This document shows, piece by piece, positions 1-41,145 of a DNA stretch of 41,145 nucleotides. Origin of the DNA: a virus; the UHGV virus genome UHGV-0210237, one strand, 5' to 3'. The notes beneath the pieces are model-generated. The model was not told where the DNA came from and did no database searches. It was given only the letters and a program-made list of their open reading frames with translations. The translations under genes were made by a program, and so were the position numbers. Position 1 is the stretch's first letter. Each line of letters starts with the position of its first letter.

Positions 1-264
1 GTGGGAAAAATGTATTTGAGTCCTGAAGATGTAGATAAGCTTGTTTCTAAAGAAACCGAGGCTATCTGGAACACTGGTGGATTAGAGTTTTTAACCAATG
101 CCTTGCTAAATGAATTTTCTAAAGCTGGCATAGAGTTGGACGATGAACAATCAAAATTACTAGCTCGCTCCACAGAACTTATTGCTAAGAGCATTACGAA
201 AAATACTCTCGGCGCTACACTTAATACCCTTGGTCAATTGAACGTCTTGAAATCCGTGAATTAA
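1..264 (+). CDS. Hypothetical protein (87 aa from GTG at 1, or 84 aa from ATG at 10). Plus-strand gene embedded among minus-strand early genes.
   Basis: ORF track. ATG at 10 is preceded by AAGGAGGTG, formed only if the window end (…AAGGAG) is joined to its start (GTG…). The -35/-10 pair TTCAAT-17-TATAAT lies at 41074..41102. Confidence 0.45.
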   Translation: MGKMYLSPEDVDKLVSKETEAIWNTGGLEFLTNALLNEFSKAGIELDDEQSKLLARSTELIAKSITKNTLGATLNTLGQLNVLKSVN

Positions 265-412
265 TCATTCCAGTATTTATGTTCTCTGCAGAAATTGATG
301 AGCAATCAACTCCATTAATTGACATTTCAGTTTTCTGTTGCTCCTTGCTACTCCCAATAGCTTGGAGCATTTTTGCTAATTCTTCTGGTGTTGCTTTGAT
401 TGTGATTTTCAT
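221..412 (-). CDS. Hypothetical small protein (63 aa), last gene of the cro-side operon.
   Basis: ORF track. Converges on 1..264 with a 44-nt overlap. No recognisable motif. Confidence 0.3.
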   Translation of the reverse strand: MKITIKATPEELAKMLQAIGSSKEQQKTEMSINGVDCSSISAENINTGMINSRISRRSIDQGY

Positions 413-434
413 TTTGGTTCCTCCTTTATTTTTT

Positions 435-698
435 TTAGATTCGATGCTTGACTAAAAATGAATCAATATCAAGAGTATCTATTCGATAGCATCCATCGAT
501 TTTACTAATCGGAAGTCCTTTAGCGAGCCATTTATCTAGTGTTTTAGGGTCAATGTTTGCATACTTGCATGCATTAGTTTTAGATAAATACCTAGATCGA
601 ATAGCATATTCCTTTTCAATTTTTTTTAAAGATGTATTTAGGTTTTCGTTGATTGTCTTAACGATTTCTCTATGGAAAGATTCACTTAAGATCTCCAC
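435..698 (-). CDS. Excisionase-family (MerR-like, HTH_17) DNA-binding protein.
   Basis: The motif LSKTNACKYANIDPKTLDKWLAKGLPISKIDGCYRID resembles winged-helix excisionase or DNA-binding domains. Sits directly downstream of cro. Confidence 0.45.
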   Translation of the reverse strand: MEILSESFHREIVKTINENLNTSLKKIEKEYAIRSRYLSKTNACKYANIDPKTLDKWLAKGLPISKIDGCYRIDTLDIDSFLVKHRI

Positions 699-700
699 TA

Positions 701-904
701 TTATTCCTCCCTTGCTATAAAAATATTTAAATCTTCGGCAATCTTTTGGCGATACTTCTTAGCCGCTTTTCCATTTTGAAATCCATTCACGACCTGTTTC
801 GTATACGTTGGCGACTTTCCTATAACACTAGCTAAGTATTTCCAAGTCTTATTTTGGCGATTCATATGAATCAAAACCATTTCAGAAAACTCGTTGATTT
901 GCAT
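701..904 (-). CDS. cro: Cro-like small XRE-family HTH regulator.
   Basis: 67 aa, transcribed divergently from the CI-like gene. Basic HTH-like segment KYLASVIGKSPTYTKQVVNG. Confidence 0.55.
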   Translation of the reverse strand: MQINEFSEMVLIHMNRQNKTWKYLASVIGKSPTYTKQVVNGFQNGKAAKKYRQKIAEDLNIFIAREE

Positions 905-1198
905 GTTTGTTCTCTCCTTTCAAATAATTAGCTAATTATTTAGCTTTTTTTAAAGCTTTCTGTTGACTTTGTCTACAGATATCTTTAGAATAAAGGCATA
1001 GCTAAATAAGACCGTAGAATCCCATTATCATTTCTAGTTTGGCGACCAGGAAAAAAGATAAATTAAAGGGGTGTATTTAGTGTTGCCTTTAGCTAAATAA
1101 CTAGCTTATGAGTGAAGTATACTAAAGATTTCTTTAATAGTCAACAGATAAACTATAAATATCTTTAATTATCTTCAACAGGCTCAAGGAGTATTATT
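905..1198. promoter_or_regulatory. Lysis-lysogeny switch region between divergent cro and cI, containing three operator-like repeats based on TAGCTAAATAA.
   Basis: Repeats at 928..945 (AGCTAA-N4-TTAGCT), 997..1010 and 1091..1109 (AGCTA-N6-TAGCT). A TTGACT-17-TAGAAT promoter on the plus strand lies at 964..992. Confidence 0.5.
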
Positions 1199-1540
1199 AT
1201 GACAACATTTGAACGTGTTAAACATCTAGCAGATCAGCAAAAAATGTCTATCATGGAGCTTGAAGAAAGACTGGGTTTTAGTAAAAATTCACTCTACTCA
1301 TGGAAGAAAAACAAACCTTCTGTAGATAAGCTTAATGCAGTTGCTGATTATTTCAATGTCTCTACGGATTATCTTTTAGGTCGTACGGATAATAAATACG
1401 CAGATCTTTCTCCCAAGAAGAAGATGTTGACTGTCAGAGAAGCATTAGAGTCAACTATGGGAAGGGATGGTGAAGGTATAGACGAAGATGATATTGATGT
1501 GCTTGAAAGAATAATAAAAGCTTATATTGACGGCAAGTAG
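1199..1540 (+). CDS. CI-like XRE-family HTH repressor.
   Basis: N-terminal HTH (QQKMSIMELEERLGFSKNSLYSWKKNK). 113 aa. Upstream of an ImmA protease and divergent from cro. Confidence 0.75.
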   Translation: MTTFERVKHLADQQKMSIMELEERLGFSKNSLYSWKKNKPSVDKLNAVADYFNVSTDYLLGRTDNKYADLSPKKKMLTVREALESTMGRDGEGIDEDDIDVLERIIKAYIDGK

Positions 1541-1549
1541 GTGTAGAAT

Positions 1550-1972
1550 TTGAATAGGATAGTAACTAAGATTATTGATGAACTTTCTGTAACTGTAAAA
1601 TATGAAAACATAAAGCGCCCAGGTTATTATATTGCCAAATTAAACATAATTGTAATTAATTCTAACTTATCAGAGTTTGAACAAACAAAAACGCTGTTAC
1701 ACGAATTAGGCCATGCCTCTAAACATTTTAATAACTATAAAATGTATAATCTAGCATTTTCATTGCATTCAAAAATGGAAAATGAAGCTGAAGAATTTAT
1801 GATTGAACGTATGATTGAAGTCCGGCTAAACGATCCAGACTTCAATCCAGCAACTTTTAATAGTTTTAATTTCCTTGAAAGCTACAAACTTGACTTAAGT
1901 TACGAACCTGTCGTGAGAGAATTTATGACTAATTATTTTGTAAATGTAAACAAAGACTATATATTTTTTTAA
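1550..1972 (+). CDS. ImmA/IrrE-family zinc metalloprotease (anti-repressor protease).
   Basis: HELGH zinc-binding motif (LLHELGHASKHF). Classic position immediately downstream of the XRE repressor. TTG start. Confidence 0.7.
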   Translation: MNRIVTKIIDELSVTVKYENIKRPGYYIAKLNIIVINSNLSEFEQTKTLLHELGHASKHFNNYKMYNLAFSLHSKMENEAEEFMIERMIEVRLNDPDFNPATFNSFNFLESYKLDLSYEPVVREFMTNYFVNVNKDYIFF

Positions 1973-2010
1973 CCAAAATAAGAACACACGTTCGAAAAGG
2001 AGGCATTTTT

Positions 2011-3249
2011 ATGGTTAAATATGAAAAATATGAAACAAAAAGTGGAAAAAAATTGTGGAGGTACTATGGATACTTTGGAACAGACCCTAAGACAGGTAAA
2101 AAAATTAAGCCTCGCGGGCAAGGATTTATATCAAAAGCAGAGGCCAAACTAGCTTATGAAAGAACTATAGAAGAGATAAAGGGCGGGAAGTTAAACACTA
2201 GAAAAAGAAAGCTTACATTCAGTGAATTAACAACTGAATTTCTTGAGTATTACAATGAATCAGGAATAAAACCGGGCACCTATAGAAAATTTAAAATTGA
2301 AACTGAAAGACATTTATTACCAATAATCGGTACCATATTTATAGATCAGTTAGATATAGATGACTGCCAGAAATGTTATGAAGCTGTGAAGAAAAATAGA
2401 AAAGATCACAGTAAAATAATAAATCAAGCCGAACGGATATTAGATTATGCTGTAAGCAAAAGATACTTGGACTCAAATCCCATGAAAAATATCCTTCGCT
2501 CGAGAAATAAATTACATTATAGTAAAAAGCGTCTAGATAGTAGCGAAAACTTCTACACTCCGACACAGCTTATGGATTTTTTAGAAGCCTTTAGAGAAGT
2601 TGAAGAATTTCACAAATTTGTCTATTTTCGACTTTTGGCATTTACAGGGCTAAGACGCGGAGAGGCTTTATCTTTATACGAGTCAGATATCTTGAAAGAT
2701 ATAAAAGCAGTAGATGTCTCTAAAACATTAGCTGAAGACGAAAATGGAAAAACATATGTTTCATCTTTCCCAAAGACCGAGGAATCAAAAAATCTAGTAT
2801 ATTTAGATGATGATACTTTCAATTTTGTCGAAGAACTAATAAAAAATAGATATCGGTATGACTCCTATGGGAAAATAGTCCCTTTAAAAAGAAGTAACTT
2901 CTTATTCCCTAGTCCAAAGACCGGTAAACATTACCACAGATCAGCTCCTAACGAGTGGTTAAGAACATTTTTTGATAGAAATGAAGAAGCTTTAAGCAAA
3001 AGAAATATTTCAAGGATATCGCCTCACGGATTCCGTCACTCTCAAGCTACCTTATTATATGAATTAGGTGTAGATCCGAAAGATGCCCAATCTAGACTTA
3101 GGCACAAAAATTTAAAAACAACTATGGACATTTATACTCACATCTCAGAAGCGCGCAAGCGTACTCCTTTGACTAAACTTGATGAATTTTCTTCTAGAGG
3201 GACAACATCAGGGACAACGTCAGACCAACACTCGCAAAACAAGTCTTAG
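2011..3249 (+). CDS. int: Tyrosine-type site-specific integrase.
   Basis: 412 aa. C-terminal catalytic motifs (HGFRHSQATLL … RLRHKNLKTTMDIYTHI). N-terminal arm-binding-like domain. SD AAAAGGAGG upstream. Confidence 0.9.
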   Translation: MVKYEKYETKSGKKLWRYYGYFGTDPKTGKKIKPRGQGFISKAEAKLAYERTIEEIKGGKLNTRKRKLTFSELTTEFLEYYNESGIKPGTYRKFKIETERHLLPIIGTIFIDQLDIDDCQKCYEAVKKNRKDHSKIINQAERILDYAVSKRYLDSNPMKNILRSRNKLHYSKKRLDSSENFYTPTQLMDFLEAFREVEEFHKFVYFRLLAFTGLRRGEALSLYESDILKDIKAVDVSKTLAEDENGKTYVSSFPKTEESKNLVYLDDDTFNFVEELIKNRYRYDSYGKIVPLKRSNFLFPSPKTGKHYHRSAPNEWLRTFFDRNEEALSKRNISRISPHGFRHSQATLLYELGVDPKDAQSRLRHKNLKTTMDIYTHISEARKRTPLTKLDEFSSRGTTSGTTSDQHSQNKS

Positions 3250-3281
3250 AAAAGCGCACACCACCACCCTTTTCTAAGACT
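3244..3281 (+). other. Perfect 12-bp inverted repeat (GTCTTAGAAAAG/CTTTTCTAAGAC) overlapping the int stop codon. Hairpin or candidate att-arm site.
   Basis: Read directly from the sequence. Confidence 0.4.
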
Positions 3282-3427
3282 CTTACCCTATTTACCCCAC
3301 AGACCCTTCCATTGCGAAGGTCTGACTGGTTGTTAAGGAATGAAGCGGATGGACTGAATGATTTGAATATTATATTAGTTTCAATTGGTTGCATGGTATC
3401 TCTTATTATATTGCGAGGACAATCCAA

Positions 3428-3458
3428 GGGACAACTTAATTGTTGTCCCTTTTGTTTT
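3428..3458 (+). terminator. Rho-independent terminator (GGGACAAC-TTAATT-GTTGTCCC followed by a T-tract).
   Basis: 8-bp perfect stem followed by TTTTGTTTT. Downstream of int. Confidence 0.6.
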
Positions 3459-3460
3459 AG

Positions 3461-3471
3461 ATTTCTGATAC
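3461..3471 (+). promoter_or_regulatory. Extended -10 promoter candidate (TGaTACAAT) for the moron cassette.
   Basis: TGN plus TACAAT lies 20-40 nt upstream of the SD/ATG of the next gene. Confidence 0.3.
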
Positions 3472-3507
3472 AATGAAACTATAAAATTAATGAAAAGAGG
3501 AACGGAT

Positions 3508-4143
3508 ATGGGTTTGTTTAGCAGCAAAGCGGATAAAGAAAAGGCAAAGATTGAAAAAGCGAATCGTAAAGCTGAAAACGAAAAAATACTAGAATACTTT
3601 AAGAACCATAGTGACTACAAAGTTGGCGACATGTATTTTGATGATAAACATGGAAAATTATTTATAAAGAAATCTTTTACCATGAACAGATCACAAGCTG
3701 TATACAATTACGATGAGTTAATTAGCTACACGCCTATTTTTGAAGGTGGTAAAATCAAAAAACATCATGGCATTACACGTGCAATTGTTGGCGGCGTTTT
3801 AGCTGGTCCTGTTGGTGCTGTTGTAGGAGCTGGAACTGGCGGAAAAGAATTTGATACCATTAAGCGATTAGGCTTCATCCTACACCTTACTGACAATCGC
3901 TCTCAAAACTATATGCTTATGATTTCAGAATCAAAATCAGATAGTTTCCTTACGAAGTCGGCGATGGAAGACTACAACAACATTGCAGCTAAACTGGATC
4001 AGATAATTTCTTCAAATGCTCAAGAGCCTACATCTTCTGACAGCAACGCCGATGAGTTGATAAAATTCAAAGGCCTTCTTGATGATGGAATTATTTCTCA
4101 AGCAGAATTTGATGAAAAGAAAAAAGAACTGTTAGGATTATAA
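3508..4143 (+). CDS. Membrane protein with a glycine-zipper segment and a C-terminal SHOCT domain. The track ORF begins at 3490; the preferred start is ATG 3508.
   Basis: GGVLAGPVGAVVGAGTGG glycine zipper. C-terminal ELIKFKGLLDDGIISQAEFDEKKKELLGL matches the SHOCT consensus. SD AGAGGAA lies before ATG 3508. Confidence 0.5.
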   Translation: MGLFSSKADKEKAKIEKANRKAENEKILEYFKNHSDYKVGDMYFDDKHGKLFIKKSFTMNRSQAVYNYDELISYTPIFEGGKIKKHHGITRAIVGGVLAGPVGAVVGAGTGGKEFDTIKRLGFILHLTDNRSQNYMLMISESKSDSFLTKSAMEDYNNIAAKLDQIISSNAQEPTSSDSNADELIKFKGLLDDGIISQAEFDEKKKELLGL

Positions 4144-4153
4144 ACAAAGAAGG

Positions 4154-4492
4154 GTGATAATCATGAAAAAATTAAGATTTGTACTATTAACTCTATTTGT
4201 TGGATTATTTTTGGTAGCTTGTGGCTCAAATGAGAAGAAAGCAGATTATACCACAGAAGAAGCAGAAGCAGCACTTAACAATGGAGAGGAAATTAATGGA
4301 AAAACAGTTCAGATAACTGTTGATGAGTATGTACCAAATGGAACACTAGGATATACGATTCAAACTGGAGAACATCTGAATTTTATTTCTTCTGATAATC
4401 CCGATGTCAAAAAAGGCGACCAATTAATAGTTAAGGTTGTCAAAACAGAAAATGTCTTAGGTTCATTTGTAATGACCTTCGAAAAACAATAG
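4154..4492 (+). CDS. Small secreted lipoprotein (112 aa).
   Basis: Signal peptide and lipobox (LFLVAC|GSNEKK) within MKKLRFVLLTLFVGLFLVACGS. Shares an operon with the SHOCT gene. Confidence 0.6.
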   Translation: MIIMKKLRFVLLTLFVGLFLVACGSNEKKADYTTEEAEAALNNGEEINGKTVQITVDEYVPNGTLGYTIQTGEHLNFISSDNPDVKKGDQLIVKVVKTENVLGSFVMTFEKQ

Positions 4493-4500
4493 CTATGAGT

Positions 4501-4530
4501 CTTGCTCTAATTGAGCAAGGCTTTTTTGCG
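4501..4530 (+). terminator. Rho-independent terminator after the lipoprotein gene.
   Basis: CTTGCTC-TAATT-GAGCAAG followed by GCTTTTTTG. Confidence 0.55.
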
Positions 4531-4643
4531 TTGTTCGCTTTACAACACGAACGTAAGTTCGTATACTTTCCATAAGGAGTGAGCTATTATGGTAAGTATC
4601 AGTGATTGACAAGACGAAGATCATGACTGAGTTTGAAGCAATG

Positions 4644-4684
4644 AAAAAAGCCCCCTACTCGCAAGAGTAAGGGGGTTTTGTTTA
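4644..4684. terminator. Bidirectional rho-independent terminator downstream of the endolysin.
   Basis: AAAAAAG-CCCCCTACTC-GCAA-GAGTAAGGGGG-TTTTGTTT. A-tract and T-tract flank a GC-rich stem. Confidence 0.6.
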
Positions 4685-5623
4685 CCATGGAAGTTTATTC
4701 TTGTTCAATGCTATTTGCAATGCTTTTACCATATTAGAAGTCGGGCTAATGACGCCATCTTGCGTGGTACCCAAAGCTTTTTGCATTGCCTTAATTGTGT
4801 TCTTTCCGCACAATCCATCAACTGCGCCATTGTAGTAGCCTTTTGCTTTCAACCGTTTCTGCCATGTGCGAATCAGCGTGGATCCTTTAAGCGTGTTATC
4901 AAATTGTGCGGCATAAAGGTTCTTGTTGCACGCCTGCCGGTATTGGTGGCTGATTTCATCATCTGGTGTGATACCTTCGTACTGCATCGCTTTATTGGCA
5001 GTGCTTGGACCAAACATGCCGTCTTCTTGGATTTTATTGGTATTTGGTTTTACAGAAGGTGTACTAGGTTTAGCTGCTGAATTGGAACCGCTAGTCTTGC
5101 CAAACACTGCATCTTTGAATCGTTCAAGTTCACTAGGCTTAGCTACCCAAGGCGCCGGACAATTCTTGCTAGTAACATCATAATGGCGCCAAATCTTATC
5201 TCGAGTAATATTCGGATACTTAGCGATCAACTCTTTTACTGCTTTTACCGTATTTTGGAATGTCTTTTCAGTGATCTTCCCGTTTCTATCCAAACACATT
5301 TCTATTCCGATTGTTGAATAATTGGCATTGCCAATAATACTTCTTAATGGATAATACGGTTGCCCGTTAACATATTTTTGAATGTCATTTGCATGGTAAG
5401 CCACTTCATTCAATGGAATGATACAAATAGCTTCCTCATCATCCACAAACAAATGAGCAGAAGCATAAACACCATTCAGGTTGTTAAAGTAGCTTTTATG
5501 ATTTCGCGCGGTTCCTCCATTATTGGCAGTATAATGCATGATCAGTCCTTCGATCCTAGAATTTTTAATTCCTGGACGAGAAAACTTATTGATTCTGATA
5601 TATTCGTATTTGATGAAACTCAT
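4682..5623 (-). CDS. Endolysin: N-acetylmuramoyl-L-alanine amidase (Amidase_2/PGRP fold) with two C-terminal PG_binding_1 repeats.
   Basis: N-terminal amidase-2-like region (HYTANNGGTARNH … AHLFVDDEE … AYHAND). S/T/P-rich linker. Repeats GYYNGAVDGLCGKNTIKAMQKALG and QDGVISPTSNMVKALQIALNK. Last late gene, no signal peptide. Confidence 0.8.
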   Translation of the reverse strand: MSFIKYEYIRINKFSRPGIKNSRIEGLIMHYTANNGGTARNHKSYFNNLNGVYASAHLFVDDEEAICIIPLNEVAYHANDIQKYVNGQPYYPLRSIIGNANYSTIGIEMCLDRNGKITEKTFQNTVKAVKELIAKYPNITRDKIWRHYDVTSKNCPAPWVAKPSELERFKDAVFGKTSGSNSAAKPSTPSVKPNTNKIQEDGMFGPSTANKAMQYEGITPDDEISHQYRQACNKNLYAAQFDNTLKGSTLIRTWQKRLKAKGYYNGAVDGLCGKNTIKAMQKALGTTQDGVISPTSNMVKALQIALNKNKLPW

Positions 5624-5657
5624 TTATATCATCCTTTCTACATAAAAAAAGAGCAGC

Positions 5658-5993
5658 TTATTCAGCCACTCCTTGGTCAACGCCATCTTTCATCCCTTTT
5701 ACTGCTGATTCGATTAACAGATTCAGCTCGTCTTCAGTGAACTTGATGCCGTTCTTATTAAACAAGTCTACTAACTGAGCTTTGGCTTCTTGCAACTTAG
5801 CATCTCCATTCGCTTCTGCGTAAACTTGCTGGACAGCGGCAACCACGATATCCACATAGTTCTTTTTGCTTTCCAATTGAGCCAGCACGCCTTTCTTTTT
5901 CAAATACTCTGATCCTTTTTGGCCAATAAAGGCAGCAACCAATCCAACCACAACAATCAATAAGTTTAACAATGCGTCTTGTAATGCTTCCAT
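5658..5993 (-). CDS. Holin (single N-terminal TMD, LL-H/phi-LC3-like).
   Basis: 111 aa. N-terminal hydrophobic helix LLNLLIVVVGLVAAFIG followed by a charged amphipathic tail. Immediately upstream of the endolysin. Confidence 0.55.
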   Translation of the reverse strand: MEALQDALLNLLIVVVGLVAAFIGQKGSEYLKKKGVLAQLESKKNYVDIVVAAVQQVYAEANGDAKLQEAKAQLVDLFNKNGIKFTEDELNLLIESAVKGMKDGVDQGVAE

Positions 5994-6410
5994 CTAAATT
6001 CCACCTTTCAATTGTAACTTCAGCATCTCATTTTCTTCTTCCAACTCATCACACTTAGTTTCTAGCTTTTCTATCTGCAACAAATAGCCTTGCTCTTTTT
6101 CGGCAAATGTATGCTCAATTGTATCTAGTTTGATTTTCAGCTTGTTAAATTCAGTTTGTAGGCCAAACACTTGTTGTCGAGTTTTCTCATATTCTTCTTT
6201 CAAGGAAATGTTTTCTTTTAACTGCGCATCATACAAAGTTTTCCACCCAGCGTAGACATCATCTTTATTTTCAATCTCAGCTTTTTTGTTTTCAAGCTCA
6301 CCTTTTCGAACGATGCCCCGAAAGTCAAATCTATTCGCAATAGTCGTCCCTACGATGCCTATCAAGCCAGTTATGACTGGTAACCAATTATCAACCCAAC
6401 TATCCTTCAT
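5994..6410 (-). CDS. Membrane-anchored coiled-coil protein in the lysis cassette (XhlA-like?). The track ORF extends to 6524; the preferred start is MKDSW at 6410.
   Basis: TM segment LPVITGLIGIVGTTIA followed by a long heptad-repeat region. A start at 6410 gives an ATGA coupling with the upstream gene. Confidence 0.4.
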   Translation of the reverse strand: MKDSWVDNWLPVITGLIGIVGTTIANRFDFRGIVRKGELENKKAEIENKDDVYAGWKTLYDAQLKENISLKEEYEKTRQQVFGLQTEFNKLKIKLDTIEHTFAEKEQGYLLQIEKLETKCDELEEENEMLKLQLKGGI

Positions 6411-6805
6411 TCCATAACCTCCCTCACAGCGATACCTAGGGCAATCCATGCATACCCAAATGTTAAGATTCCCACTGTATTGGGAGGTCCATTGAAGAAG
6501 AAAGAAGTGCTGAATATCAACCATAGTCCTACAAGAAGTGAAAGACTGACTCTTTTAATTAATCGATTATTCATGAACACACCAAGCAATTTCATTGCAC
6601 CTAGAATCATGAAAGAGCTGCTTATGATACGCTGATCAAATATTTCATTCAACGTCTCATACATTTCGTAACTGATTAATATTTCGGGGTTTTTGAAAAG
6701 GATCAAGCCGTAGAAGAAACTTACCACGGCTAGTCCGATACTGTACCACTTCAAAATCACAACCCTTGCAAACCTAAGCCACAAACTTCTGGTTTTATCC
6801 CACAT
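6407..6805 (-). CDS. Polytopic membrane protein (about 4 TMDs) between the tail and lysis genes.
   Basis: Four hydrophobic stretches (e.g. IGLAVVSFFYGLILF, FMILGAMKLLGVFM, SLLVGLWLIFSTSFFF, ILTFGYAWIALGIAV). Confidence 0.4.
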   Translation of the reverse strand: MWDKTRSLWLRFARVVILKWYSIGLAVVSFFYGLILFKNPEILISYEMYETLNEIFDQRIISSSFMILGAMKLLGVFMNNRLIKRVSLSLLVGLWLIFSTSFFFNGPPNTVGILTFGYAWIALGIAVREVME

Positions 6806-6863
6806 ATGCCACCTACTTTTCTAAAATAAAAAGCACACTCGATTGAGTATGCTTTGTTTGTAT

Positions 6864-7676
6864 TTAGATTTTATTCAGCCCCTTAATCCTCCGAATTCTC
6901 ATTACATCTGCAATCGTTCCATCAGATTCAATCTGGCCATTTCTAATTGCGCATGTCGTACCATCAGATGTAAGTGTCCGCCCATCTGATGAAATCGACA
7001 AACGTATCTCTCCAAATTGTATTGCAATTAAATTGTTTTGATCATCAGGCAGATTAGTGTCCCTTATATCAAATATATTTGTCGCCGCATCAACTTTAAA
7101 TTGTTTAATTTGCACAGCGTTTGAGTTAATTCCAACATATTCAATTTCAATTTTATCAAAGTCACGAATACTTTTATTTAGTTCAAAAGTTGATTTTAAC
7201 ACACTTTGACTGCCTGCCCAAAGACTATATCCAGTCAAATACTTCCAATTTCTAAAACTTCCTCCCGAGCAATATCGAAAAGCAATATCAGGCGTTTGAT
7301 TATGACTAATTACAAATTGAAAAATCATCGCTTGATTGTCATTTGCATCAGGATTATCTGAAAAATTCCTTATAACGATCAACGTGCTATTACCAGACAT
7401 GTATCCTACTCCCCACGGCGAATTTTTCACATCGTTAGGACCGAAAAGATACACTCCTCCATGTGTCAGTTGATTTAAGTCTGGATTTAGATTAAGTAGA
7501 CTTCCTTTTGCGCCTACCACGCCATGAAGAAGACTTGCTCCTTCTTGTGCAGGTACAAAACCCGCATTGCCTGGTCGAGCAATCTCATGAGTTTCCTCAC
7601 CACTATTTTTCACATGATTTTTAAGCAAAGAATATAACAACTCTAAAGATAGATCATCTATATCAATATTATCCAT
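6864..7676 (-). CDS. Putative receptor-binding or tail-fibre protein (BppL-like position).
   Basis: Last structural gene after the Dit-Tal-BppU-like genes. Gly/Asn/Ser-rich beta-type sequence. Function assigned by synteny only. Confidence 0.4.
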   Translation of the reverse strand: MDNIDIDDLSLELLYSLLKNHVKNSGEETHEIARPGNAGFVPAQEGASLLHGVVGAKGSLLNLNPDLNQLTHGGVYLFGPNDVKNSPWGVGYMSGNSTLIVIRNFSDNPDANDNQAMIFQFVISHNQTPDIAFRYCSGGSFRNWKYLTGYSLWAGSQSVLKSTFELNKSIRDFDKIEIEYVGINSNAVQIKQFKVDAATNIFDIRDTNLPDDQNNLIAIQFGEIRLSISSDGRTLTSDGTTCAIRNGQIESDGTIADVMRIRRIKGLNKI

Positions 7677-7693
7677 TCATCCCACTTCTCCTT

Positions 7694-9439
7694 CTAATAT
7701 TTCAAGTCTAAAGATTCACCAAATCCAAAACGCTGGATAAATAGTCTGCGATTTGCTGTATCTATGTTAACTATATCGGTGATGAGTTCGCTTTCTGTAC
7801 CTAGAATTCTTATTGGTTCGCTAGTCCCAACTGGATCACTACATACCTGACACGTACGAGTGATATCATGCCATCCGCGGCTGTTATCATACTCATCTTT
7901 ATGTCTGTGACCTCCAATCATTCCAACAAAACGATTTTCTTTTCTGCCGGTAAAGTCTACAGTTGCGTTAATTGGGAAATGTTCGGTTCCGCTTTTTATT
8001 GTTTCTGCTGTGGAGTGATTAAAATTGGTAAATAATTTTTTTAAAGCTCCGTGATTGATAAAATACTCCGAATCATTATTACCAATAACGTTATGCGCAA
8101 AAGCAAGTACCACATAATCATTTGGCGTTGATTCTAATTCCGTTTTCACAAAGTCAAAAGTGTCATCCGTGATAACAGAGTATTGGTCTCGCGGATAAAT
8201 ATTTACATCATTAACAAATGTTTCCGGATTGTCATAAACACTAACAACTAAAATTTTCAGCTTTTGGTCTTCCATAATAATTGACTGATTAAAACTGCTA
8301 ATCCCATAAATATCAAGCAATTCCTGCTTAGTAATTAAATTTTCTTTTGTTTTAGGAGCTTTATAACAATTCCCATCTTCATGATTTCCAAGATTATAGT
8401 ATACCGTTGTATCAAATAAATCGCAGATTTCTTTCACTCGCTTATTCCGTTCACTACAAATTGCAATTGGTTCTCTTCCGTGTATTTGATCGCCATTAAC
8501 AATCGAAAAATCGACATGCTTTGAAAACATCCCATGCATTAACAAATATTGAAATCCCAAAGTTGCACTTTCTCCATGATCTTTTGCTGGTTTTGGATAT
8601 ACGCTTTTCTGAGCATGAAGATCATTTATGAGATTAATCTTCACACTACCATCATTTAAAAAATCGTCCTTATGCGCTTCGTAAAAATCAATCAAATATT
8701 GATGCATCCCGCCTTCGAGACTTTTTAGAATAGTATCTTTTTTTGAACCGTTTTTCAATTTTGTTAGCTCTCCGATTTGACGATCCGCGTCATTCAATCG
8801 TTCTCCTAAAGTCGGAAATGTAGTTCCCTCCGCAGATTCTCTTGATTCGATTATTTCTTTTAACAAGGTTCCGCCAGGATCAATTGATTCAAGGATTTCT
8901 TTGTTAGCTTCAACAAATGCTTGCCATTGAGATTCAAAATCCAGCATTTGATTTTCTCCTTGAGAAATAAAATCTTTAAACAAGCGTAATAAATCTTCAA
9001 AAGTCCACACGTAAGTGCTGCCATCTGTTTTTACTTCTTTGATACCATCTGAAAATATATTTTTGATAACTGTATAGCTAAAATCTCGTGTTGAAAACTG
9101 TTCAGTATATTCATGATCATTGATCAGACGTCTAAAACTAAAGTAAGCAGTTTGAGTTCCTAACTGCTGCCAATCTGTAGCTTGCATTGTGTATTCAAGT
9201 TTACCTTGTTCAGCATTAACCGGACCCGTCACTTTTTGTTCAATTATCCCCAATCCAGAGGACTGACCTATTTTAGCGCAAAAGAATGGTTGTAACCCTT
9301 TAAATGATTTTGGTACACCATCCTCTAAAATTTCTACAACTAATGTTTGTGTTTCTTCATCGGCCTGTCTTATTTTTAACAATCCGATATTATTGTTAGG
9401 CTCGCTTACGTTGAGCGTAATTGGATATCTAACTGCCAA
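7694..9439 (-). CDS. Baseplate (BppU-like) protein with an internal calcineurin-like metallophosphoesterase domain. The track ORF begins at 9514; the preferred start is TTG 9439, after the Tal stop.
   Basis: Motifs in order: DLH (INLINDLHAQ), GDQIH, GNHEDG (YNLGNHEDG), GGHRHKDE, i.e. DxH…GDxxD…GNH[DE]…GHxH. Position is between Tal and the RBP-like gene. Confidence 0.5.
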   Translation of the reverse strand: MAVRYPITLNVSEPNNNIGLLKIRQADEETQTLVVEILEDGVPKSFKGLQPFFCAKIGQSSGLGIIEQKVTGPVNAEQGKLEYTMQATDWQQLGTQTAYFSFRRLINDHEYTEQFSTRDFSYTVIKNIFSDGIKEVKTDGSTYVWTFEDLLRLFKDFISQGENQMLDFESQWQAFVEANKEILESIDPGGTLLKEIIESRESAEGTTFPTLGERLNDADRQIGELTKLKNGSKKDTILKSLEGGMHQYLIDFYEAHKDDFLNDGSVKINLINDLHAQKSVYPKPAKDHGESATLGFQYLLMHGMFSKHVDFSIVNGDQIHGREPIAICSERNKRVKEICDLFDTTVYYNLGNHEDGNCYKAPKTKENLITKQELLDIYGISSFNQSIIMEDQKLKILVVSVYDNPETFVNDVNIYPRDQYSVITDDTFDFVKTELESTPNDYVVLAFAHNVIGNNDSEYFINHGALKKLFTNFNHSTAETIKSGTEHFPINATVDFTGRKENRFVGMIGGHRHKDEYDNSRGWHDITRTCQVCSDPVGTSEPIRILGTESELITDIVNIDTANRRLFIQRFGFGESLDLKY

Positions 9440-9455
9440 TATTACCAACTCCTTT

Positions 9456-12317
9456 CTAAAAATCAATATGTTCGCGCGGATTGATAAAATCATCCGAACT
9501 TGGCCAAGGCCCATTTGTAAAAAATTGGAAGTGTAAATGCGGACCTGTACTTGGTCCTGTTGTTCCCATGTTTCCGATTTGTTGCCCTTGTTTCACGGTG
9601 TCTCCAACTGAAACTCGCAATTGACTTTGATGTGCGTATCCTGTGTAAAGTCCGTCCGAGTGCTTAATAACAACATAGTTTCCGTACCATTCAGGATAAC
9701 TTCCAGCAATCACGACTTCTCCTGCTGCCGAAGCATAAATAGGGGTGGTTGGGTTTCCATTAACTAAATCAATCCCATTGTGTAATTCGTAAGCCCCTGT
9801 TATAGGATGCGGTCTATAGCCGAACTCGCTTGTCACAGTGACTGGTTTGCTGATAGGTACTACATATCCTACGCTTTCTGTTACTTTTACATATTGACGA
9901 ATCATCGCTGCATAATGGAAGTTTCCTCCGTTAACATACAGATAAGTTCGTCCATCCGCTTGGGAAACTGCATTAACATATGGATAAGTGGCCCCAGTTG
10001 TATTACCTAAAGAAGGTGCTACTACGTCTCTTGAATATTCTTCTGCTAAATCAGTAGTATTCTTCCCTCCACGATTTGCTAACCAAGGAATATATGCACT
10101 TCCAAAATTATATCCTTGCATGACTCCCCAAATATCAACGTTTTGAGTTTGACCATTTTTAATCTGTTCCGCCAGATGCTTACACCCTTGTTTAACCGAA
10201 GCTTCTCCAGTTAAATAGCCTGGTCCTGGATGACCAGCAGATTCAGAAGATTGCATGATATCATCTGTTCCATCAGTGCTTGGGTTTTCAACCATAATTA
10301 ATGCGTAAGCTAAGCCAATATAATCGGAGATACCATATAACTTTGTATATTTGTCAAGCCAAGCAACAATATTAGGGTTTCCTGTAATGTTGCTCCCTAT
10401 ATTGATTGGTTCATAAGTAGAGCCATCTGGTCCAACTCCACCACCAGAACCTCCTGGATAGACTTGTTGTCCTCTGATTTTCAAGTCTCCAATAACATTC
10501 ATATCTCCAGAAAGAGTAACTCCACCAACAATTCGGATGTTATCATCTATAATATAAATCCCTTTGCCATTACCTAAAATAATCCCTTTGCCTGTCTTTG
10601 CAGAAAGCGCAATGTACTTACCATCTTTATCCCCACGAATAATCAGTGCCTCTCCATCCATTGAAACAGGGCCATCTTCATCAATTAAATCAGGAAAGGG
10701 TTCACCAGCTGTACCAATAGTACCTATAGATTTTGAACCACTCCAAAATTCCATACCTCTTTTGGTTAATTCCATAATTTTCTTGCCATCATTCTCTACT
10801 TGTAACGCTCCCGAAACAAGTTTTAGAGTATCGCCGAGCTTATTGAATGATGTTTCGAAGATATCTGCTAAAATCGTTCCAGTTCTGATAAAGTCTGCAT
10901 TGAACTTGCCATCGATGGTCCAAGCTGTTTTAAATGGACTAGTATAGAAATCACCATCTATAAATCCAATTCCATCTGAGTTTGCAACTAAAAAATGGCT
11001 AGATGTCTGGATAGAATCTCCGTCCATCCATACCATCTGAAACGGCTGCCGACTTTCTCCTCTTTGCGGATGATCTGCCGGATAATCCGATGGCGACATC
11101 AAAATAACCGCACCGCCATGAGCGCCACGGATAATATCTGATTGCCACTTGCTGATTTCTGTCGAGTCATAGAATGTCATTTTAGTTTCAGCCAAATTAG
11201 CTACACTATTTTGAATGCTTGCAGCTTGCCTTGTGCTAGAACTATTGAGGTTATCGCCAAGCTCACATTCTACCTTGCCAGTTACACGGTCTAGCTTCAT
11301 ACTAAAAACTCTTGTCTTGTAATGGTACCCTTTATCCGATCGATGAATAGGAACGATATTTCCTATAGCATCGCCTCCTAAAACACTAGTCTTAAATTGG
11401 ATCAAAGGCCGAGAATACTCAACAAGATTTTCATACGTTGCCTGAAGCAATTCAGCCGGATCTTCAATATCCTCTAGGATCAATACTGTTTCGCGCTTAC
11501 GCTTACTTCCATTTTTCATTGGGATCCCGTAAAGAGCTGTCATTTCTGGATACTCAAGCCAGTTCTGCCCTTTTGGTTTATCTAGTGGATCACCCTTTGA
11601 TTTTTTCCATTCTACATTTGTGAATTCAATTCTTCTGCCGTAACCGTCACCGACTTCCTCTCCTTTACCACGTCCTATAATTGATGTATAGAGTTGAGAA
11701 CGATCTCGTTGCCGAACGACTTCTAAAGCGTTAGAACCATAAACAAATCGTTTGTTGCTAACTTTACCAATCTGCTTGTATATCTCGATCCATTTGTCAG
11801 TGATTTTGTTACCTGTAATCGTACACTTAAATAGAATCTCACAACCGAAAGTTTGAAGCTGTTTTAAAGCATCGCGTACGCTTAAATAATAAAATGTTCC
11901 TGAGAGAGATGGTAAAGTTGAATCAACAAACCCAACACGCCATTCCCCATTTGTATATCCTAGAATTTGCTCTGCAACCTGCATAAAGCTTTTGTCCTTC
12001 GGACGCATGTCAGTAACGATATAAGCACTTAACTCATCAACAGCGAAGTTGACACCAGAAAAATTCAATCGCCCTCTAGGATCGCTGTCAGCGGTTATTT
12101 TGTACATAGAAAATGACGATCCGTCTTCGCGAACCGCCATAAAAGCCGCATCTCTAATTTTATCATCATCAATGACGCTTACTGATAACGTATCATTCAT
12201 AAGCTCACTCTTATCAGGTGTAATCTCTTTTGATTGAATAGACTCAATGATTTTGCTTTCTCCAAATACCTTAAGCAATTTTTGCTTGTCATCCAGAAAG
12301 TAAATGCTTTCGCTCAT
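9456..12317 (-). CDS. Tail-associated lysin (Tal) with lytic-transglycosylase-like and M23 peptidase domains.
   Basis: 953 aa directly after Dit. Middle region has LIMVENPS … GVMQGYNFGSAY (SLT-like E plus GLMQ/AYNxG motifs). C-terminal M23 motifs HNGIDLV … GYAHQS … GPHLHFQF. Confidence 0.75.
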   Translation of the reverse strand: MSESIYFLDDKQKLLKVFGESKIIESIQSKEITPDKSELMNDTLSVSVIDDDKIRDAAFMAVREDGSSFSMYKITADSDPRGRLNFSGVNFAVDELSAYIVTDMRPKDKSFMQVAEQILGYTNGEWRVGFVDSTLPSLSGTFYYLSVRDALKQLQTFGCEILFKCTITGNKITDKWIEIYKQIGKVSNKRFVYGSNALEVVRQRDRSQLYTSIIGRGKGEEVGDGYGRRIEFTNVEWKKSKGDPLDKPKGQNWLEYPEMTALYGIPMKNGSKRKRETVLILEDIEDPAELLQATYENLVEYSRPLIQFKTSVLGGDAIGNIVPIHRSDKGYHYKTRVFSMKLDRVTGKVECELGDNLNSSSTRQAASIQNSVANLAETKMTFYDSTEISKWQSDIIRGAHGGAVILMSPSDYPADHPQRGESRQPFQMVWMDGDSIQTSSHFLVANSDGIGFIDGDFYTSPFKTAWTIDGKFNADFIRTGTILADIFETSFNKLGDTLKLVSGALQVENDGKKIMELTKRGMEFWSGSKSIGTIGTAGEPFPDLIDEDGPVSMDGEALIIRGDKDGKYIALSAKTGKGIILGNGKGIYIIDDNIRIVGGVTLSGDMNVIGDLKIRGQQVYPGGSGGGVGPDGSTYEPINIGSNITGNPNIVAWLDKYTKLYGISDYIGLAYALIMVENPSTDGTDDIMQSSESAGHPGPGYLTGEASVKQGCKHLAEQIKNGQTQNVDIWGVMQGYNFGSAYIPWLANRGGKNTTDLAEEYSRDVVAPSLGNTTGATYPYVNAVSQADGRTYLYVNGGNFHYAAMIRQYVKVTESVGYVVPISKPVTVTSEFGYRPHPITGAYELHNGIDLVNGNPTTPIYASAAGEVVIAGSYPEWYGNYVVIKHSDGLYTGYAHQSQLRVSVGDTVKQGQQIGNMGTTGPSTGPHLHFQFFTNGPWPSSDDFINPREHIDF

Positions 12318-13096
12318 AATGCCACCACCCGATAAAGAACTTCTAGCTTTCCGTTGTTCGTCTTGATAGAATCGCCCTTTTTAAGGACAAACTCTTCGAG
12401 CTGACCGCCAGCCCAATCTAATATGCTTGTTTTATCTACTCCGTTTACAAATACAGTGCCTTCACGATTTCGAAACTCAACTACATCACCAGCAACAATA
12501 CTCGCACCTGTGATTGACATTGATAAATTACCGTTAGTAACCTTCACGCTTGTGGGAGCACTTAACGTCACTCTGACTGCATCTGGAACAACAGCATAAG
12601 GAATGTACGTAGCAATTAGACCGGACGTTTTATATTGTTTAGAATACTTTCGCGGATCAGCACAGTAGATACTAAAACTAGAAATAATGCTATTCCTGTC
12701 TCCAGCAACTTCATCAGCAGAAGCAAACCTTCCGTAATAGGTGTAATCTAACTCATCATTAAACTGAATTGAGACATCTTTATTCTTGTATAGATACCAC
12801 ATAAGTAAATCAAATTTCTTTTGCAGTTGTTCTGGATCCTTATCCTCTAACTTGTATTTGACTGTTAACGTTCGAGAGGGAAGCGTCTGATTTGTAATGA
12901 TACTCCCTACTTGAATAGACTCTGACTCAATTCCTACTGACAGCATTTCTCTTCCTGTAACCGAAAGCGTCTGATACCCTTCAATTACACCTTCAAAGAG
13001 AATGCCGTCATAATACATAGCGGAAGTAGGAATGTACTCCGGTATGTATCGTTCGTTCTTCAGAGTGTCAATAAACGGATACATTCTGTTTTCCAT
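12314..13096 (-). CDS. Distal tail protein (Dit).
   Basis: 260 aa immediately after the tape measure, with its stop overlapping the Tal start (ATGA). Siphovirus synteny. Confidence 0.65.
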   Translation of the reverse strand: MENRMYPFIDTLKNERYIPEYIPTSAMYYDGILFEGVIEGYQTLSVTGREMLSVGIESESIQVGSIITNQTLPSRTLTVKYKLEDKDPEQLQKKFDLLMWYLYKNKDVSIQFNDELDYTYYGRFASADEVAGDRNSIISSFSIYCADPRKYSKQYKTSGLIATYIPYAVVPDAVRVTLSAPTSVKVTNGNLSMSITGASIVAGDVVEFRNREGTVFVNGVDKTSILDWAGGQLEEFVLKKGDSIKTNNGKLEVLYRVVAL

Positions 13097-13106
13097 TTCC
13101 TACCTC

Positions 13107-15821
13107 CTAAAATTGCATGTTTAAGTTAATCTCGTTGCCTTGTGCTTGACTAATGTCGTCAAGGAAGGCTGAAAATTCGCTATTACCGATTCGGACGTTA
13201 AATTGAGCTGGTTTGCTATTCGTTCCGTAACTTACTTCATGTTGGACTTGCGTTTGAATTTGACTATTGACCGCCGAGATACGATTGCCGATATCCATAT
13301 TCGATGCACGATCAGCAATTTGCGAAGATGCACGATCAACATAACGAGCGCCGTCTAGCATACCTTCTGCTAACCCTTGAGAGGTGAACATCCCCAATTC
13401 AGCCATGACACGAGACGGTGAGTGAATATTTAGAATGTCCTTGATTTTCCCTGTAATCGAACCAGCGATATCTTTAACTGCATTCTTTACATCTTCAATT
13501 TTGCCTTTGATACCTTTCACCAAACCATCAATAATATCCTTACCAATTTGCAGTAAATCAATCTGTCTGATTTGATCGAATGTTTCTTTGACTTTGTCAA
13601 TAGCGTTGCTAACGCCTGCTTTAAGGTCTTCCCAAGCTTGTGCAGCGCCTTTTACAATATTCTTCGCAGTATTTACTACCGCATCTTTCGTATTTTCCCA
13701 AGCGTCTGCGACACCTTGTTTGATTGATTTCCAAGTGTTGATTGCATTTTCTTTTGTGGATTGCCATAAGTCAGCAAAATATTGTTTGACAGAGTTCCAC
13801 AGATCGATAGCACCTTGTTTCATATTTTGCCATGTTTCAGCGACTGCTGCTTTAGTGCTTTCCCAGCTATCTATAGCAGTCTGTTTGATGTTTTGCCATG
13901 TTTCCACAAAGTAAGCGACTATACCGTTAAATACGTTCACAGCTGTTTCGGAGATCGTTGTCCAAACATATGCCAACGCGGCCTTGATACCGGTCCATAC
14001 GTTTAAGAAAGCCATCTTTGTATTTAACAAAAAACTGTCAAATATTGCTTGGATTGAACTCCAAATGTTTGTGCCAGCTTCTAGAATATTATTCCAGACC
14101 GCTATCATATTGTTCTTAGCTTCTTCCCACCCACCAGAAATCATTGAAGTAACAAACAATACAGGAGCCAAGATGATGTTTTTCAAAATCTCGAACATTT
14201 GTCCTGCAATCTTACCTAGGTTTTCCCATAGCGTGGATAAGAAGAGTTTCATATGGATAAAAGCATTACGTATGCCATAAATCAATACGCCAAATTTACT
14301 CATGATGGCATCTTTTATACTATCTACAATAGAAGAAACTGTTGACTTGATGCCTTTCCACAAATCAGCAAACCATTGTTTGACTCCCTGCCATGCAGAA
14401 ACGACGCCATCAACAGCATCACTAAACGCCTGTTTGACACCATCCCACATATCCGTTGTTGTGTCTTTGATTCCTGTCCACAGATCGGCAAACCATTGTT
14501 TCGTACCTTTCCACGCCTCTTTAACAGAATTTACTGCGTTCTTTGTACCATCTACCAATCCATTCCATGTGTTCGAAAAGAATTCTTTCATACCTTCCCA
14601 TGCGGAAACAATCCAATCTACTGCTGCACCTACTGCTTTTTTTATCCCTTCCCACAAGCCGATCCAAAAGTTTCGGAAATCCTCACTTGTGTTCCAAAGG
14701 TAGATAAAACCAGCAACAAGGGCGATAACGGCTGCAATGATTAATCCAATCGGATTTAAGTTCATGAGAACGTTCATCATCTTTTGCGCACCGTTGTATA
14801 GTTCAACTGCTTTTCTAGCGGTTCCCATAACGCCTTGATAAATACTGATATAGCCTATTACAGCCATAATCAATGGCAAGAAAGGTTTAATAGTATCCCA
14901 CAAATTAGTTAAGAAGCTGATAGCCGGTGGAATGCTATCAGTAATAGCTTTAAAAGCCACATTTACTGCATTTTTAATCTTGTCGAAGTTTTCAGCAATT
15001 GATCCAAGTCCAGCATTTTGCATTCCTTCATCAATCGCAGTAATGACATTAGCCAATCCTTTTACAACTGCTGTTTTTATATTTGAGAATGATGTCCTTA
15101 TTCCGGCTGAGTTTTTCTTAGCCAATTCAGCAAATCCGCCAACACCATCATTCAACTTTATAAGTCGGTTATTGAAGTCGTCAAATGTAATTGTTCCATC
15201 TTGCAAGGCATCGTAAAGTTCGTTTACTGAGTTAACTCCTTGATCCTTAAATGACTTTGCTACTTTGTCCATCGCAATAGGCATAGTTTCTTGAATAGAT
15301 CGCCATGACTGCATGTCTACGGTCCCTTTGGAAAGCATCTGTACATATTGTTGCATCCCTCGGCTAGCATCAGCTGTCGATGCACCAGAAGCCAAAAAAG
15401 CATTATTAAGTGCAATTGCTGTATCTGTTCCTTTTTCGAGATTACCTGTAGAGATGGCTAATTGTTGGGTATTAGATACAATCTCATTTAATGAAGTTGG
15501 CAGCCCGTCGATACCTTCGGTCAGTTTGCTCATTGATTTATCAACTTGATCAGTAGAATACCCTAATGCTTGCATTACAATCGGATACTTATTAAGCGTG
15601 TCAAAGCGATCTATCGCTCCGTCGACTGAAGTCTTCACTAACCCAATTGCTGAATCCACTAATTTAAAAACCCCGATACCTTTAGCGATATCGAGGATAG
15701 AAGTGTTCGTCTTTTTTGTATTGTCGTTAAGCCCACTCATCGAACTATCAGCATTCTTCATGGTAGAAGAAAAATTCTTGTCGACAGCCGAAAGGATTGC
15801 TTCAACGCTATATGATTCCAT
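13107..15821 (-). CDS. Tail tape measure protein.
   Basis: 904 aa. Alpha-helical with internal repeats of the type WxxxKxxFxxxW, hydrophobic central segments, position after the G/G-T chaperones. Confidence 0.85.
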   Translation of the reverse strand: MESYSVEAILSAVDKNFSSTMKNADSSMSGLNDNTKKTNTSILDIAKGIGVFKLVDSAIGLVKTSVDGAIDRFDTLNKYPIVMQALGYSTDQVDKSMSKLTEGIDGLPTSLNEIVSNTQQLAISTGNLEKGTDTAIALNNAFLASGASTADASRGMQQYVQMLSKGTVDMQSWRSIQETMPIAMDKVAKSFKDQGVNSVNELYDALQDGTITFDDFNNRLIKLNDGVGGFAELAKKNSAGIRTSFSNIKTAVVKGLANVITAIDEGMQNAGLGSIAENFDKIKNAVNVAFKAITDSIPPAISFLTNLWDTIKPFLPLIMAVIGYISIYQGVMGTARKAVELYNGAQKMMNVLMNLNPIGLIIAAVIALVAGFIYLWNTSEDFRNFWIGLWEGIKKAVGAAVDWIVSAWEGMKEFFSNTWNGLVDGTKNAVNSVKEAWKGTKQWFADLWTGIKDTTTDMWDGVKQAFSDAVDGVVSAWQGVKQWFADLWKGIKSTVSSIVDSIKDAIMSKFGVLIYGIRNAFIHMKLFLSTLWENLGKIAGQMFEILKNIILAPVLFVTSMISGGWEEAKNNMIAVWNNILEAGTNIWSSIQAIFDSFLLNTKMAFLNVWTGIKAALAYVWTTISETAVNVFNGIVAYFVETWQNIKQTAIDSWESTKAAVAETWQNMKQGAIDLWNSVKQYFADLWQSTKENAINTWKSIKQGVADAWENTKDAVVNTAKNIVKGAAQAWEDLKAGVSNAIDKVKETFDQIRQIDLLQIGKDIIDGLVKGIKGKIEDVKNAVKDIAGSITGKIKDILNIHSPSRVMAELGMFTSQGLAEGMLDGARYVDRASSQIADRASNMDIGNRISAVNSQIQTQVQHEVSYGTNSKPAQFNVRIGNSEFSAFLDDISQAQGNEINLNMQF

Positions 15822-15837
15822 AGTTTTCCTCCTTTCT

Positions 15838-16193
15838 TCAGGAGTTTACAAATCTCGGTACTTTTTCATCCTTGCCCAAGATTTTGTTTTCAAGTTTTTC
15901 CTTGTTAAAGAATTTTTCGAAGGTGTCAAATTTAGGAACCTCGTATTTACCACGTTTTTTTGTAGCTTTCACTTGTTGGTTCGCCCAAGCTTGGTAATGA
16001 ATGAGCTCTTGCTCGTCTAATCTTTTGAGACGATAAGCGATAAGCCTTGTTTCATATTCCGTCATTGTCATTCGATCAATGTCTAAAAAGTCATTAATCC
16101 CGAGATAACGCAGACAGTTTATCTGGACAGTGGCATAAAAATCTTCTTCTACTTGCTTTCCTTGATTCTGTTTTCGACTGTTAGTGTTTTTTT
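15838..16193 (-). CDS. G-T extension of the tail assembly chaperone, reached by a -1 frameshift from the upstream chaperone ORF.
   Basis: The 77-aa ORF frame stays open upstream to the A7 run and lies in the -1 frame relative to 16149..16496. This is the standard siphovirus arrangement. Confidence 0.5.
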
Positions 16194-16496
16194 CTTTGTA
16201 AATTCCGACTTTTTTAATTCTTCTAGTACCAAATCAAAGAGTTTATCCGAGCCGATTTCACCAACTAAGGCGATCAAATCCTTTTCCGCTACTCGTGGCG
16301 ACTCTGTTGCGTTTGCTACTTTTAACATTTCAATCAAAGTCTCAATATCTTCATTGAAGAAATTCACTAGCGTTGAATCCAAGCCAAGCTTCATTGTCAT
16401 TCCTTGCTCTACAACGGAATATCTGCGGTTCATTTCACGGATAAACCCAAATCCAAAAATAAAGCTATACTCTTTTTCGTTAATCGTTAGTTCCAT
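16149..16496 (-). CDS. Tail assembly chaperone (gpG-like).
   Basis: 115 aa between the major tail protein and the tape measure. Ends just after the slippery run AAGAAAAAAAC. Confidence 0.6.
   Translation of the reverse strand: MELTINEKEYSFIFGFGFIREMNRRYSVVEQGMTMKLGLDSTLVNFFNEDIETLIEMLKVANATESPRVAEKDLIALVGEIGSDKLFDLVLEELKKSEFTKKKTLTVENRIKESK
16187..16193 (-). other. Programmed -1 frameshift slippery site (A7 on the mRNA) for the G/G-T chaperone.
   Basis: T7 run on the plus strand at 16187..16193 lies inside the last codons of the G ORF. The downstream ORF is in the -1 frame. Confidence 0.5.
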
Positions 16497-16538
16497 TTAT
16501 TCATCCTCCTAAAAATAAAAGCACTCAATTAAGAGTGC

Positions 16539-17045
16539 TTAGCCTTCTGGTGTTTGTTTTGTTGTGTCCACAAATGCATACTGAACTTCGTTTTGTTGTT
16601 CGGCCGTTAAGGTTGCATAACCGTCCTGATGAATCATTTGTACGGCGTATTCCAATGAAACTTCAACATTATCTTCGGCAGAAGCGGTTTCTTCATAGCT
16701 TGAGATATACACTTGCATATATTTAGCTGCAAATTTCCCTGTATCGCCTTCTTGTGGTTCGAGTTTGTCAATGATCCATGTTTCCACCAATTTGTTGTTC
16801 ATAAATGCATCGTAAAGCATTTTTAGTGTTTTGCTGCCACGTTCATATAAAGCGGTAGAGCTGAAATCATATTCAACCGCCCCAACAGTTTGTGCAGTTC
16901 CATCTTTAGTTTCGGTAGAATCTGTACTGCGTGACATACCGAATGTATGCTCGGTTTGATAAGTAACAGTTTTGGCAGCTTCTTCAGCTTGCTTTTTCAA
17001 GTCCCGATAGACCAAAATGACGTCAATACCTTTTTTTAGTGCCAT
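16539..17045 (-). CDS. Major tail protein.
   Basis: 168 aa immediately upstream of the chaperone genes. Typical size, synteny and strong SD. Confidence 0.6.
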   Translation of the reverse strand: MALKKGIDVILVYRDLKKQAEEAAKTVTYQTEHTFGMSRSTDSTETKDGTAQTVGAVEYDFSSTALYERGSKTLKMLYDAFMNNKLVETWIIDKLEPQEGDTGKFAAKYMQVYISSYEETASAEDNVEVSLEYAVQMIHQDGYATLTAEQQNEVQYAFVDTTKQTPEG

Positions 17046-17441
17046 TTAAATTCCTCCTATTAATCTAAAATTCAATTCAATAATCGCTCGTTTAAGCGGT
17101 GTGTTTGTGCTTGTGTCTGTTACCGTCTGTATGTCGCTTGCATTGGTGTCTAGCGTCCATGAATATCCGTCAGATGTATTTACTTTCATCGCTTGCTCAA
17201 ACAAAGCAGACGCCATCTCAGACACCTGCTTTCGCTTTTTATGCAATCCCCATACAGAAATGACGATCACGACATTTCCCAAGACGTGAGACTTGTTGAT
17301 AGAGTGAAGTGTTTGAGTATCTTCAAATTCTACAAAAGGATAGCTAGTATCACTCGCTGGTTTGTAATCGTATGTTTGATAGCCCAATGCATTCGATCGT
17401 TTAAACATCTCATCAAGGATTGATTGTTCTCTAGTCTTCAT
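17046..17441 (-). CDS. Tail completion or tail terminator protein.
   Basis: 131 aa between the gp10-like gene and the major tail protein. Synteny only. Confidence 0.4.
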   Translation of the reverse strand: MKTREQSILDEMFKRSNALGYQTYDYKPASDTSYPFVEFEDTQTLHSINKSHVLGNVVIVISVWGLHKKRKQVSEMASALFEQAMKVNTSDGYSWTLDTNASDIQTVTDTSTNTPLKRAIIELNFRLIGGI

Positions 17442-17783
17442 CTATTCCACCAACTTATCCATATCAGATTTAAACTGCGCCTTCTGTTTGTTGAAAGCTG
17501 GTCGCATAAATGGTTGAGCTGATTGGAATCTTGTTCCGTACTCTAAATAAGGAGCGTAATCTGCGGTAGGTTTCACCTTTCCTGTTAAACCGCCATCGCT
17601 CAAATCCATGGTTATTGATCTTCTCAAGTTACCAGTATCGACTGGCGCTTTACGTTGAGCGCCTTGTGTCAATTCAGCTGTATTCTGTTTGACGATTTGT
17701 TTCACATCTTTCATATTTGCATTAGACTTGAGTTTCATCGTCAATTCGCTAACGCCTTTGAGAGAAACATTCCTTCTAGCCAC
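17442..17783 (-). CDS. HK97-gp10-family head-tail joining protein.
   Basis: 113 aa. C-terminal YAPYLEYGTRFQSAQPFMRPAF resembles the gp10 family. Synteny. Confidence 0.5.
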   Translation of the reverse strand: MARRNVSLKGVSELTMKLKSNANMKDVKQIVKQNTAELTQGAQRKAPVDTGNLRRSITMDLSDGGLTGKVKPTADYAPYLEYGTRFQSAQPFMRPAFNKQKAQFKSDMDKLVE

Positions 17784-18093
17784 CAGAAGCCACCTCCTGG
17801 ACGATAATGCTATTTCTTAATGCCGGAGTTCTTGTGGTGATATCCTTATACGTTTTCCCTTCGTACAAAATGCGATCATACTCTGGAACAACAAAAAGAG
17901 GCATGGTTCTGATAACCTTTGCCCCTTGTCGTATATCTCCAAAAATAGCCATACTCCTATCTGTTCCAACATCCGTTACGTTAACGTTCGCTGTCGTCCG
18001 AATAGGCGCCGATTCTACCCACTCGCCCAAGTTTGGATCGTAATGGCTACCTAATCCATCTTTCTCGAAAGTAACTTCATCCAAAAATCTCAT
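17776..18093 (-). CDS. Head closure or head-tail adaptor protein.
   Basis: 105 aa. Synteny between the gp6-like and gp10-like genes. Confidence 0.45.
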   Translation of the reverse strand: MRFLDEVTFEKDGLGSHYDPNLGEWVESAPIRTTANVNVTDVGTDRSMAIFGDIRQGAKVIRTMPLFVVPEYDRILYEGKTYKDITTRTPALRNSIIVQEVASGG

Positions 18094-18419
18094 ACGAAGT
18101 AAAAACCCCCTTGCTTGGGCTTGTATAAGTCTTCATCGTCTTTTCGTTTAAAGGAATCAATCTCCGATCCATATTCGGAAAAATCCGAATCAGGGAATGC
18201 CATAGATAGTCCTTCTTGAGAGTATGAAGACATCCCTTCCTGTCCAACTCGGTTGAAACGTTTGTTGGTTACATCGAAAACAATGTACTCTAATGAATCT
18301 GGTATAACAGAAACGCCTAGCAATGACGCTAAGCGCTCTCTAGTTCGTTTCTCGATAACTTCTAGCTTATCATCTGTAGAACCGCTTAGAAGCTTCTTAA
18401 CGTCATCTTTAATTGCCAT
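18090..18419 (-). CDS. gp6-like head-tail connector protein.
   Basis: 109 aa directly after the capsid gene. Acidic C-terminus. Synteny. Confidence 0.5.
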   Translation of the reverse strand: MAIKDDVKKLLSGSTDDKLEVIEKRTRERLASLLGVSVIPDSLEYIVFDVTNKRFNRVGQEGMSSYSQEGLSMAFPDSDFSEYGSEIDSFKRKDDEDLYKPKQGGFYFV

Positions 18420-18434
18420 TCGTATCTATCCTTC

Positions 18435-18746
18435 CTACGGTTCAGTCAGAGTCAAAACGTGAGTATCCGTATGTGATCCATCTTCCGTTTTGATTGTTGT
18501 CGTGTACTCGCCAGCAGGTACAGTTTCAGTCCAAGTAATATTACCGCTAGAAGAAACCGCCAAACCAGTTGTTGCTGGCGCAATTGAATATGTCACTGTT
18601 TTATTTGTTGCGTTTTGTGGCGCAACAGTGGCTGTTAATTGTCTATTACCGGCAGTCCCCGCAACTGCACTTGAAGTTTTAGGCGATACTGTAACGCCTG
18701 TAACGGGGACTGTTACTCCCCCGCCGGTTGAATTTTCCCGAATGCT
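18435..18746 (-). CDS. Ig-like (Big_2-like) domain ORF with no start codon, in the -1 frame of the capsid gene 3' end. Putative frameshift extension of the major capsid protein.
   Basis: The frame is open from 18746 to the TAG at 18435. It encodes …GGGVTVPVTGVTVSPKTSSAVAGTAGNRQLTATVAPQNATNKTVTYSIA…GEYTTTIKTEDGSHTDTHVLTLTEP, which is Big_2-like. It overlaps the capsid gene's C-terminus, and the G-run GGCGGGGGAG lies at the capsid stop codon. Confidence 0.55.
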   Translation of the reverse strand, partial: SIRENSTGGGVTVPVTGVTVSPKTSSAVAGTAGNRQLTATVAPQNATNKTVTYSIAPATTGLAVSSSGNITWTETVPAGEYTTTIKTEDGSHTDTHVLTLTEP

Positions 18747-19639
18747 TCATCTTTAACGATCATGAAACCAACATCCATTGTCGCACGCAAAGCAACTAAT
18801 TCTTGCTCAAACAAGTTAACTGGCGTACCGTCTTCGTTGGTAAGAGTTGAAAGTTGAGCGTCTTCAGAGATTTTGAACGAGATGTTGTATGGGATTCCGT
18901 AGAACATGTAGTTAAAGTCACCTGCATACAGTTCACCTTTTGCCAAAGCTTTCAAATCGACTACTGGCAATCCATCAATAGTGTTGGTCGCGCGATCGTA
19001 AATGAATTCAACATTCGTGCCAACTGTTTGAGCTGCAGAGCGAAGTTCTGTACGATTTTTCCGGTTAGAGATAAATGCGTTCGGCTCAAATTCGTTTTCG
19101 CTGAGCGCATCTTCTAATGCCAAGATATTATCGTAAGTAAGAGGTCCGTTGATCACGTTATCAGCTGCAACAACAGATTCTTCCAAAGATTGTGGAAAAG
19201 GATTGTCTGTATTCAACAACGCAGCAGCATCAAATTTTTTGTAGAAAGCTTCTGCAATCTTAGGCTGCATAACAGTGAAAAAGTCTGACATTTTGTAGTG
19301 CAAGTATTCCCGAGAAACCGGAATAATAACACCGAGTTTTTTAGCGACCATAGTTGCTTGCAACCATTTAGGTTTAGATGTTTTGATCTTTTCACCTTCA
19401 CCAACCCAGTACGCACCAGGACCTTCAGCAAAGTATTCGAATTTCTTTTCTTTGTCCGTCATTTCTTCATACTTGGCCAACTGCATGATCTTAGAGTTTT
19501 CCATGACTTCATTAACAATAAGCGTGTTGTACTTGTCAGGGATCTTGCCTTCTTTTGTTTCGTAAACTGTCACATTATCTGGGTTCCAAGTCTGAGCAAA
19601 GTATTGCAAATTCATATTCATTAATCGTTTGTTTTTCAT
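18713..19639 (-). CDS. Major capsid protein.
   Basis: 308 aa after the scaffold gene. N-terminus MKNKRLMNMNLQYFA carries an L27/Prp-like cleavage motif. Confidence 0.8.
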   Translation of the reverse strand: MKNKRLMNMNLQYFAQTWNPDNVTVYETKEGKIPDKYNTLIVNEVMENSKIMQLAKYEEMTDKEKKFEYFAEGPGAYWVGEGEKIKTSKPKWLQATMVAKKLGVIIPVSREYLHYKMSDFFTVMQPKIAEAFYKKFDAAALLNTDNPFPQSLEESVVAADNVINGPLTYDNILALEDALSENEFEPNAFISNRKNRTELRSAAQTVGTNVEFIYDRATNTIDGLPVVDLKALAKGELYAGDFNYMFYGIPYNISFKISEDAQLSTLTNEDGTPVNLFEQELVALRATMDVGFMIVKDEAFGKIQPAGE

Positions 19640-19652
19640 TTAGTATTTCCTC

Positions 19653-20237
19653 CTATTTAATGATTCTGTTTTTAGCAGCCATTTCAGCCACAGTTTGTTT
19701 AGTGTTCTTATCAGCAGAAAACTGTCCGCCTTCCCCCGGCGTAGATTGACGAGCATTTTCTTTTTTGATCTGAGATGCAAAATTAGTAATAACTGCAACA
19801 GCCTTTTTAGTAGCTTCTGCATCTTCTGAGACAATCAATCCGAGTAGTTCATCATCTTGTGGCAATCCTGCGCTTGAGAGCATTTTAGAAGCTTCTGACT
19901 TCATTTCGTTTAAAGTCTGTCCACGTTTCAGTTCAGCGATTTCGGCTTCTTTTTGCTCCAATTCATGTTGCAGTTTTTCTTCCGCATTCATTTTTGCGAG
20001 CTTCTTAGCTTCTTCTTTTTTTGCTTCTGCTTCTTGTTCCCAACTTGCACGAGCCTTTTTAGTTTCAGCAGCAACAATTTTCGCTAATTCGTCACGAGAA
20101 AATGTTTTGCCAGTTTCTTCCTTTTTTGTTTCATCTGTGGTGGTTTCAGTTGTTTCAGTCGACGTCGTTTCTTGAGAACCGCCATCTTGTTCAGCAAAAA
20201 ATTGAAGTTTCATAGGCATTAATAAACGTTTTTTCAT
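19653..20237 (-). CDS. Scaffolding protein.
   Basis: 194 aa, highly charged alpha-helical (EAEAKKEEAKKLAKMNAEEKLQHELEQKEAEIAELK), immediately upstream of the capsid gene. N-terminal MKLQFFA motif. Confidence 0.7.
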   Translation of the reverse strand: MKKRLLMPMKLQFFAEQDGGSQETTSTETTETTTDETKKEETGKTFSRDELAKIVAAETKKARASWEQEAEAKKEEAKKLAKMNAEEKLQHELEQKEAEIAELKRGQTLNEMKSEASKMLSSAGLPQDDELLGLIVSEDAEATKKAVAVITNFASQIKKENARQSTPGEGGQFSADKNTKQTVAEMAAKNRIIK

Positions 20238-20363
20238 GATTATTCCTCCACGGTTACGCCGCTACCCGATAATTTAACTAGTTACGCCAGTCAATCGGTA
20301 CAGCTTTCTCTTTAGTGCCTGTAAGCAGTAAGAAGGCATAATAAGAAGCCGTTAGCGAATGGG

Positions 20364-20549
20364 CTAGCGACTTTGATTAACTTTGATATATTTGTTCTGA
20401 TTTTCTTCGAAATCACACATGAACCATTCGAGTGTATCTTCGGCTAGTTCTGTATTATATAAATTTTGAAACTTGACTTTGAATAAATACCAATAGAACG
20501 GGAATTTCGTTTTTATTTTTAGAGTGATTGTTTTTTTCATTGTATCCAC
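20364..20549 (-). CDS. Hypothetical protein (61 aa).
   Basis: ORF track. Packed between the head genes. Confidence 0.3.
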   Translation of the reverse strand: MDTMKKTITLKIKTKFPFYWYLFKVKFQNLYNTELAEDTLEWFMCDFEENQNKYIKVNQSR

Positions 20550-20852
20550 CTACATAGAAGCGCTTTGGAACATGCTCTGATTCATATTGTTTTGCAAAGC
20601 TTTGAAGTACTCTGGGTTAGACTGAACCAATTCGGCTATTGATTGCACGACAGGTTCAATAACCTTTCTAGCCGCTTCATACACTTCTTTTACAATTGGT
20701 TCTAAGACATCAATTAAGTGCTGTTTAACGGCATCATAGTCTTCTTTAAATTGAGCATCGTTTTGATACAAATGCAAAATTTCTTCTTTGCTTTTCCCGT
20801 ATGCCGTTTCTAAAAATCTGTCAGATATAACTTGAAATGAATCTTTCTCCAT
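20550..20852 (-). CDS. Hypothetical protein (100 aa).
   Basis: ORF track. ATGA-type junction with the head morphogenesis gene. Confidence 0.4.
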   Translation of the reverse strand: MEKDSFQVISDRFLETAYGKSKEEILHLYQNDAQFKEDYDAVKQHLIDVLEPIVKEVYEAARKVIEPVVQSIAELVQSNPEYFKALQNNMNQSMFQSASM

Positions 20853-20854
20853 TG

Positions 20855-21808
20855 TTATAACCCTCTTTCTTTAAGCGACTTCTCAAAAGCATCACGATCA
20901 ACATAAGGTGCCGTACTACATCTGCAAAACGGATGCATATTTGGCGCATTTGTTCCTGGTTCCATTTCATCAACATTAAATACTTTTCCGTTAAGCGGTA
21001 AGCACAGACGACACGCTGAAGGCTCAGAAATGAATGTGTACTTTGCAATATCAGCATCACGATAACTTCGCTCTTGGATGCCAATCTGCACTCTAGTTGT
21101 TTCCGTAACCATCAAACGCTCAGTATTGAATCGAGTGTTCTCTCTACCTTTCTCAGTAAGGAATCTCGTTAATTCAGATGCCAACTGTTTAGGGTTTCTA
21201 CCCATCGTCACACTCCGAACAAGCAACTTATCCAAATCTGCTTTCAACTCTGCTTGGTACATCCAAAGCCGTTCGCTAAACGTTGCAAATCCATCCGTTC
21301 TAAACGAACTGTTGATCACTTGCTCCACTAATTTGGCATAACCGCTTTTAGCAATCGTCATTTCAAGGATGCCCGCTTGACGTTGCAATTCTTTCAAACC
21401 AGCACTGGTAAGCTCTCCTGAGAAGTACTTGTCCATATCGTTAAACGTGGCTATCAGCTCAAGCCCGATATTTGCTTTAAGCAATTCCAAGCGGTTAACA
21501 CGCATCGTTAGGTTGTATAGTTTCAACTCCTTATTTGCTGTAGGTGAGAAGTCTTTCTCTTTTACATACTTCTTAGCCTTGCGAGCAAATGCTTTTACAT
21601 CCATCTCGCTAGCACGCTTCATCGCTTCGCTACGAGTGATTTTCTGACCGTTGGAAAAACTATCCCACTGCGCGTCTATCTCTTTCTGTATCGCATCCTG
21701 TGCATATTGCAGGCGCTTCTTGATCTCGTTCATGCGTTTCTTGTCATCTTTAATCTGTTGCTCTTGCCAAGCTTTCTCCCGCTTGATGAAGTAATCTTGT
21801 GATTTCAC
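20855..21808 (-). CDS. Head morphogenesis protein (Mu F / SPP1 gp7-like minor head protein).
   Basis: C-terminal CRLCLPLNGKVFNVDEMEPGTNAPNMHPFCRCSTAPYV is the conserved Mu-F-family motif. Downstream of the portal. Confidence 0.8.
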   Translation of the reverse strand: MKSQDYFIKREKAWQEQQIKDDKKRMNEIKKRLQYAQDAIQKEIDAQWDSFSNGQKITRSEAMKRASEMDVKAFARKAKKYVKEKDFSPTANKELKLYNLTMRVNRLELLKANIGLELIATFNDMDKYFSGELTSAGLKELQRQAGILEMTIAKSGYAKLVEQVINSSFRTDGFATFSERLWMYQAELKADLDKLLVRSVTMGRNPKQLASELTRFLTEKGRENTRFNTERLMVTETTRVQIGIQERSYRDADIAKYTFISEPSACRLCLPLNGKVFNVDEMEPGTNAPNMHPFCRCSTAPYVDRDAFEKSLKERGL

Positions 21809-21974
21809 TTAATCACTCCTTACACCAATGCCATAGTTCCTTGATAGTCAGGTTATCGTCAGGCATTTCGTATCTGAATACTTGATAAGGGGTGGGTATC
21901 ATCAGCCACTTGACTACAATCAGATACCATAAGAATCGGGGCTTTGTTTTTTCTAAATGCACACTAACTACCTC

Positions 21975-22205
21975 CTACCAAGAAAATCTGACTAACTCAA
22001 TTTTTGCATCAATCGTATGCTCATCCTCGTAATCCTCAACAGTAAAGCCGCCATCTTGAAACTCTTTGCGAATATCATCTGTGATTACGTCCTTACCATA
22101 AAAAACTTCGTTGCGACCTTTTTTCATTTCTTCAGCAATAGCATCTTTGATATTCTCGCTATCTTTCTTCTGATACTCGTTCATCATCTGTTCTTTGAGA
22201 TTCAT
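21975..22205 (-). CDS. Hypothetical acidic protein (76 aa).
   Basis: ORF track. Confidence 0.35.
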   Translation of the reverse strand: MNLKEQMMNEYQKKDSENIKDAIAEEMKKGRNEVFYGKDVITDDIRKEFQDGGFTVEDYEDEHTIDAKIELVRFSW

Positions 22206-22395
22206 TTTTCGAAACCCCCTTAGGTCTTGCGTATTTTTCTAATGCAAAAAGATACACTGATATGTTAGATAAAAGAAGAATAACTGCCATCTCGATTCCA
22301 AACGCATAATAAAAGAAAACGGCAAATGCATAATTTAAAAGTTTGAAAACTCTAATTTCATCGTCATAACTCATCTTCTTTATTTTCTTTTTCAT
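22159..22395 (-). CDS. Small membrane protein. The track ORF begins at 22464; the preferred start is ATG 22395 with a GGAGG SD.
   Basis: Hydrophobic YAFAVFFYYAFGIEMAVILLLSNISVYLFAL. The longer ORF would overlap the portal by 65 nt. Confidence 0.35.
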   Translation of the reverse strand: MKKKIKKMSYDDEIRVFKLLNYAFAVFFYYAFGIEMAVILLLSNISVYLFALEKYARPKGVSKNESQRTDDERVSEER

Positions 22396-22399
22396 CTTC

Positions 22400-23878
22400 T
22401 TAAACCTCCGCATCGGTTTCTTCGTCACTGTCAAACACGCCTTTACCTGTTGGTGCTTCAGCATTCACACGTTTTAGCTCTGCATTTACATCTGGAACAA
22501 ATGAAGCAAGTCCAAGGATAGTCTCTTGGCTCAACTCCGCTCCTGCGTCAACAAGCGCTTTAAGCTCTTCAAGAATCGCTTTAGGTAGATTAGGTGTAAA
22601 TGTAATACGCATACCTTTCAGGTCAGAGTTTTCCAATTCTGCGATGCTTGATTTAAGGTTAAATAAAAGACGATAGCGTCGCATCAGGCCTTTTTTAAAG
22701 AGCCGTTGCTTAACTGCCGTCATCTGTTCGAATCCGAATAGTTTATATTTCATTGCTTCCCCAGATTGCACACCTGAGAAGTTATCATCTGTTAGATCAG
22801 GAATCATCGAAATCTCGTGAATATCTTTCCTCACACGATCTTTATAAGCTTCTACGCCATTTACATCATATTGCTTATAAATATAGCCAGCTGTCACAGA
22901 TGTTTTATTGCCGTTGATATCTGTACCAGATTCAAGGAGCAACATGTTTGCGTCCTTTTGCTTGGCTGCATCTTCAGCAGTTAAACCAGACGCTTGAATG
23001 TCACCGCTAATCACTAGAAGTGCATCATTTAAGTCTGTCATGTAGTTTGCTGTATCGGATTGGCCTGCATCATATAAATCCATCAGAGAAAGAGTATCTT
23101 CGTATAAACCCATTCTGAAACGATTTGGTGAGTACTCAGTAATAGGAACTTCTTTCATTTCGTGAGGTTCTTCTTCTGGGTTTTCAAGCGAGATAGAGTG
23201 CAGAGAAGTTTCTTTGAAATAAATAGTTTTATCCGATGTGTAAATAATCGGCTGAATGAATTGTTTGTCAGCGTTTTTTGAAAATCTCGTTTTAGGATAT
23301 CTCACCGCCAGTATAGGCTCACGTTTAACAGTCGTGTCATAGACAACAAACGTCTCAAAAACATTCGCCAAATCCACATAGTCGATATCTTCTTTGTCTC
23401 GGTAACTGATTTCATAAGCTCTGCCATATTTGTCCATGTCTAACCAAAGCTCGCCATTCAAACCATCAATATCATTATTCGTGTTGAATTCGTCAATTTG
23501 CTTTTGCTGATCGCCATTATCAATCTGAACCTTAATCGGATTGCCTGTGTTGTAACCTACATCAAACGTACATAAAACCTTGCCGAAGTTGTGGGCAGAG
23601 CGATGATCCGCTTTTTCCTTTTCCTTACGTCTTCGGTTTTTCATGATGTTGGTGTTTCTTGCTTTGTAATAATCGTCTAATACTTCAAGTCTAGGGACTT
23701 GGTATTGATGGTGATGTTGGATCATTCCTGCTAAAGTGTCCAAATCAGCAAGCAAGTCTTCAGCTGAGCTAAACCGATAATGGATATTCGATTCTACTTC
23801 AAAGCTGACATAGTTAACATTCACATCAGCTGACGCTCTGCTATCAACGTCATATTCAAATTCATTTACTTTATCCAT
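22400..23878 (-). CDS. Portal protein.
   Basis: 492 aa directly downstream of TerL. Size and synteny. Acidic C-terminus. Confidence 0.8.
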   Translation of the reverse strand: MDKVNEFEYDVDSRASADVNVNYVSFEVESNIHYRFSSAEDLLADLDTLAGMIQHHHQYQVPRLEVLDDYYKARNTNIMKNRRRKEKEKADHRSAHNFGKVLCTFDVGYNTGNPIKVQIDNGDQQKQIDEFNTNNDIDGLNGELWLDMDKYGRAYEISYRDKEDIDYVDLANVFETFVVYDTTVKREPILAVRYPKTRFSKNADKQFIQPIIYTSDKTIYFKETSLHSISLENPEEEPHEMKEVPITEYSPNRFRMGLYEDTLSLMDLYDAGQSDTANYMTDLNDALLVISGDIQASGLTAEDAAKQKDANMLLLESGTDINGNKTSVTAGYIYKQYDVNGVEAYKDRVRKDIHEISMIPDLTDDNFSGVQSGEAMKYKLFGFEQMTAVKQRLFKKGLMRRYRLLFNLKSSIAELENSDLKGMRITFTPNLPKAILEELKALVDAGAELSQETILGLASFVPDVNAELKRVNAEAPTGKGVFDSDEETDAEV

Positions 23879-23890
23879 TCCTCACACTCC

Positions 23891-25189
23891 TTAAAACATT
23901 CTCTTGATTTTGTTCCGCTGCTCTTTGGTAATGGTTGATTTCTTTTTAGCCCACATGTCTTCGTTAAATGCATACCTTGTCGCATCGATCGTATGGTTGT
24001 CTTTATCCTCTAACCTCGGCTTAGGATTTCCATCTCGATCTGTTTGATAGTCGATATTTTCAAACTCTTTAGCGATGTTTGGCGTTCGTAATGGATCAAT
24101 ACAAATAAAATCCAAATCATCTAGCCATTGCTCGCCATATTCGACAGAATCGGGACCTTTTTTGACGCCTTTAATATTTCTTATACCGTGTTCGTTCGCT
24201 AACTCAGCGTTACTCTTGGGCTCGGCAGAATCAGAGAATATCTCATCGTTTTGGTATCCTTTTTCGTGTAGCTTTTTCGCTAACTCTCTATTGCTGATCT
24301 TAACTCCGTAAATTTCATCTATTGCATATATACCATTTTTCTTTTTGTCGTAATGCCATCTTACAAACGCTAGGGGATCAGTTGCATAACCAAAGTCATT
24401 CCCATTTCGAATGTTATCGAAGTTAGCTACCATCTCATCAGTGATGCTCCCTGGCACTACTTTCAGATTGTCGAAAGGTACAACGCCAGAACCGATTGCT
24501 TTACCATCATATTCCCACTCAGCTCGTCTAGGGTTCCTTGCTCTGGCTGCTTCGACTTCGCTCAGAAACTCCTTAGAGATAAAGGGGTTATCTTTATATG
24601 TCGAGTGATGAATGAATGTGTTTTTAGGCTGAAAGGATGTTTCGTATTTTTTATTTACCCATGATTGCTTTCGCTTCGGTGGGTTATAACTGTAAAAGAA
24701 TTTATAAAAAAGACCATCATCCAATTCTCCACGCAATAGGGAGTTGGTGATAGTCGTTACTTCATCTTCATTCTTAAATTCTGCTAGCTCCTCAATCCAA
24801 CCAATCGCAAAAGGAAATTTGCTGTCCTTTAACGACTTAATTCGTTCTGGATTTTGTGCTCCACGAAATATCATGTAGTTACCACGCGGTTTATAAGTAA
24901 TCCTCAACGGAGATTTATTAAACTTGAATAGGTGGGAAACACCTTGCTGTTCAATCGCCCATTTCATCTGTTCATACAATGATTGCTCAAGCGTATTATC
25001 AACATACCGAATCCCGACTGCGTTTACAGCGTAACGCATAAGTAATTGAGTGATTATATGTGCAATATCCGATGATTTGCCAGATCCACGACCGCCCTTG
25101 CATACGATATTCAATATGTCGGAGTTAAGCGTAGCCCTCCATACGCTATGAAACTTTTCAGGCAGTAAATCAGAAAGCTTTTTAGCCAT
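23891..25189 (-). CDS. terL: Terminase large subunit. The track ORF begins at 25267; the preferred start is ATG 25189, 8 nt inside the terS end.
   Basis: Walker A (CKGGRGSGKSSDIAHII), ATPase and nuclease motifs. 432 to 458 aa. Confidence 0.9.
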   Translation of the reverse strand: MAKKLSDLLPEKFHSVWRATLNSDILNIVCKGGRGSGKSSDIAHIITQLLMRYAVNAVGIRYVDNTLEQSLYEQMKWAIEQQGVSHLFKFNKSPLRITYKPRGNYMIFRGAQNPERIKSLKDSKFPFAIGWIEELAEFKNEDEVTTITNSLLRGELDDGLFYKFFYSYNPPKRKQSWVNKKYETSFQPKNTFIHHSTYKDNPFISKEFLSEVEAARARNPRRAEWEYDGKAIGSGVVPFDNLKVVPGSITDEMVANFDNIRNGNDFGYATDPLAFVRWHYDKKKNGIYAIDEIYGVKISNRELAKKLHEKGYQNDEIFSDSAEPKSNAELANEHGIRNIKGVKKGPDSVEYGEQWLDDLDFICIDPLRTPNIAKEFENIDYQTDRDGNPKPRLEDKDNHTIDATRYAFNEDMWAKKKSTITKEQRNKIKRMF

Positions 25190-25631
25190 CGTCTTCACTA
25201 CCGATATCATCGATAAATGTAGGAACTTCTGTGACCTCAACCTTTTGTTTATCGACAAACGCTGCATTTATTTTGTAGTAATGCTCCAAGGCTTGATTGC
25301 GTTCCTTAAATCCCGCTGAGTACTCACTTATCTCTCGTTTAATCACTTCATTAGTAAAAGGGTCACGCTTAATAACTTCAAAGCGCTGCGGCTCTCCTTT
25401 AGCGATAGAAGCTGTGATCGCCAATGCCTCTTCCATGGATAAGTGTTTATTTACTTGGATTTCTTTAATCTTTTGTTCAATGTATGATTTGATTGTAGTA
25501 TTTTGCAGTAATTTGCTCGCATTAGTATTCGCGTACTTTTCGCTGTAACCAGCCTTAATAGCTGACTGAGTAGCATTCCCTGTGATGATGTACTCATCAG
25601 CAAAAGCTAGTTGTCTTGGGTTTAAACTCAT
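25182..25631 (-). CDS. terS: Terminase small subunit.
   Basis: N-terminal PRQLAFADEYIITGNATQSAIKAGYSEKYANTNASKLL is a terminase_2-like HTH. Directly upstream of TerL. Confidence 0.75.
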   Translation of the reverse strand: MSLNPRQLAFADEYIITGNATQSAIKAGYSEKYANTNASKLLQNTTIKSYIEQKIKEIQVNKHLSMEEALAITASIAKGEPQRFEVIKRDPFTNEVIKREISEYSAGFKERNQALEHYYKINAAFVDKQKVEVTEVPTFIDDIGSEDDG

Positions 25632-25650
25632 TTTCCATCACCACTTCCAT

Positions 25651-25974
25651 TTAAAAGTTCTTCTTAACTAGCGTTGCTCCCTCACGCTCATACTGTTTAA
25701 TGAACTGCTCAACGTTTGTTTGAGTTCGAGATACTACCGTAATTACCAACTGCGATTGATACGGGACGTTGTCACCTATTAAGTACTGTTTCTCAGTATT
25801 CACATAGTTCCCGCTCCATACTGGTTTAATCTCATTACTGATTAAATTCCCCTCTTTATCCAGAATAGGGTTCTCTGTAAAGTATCTGTCGTTCTCTCCT
25901 TCAATCGCCTTCTTATACGCTTCAGCGAATTCAGGTTCTACATCAATCGTTAATAACGCTTCATAAAATTTCAT
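25651..25974 (-). CDS. Hypothetical protein (107 aa).
   Basis: ORF track. ATGA overlap with the upstream gene. Confidence 0.4.
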   Translation of the reverse strand: MKFYEALLTIDVEPEFAEAYKKAIEGENDRYFTENPILDKEGNLISNEIKPVWSGNYVNTEKQYLIGDNVPYQSQLVITVVSRTQTNVEQFIKQYEREGATLVKKNF

Positions 25975-26270
25975 AAACGAGCATCTCCTGACTTAGCAAG
26001 AATATGACCGGTAATTTCTTTGCCATTAATAGCCATGTTTAGTTCAGATGCTTTAATTCTCCCTGTGTGAATATGATACTCTTTGTCCTTTTCTTTATTT
26101 TCTGGCGAGTATATAACTTCAAGGGCTAATTTATTAGTAACGTCATCATATTCAACCAATTCCAAATTTATCGATTGAACTCTACTTAAATCTAATTGCT
26201 CAAAAGCGCTAAACGCATTTCTTAACATAATTCGTTTTTCTTCGTTCACATTCCATACCTCCTTAATCAT
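25971..26270 (-). CDS. Hypothetical protein (99 aa; an alternative GTG start at 26249 is possible).
   Basis: ORF track. Its first codons are themselves the repeated SD element TTAAGGAGGTATGGAAT. Confidence 0.4.
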   Translation of the reverse strand: MIKEVWNVNEEKRIMLRNAFSAFEQLDLSRVQSINLELVEYDDVTNKLALEVIYSPENKEKDKEYHIHTGRIKASELNMAINGKEITGHILAKSGDARL

Positions 26271-26279
26271 TAGGTTGTA

Positions 26280-26426
26280 TCATTTGATCGGATGAATTCC
26301 ATAGCTATCAAGAACGATCATGCTGCCGTCTGTATACTCGAATAACATTTTGTCTCTTTCGTGGAAAACTTTACAGATGAATTTCTTGTTGCGTTTAGGA
26401 TCTAAATATCTCGGTCTATATACCAT
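26280..26426 (-). CDS. Hypothetical small protein (48 aa).
   Basis: Found by manual translation. Preceded by TTAAGGAGGTATGGAAT. Below the 60-aa cutoff of the ORF track. Confidence 0.3.
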   Translation of the reverse strand: MVYRPRYLDPKRNKKFICKVFHERDKMLFEYTDGSMIVLDSYGIHPIK

Positions 26427-26448
26427 ATTCCATACCTCCTTAAATCAA

Positions 26449-26619
26449 TCACCAAAAAAAGCTACATATTGGTATCATTGCTATCATAAATGTGAGATAC
26501 CATCTTCCTAATCTCAGGAACGAATCTCCACCAACACTCTTTTCTATTTGCTTCATCTGCCAAGGAATAGCGAGATATAATGCAATTGCTATCAAAACGT
26601 AAACAATAAATTTAAGCAT
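26449..26619 (-). CDS. Small membrane protein (56 aa).
   Basis: Found by manual translation as MLKFIVYVLIAIALYLAIPWQ…WYLTFMIAMIPICSFFW. AAGGAGG lies 6 nt before the ATG. Confidence 0.35.
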   Translation of the reverse strand: MLKFIVYVLIAIALYLAIPWQMKQIEKSVGGDSFLRLGRWYLTFMIAMIPICSFFW

Positions 26620-26830
26620 TCGAATACCTCCTTAACCTCTCCACGATATGCGGATCACTCTTCCACCCATGCCCAACATATATCAACCTATGCCGATCGA
26701 TATACTCGTCACTAAATTGCTGATAGCATTCAAGCAACGTGTGCTTTGGTTTCAACTCCGCTTGTCGGATGTTCTTATGCCTAAGTATTCCTACTGATAG
26801 TTGGATGTAATAGTAATGCATATCAGTCAT
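26612..26830 (-). CDS. Hypothetical protein (72 aa).
   Basis: ORF track. Confidence 0.35.
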   Translation of the reverse strand: MTDMHYYYIQLSVGILRHKNIRQAELKPKHTLLECYQQFSDEYIDRHRLIYVGHGWKSDPHIVERLRRYSNA

Positions 26831-27008
26831 ACACTGACGTAACTACTACAGTAATTATATAAATCAATACCAGCAATCCTGTTGGTATTAACACTGGAGT
26901 AAATACTAACCACCAACTCCAAGCAATTAATCCAAATAACTTAGCGACAACAAAAATTAATGTCAGGATACTTAGGAAACCTAAGCCGCCGCTCTTCTCT
27001 TTATTCAT
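26823..27008 (-). CDS. Small two-TMD membrane protein (61 aa).
   Basis: GFLSILTLIFVVAKLFGLIAWSWWLVFTPVLIPTGLLVLIYIITVVV. Confidence 0.4.
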   Translation of the reverse strand: MNKEKSGGLGFLSILTLIFVVAKLFGLIAWSWWLVFTPVLIPTGLLVLIYIITVVVTSVYD

Positions 27009-27036
27009 TGTTAGTTCCTCCTTTGGATGTCATAAG

Positions 27037-27261
27037 TCACCCCAACTCATATTCACGAACTTCGTATTGATAAAAATAATTTTGTTCCGATAATTCATCA
27101 GCCGTTCGTACAGCATCTTCTTTATTTGCCATTATTGAATAGATGTCCACCATATCTCCAAATGGTTCGATTTCCGGTTGAGGAAACGGATTGTTGCATA
27201 CCATGCTAACCTTGAATCCCTTTTTAATGACTGCATACACTTTTTGTCCTTTAGATGTCAT
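27037..27261 (-). CDS. Hypothetical protein (74 aa).
   Basis: ORF track. Overlaps the HNH gene end by 11 nt. Confidence 0.35.
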   Translation of the reverse strand: MTSKGQKVYAVIKKGFKVSMVCNNPFPQPEIEPFGDMVDIYSIMANKEDAVRTADELSEQNYFYQYEVREYELG

Positions 27262-27829
27262 ACGTCACCCTCAACCTTTCACTATCATATTCAAAACGAT
27301 ATCCGTAATGTGTTTTTTGCCTCTTCTTAAGAACTTGATTAATTCCAGCAACAGGTACTCCTAGCTTTCTTGCACATTCAACTTGTGATGGGAATCTCTT
27401 CGATCTTCCATCTGGATAAATACAAATAATTTTTGTTTTTGCTCTTTGTGTACGAGCTATATAGTTCGGATGTTTTTTTGTTCGCTCGACCTTTGTGCCA
27501 TAACTGTTATTGTAAGAATGTGTGCACCATTCTAAATTTTCTGCTCGGTTATCTGATTTATTTTCATTTTTATGATTAACTTCTTTTAGTTTTTCAGGAT
27601 TAGGCAAGAAACACTCCGCTACAATTCTGTGAATATAAAAATTCTTTCTTGTACCTTCTTTTTTTAATTGAACATACTTATATCCATTCCCGTTGTCTTG
27701 AGGTCGTTTTATCCCTTCCGGTACATAAACTCCACCCGAATTAGTTCTTTCAAGGTATTTTATCCTGCCTAAACTGCTTACTTTATAAATTCCTTCATAT
27801 CCCTTAATGTCTTTCCAAATTTCCTTCAT
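27251..27829 (-). CDS. HNH homing-type endonuclease (NUMOD4 plus HNH_3).
   Basis: N-terminal WKDIKGYEGIYKVSSLGRI (NUMOD4) and HHKNENKSDNRAENLEWCTHSYN (HNH). Lies upstream of terS. Confidence 0.8.
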   Translation of the reverse strand: MKEIWKDIKGYEGIYKVSSLGRIKYLERTNSGGVYVPEGIKRPQDNGNGYKYVQLKKEGTRKNFYIHRIVAECFLPNPEKLKEVNHKNENKSDNRAENLEWCTHSYNNSYGTKVERTKKHPNYIARTQRAKTKIICIYPDGRSKRFPSQVECARKLGVPVAGINQVLKKRQKTHYGYRFEYDSERLRVTYDI

Positions 27830-27936
27830 AACTACTGTCTCCTTTAGTTATTCGTCTCTAAGCAAAATAAGCACAAACAGGAGTGAGACGACTCTCTTCG
27901 GGAGCTACCCTAGTTTGTGCAAAATTAAAAGGCTAC
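27830..27936 (-). terminator. Structured intergenic element: nested inverted repeats followed by a U-rich tract on the minus-strand transcript (candidate terminator or attenuator before the HNH gene).
   Basis: GCACAAAC…GTTTGTGC (8 bp) encloses TCGTCTC…GAGACGA and CTCTC-TTCG-GGAG. On the minus strand UUAUUUUGCUU follows. Confidence 0.35.
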
Positions 27937-29178
27937 CTACACATCGTAAGTAACCTTCAATTCATCATTATTAAATTCAAATATCTGTAATTTCTTTCTA
28001 CTGGTTGTATAACCGTTTTTTACTTCGTAGTAATCGCTTTTCTTCAAAGTAGAAAGTTGCCTAACAGTTACGCCGTCTTTATCTTGTACAGGAACTGTAA
28101 CTTCCTTTTTCTCACTATGAAAATGACCTACAAAGTATTCTCTTGTTTTGGCAATACCCCAGAGGTGTGGAAACTCAGTTGCTAAGAGCATAGGCAAGTT
28201 TTTCCTAGCTAAGTCACCATGAGCTATGCCTATAAGAACATTGTCTAGCATATAAGCTTTTCGGTGAGCTAAACTACAATCAAATTCTATTTCATTTCCT
28301 TTTAAAATAGCTTGTAGATACTGCATGAACATATAGGAGATACTCAAATCGTGATTGCCAGGAACGTAATATACTCGAACTTCCTTTGAGTGCTTCAAGG
28401 CTTCATGCACCATCGGTTCAATGTACTGCTTCAAATCCTCAATAGCCTTAACCATGTCAACCTCGTCAACTAGTGTTCCTTTTGTTGTAAACGGATTGAC
28501 CATGCTGTCGTTATGAACTAAATCCCCAATAATATTGAAAGAAATCGTTTTGTAACCCTTATTAATAATCTCAATAATTTCATCTTGAGCTGGCTTCATG
28601 TACTCGTAGTCAATAATACCCATGTGAATATCAGTTAAATTAATGACTAAATTTCTGATACCTGTTTTAATTGGTTCAACCTTTATAGGCTTTATTCCTT
28701 TTTTGATTGCTACTAAGATATCCTTGGAGTTACTTTGCATCTTCGGTCTAACAACTATCTTAGATTGATAAAGCTGTATAAGTCCATCTACTTGGTTGTT
28801 CTGTTCCCAAATGTTGTTAGTCGCTTGGACCAGTTCCCAATTTTCTGGATCATAACCATGTGCTTGTAATACATAATCAGGATTCTTTGACTGTTCTTCA
28901 GTCATACGCAGCTTGATAAGGTTTGTCTGAGTACCATCTGATTTGATTTCTGTAGATACTACATTCTTCTTAGCCTTATCTGTTTGCTTAACACGCATAT
29001 TCTTTTCGCTCGGTGGCAAACCCAACCTGGCACGTTTGCTTCTAACGCTTGGCCATGAAAACTCTTCACCGAACTCCTCTGACAGCACAGGCGCTATCTC
29101 AATATTTGTTAGCCCTTCGTTTGCCAATTCCGACAATCGCTTGACCTGCTGTTCCGTCCATTTAGTAATGTCTGCCAC
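27937..29178 (-). CDS. Fusion protein: N-terminal HTH (sigma-70 region-4/terminase-small-like) plus C-terminal calcineurin-like metallophosphoesterase.
   Basis: N-terminus QVKRLSELANEGLTNIEIAPVLS. C-terminal motifs in order LTDIHMG (DxH), IIGDLVHND (GDxxH/D), VPGNHD (GNHD), GIAHGD, VGHFHSE (GHxH). Confidence 0.55.
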   Translation of the reverse strand: MADITKWTEQQVKRLSELANEGLTNIEIAPVLSEEFGEEFSWPSVRSKRARLGLPPSEKNMRVKQTDKAKKNVVSTEIKSDGTQTNLIKLRMTEEQSKNPDYVLQAHGYDPENWELVQATNNIWEQNNQVDGLIQLYQSKIVVRPKMQSNSKDILVAIKKGIKPIKVEPIKTGIRNLVINLTDIHMGIIDYEYMKPAQDEIIEIINKGYKTISFNIIGDLVHNDSMVNPFTTKGTLVDEVDMVKAIEDLKQYIEPMVHEALKHSKEVRVYYVPGNHDLSISYMFMQYLQAILKGNEIEFDCSLAHRKAYMLDNVLIGIAHGDLARKNLPMLLATEFPHLWGIAKTREYFVGHFHSEKKEVTVPVQDKDGVTVRQLSTLKKSDYYEVKNGYTTSRKKLQIFEFNNDELKVTYDV

Positions 29179-29229
29179 CTCGCTTCATCCAAAATAAGAA
29201 GCCACTCGCTACGAGTGACTTCTTAGATA

Positions 29230-29421
29230 CTAACTATTATTCCGAATAACCTTCAAGTTCTCTTCTAGACTTACATTCAAGGAATGAATAAAATCTATTT
29301 CTCTGGGAAATATCAACAATCCATTCCTGACAATAACTTTATTGTTAGGATGTGCTTTTAAATAAGCAACTAACTCTTTAGAAGCTTTCCTGAGTCTTAA
29401 CATTTGATTATTCATATACAT
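29230..29421 (-). CDS. Hypothetical protein (63 aa).
   Basis: ORF track. AAAGGAG SD. Confidence 0.4.
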   Translation of the reverse strand: MYMNNQMLRLRKASKELVAYLKAHPNNKVIVRNGLLIFPREIDFIHSLNVSLEENLKVIRNNS

Positions 29422-29635
29422 TCTCCTTTGGAAATATTTAGTAACGGTTTATCCGTCCTATAATATGTCCCCTCAAGAAGAATAACCTGTCCCACGGATA
29501 ATTACGAAACTAAATACTATCGCCCACAGAATAATTTTTACGTGTCAAAAGGAGGTTGAATGCCGATGTGCTCGTGGGCGATATCTGATAATACTAATTT
29601 ACCACGTTCTCAGTGCCTAAAATTCCGCAAATCGT
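29422..29635 (-). promoter_or_regulatory. Long structured intergenic region downstream of the ArpU-like gene, holding two separate stem-loops. Candidate late-operon control region.
   Basis: ATCGCCCAC…GTGGGCGAT (9-10 bp arms, about 46-nt loop) and TATCCGT…ACGGATA (7 bp arms, about 36-nt loop). Confidence 0.35.
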
Positions 29636-30049
29636 TCATAAATCAAGCATCATGTCTAACTCTTCAAAAAATCTGTTCCGATATTCAAATGCTTTTGTTT
29701 TGCCACACTTTATCTGGAAACTATCAACCAACCCTTGCATAGTGTATTGCGGAAATCGTTTGATATACAACTCTCGAATGATCGTCTCAGTGTCACTGCC
29801 GCACTCATCGAGAAGTTCTTGTACAATCTGCTTATTGCGTTTCAATCGCCGAATCTGCTTATCCGTCTCGATGGTCCACAATGTGCCGAACATCAAATCG
29901 CTGTCGCTTCTTGTTCCCTTGATGTCCCCGTTAACATCCTCTTCACGATACGGAACCCGAATCTCTTCTTCAAGCTTTCTGACGTACTTATCCGTATCTC
30001 GGTAATCTTTCAACACTGCCTTGACTCGTTCAACACGCCATTTCTCCAA
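29636..30049 (-). CDS. ArpU-family phage late transcriptional activator (sigma-like).
   Basis: 137 aa, TTG start. C-terminal ETIIRELYIKRFPQYTMQGLVDSFQIKCGKTKAFEYRNRFFEEL resembles the ArpU/RinA-type HTH. Position is between the replication and packaging modules. Confidence 0.55.
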   Translation of the reverse strand: MEKWRVERVKAVLKDYRDTDKYVRKLEEEIRVPYREEDVNGDIKGTRSDSDLMFGTLWTIETDKQIRRLKRNKQIVQELLDECGSDTETIIRELYIKRFPQYTMQGLVDSFQIKCGKTKAFEYRNRFFEELDMMLDL

Positions 30050-30151
30050 TCACTTGCCCTCCTCATTGTCCAAACTCTTACCAACCACTACACCTACGAA
30101 TATAATCACAACAATTGTCACGAATCCTAACACTATAAAAGTCATAGTCAT
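30050..30151 (-). CDS. Possible 33-aa single-TMD micro-protein (MTMTFIVLGFVTIVVIIFVGVVVGKSLDNEEGK).
   Basis: Found by manual translation. Its TGA stop abuts the ArpU TTG start. Confidence 0.2.
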   Translation of the reverse strand: MTMTFIVLGFVTIVVIIFVGVVVGKSLDNEEGK

Positions 30152-30158
30152 CCACCAC

Positions 30159-30404
30159 CTACAAAATAGCCTTGATTTTCTTCAGCTGCTTTTTCTTGAT
30201 TCTGTATCTTTTTGTCCTACGATAGATTTGATGATACTTCTTGACTCTTGGATCTCTTGATTGTTTGATTCTAATATTTAGAACAGCTTCATCCATCGAA
30301 GCACCGAATAGCCTAAAAGCATTCGATATACTGTTTACTATTTCTTCAATTGATCCGCGGGACCAATTAAGTAGCCTTTGACTAGTCTCATCTGATGCCA
30401 TCAT
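30159..30404 (-). CDS. Hypothetical basic protein (81 aa).
   Basis: ORF track. Confidence 0.35.
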   Translation of the reverse strand: MMASDETSQRLLNWSRGSIEEIVNSISNAFRLFGASMDEAVLNIRIKQSRDPRVKKYHQIYRRTKRYRIKKKQLKKIKAIL

Positions 30405-30593
30405 TCATCCACCCGCTTCCATCGCATCCCGTGCTAACGGATCATTCTTGATAATTTCATACTTCCTTTGCACTTCTTGCAACTGCTGTTCTAGCTGCTC
30501 AATTTGCTTCTGTTGGTCCACAATTGTATAGGATAGCCAACTTGTGGCTGAAATCGCTGCTAGTAATAATACAAGGATAATTTTACGATTCAT
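30405..30593 (-). CDS. Small TMD plus coiled-coil protein. The track ORF begins at 30635; start MNRK at 30593 is preferred.
   Basis: IILVLLLAAISATSWLSYTIV followed by QQKQIEQLEQQLQEVQRKYE. Confidence 0.35.
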   Translation of the reverse strand: MNRKIILVLLLAAISATSWLSYTIVDQQKQIEQLEQQLQEVQRKYEIIKNDPLARDAMEAGG

Positions 30594-31026
30594 TGGCTTT
30601 CTCCAATAGTTCTGGGTTTTCGTGGACATTGCCAATGACTTCCATATGTTTTGCCATAGAACCGCCGTTTTGATCTAATACCAAGCTGGGCAAACCTTTG
30701 AAAGTTGTTTTAAAACAAGCGCCGTCACGCACAATGGATGTTATCGCATAGGTTGGTTCAATGTCTTCAGCAAAATCATCTGTAAATTTGTTAATGTTCG
30801 AGAATTTCTTTACCAAATCCCCCTCAAAAATATCCACGCCGTTCTTGTCTTTCAAGCCAGTGAATTGACCAACCGTTTTTGGGTCAACTTCATAGGCAAA
30901 AGGAAAGCCAACGCTGTTAGAAATATATGTCCCTGGCTCTACACCAGCTCTTTTATCGGTTACCACACTAACATAACCAACTACTAGAAGACCTTTGATT
31001 GTTTTACCTCTATATTTTGGTACCAT
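30583..31026 (-). CDS. YopX-family protein.
   Basis: GQFTGLKDKNGVDIFEGDLVKK matches the conserved YopX core. 147 aa. Confidence 0.65.
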   Translation of the reverse strand: MVPKYRGKTIKGLLVVGYVSVVTDKRAGVEPGTYISNSVGFPFAYEVDPKTVGQFTGLKDKNGVDIFEGDLVKKFSNINKFTDDFAEDIEPTYAITSIVRDGACFKTTFKGLPSLVLDQNGGSMAKHMEVIGNVHENPELLEKANES

Positions 31027-31064
31027 CTTATCCCTCCTGTTTGCTATCGCTGACGATCACAAAA

Positions 31065-31319
31065 TTAATCAACGTCTTCATTATCAAACATTTCGTCTAT
31101 TACATTTTCCAGATGTTTTGCTTGTTGGTATGCAAAACTCAATGCAACCCTTCGACTTATATAATGCTGTTCCAGCTTCATTCTGTTCCGTTGATACCAT
31201 TTCACTTTTCCTGAATTTCTGATTGCTGTTTCTCCCTCACTAGAAGCTCTACACTCGCAACTTAAAGCAGATACTAAATTTTGTATTTCTTTTTTTAGTT
31301 GTTTTAAATTATTGTCCAA
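31065..31319 (-). CDS. Hypothetical protein (84 aa).
   Basis: ORF track. Confidence 0.4.
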   Translation of the reverse strand: MDNNLKQLKKEIQNLVSALSCECRASSEGETAIRNSGKVKWYQRNRMKLEQHYISRRVALSFAYQQAKHLENVIDEMFDNEDVD

Positions 31320-31362
31320 TGTTTTACCCCTCCTGTTTTACTGGTGTGTGCAGTTTTCGCAT

Positions 31363-31536
31363 CAACTATTTCCATTTTGGAAAGAGTTCAATCTTGCTTT
31401 TAATTCTTCCAAATCCGTTTCAGCATAACTTCTATTTCCATGCCATTGTCTGATGAACTCTTGATCGTTGGTTTCTAATGCTCTTTCGATTGCAACAATT
31501 TTATTTTTTATTATCTTTTCGCTTGTTTTGCTCATC
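31363..31536 (-). CDS. Hypothetical small protein (57 aa).
   Basis: Found by manual translation as MSKTSEKIIKNKIVAIERALETNDQEF…SFQNGNS. AAAGGAG SD 8 nt upstream. Confidence 0.35.
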
Positions 31537-31578
31537 TACCCTACTCCTTTGGTATTTTCCATTTTGGAAATAGCCACA

Positions 31579-31782
31579 TTATTGGCATCTTTTCAGAAAT
31601 TCATTTTCAAACAATACTGTATTTGCATTAAACCAATTAGCTATCTCTAAATCATTACCAGAAAGCCAATGAGTTCCATTTATTAACCATTCAACATCCG
31701 CATCATACAAATCGTGTAAAGACGAGTATTGGCTAGAAAGTCTATTCATTTCCTCAATTACCACGCTAGGAATTTTTATCAT
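31579..31782 (-). CDS. Hypothetical protein (67 aa).
   Basis: ORF track. Preceded by the repeated 29-bp initiation-region element. Confidence 0.4.
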   Translation of the reverse strand: MIKIPSVVIEEMNRLSSQYSSLHDLYDADVEWLINGTHWLSGNDLEIANWFNANTVLFENEFLKRCQ

Positions 31783-31813
31783 TCTTATTCCTCCTGTTTG
31801 CTATCGCTGACGA

Positions 31814-32128
31814 CTACTGACTCAATATCTCGACCGTTGCACCTGCAAAATTGCCTTTCTTCAAAGGTATCTGCAATCTGCATGCTCGATCCAAAGTCCA
31901 CTTGTTCAGCCCTGACATCTCTGCGGCTTCACGCTGTGTGCTGAATTTTTTGACTTCACCATCTGGAAAAGTAAATCTGACTGGTGTTGAGTTGTATCTA
32001 TTCTGCTTTGGTCGATCGTAACTCTTTCCCCATAAAGCTTTTCTCAAAACTCTGATTTCGTCTTCATCAGCACCTGGCGTATTAACTAACTTTTCCAACC
32101 GATACAAATCTTCTTTGTTAGCCATCAT
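31814..32128 (-). CDS. Small DNA-binding protein with a NUMOD1-like HTH.
   Basis: VRFTFPDGEVKKFSTQREAAEMSGLNKWTLDRACR resembles NUMOD1-type DNA-binding modules. Confidence 0.35.
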   Translation of the reverse strand: MMANKEDLYRLEKLVNTPGADEDEIRVLRKALWGKSYDRPKQNRYNSTPVRFTFPDGEVKKFSTQREAAEMSGLNKWTLDRACRLQIPLKKGNFAGATVEILSQ

Positions 32129-32391
32129 TCCACCCTCTTCATATTTCGCAATTTAACTACTGTCCGATCGCTGCCAAACGTCACAATAGCTGAGTTCTCA
32201 AGCACTTTTACACACACTGCTTTGAAAGGTGTTTTAAAACGTTCGGTCACGCACCAATACTCGATACCTGCTTTTACTCTCCGTTGCTTTCTGACTACAC
32301 GTGGTGGTGGGCTATACTTACCGTCTTGAACGCCTGTTACTGTGTCTGCTAGTTTCATTTGTCTTCCTCCACTGGTACTGCGAATGCCCAA
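32125..32391 (-). CDS. Hypothetical protein (88 aa; probably starts at the internal M at 32358).
   Basis: ORF track. Basic and Pro-rich N-terminus. Confidence 0.35.
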   Translation of the reverse strand: MGIRSTSGGRQMKLADTVTGVQDGKYSPPPRVVRKQRRVKAGIEYWCVTERFKTPFKAVCVKVLENSAIVTFGSDRTVVKLRNMKRVE

Positions 32392-32888
32392 TATCTTTCA
32401 TCGATTGCTTTTATTTCTGATTCAGTAAATGTTGATCCGCTTGTAGTATTTTGAAATATCACTAAATCCCCATTATCAGCTTTAGTTAGATATGCGCCCC
32501 ATGATGTTCCGGGAAGTTCAATTTGATATAGTGGTTCTTTCTCCACCTCATACTCACCTGTCACAAAAGCTTGAACTGCAAGGAGATATCTTCTGTCATT
32601 TTCTTCTGTGTCGTTGTCGTACAGCCATTTATTAACTTCATCGCCCAATTTATCTGCACTATCATGCAACCATTCTTCACTAAAAATATCAGATGCACAT
32701 TCACCTTTATTTTCTTGAATATATTTATCTAAAAACTGCGGCACTGTCACTTTTGGTTGTTCAGCTAGCTGTCTAACCTTGTCTACAATCATGAGTTTTT
32801 GTTGAATCAGCATTCTTTCCGGACTGTTGTAATCCAAATCTGAATAAGTAATTTTTTTAATGTCATCTATCAATTCTTGTTTGTTCAT
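32355..32888 (-). CDS. Hypothetical phage protein (177 aa from ATG 32888; the track ORF extends to 32939).
   Basis: GGAGGA SD 6 nt before ATG 32888. Confidence 0.45.
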   Translation of the reverse strand: MNKQELIDDIKKITYSDLDYNSPERMLIQQKLMIVDKVRQLAEQPKVTVPQFLDKYIQENKGECASDIFSEEWLHDSADKLGDEVNKWLYDNDTEENDRRYLLAVQAFVTGEYEVEKEPLYQIELPGTSWGAYLTKADNGDLVIFQNTTSGSTFTESEIKAIDERYWAFAVPVEEDK

Positions 32889-33063
32889 CTTTACTCCTCC
32901 GTTCCATTTCTTCACAAATCCATTTTTCGCGAAAATCAAATCGCCTTTGCACGCTCCGAACGATTTTTAGTTGTGCTATTAACTCTTTATCCGATAGTTT
33001 GCGTATGCTTTCTTGTGTTGGCGTCATCTGCTCACCTCTTAATACTGATAGTGATTTTCCCAA
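32863..33063 (-). CDS. Hypothetical protein (66 aa).
   Basis: ORF track. Confidence 0.3.
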   Translation of the reverse strand: MGKSLSVLRGEQMTPTQESIRKLSDKELIAQLKIVRSVQRRFDFREKWICEEMERRSKDEQTRIDR

Positions 33064-33141
33064 TAAAATACGGTGTAAATCCCCTCGTTGCGTACGATCG
33101 CTTGTATATCGTTTTGTTTTATTTTTCTGTTGTTAATGAAT

Positions 33142-33672
33142 TTAGTTAACGAGCTCGCCTTTAAAAATTCCGCCTGTTTCAATTCCATATCTGCTCACCT
33201 CCCAAAACGGAAGGTCTTGACTATCGATATCAATAGACGAGTTGCCAAACGGGTCTGAATCATCGTTGTTGCGGTTTGGTTGGTTGCGAGTGTAATTATT
33301 CGTTCGACTATTTGAAACGCCGCCACCTTGTGTATTTTGGCTAGAATCGGCTTTCTTGCTTTCTAGCAACTGGAAGTTGTCCGCAATCACTTCGGTGACA
33401 TAAACTTTTTGCCCTTGTTGGTTATCGTAAGATCGAGTTTGAATCCGCCCTGTTACTCCGATCAACACGCCTTTTTTCGCATAGTTCGCTAATGTTTCAG
33501 CTGGCTTTCTCCAAATAACACAATTGATGAAGTCCGCTTCTCGCTCTCCGCTCTGATTCGTGAAGTTGCGATTCACAGCTAATGTGAAGGTGGCAACTGC
33601 AGTTCCGTTACCTGTATATTTCAAATCTGGATCTTTCGTTAGTCTTCCGACAAGTACCACGTTGTTTATCAT
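33142..33672 (-). CDS. ssb: Single-stranded DNA-binding protein.
   Basis: OB-fold N-terminus ([20 protein letters not shown]…). Gly/Asn/Gln-rich tail. Acidic C-terminus [11 protein letters not shown]. Confidence 0.9.
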
Positions 33673-33953
33673 TTTTCTTCCTCCAATTCAATTTCAATCC
33701 TGGGGCAATCCTTATCCACTTCAAACCGATGTTCAAAGTTGGCAATCTCGCCCCATCCATCATTTGCGATCACTCTCGCTTCAATCATGCCGTCCAAAAT
33801 AAACTTGATCCCGAAGGCAATGTTGTCTTTGTCCTTGCGCTTATTCTTGCAGTACCAAGTGATTTTCAAGTTGATCGGCGTTGTCACTCTCAGCCCTTCC
33901 GCTTTCGCCATCAGAAAAGCATAACAACATTTTTCTGTGTTCTCCTTTTTCAA
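33669..33953 (-). CDS. rusA: RusA-family Holliday-junction resolvase. The TTG start at 33953 truncates the conserved N-terminus; the frame is open upstream to 34079 with no canonical start.
   Basis: [16 protein letters not shown]…ANDGWGEI matches the RusA DxDN…DAL…DD core. The upstream in-frame sequence encodes ITIPGELTDLN…RTNRYAGAK, equivalent to the RusA N-terminal strand. Confidence 0.6.
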
Positions 33954-34033
33954 CTTGGCTCCTGCATATCGGTTTGTCCGCTGGCTATTGATGAACTTGT
34001 TCAGGTCCGTCAGCTCTCCTGGTATCGTAATAA

Positions 34034-34282
34034 TCAGAACATTCCCCTCGCTTTCAAGTATCGTTGTGCGATTTGTTCTCTAGTTTCATTGCCTTTCATG
34101 ATAGGATGTCCTTTTTTCTTTTCTTCTTCTGCAACTTCGATAGCTACCCATTTTGCTTCCTCGGCCTTATCTAGCATTCCGCATTGCTCAAAAGTCTTGA
34201 CTTGCGATTCAATTGTTCGAACCAAGTCCGATCGCACAAGGCCGTTTTCTTTGAAGATAGCCAGATATGTTTGCCCGTCCAT
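34034..34282 (-). CDS. Hypothetical protein (82 aa).
   Basis: ORF track. Its 3' end overlaps the RusA N-terminal coding region in another frame. Confidence 0.4.
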   Translation of the reverse strand: MDGQTYLAIFKENGLVRSDLVRTIESQVKTFEQCGMLDKAEEAKWVAIEVAEEEKKKGHPIMKGNETREQIAQRYLKARGMF

Positions 34283-35521
34283 CTAACCTCTCCATTCGTC
34301 AAAGTCCACCGAGAAATCCATAAACTTCTTGTCGAAGATAAATGGTGCAACTCCTGTCATCCCTTCTCGATTTTTGGCCACATCACACCGTATCTTGCGT
34401 TCTTCTTTTTCATCAGCAGATAGCAATAACACTACATTGGCATCTTGCTCAAGCGAGCCAGATTCTTTTAAATCACTAAGTATCGGACGTTTATTTTCTC
34501 TGTTCATTACCGCCCTGCTTAGCTGAGCCAACAAAACGATTGTGATTCCATAATCAGTTGTAAGCTTCTTCAACTCTCGTGTGACTTCGTTCATGACTTG
34601 CCGTTCGTTCTTGCGTGTATCATTGACAGTTATCAGCCCTGCATAGTCCACAAACACTACATACCGTTTGTCGCTTAATCGCTGCTTGATCGCATACTTG
34701 ATATCGTTTAGATTGGAATATTCCGAGGTGAACACTCGCATATCAAATCTGTTTTTCATGTCCTCGTACGACTTTCTAGCCCTCACTTTGTTTTCGTCAG
34801 ACAATTTATTATTTCCAACGAACAGCATAGAGTTGATTCTTGTTTCTTTTGAGATAAGCCGCTTGATCAACTCGTTTTGACCCATTTCAAAAGTGAAGAA
34901 ATCACACTGTACATTGTCATTGTCTGAAAATAGTCTATGCATAATGTTCAATGCGAAAGCTGTTTTACCTGTACCTGGTCTACCAGCCAAGACAATTAGC
35001 TTTCCTCCTGTGATACCTCCTCCAAGAAATGCATCCAAAGGTTTGTAAGTTGTCATAACCTCGCTAGGTTTATCCAAGCTATCTGAGAATTCTGCAAAAG
35101 CTTTATCCAGTTTGCCGTCAGACTTAATATGGTTCACGTCACGCTTTTCTTCTAACAATCTGGATAACTTATCCCCATCTGTCTTAGAAAGCGTCTCAGC
35201 GTATTTTATGGACGCTGAGTGCAACTTGCGATCAAGATAATCATTGTGTATGATCCGTGCTAGTTCTCTTTCAATTCCAAGCTGATTCGCAGAATTCTTC
35301 AAGATATCTAATTCATCTGCTGTTCCTGCTTTGAAGTAATCAATGGTTCGCATTTCACGATGGACCTGTTCGGTAGTGTATTTCATTCCTCGCAGTCTCG
35401 TCATAGCTTCGACAATCAGTTTGCACTGAGGACTTTCAAACCATTCTGAATCGATATCAATGTTTGTGATGATTGAGGGATTGTTAAGCATCTCAGCAAC
35501 TAATCTAAGTTCATTGTTCAT
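34283..35521 (-). CDS. DnaB-like replicative helicase.
   Basis: Walker A (GKLIVLAGRPGTGKTAFALN). DnaB C-terminal-like motifs (VVFVDYAGLI…, LLAQLSRAVMNRENKRPILSDLKESGSLEQDANVV). Confidence 0.8.
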   Translation of the reverse strand: MNNELRLVAEMLNNPSIITNIDIDSEWFESPQCKLIVEAMTRLRGMKYTTEQVHREMRTIDYFKAGTADELDILKNSANQLGIERELARIIHNDYLDRKLHSASIKYAETLSKTDGDKLSRLLEEKRDVNHIKSDGKLDKAFAEFSDSLDKPSEVMTTYKPLDAFLGGGITGGKLIVLAGRPGTGKTAFALNIMHRLFSDNDNVQCDFFTFEMGQNELIKRLISKETRINSMLFVGNNKLSDENKVRARKSYEDMKNRFDMRVFTSEYSNLNDIKYAIKQRLSDKRYVVFVDYAGLITVNDTRKNERQVMNEVTRELKKLTTDYGITIVLLAQLSRAVMNRENKRPILSDLKESGSLEQDANVVLLLSADEKEERKIRCDVAKNREGMTGVAPFIFDKKFMDFSVDFDEWRG

Positions 35522-36209
35522 ATGCTTCTAACAACCTCCTTTGTGATTCAGCAATTTCATCGGAGATTGATTTAGTATTGTTGTTGGAATAAGTGTACTC
35601 ATCTTCCCAACCTCTATTGCTAAACCAAGTTGATCCGTGTTTTATATATTCCTCAGTTATTTGGTTAAATTTAATTTCTTTTAGGTATTCCAAAATACCT
35701 TCTTGGATTTCTTTATTAGATGAACCTGATTTAATAGCTTTCTTATAATGTTTAAATGCAGCTTCTTTCCCCTTTTTTCTCGGATAAAGTTTCCATAGCT
35801 TTTCAAAATCATCTCTCAGTTTTTTTGCCGAATGCACATTAGTATTATTTGTATTATTAATAGATGTATTATTATCTTTGACTTTTTCGTCAATAGGGGT
35901 ATTGATTTTTTCGTCAATACCCTCTTGATTTAAAAAGATATACCTATTGATTATTTGCTTAGTACCCTCTTTGAAAACGATGCTTCTTCTGATATAGCCA
36001 AATTTCTCTAAATCACTCACCCAACGCGATATCGTTTCTTTCTTTACGCTGTATAGATCTGCAAAATAATCATTACTTGCCCAGCAATAACCTTTCTCGT
36101 TGCATAAAGCGGTTATTTCACCATAGAGTAATTTAGCATTAGGCATAAGCCGCGTATCGTATCTAATGTTGGCAGGTATTATTGCATAATAACTTCGATG
36201 TTCTGCCAC
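35511..36209 (-). CDS. DnaD-domain replication initiation / replisome organizer protein.
   Basis: N-terminal YYAIIPANIRYD…AKLLYGEITALCNEKGYCWASNDYFADLYSVKKETISRWVSDLEKFGYI (phage replisome-organizer N-terminal domain). DnaD-like C-terminus. Confidence 0.65.
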   Translation of the reverse strand: MAEHRSYYAIIPANIRYDTRLMPNAKLLYGEITALCNEKGYCWASNDYFADLYSVKKETISRWVSDLEKFGYIRRSIVFKEGTKQIINRYIFLNQEGIDEKINTPIDEKVKDNNTSINNTNNTNVHSAKKLRDDFEKLWKLYPRKKGKEAAFKHYKKAIKSGSSNKEIQEGILEYLKEIKFNQITEEYIKHGSTWFSNRGWEDEYTYSNNNTKSISDEIAESQRRLLEAYEQ

Positions 36210-36213
36210 GCTA

Positions 36214-36891
36214 TCAACCTCCTATCCTTAACTTCTTAATCTCATCTTGATTTAACTTGATGCCAATAACGTGATACTTGTTTTTAAACTCCGTAATCCC
36301 CAATTGATGCTTCTCTGTATGATGGGTCATGCAAAGTGCTGCAAAAGTAAATTCTGTATGATCTACTTCTTTCCGCTTTCGTCTTCCCAAAGCTTTGTCA
36401 AAGTGATCGATGTCAGCGTTCTTTTTACCGCAAATGCAACACGTTCGATTCATCACGCATTTATAAAAGAAATACTGAATGTTTTGTGGCGGAACCTCGT
36501 ATCCATCTTTGAAAGGGATATCTCCATCGAAGATAAAGTCGAGTATCAAATCAGCCAGCAAAGATACATCATCCACTGTATTCGTGGAAATATTTTTCAA
36601 ACTAATACTTTTGCCTGTTAAAAACCGAAATTGCCAGTAAAATATATCTTTTAAATCGTCAAATGGCTGTCCAGTGTATCTGTAAATATCATTCATGAGA
36701 GAAAACACAAACGCCCTCTGCTCGACTGTGAAACCTCGTGGATCTTTGATAAATAGTTCCGCTTGTCGCTCTCCGTCATATCCATCAAATATTGTTTTGA
36801 GACGCGCAATATTTAGTTCATCTTTGAGTTCTAGCGTCAGGCGATTGCCTTCAACTTTTATTATTTTTGCTAGATACGAAAGGTTGTTCAT
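36214..36891 (-). CDS. Protein with a C-terminal HNH/zinc-ribbon-like nuclease motif.
   Basis: CCICGKKNADIDHF…EVDHTEFTFAALCMTHHTEKHQ (Cys/His cluster). Confidence 0.4.
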   Translation of the reverse strand: MNNLSYLAKIIKVEGNRLTLELKDELNIARLKTIFDGYDGERQAELFIKDPRGFTVEQRAFVFSLMNDIYRYTGQPFDDLKDIFYWQFRFLTGKSISLKNISTNTVDDVSLLADLILDFIFDGDIPFKDGYEVPPQNIQYFFYKCVMNRTCCICGKKNADIDHFDKALGRRKRKEVDHTEFTFAALCMTHHTEKHQLGITEFKNKYHVIGIKLNQDEIKKLRIGG

Positions 36892-36896
36892 TTACA

Positions 36897-37625
36897 TCAC
36901 TCTTCCGATTTTTGTTCTTCCTTAAATTGGTCTTCCAACCAATTAACCCCGCGTTTTAATAATCCCAAGTCTCCTTTTGTCCACTTAGTATCATCGGCGG
37001 TTATTTTAGCCACATCACACAGCAAGACAATCGATTCATCGATGTTTTTGTCATATTTATTTGCCATAGCTTGTAAAGATTTCATGAAAATTGTTTTGTT
37101 TCTCTCGCTAGCAAGTTCAAGCATAGTTACGTCTTCGGGCATATCCTCGCCAGCGTAGATATAAAGTCCAAGTCCGAACATTGCAAGATTTTTTACTAAG
37201 CAACGCATTATAGCTTTGTTAATATCAAACATCGTTGCCGCGTTCACTGTTTTATCAATCATCTTTCCTGTAGGTTTTTTATTTACATATTCTTTGACTT
37301 GATAAGTGTAAGGTTTGTCTTTCATGGCGTTATTAGCACCGTCCATTACAGGTAGCCACATTTCTCTCTTTATTCCGTTAATAGTTATTGACGTAAAGAC
37401 CATATACCCTAAATTTTCATCAAAAACATACGGTTGATGATTCTCTGGATTATGATAGATTTCATAATCAACTGATTCTGCTACCTTACTGACCTCTGCC
37501 CATGCCCACGCCCAAGACAGATACGTTAAAGAATTTCTCTTTTCAACTACATTCGTGACATCTATTTGGTATAGTTTGTTAAATAAAATATTGTCTTCCC
37601 GACTGAATATTGAAGATGCACTCAC
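36897..37625 (-). CDS. Rad52-like single-strand annealing protein (Sak/DUF1071-type).
   Basis: LTYLSWAWAWAEVSKV…MFGLGLYIYAGED resembles Rad52-family SSAP motifs. Position in the recombination module next to an HNH-like protein. Confidence 0.45.
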   Translation of the reverse strand: MSASSIFSREDNILFNKLYQIDVTNVVEKRNSLTYLSWAWAWAEVSKVAESVDYEIYHNPENHQPYVFDENLGYMVFTSITINGIKREMWLPVMDGANNAMKDKPYTYQVKEYVNKKPTGKMIDKTVNAATMFDINKAIMRCLVKNLAMFGLGLYIYAGEDMPEDVTMLELASERNKTIFMKSLQAMANKYDKNIDESIVLLCDVAKITADDTKWTKGDLGLLKRGVNWLEDQFKEEQKSEE

Positions 37626-37960
37626 TCGATCAAATCCTTCCCTAAAACTGGTTCAGCGCTCCAAACCAAATCTTTGTCTTTTTCGTCAAATATGAATTCG
37701 CAGATGTCTTCAGCATGGACTAGATACTGTTTCGTTTTTTGGTAAACCTCATCCAATGAAAAGATGATCGTGCCTGGATTGGGCTTCACAAAAACGATAA
37801 ACAATTCATCGTCAGCGTTGACTGCACGAGGTTTATAGCTTGTCATGATGCGTTCTTCTTTGTATTCATCAAACCCTTTAAATTGGTGGATATTAGGCAT
37901 CACATGACTGGTTTCGTCTTGCATCAGGTTGTCGTAATTTGTTGCGATATAATCTGACAT
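37622..37960 (-). CDS. Hypothetical acidic protein (112 aa).
   Basis: ORF track. ATGA-coupled to the downstream gene. Confidence 0.4.
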   Translation of the reverse strand: MSDYIATNYDNLMQDETSHVMPNIHQFKGFDEYKEERIMTSYKPRAVNADDELFIVFVKPNPGTIIFSLDEVYQKTKQYLVHAEDICEFIFDEKDKDLVWSAEPVLGKDLIE

Positions 37961-38010
37961 CTTCCCACTCCTCTCGATTTGTGGTAAACTTAGGTAAATA
38001 TTTTTCGTAA

Positions 38011-38042
38011 GACTCTATGCTTGCCGGCCGGAGTCTTTTTTT
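38011..38042 (+). terminator. Terminator-like hairpin oriented on the plus strand (GACTC…GCCGGCCG…GAGTC followed by T7) at the 3' end of a minus-strand gene.
   Basis: The stem contains a GC palindrome. The T-tract follows only on the plus strand. Confidence 0.35.
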
Positions 38043-38224
38043 GTGGATTCAACTACAAATGCGTTGCCCAAATTCCTTTCAAGAAACAATTGAATCTTGT
38101 TAGCAGATTCCTCATCAAATTCAATAGCTTCCTCGATTTTTCCGAATAGGCACATTCCATTAGACAGTTTCTTTACATAGTTTTTGTTCTTTCCATGATT
38201 AGATTCGATATATACTAGCTTCAT
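38015..38224 (-). CDS. Hypothetical protein (69 aa).
   Basis: ORF track. Confidence 0.4.
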   Translation of the reverse strand: MKLVYIESNHGKNKNYVKKLSNGMCLFGKIEEAIEFDEESANKIQLFLERNLGNAFVVESTKKDSGRQA

Positions 38225-38346
38225 ACAATTCCCCTCCGTTTCTTCATCCGTTCAATATTCTGTTTAGCTAAAATGATTGGTTTCTCGTATCTATATCCAC
38301 GATCAGCAATGATTTTGCCGATACGTAGCGCTTCAGCTCTGGTCAT
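38221..38346 (-). CDS. Micro-ORF, 41 aa (MTRAEALRIGKIIADRGYRYEKPIILAKQNIERMKKRRGIV).
   Basis: Found by manual translation. ATGA overlap with the downstream gene start. Confidence 0.25.
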   Translation of the reverse strand: MTRAEALRIGKIIADRGYRYEKPIILAKQNIERMKKRRGIV

Positions 38347-38347
38347 A

Positions 38348-38485
38348 CTACTTAACCCCCATAATCCAAATCAGTGTTAACAAAAGGACAATGTTTAAAC
38401 CAATGCTTAAATATGAAATTGCTTGGAGTTGACGTGCTTTGTAAAAGTGATTTCTATTTAGACTTGCTAGCCATTTTTTCTTCAT
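38348..38485 (-). CDS. Micro-ORF, 45 aa, single TMD (MKKKWLASLNRNHFYKARQLQAISYLSIGLNIVLLLTLIWIMGVK).
   Basis: Found by manual translation. GGAGGAG SD. ATGA overlap with the upstream micro-ORF. Confidence 0.3.
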   Translation of the reverse strand: MKKKWLASLNRNHFYKARQLQAISYLSIGLNIVLLLTLIWIMGVK

Positions 38486-38604
38486 GCTGACTCCTCCTTG
38501 AAGTATCGATTGATCAAAGCGAGCGCTTCTTCTTTTGTCGAGACGGTATGCTGCATTGTCGATCCGTTATCTTCCTCAACTGATATAGTGATTCTTTTAA
38601 TCAT
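38482..38604 (-). CDS. Micro-ORF, 40 aa (MIKRITISVEEDNGSTMQHTVSTKEEALALINRYFKEESA).
   Basis: Found by manual translation. GGAG SD. Translationally coupled to the 45-aa ORF. Confidence 0.25.
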   Translation of the reverse strand: MIKRITISVEEDNGSTMQHTVSTKEEALALINRYFKEESA

Positions 38605-38619
38605 TTTGTATTCACTCTC

Positions 38620-38946
38620 CTACTCTGGTTCGTGCGCAATAATTTCAACACCAACAATATAATCGCCTAGTCTGTCGAATTCATCTTCTACAAGTGTACT
38701 GTCGCCTTTATCGTTAGTAAGTTCCATAGAGAACCAATCTTCATCAAGGTCGCGGAAATTAACGGGGTTATCCTCGAAATTAGCATCATATAGATCGTCT
38801 GAATCAATAGCTATTAATGATAAACCCTTAGTGTTACCGCCCACTTTGTAAGTAACGTATCCTTTGTAATCCCAAATCATAAAAGAAACTTTAATTGTGT
38901 GTTTGGCCCATGAAATATTCGGGTCATAAATAGTCAACTCTTTCAT
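38620..38946 (-). CDS. Small highly acidic early protein (108 aa).
   Basis: Asp/Glu-rich (…DSDDLYDANFEDNPVNFRDLDEDWFSMELTNDKGDSTLVEDEFDRLGDY…). Confidence 0.45.
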   Translation of the reverse strand: MKELTIYDPNISWAKHTIKVSFMIWDYKGYVTYKVGGNTKGLSLIAIDSDDLYDANFEDNPVNFRDLDEDWFSMELTNDKGDSTLVEDEFDRLGDYIVGVEIIAHEPE

Positions 38947-39374
38947 TTACCCAACTCCCCTACTTTTTGATCCGTATACTGCCGTAACTCGCTCACACGC
39001 TGTTCTAGCTGTTCCTTGTCGTTTTGCACTGTGGATAGTTGTTGGCGCAAGCTATCGGCTTCCTGTTGCTTTGTGTTGATCTCCTGTTGCTTTTGTTCGA
39101 TCTCTCGTTGCTTCGCTTCGATTTCTTTTTGCTTGTCTGATTTGATTTGCTCGATTTCGGCTTTCAACTGCTCCTGTGTACGAGTGTTGTTGGATAGCTG
39201 TGATTCGAGTTCTGACACACGTTGCGATTTGGTTTGTCCGTATTGCAAGACAGTGTTGAAGTTTGCCTTGATTGTGTCCAAATCTTGAAATGCGTTGCTT
39301 GCTGCGTAGCCGATAACTCCGCTACCTAGTGCTAGTCCGATGATTGCTGTTGTTTTTGCTAGTTTGTTTTTCAA
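38943..39374 (-). CDS. Membrane-anchored coiled-coil protein with Q/E-rich heptad repeats.
   Basis: N-terminal TMD/signal (TTAIIGLALGSGVIGYAAS) followed by EIEAKQREIEQKQQEINTKQQEADSLRQQL. The DNA shows the matching tandem repeats. Confidence 0.5.
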   Translation of the reverse strand: MKNKLAKTTAIIGLALGSGVIGYAASNAFQDLDTIKANFNTVLQYGQTKSQRVSELESQLSNNTRTQEQLKAEIEQIKSDKQKEIEAKQREIEQKQQEINTKQQEADSLRQQLSTVQNDKEQLEQRVSELRQYTDQKVGELGK

Positions 39375-39484
39375 TGTGATTTCTCCTTTTCATCTTTTTA
39401 TTTGTGTCAATATTCAAAAGAATTGAACCTAAACTTAGAATGATTGAAATTAAAGAAACTATTGTCACCAAATGACATCCTCCT

Positions 39485-39673
39485 TTATCCAATACTCCAG
39501 TTGCGATCGGCCACTTCATCAATTCCTAATAAATCTGCAATAGCATAGATATGATCTTTCATAAGCTCTTGAAAGTCCTCGTAAGTTGCTGGCTTTCCGT
39601 CTACTTGTAAATTCGATGATTCGGCATACTCCATTGCACTTTTTAGCGCATCTTTTACGTTCTCAAATTCCAT
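39485..39673 (-). CDS. Hypothetical acidic protein (62 aa).
   Basis: ORF track. Confidence 0.35.
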   Translation of the reverse strand: MEFENVKDALKSAMEYAESSNLQVDGKPATYEDFQELMKDHIYAIADLLGIDEVADRNWSIG

Positions 39674-40188
39674 TATTTCTCCTCCAATTCCAAAACGTTC
39701 AATACTGCAGGAGTTGCTTGCAAATCTGCCAGACTAAAATGTTCATAAGTTAGTACGTTTAAATAAGCTAAGGCTTCATCAAAATCAACTCGTTTAATCG
39801 ACGTATAACGGACAACGTTCATGCGTTTCTTAAGCTTAGAGTGGATGCGGCTCATGAACATACCTTTCCAAGCTTTAAATAGATTGCCGCTGTATGTTTT
39901 ACCTTGGCGTTTTTGATGTTCTTCGGTTAAGCTAATGGCAAGTTTGCTGACGATTGAGCGCAATTCCTTTTGCTCTTCATACGTGATAGTGACTTGCTCA
40001 GACATTTTTTCATATAACGAGCGACTTTCATTGACGTGTTCTTTTACTTCGTCTTTCAGTTCAATCATTTCTTCTTTGACATTTCCCATTTCACGCAACA
40101 AACTTACCAACGCTTCACTTTGTTTGCCTTGCGTTTCCAATGTGTGGATCAATGCGATTGTGCTGTTTTCCATTAATTGATTACCCAT
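39673..40188 (-). CDS. Hypothetical early protein (171 aa).
   Basis: ORF track. Helical, no recognisable motif. Confidence 0.45.
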   Translation of the reverse strand: MGNQLMENSTIALIHTLETQGKQSEALVSLLREMGNVKEEMIELKDEVKEHVNESRSLYEKMSEQVTITYEEQKELRSIVSKLAISLTEEHQKRQGKTYSGNLFKAWKGMFMSRIHSKLKKRMNVVRYTSIKRVDFDEALAYLNVLTYEHFSLADLQATPAVLNVLELEEK

Positions 40189-41078
40189 GCTACTTCTCCT
40201 CCGATTTCTTGTTTGATTTGTTTTAGTAATTTTTCAACTCTGGAAATTGAATCCGTGAGTTTTTGCTTTGTCTCATCGTTCGCACCAGCGATTGCTTGCG
40301 AATCGTATACCGTTACCGCTTGTTCTTTAACAAATTGATTCATATTGATAATGAGTTTATGAACACTGATATCAGCATCTCGTTTCAAACGCTTTAGTTG
40401 CGCTTGTTCTAGTTCATCATTTTCAACCTTTGTTTTTTCTTGTAACGCTTTTTCGGAATCTGCTATACGTTGTTTCAAAGCTTCCTGTTCAGCTTTAAGC
40501 GCTTGGTTTTCTCTGGTGATCTCATCAACGATCTTCGTAGATTGCTTAAGCTGCTGGTAGTCGTCCGGAACCTTTTCGACAATGACTTCTTTTTCAATTA
40601 CTTCCGTTTCTTGCTCATTCAGATCATCAATCATCTGGGCTTGTAGTTTAATTTGCTCATCCTTTGCTTTTAGCTGTTTCTCAAGCTCTCGATATTCTTT
40701 GGTGGTTTTTATATCACCTGAGAGCACCATTTCTACCGCTTCTGGTTTAGCTGACGGTTTGGATATTTCTGTTTTGAGTGTGGTTGGTAGTTCCTGGAAC
40801 ATTTCGATTTGTTCGACTTTTTCCATTTGATGGAAAAACTTACATTGATTGATATAGTTGTATACACTTTGCCTTTTCAAACCGATTGATTCGAACCACT
40901 TTACGAAAGTTCCTTCTCCATACTTGGCAAGCTTATCCTGCGCTTCGATAAGGGTTTCTCCTAACTGGATGGAACTGTTTAGAACGATTGACTGTAGCTC
41001 TTGTTCTTTTACTTTTAAAAATTGAGCAGTGGTATCATCTACTATTGAATAGTCAAAATTTGTTGAAACTTGGTTCAA
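40173..41078 (-). CDS. Early protein with an N-terminal globular domain and a long C-terminal coiled coil (301 aa).
   Basis: TTG start with AAAGGAG SD. Residues 130-300 are heptad-rich (E/K/Q). Confidence 0.5.
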   Translation of the reverse strand: MNQVSTNFDYSIVDDTTAQFLKVKEQELQSIVLNSSIQLGETLIEAQDKLAKYGEGTFVKWFESIGLKRQSVYNYINQCKFFHQMEKVEQIEMFQELPTTLKTEISKPSAKPEAVEMVLSGDIKTTKEYRELEKQLKAKDEQIKLQAQMIDDLNEQETEVIEKEVIVEKVPDDYQQLKQSTKIVDEITRENQALKAEQEALKQRIADSEKALQEKTKVENDELEQAQLKRLKRDADISVHKLIINMNQFVKEQAVTVYDSQAIAGANDETKQKLTDSISRVEKLLKQIKQEIGGEVAWVIN

Positions 41079-41102
41079 TGTTATTCTCCTTTCTTTGGTA
41101 TA
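41074..41102 (+). promoter_or_regulatory. Sigma-A-type promoter TTCAAT-17-TATAAT directed toward the window end, and across the junction toward ORF 1..264.
   Basis: Read directly: TTCAAT at 41074..41079 and TATAAT at 41097..41102. Confidence 0.4.
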
Positions 41103-41145
41103 ATTTCCTTATCAGTCAGTGGTCGGCTGAAATAATGATAAGGAG

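What the first reader, a model, noticed from the sequence alone, without database searches (positions are those of the whole stretch)
18435..18746. Start-less Ig-like (Big_2-like) ORF in the -1 frame at the 3' end of the major capsid gene
Directly downstream of the capsid stop codon (18713), and overlapping its last 11 codons, is a 104-codon open frame with no ATG/GTG/TTG. Its translation looks like a bacterial Ig-like domain: VTVPVTGVTVSPKTSSAVAGTAGNRQLTATVAPQNATNKTVTYSIA…VPAGEYTTTIKTEDGSHTDTHVLTLTEP. It lies in the -1 frame relative to the capsid gene. On the mRNA the overlap contains GGCGGGGGAG-UAA, a run in which a Gly-tRNA can re-pair after slipping back one nucleotide, adjacent to the stop. 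This matches the known pattern of Ig-like C-terminal extensions made by programmed frameshifting on capsid or tail genes in Firmicutes siphoviruses. Nothing in a plain ORF call would reveal it.
Basis: partly seen in the sequence, partly recalled or inferred. Interest (0 to 1): 0.65.

Follow-up and report, generated by a model that had tools for sequence, protein, structure and literature searches.

The report
Frameshift-added Ig domain on phage capsid
An Enterococcus-type phage very probably makes a second, longer form of its major capsid protein by letting ribosomes slip back one base just before the stop codon, which adds an antibody-like surface domain; the trick is known from other phages, but public records here annotate the extension as a separate small gene or leave it out.

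Summary
On the minus strand a 103-codon frame (18746 to 18438, stop 18435-18437) overlaps the last 34 nt of an HK97-type capsid gene (18713-19639) in the -1 frame. One correction: the frame does contain a GTG, at codon 51, inside the domain.

The extension is a Big_2/He_PIG Ig-like domain (Pfam; AlphaFold pLDDT 95.6; Foldseek matches to Big_2 and to the phi29, T5 and lambda Ig domains).

More than 30 related viral contigs keep the arrangement. The start-less half is under purifying selection (pN/pS 0.16-0.36). In-frame stops in relatives confine the shift to 16 nt containing G_GGG_GAG_UAA. The same junction and domain sit on three unrelated capsid families. One contig has an extra G, giving an in-frame 461-aa fusion. 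A sister lineage carries the proven phage A2 frameshift site instead.

A downstream C-run/G-run stem is present in 17/17 frameshift-dependent copies of the domain and 0/8 in-frame copies.

Best explanation: -1 ribosomal frameshifting makes a 44.2 kDa capsid-Ig species beside the 34.9 kDa capsid protein. No expression data were available. This is a new member of a known kind.

The parts
18713..19639 (-). Major capsid protein gene (0 frame), 308 codons + TAA, HK97 fold family
   Evidence: ORF list. Pfam PF05065 E=1.4e-35. 88% identical to the Enterococcus phage vB_ElaS_B1578 capsid and 38% to Listeria A118 Cps.
18716..18722 (-). Proposed -1 slip site G_GGG_GAG (0-frame codons gcG GGG GAG). The P-site tRNA-Gly re-pairs perfectly on GGG. 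The A-site tRNA-Glu re-pairs on GGA with one G:U.
   Evidence: Sequence. G_GGG_RAG is invariant in all copies of this cassette. It aligns with G_GGA_AAC_TAA of the homologous A118 cps gene. GGGGGAA is described as a -1 motif in PMC10885494.
18713..18715 (-). 0-frame stop codon TAA, directly after the slip site. In the -1 frame it is read through as G-TA A-CA (Val-Thr).
   Evidence: In one related contig (loci L042/L096) TAA is CAA and the 0 frame ends 5 codons later, with the -1 extension unchanged.
18713..18728 (-). Comparative frameshift window. In one group of relatives the -1 frame is closed by TGA at the position of 18731-18729, so the shift must occur within these 16 nt.
   Evidence: Junction groups with 'overlap nt 16'.
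18435..18716 (-). Extension read after the shift: 93 codons (VTVPVTGVTVSPK...LTLTEP) + TAG at 18437-18435. A single Ig-like Big_2/He_PIG domain.
   Evidence: AlphaFold pLDDT 95.6, nine beta strands. Foldseek: Big_2 7quz TM 0.81, phi29 gp8, T5 pb6, lambda gpV. pN/pS 0.12-0.40 in this frame.
18653..18712 (-). Predicted stem-loop starting right after the stop. Arm 1 is 18712-18703 (CAGUCCCCGU) and arm 2 is 18662-18653 (GCGGGGACUG). It encloses a small hairpin (18699-18695 / 18685-18681). Candidate frameshift stimulator.
   Evidence: RNAfold -25.6 kcal/mol, z -2.95. The 7-bp core is invariant in 10 diverged copies. The C-run and second G-run are present in 17/17 frameshift-dependent and 0/8 in-frame copies of the domain. 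Probability of both runs under the window's codon usage is 2e-4.
18594..18596 (-). First canonical start codon (GTG) in the extension frame, at codon 51. It would give a 53-aa fragment lacking half of the Ig fold.
   Evidence: ORF 18435..18596. Some public records annotate 52-56-aa 'hypothetical proteins' from this GTG.
18090..18419 (-). Next gene, the head-tail connector (gp6-like). Its ATG is 15 nt after the extension's stop codon.
   Evidence: PF05135, E=2e-9.

Best explanation
A fraction of ribosomes translating the capsid mRNA slip back one nucleotide on G_GGG_GAG (18722-18716), directly before the TAA stop. They then continue in the -1 frame for 93 codons. The result is a 401-aa (about 44.2 kDa) capsid protein with a C-terminal Big_2-type Ig-like domain, made alongside the normal 308-aa (34.9 kDa) protein. 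A GC-rich stem-loop that starts just after the stop (C-run 18708-18705 pairing with G-run 18660-18657) probably pauses the ribosome and promotes the slip. Both forms would be built into the capsid, with the Ig domain on the outside, as in Lactobacillus phage A2, T3 and phi29.

Shown here: the anatomy; the fold of the extension; its conservation and coding constraint; confinement of the shift to a 16-nt window; the travel of the site with the domain; and the exclusive association of the stem with frameshift-dependent copies.

Inferred: that the shift occurs at all; its exact codon (junction ...PAG-G-VTV or ...PAG-E-VTV); its efficiency; and the role of the domain (surface adhesion to carbohydrate or mucus is the usual proposal for such domains, from my general knowledge, and was not tested).
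For: 1. Ig-like domain: Pfam He_PIG 24.8 bits (GA 24) and Big_2 20.7. AlphaFold pLDDT 95.6. Foldseek finds Big_2 at TM 0.81 and the Ig domains of phi29 capsid gp8, T5 pb6 and lambda gpV.

2. No initiation signal: no ATG/GTG/TTG in the first 50 codons. No start or near-cognate codon 3-14 nt after the SD-like GGGGGAG in the window's version. No promoter or terminator between the two frames.

3. Conservation: 34 IMG/VR contigs carry an extension at least 89% identical, always in the -1 frame. The overlap is as short as 16 nt.

4. Coding constraint in the start-less half: pN/pS is 0.16-0.36 in this frame against 0.76-3.4 in the other two. 12 of 21 variable sites fall at third codon positions.

5. 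The same GCGGGGGAGTAA / GTGGGGGAGTAG junction plus the same domain lies on three capsid proteins with no detectable similarity: PF05065, Phage_cap_E, and the capsid of phage EG-TP1.

6. L045 has G6 instead of G5 and encodes capsid and Ig domain as one 461-aa ORF joined ...DVGGVVIP..., exactly the -1 product.

7. Many capsid homologues (61-70% identical) of about 398 aa carry an Ig-like domain in frame at the same C-terminal position.

8. Capsids 88% identical to the window's end in tCC CCA AAA GCG TAA CGC CTG with another Ig-like -1 extension. This 20-nt string is identical to the 3' end of the phage A2 head gene, whose -1 frameshift is experimentally established (PMC5009743).

9. The homologous A118 cps gene, also known to frameshift -1 (PMC5009743), has G_GGA_AAC_TAA at the aligned position.

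10. GGGGGAA is the 'fivetwo' -1 motif of about a thousand annotated tail-chaperone frameshifts, with the G:U re-pairing rationale given (PMC10885494). The same CGGGGGAGTAA..CCCCG cassette ends tail tube genes and 119-127-aa ORFs with a 118-aa -1 continuation that look like tail assembly chaperones by size only.

11. Stem-loop.
Against: - No protein, ribosome-profiling or reporter data exist for this phage.
- G_GGG_GAG is not a canonical X_XXY_YYZ heptamer; the A-site tRNA would re-pair with a G:U in the middle position.
- In E. coli reporters, the above-background signal from G_GG.G was attributed to SD-like initiation on a nearby -1-frame AUA, not to frameshifting (PMC4066793).
- The stem base starts only 3 nt after the heptamer (the GC core starts 7 nt after).
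- The fold energy is only in the 6% tail against synonymous recodings of the same peptide. Within the close family the stem is invariant, so it shows no covariation.
- NCBI's pipeline annotates the homologous frame as a separate 'putative Ig domain-containing protein' starting at ATT or ATC. Some relatives do have ATC 5 nt, or GTG 11 nt, after GGAG.
Confidence: 0.8

Rival explanations
1. The extension is a separate small gene. Ribosomes initiate (or re-initiate after terminating at TAA) on a non-canonical start, guided by the SD-like GGGGGAG, or start at the upstream ATT (18744-18742). The product is a free Ig-domain protein of about 10 kDa that decorates the capsid non-covalently.
For: GGGGGAG resembles a Shine-Dalgarno sequence. 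PMC4066793 attributes G_GG.G reporter signal in E. coli to such initiation. PGAP annotates 102-aa (ATT/ATC start, MRENPTGGGVT...) and 91-aa (ATC start, MPVIGVT...) proteins. EG-TP1 has GTG 11 nt after GGAG and is annotated that way. 13 of 32 unique cassettes have a near-cognate codon 3-14 nt downstream.
Against: The window has GTC, not ATC, at that codon. It has no canonical or near-cognate start for 41 codons after the SD-like run. 12 of 32 cassettes have none at all. The position varies as an ordinary I/V or V/A residue (GTC/ATC, GTT/GCT/GTG). The upstream ATT has no SD, and in one group of relatives it lies outside the open frame. The G6 contig and the many in-frame homologues show that the domain is meant to be joined to the capsid C-terminus. 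The sister lineage uses the A2 heptamer, which has no SD character.
Confidence: 0.08
2. The reading frames are joined at the nucleic-acid level. The G5 tract gains a G, either by slipped-strand mispairing in a subpopulation of genomes (phase variation) or by RNA polymerase slippage, and ordinary translation then makes the fusion.
For: L045 differs from its sisters L046/L047 by G6 versus G5 and is in frame.
Against: Five (or four, in the GTGGGGAAG variant) Gs is far below the homopolymer lengths known to give productive transcriptional slippage (about 9 A/T; my general knowledge, and PMC5009743 treats slippage on long runs). All of the roughly 34 contigs of the window's family have the out-of-frame tract length. 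The conserved downstream stem and the adjacency to the stop are not needed under this model.
Confidence: 0.06
3. The extension is not expressed. It is a decaying remnant of a former in-frame fusion or of a former separate gene.
For: No expression data. Some close relatives lack any extension (class C). IME197 has only a 20-residue -1 tail after the same junction.
Against: There is strong purifying selection, with no stops or indels in about 34 contigs and in copies only 67% identical. Rare codons forming the stem are retained.
Confidence: 0.02

Closest known systems
Lactobacillus phage A2 major head protein gp5A/gp5B (-1 frameshift; experimentally established, per review PMC5009743)
   Same: HK97-type siphovirus capsid gene. 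A -1 shift one or two codons before the stop. An extension of about 90 aa that is a Big_2 Ig-like domain (A2 extension: Big_2 30.6 bits). The next gene is a head-tail adaptor. Capsids 88% identical to the window's carry the A2 site itself, identical over 20 nt (CCCCAAAAGCGTAACGCCTG).
   Different: The window has G_GGG_GAG_UAA instead of C_CCA_AAA_GCG_UAA. Its Ig domain is of a different sequence family (He_PIG/Big_2, closest to tail-associated Ig proteins of Enterococcus phages). It also has a different predicted stem-loop.
Listeria phage A118 / A500 Cps (-1 frameshift in the coat protein gene, per PMC5009743)
   Same: A118 Cps is a true homologue of the window's capsid protein (38% identity, E=8e-66). 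Its gene ends gcG GGA AAC TAA, a heptamer abutting the stop at the position aligned with the window's gcG GGG GAG TAA.
   Different: The A118 heptamer is canonical. From my reading of the sequence and the annotation, its -1 frame appears to run into ORF7, annotated as a HeH/LEM domain protein, not an Ig-like domain.
GGGGGAA 'fivetwo' -1 slippery motif of actinobacteriophage tail assembly chaperone genes (PRFect paper, PMC10885494)
   Same: Five Gs followed by a Glu codon. The same proposed re-pairing of tRNA-Glu on GGA through a G:U pair.
   Different: Those sites are in tail chaperone genes of high-GC hosts and end in GAA. Here the site is GAG (or AAG), in a capsid gene of a 38%-GC phage, directly followed by the stop.
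Phage T3 capsid protein 10A/10B and phi29 gp8
   Same: T3 adds an Ig-like extension to a minority of capsid subunits by a -1 shift (PMC5009743). The phi29 gp8 C-terminal Ig domain is among the closest structural matches to the modelled extension (TM 0.74-0.79).
   Different: T3 is a podovirus of Gram-negative hosts with an unrelated site. In phi29 the domain is in frame and present on every subunit.
Enterococcus phage phiEf11 ORF10 (proposed -1 shift at A_AAA_AAA_TAG; PMC5221750)
   Same: An Enterococcus siphovirus capsid gene in which the authors saw two capsid bands (38-39 and 41-43 kDa) and proposed a -1 shift with a downstream stem-loop. The GCCCCG...CGGGGC stem is the same kind as in the G-run cassettes.
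   Different: The slip site differs. The extension is only 21 residues and is not an Ig domain. The authors found no extension peptides and called the idea speculative.

Membership tests
Ig-like C-terminal extension of a phage major capsid protein made by -1 programmed ribosomal frameshifting (A2 gp5B type) | The upstream gene is the major capsid protein | tested here: met
   PF05065 E=1.4e-35. Flanked by a DUF4355 scaffold gene and a gp6-like connector gene. Homologous to annotated capsids.
Ig-like C-terminal extension of a phage major capsid protein made by -1 programmed ribosomal frameshifting (A2 gp5B type) | An ORF of about 90-100 codons in the -1 frame overlaps the 3' end of the capsid gene and has no initiation signal of its own | tested here: met
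   34-nt overlap, -1 frame, first canonical start at codon 51. No near-cognate start after the SD-like run in the window.
Ig-like C-terminal extension of a phage major capsid protein made by -1 programmed ribosomal frameshifting (A2 gp5B type) | The extension folds as an Ig-like domain | tested here: met
   He_PIG above the gathering score, Big_2 just below it. pLDDT 95.6. Foldseek matches to Big_2 and phage Ig domains.
Ig-like C-terminal extension of a phage major capsid protein made by -1 programmed ribosomal frameshifting (A2 gp5B type) | A slippery sequence within the overlap allows tRNA re-pairing in the -1 frame | tested here: inconclusive
   G_GGG gives perfect P-site re-pairing. The A-site codon GAG to GGA needs a G:U pair, so the site is not a canonical X_XXY_YYZ heptamer. 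The site is conserved, lies inside the 16-nt comparative window, and resembles the annotated GGGGGAA motif. Shiftiness was not measured, and E. coli data on G_GG.G are ambiguous.
Ig-like C-terminal extension of a phage major capsid protein made by -1 programmed ribosomal frameshifting (A2 gp5B type) | A downstream stimulatory RNA structure | tested here: met
   A stem is predicted. It is specific to frameshift-dependent copies, 17/17 against 0/8, and is built from rare codons (P=2e-4). Caveats: only the 6% tail against synonymous recoding, and no covariation within the close family.
Ig-like C-terminal extension of a phage major capsid protein made by -1 programmed ribosomal frameshifting (A2 gp5B type) | The extension frame is conserved and under purifying selection in relatives | tested here: met
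Ig-like C-terminal extension of a phage major capsid protein made by -1 programmed ribosomal frameshifting (A2 gp5B type) | Two capsid protein species (short and long) sharing an N-terminus occur in virions, with a trans-frame junction peptide | not testable with these tools
   Needs SDS-PAGE and MS of virions. Predicted masses are 34.9 and 44.2 kDa.
Free-standing Ig-domain decoration protein gene (as annotated by PGAP and in the EG-TP1 record) | Own start codon at a suitable distance from a ribosome-binding site | tested here: not met
   The window has no canonical or near-cognate start within 41 codons after GGGGGAG. The upstream ATT lacks an SD. Annotated starts in relatives fall on ordinary variable I/V codons.

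The most novel reading that the evidence does not exclude
The recoding signal is itself part of a mobile module. A cassette made of G_GGG_GAG, the stop codon, and a C-run/G-run stem-loop moves together with its payload between unrelated structural genes of Firmicutes phages. The recipients include at least three capsid families, tail tube proteins, and ORFs that by size alone look like tail chaperones. The payload is either an Ig-like domain or a conserved 21-23-residue peptide (GGVxxPxxxxVxPTTxGAxIxL). An insertion would then bring its own means of partial expression, rather than acquiring a frameshift site later by selection, as the published view proposes (PMC5009743). The mini-extension would be a new, widespread C-terminal tag of capsid and tail tube proteins with unknown function.
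Probability: 0.45. Interest if true: 0.6.

Novelty: new member of a known kind. Interest (0 to 1): 0.45.

Why it matters
Practical value. The capsid of this phage group probably has two forms, one displaying an Ig-like domain. That matters for annotation: public records call the extension a separate gene with an ATT/ATC/GTG start, a 53-aa fragment, or nothing. It also matters for proteomics and cryo-EM of Enterococcus phages, and for any use of the capsid C-terminus for display.

Conceptual value. The comparative set gives an unusually clean natural experiment. The same domain occurs in frame without the stem and out of frame always with it. The same capsid carries either the A2 site or the G-run site. 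This suggests that slip site, stop and stem-loop are inherited as one unit with the domain.

It also adds a low-GC, capsid-gene example to the G5-Glu class of -1 sites, which has so far been annotated mostly in actinobacteriophage tail chaperone genes.

Tried and rejected
- Megablast of the capsid region against annotated phages: no match. Only protein-level searches found relatives.
- The scan of one-genome-per-species contigs with the extension gave only distant Ig domains inside large proteins, which were uninformative for the junction.
- blastn of a short-extension cassette against annotated phages: no match.
- Rfam: nothing meaningful in 18300-19000.
- Full-text search for GGGGGAGTAA/GGGGAAGTAA as a frameshift site returned only unrelated primer sequences.
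- The original A2 paper and the Listeria phage comparative paper are not in the held library. Claims about them rest on the 2016 review and on the sequences themselves.
- I first considered the upstream G-run pairing with the C-run (CGGGG...CCCCG). I rejected it as a stimulator because the ribosome occupies the G-run at the moment of the shift. The C-run's partner is the downstream G-run.
- I considered GGGAAAA (18737-18731) as a slip site. I rejected it because it is in the wrong register for the 0 frame and lies outside the 16-nt comparative window.
- Fold energy as stand-alone evidence is weak: z -2.95 against shuffles, but only the 6% tail against synonymous recodings.
- A fixed-column covariation count across the short-extension cassettes was abandoned, because the stem register shifts by one base between codon contexts.

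Full report
**What is in the sequence**

The structural genes of this window lie on the minus strand. In order they are:
- a DUF4355 scaffold gene (19653-20237);
- an HK97-family major capsid gene (18713-19639; 308 codons; Pfam PF05065, E=1.4e-35);
- a gp6-like head-tail connector gene (18090-18419).

The capsid gene ends caa ccg gcg ggg gag TAA. The frame that starts one base earlier (-1) is open from 18746 to 18438 and stops at TAG 18437-18435. That is 103 codons, which overlap the capsid gene by 34 nt and end 15 nt before the connector's ATG.

One detail needs correcting: the frame does contain a GTG, at 18596-18594 (codon 51). It lies in the middle of the domain, and the first 50 codons have no ATG, GTG or TTG. 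No promoter-like or terminator-like site separates the two frames.

**The extension is an Ig-like domain**

- It scores above the gathering threshold of Pfam He_PIG (24.8 vs 24 bits) and just below that of Big_2 (20.7 vs 22.8).
- With an alignment of 30 database homologues, AlphaFold2 gives a nine-strand all-beta model with mean pLDDT 95.6.
- Foldseek against the PDB finds a Big_2 domain (7quz, TM 0.81, 39-41% identity). It also finds the Ig-like domains of the phi29 capsid protein gp8, the T5 tail tube protein pb6, lambda gpV and a mycobacteriophage capsid.

**Relatives**

The window has no close relative among annotated phages at the DNA level. Protein-level relatives are Enterococcus phages, and database names for near-identical extensions come from Enterococcus gallinarum and E. 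faecium.

IMG/VR holds 34 contigs with an extension at least 89% identical, and many more with the capsid. Among capsids at least 88% identical to the window's, there are three states:

- Class A (the window's). The junction is CCG GCG GGG GAG TAA or CCA GTG GGG AAG TAA, followed by this Ig domain in the -1 frame. The first canonical start is at codon 44-52.
- Class B (e.g. Enterococcus phage vB_ElaS_B1578). The junction is tCC CCA AAA GCG TAA CGC CTG, followed by a different extension of similar size in the -1 frame, often also start-less. It looks Ig-like by composition but has no Pfam hit.
- Class C. No extension; the connector gene follows directly.

The class B string is identical over 20 nt to the 3' end of the Lactobacillus phage A2 head gene. 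The A2 -1 frame encodes a Big_2 domain, and its -1 frameshift is experimentally established according to the 2016 review (PMC5009743). So the window's own capsid lineage demonstrably uses a proven -1 cassette at this very position, and the window carries an alternative cassette.

**Where the shift must occur**

In one group of class A contigs the -1 frame is closed by TGA 16 nt before the capsid stop (aat TGA acc ggc ggg gga gta). Entry into the extension frame must therefore happen within ccg gcg ggg gag taa, which is 18728-18713 in the window.

The element common to all variants is G_GGG followed by GAG or AAG and then the stop. In one contig TAA has become CAA and the 0 frame runs five more codons, with the extension unchanged.

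Listeria phage A118 Cps is a true homologue of the window's capsid protein (38% identity, E=8e-66), and A118 is reported to frameshift -1 in its coat gene (PMC5009743). Its gene ends gcG GGA AAC TAA, a canonical heptamer abutting the stop at the aligned position.

G_GGG_GAG differs from a canonical heptamer only in that tRNA-Glu must re-pair on GGA with a G:U pair. The PRFect paper describes exactly this for GGGGGAA, its 'fivetwo' motif, found in about a thousand annotated tail-chaperone frameshifts (PMC10885494).

**The frame is translated**

Between the window and copies 67-92% identical, the first 42 codons after the shift (upstream of any start codon) show the following:
- pN/pS of 0.16-0.40 in the extension frame, against 0.76-3.4 in the other two frames;
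- 12 of 21 variable sites at third codon positions.

**The domain belongs on the capsid C-terminus**

- The same junction and the same domain (67-80% identical) follow capsid genes with no detectable similarity to the window's. One is a Phage_cap_E protein (loci L045-L047). The other is the capsid of Enterococcus phage EG-TP1. Homology between the loci begins at the G-run itself.
- L045 differs from its sisters by one extra G (G6) and encodes capsid plus Ig domain as a single 461-aa ORF joined ...DVGGVVIP..., which is what a -1 slip on the G-run would make.
- A database search with the predicted fusion found many capsid homologues of about 398 aa (61-70% identical) with an Ig-like domain (PF18316) in frame at the same position.

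**A downstream RNA element**

Right after the stop, CAGUCCCCGU (18712-18703) can pair with GCGGGGACUG (18662-18653) around a small inner hairpin. The predicted energy is -25.6 kcal/mol, z = -2.95 against dinucleotide shuffles.

Energy alone is weak evidence. 6% of synonymous recodings of the same peptide fold as well, and within class A the stem is invariant, so it shows no covariation.

The comparative pattern is stronger. All 17 unique frameshift-dependent copies of this domain have both the C-run (a rare CCC Pro codon, 5.7% of Pro codons here) and the second G-run (GCG GGG). None of 8 unique in-frame copies has either, although they encode the same P...AGTAG residues. These in-frame copies are tail-associated proteins with their own ATG, and some are closer to the window (82%) than the frameshift-dependent L046 copy is (67%). 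Under the window's codon usage, the chance of both runs arising is 2e-4.

The GC core of the stem begins 7 nt after the heptamer. From my general knowledge of ribosome geometry, that is about where the mRNA entrance lies when GGG is in the P site.

**The cassette is more general**

An exact-pattern scan of IMG/VR for CGGGGGAGTAA-N3-5-CCCCG gave 79 unique contexts. In about 47 of them the TAA is the in-frame stop of an ORF of at least 100 codons. Those upstream ORFs include:
- several capsid families (PF05065, Gp13-like, Phage_capsid_4);
- tail tube proteins (PF04630);
- 119-127-aa ORFs with a 118-aa -1 continuation, which by size alone look like tail assembly chaperone pairs; they were not profile-tested.

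The -1 payloads are this Ig domain, another domain of about 95 aa, or a conserved 23-residue peptide (GGVxxPxxxxVxPTTxGAxIxL).

Only 3 of 32 unique cassettes have a canonical start 3-14 nt after GGAG, and 12 (including the window's) have not even a near-cognate one. Most also have the C-run/G-run stem with a 28-42-nt loop, and the flanking pairs change in step between contexts: UCAGCCCCG/CGGGGCUGA, UAGCCCC/GGGGCUA, UCCCCC/GGGGGA.

The phiEf11 capsid gene has the same short extension and stem behind a different slip site (A_AAA_AAA_TAG). Its authors saw two capsid bands and proposed a -1 shift, but found no extension peptides (PMC5221750). The phiEf11 tail tube protein carries the short motif in frame and lacks the C-run.

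**Rivals**

Independent initiation is the main rival. GGGGGAG looks like a Shine-Dalgarno sequence. E. coli reporter signal from G_GG.G has been attributed to such initiation (PMC4066793). PGAP annotates the frame as a separate protein starting at ATT or ATC, and EG-TP1 has a GTG there.

This rival does not fit the window. The corresponding codon is GTC, and no possible start follows for 41 codons. The candidate start positions vary like ordinary I/V or V/A residues. The model also does not explain the in-frame fusions, the G6 contig, or the A2-type sister cassette.

Slippage at the DNA or RNA level on only 4-5 Gs, and non-expression, are both unlikely.

**Verdict**

I put the probability of -1 ribosomal frameshifting at or next to G_GGG_GAG at about 0.8. 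It would yield a 401-aa (44.2 kDa) capsid-Ig fusion beside the 308-aa (34.9 kDa) capsid protein.

This is a new member of a known kind (A2, T3 and A118-type capsid extensions). It has a less common G5-Glu slip site, and there is good comparative evidence that site, stop and stem travel with the domain. Nothing has been shown at the protein level.

Noticed in passing
window 16187-16194 (-), genes 16149-16496 (-) and 15838-16071 (-): The usual tail assembly chaperone arrangement. A TAC gene (PF12363) contains aaG AAA AAA Aca, and the next ORF (15838-16071) lies in its -1 frame with the frame open across the junction. This is a likely G/GT-type -1 frameshift on the A-run.
   Followed up: partly
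L003 (IME197) capsid 3' end; L245 (phiEf11) 3121-3190 and 5150-5215; L150, L164, L165, L192, L193 and others: A conserved 21-23-residue peptide (GGVxxPxxxxVxPTTxGAxIxL, then stop) is reachable only by a -1 shift at the ends of capsid and tail tube genes in many Firmicutes phage contigs. The same motif is in frame at the C-terminus of the phiEf11 tail tube protein. Function unknown.
   Followed up: partly
L001 (Enterococcus phage vB_ElaS_B1578) 3405-3705, and about 39 fetched IMG/VR loci (some contigs fetched twice): The ORF after the capsid gene is annotated as a separate hypothetical protein starting at GTG. However, it lies in the -1 frame behind C_CCA_AAA_GCG_TAA, identical over 20 nt to the phage A2 frameshift site, and several relatives lack that GTG. 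It is probably an unannotated A2-type capsid frameshift.
   Followed up: yes
L045 2495-2510 versus L046/L047: A G6 versus G5 difference puts a Phage_cap_E capsid and the Ig domain in one 461-aa ORF in one contig only. It could be a natural in-frame variant or a homopolymer assembly error.
   Followed up: partly
L060 about 2438-2758: A 397-aa upstream ORF ends ...ttt CCC TAG, with an Ig-like ORF (40% identical to the window's) in the +1 frame. This resembles the CCC_stop +1 sites of Listeria phage tail genes (PMC5009743).
   Followed up: no
PQ554527.1 (hit H42): A record named Acinetobacter phage D2SVT (host A. baumannii) has a capsid with the same 87.9% identity and score to the window as Enterococcus phage vB_ElaS_B1578. 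The host label looks doubtful.
   Followed up: no
proteins P0121-P0123, P0190, P0193: Public annotation of the homologous frame is inconsistent: 102-aa and 91-aa 'putative Ig domain-containing proteins' with ATT/ATC read as Met, 52-56-aa 'hypothetical proteins' from the internal GTG, or no gene at all.
   Followed up: yes
window 16515-16545 (-): A hairpin (gcactc ttaatt gagtgc) followed by a T-run lies directly after the tail tube gene (16539-17045, PF06199). It looks like an intrinsic terminator or attenuator between the tail tube and chaperone genes.
   Followed up: no
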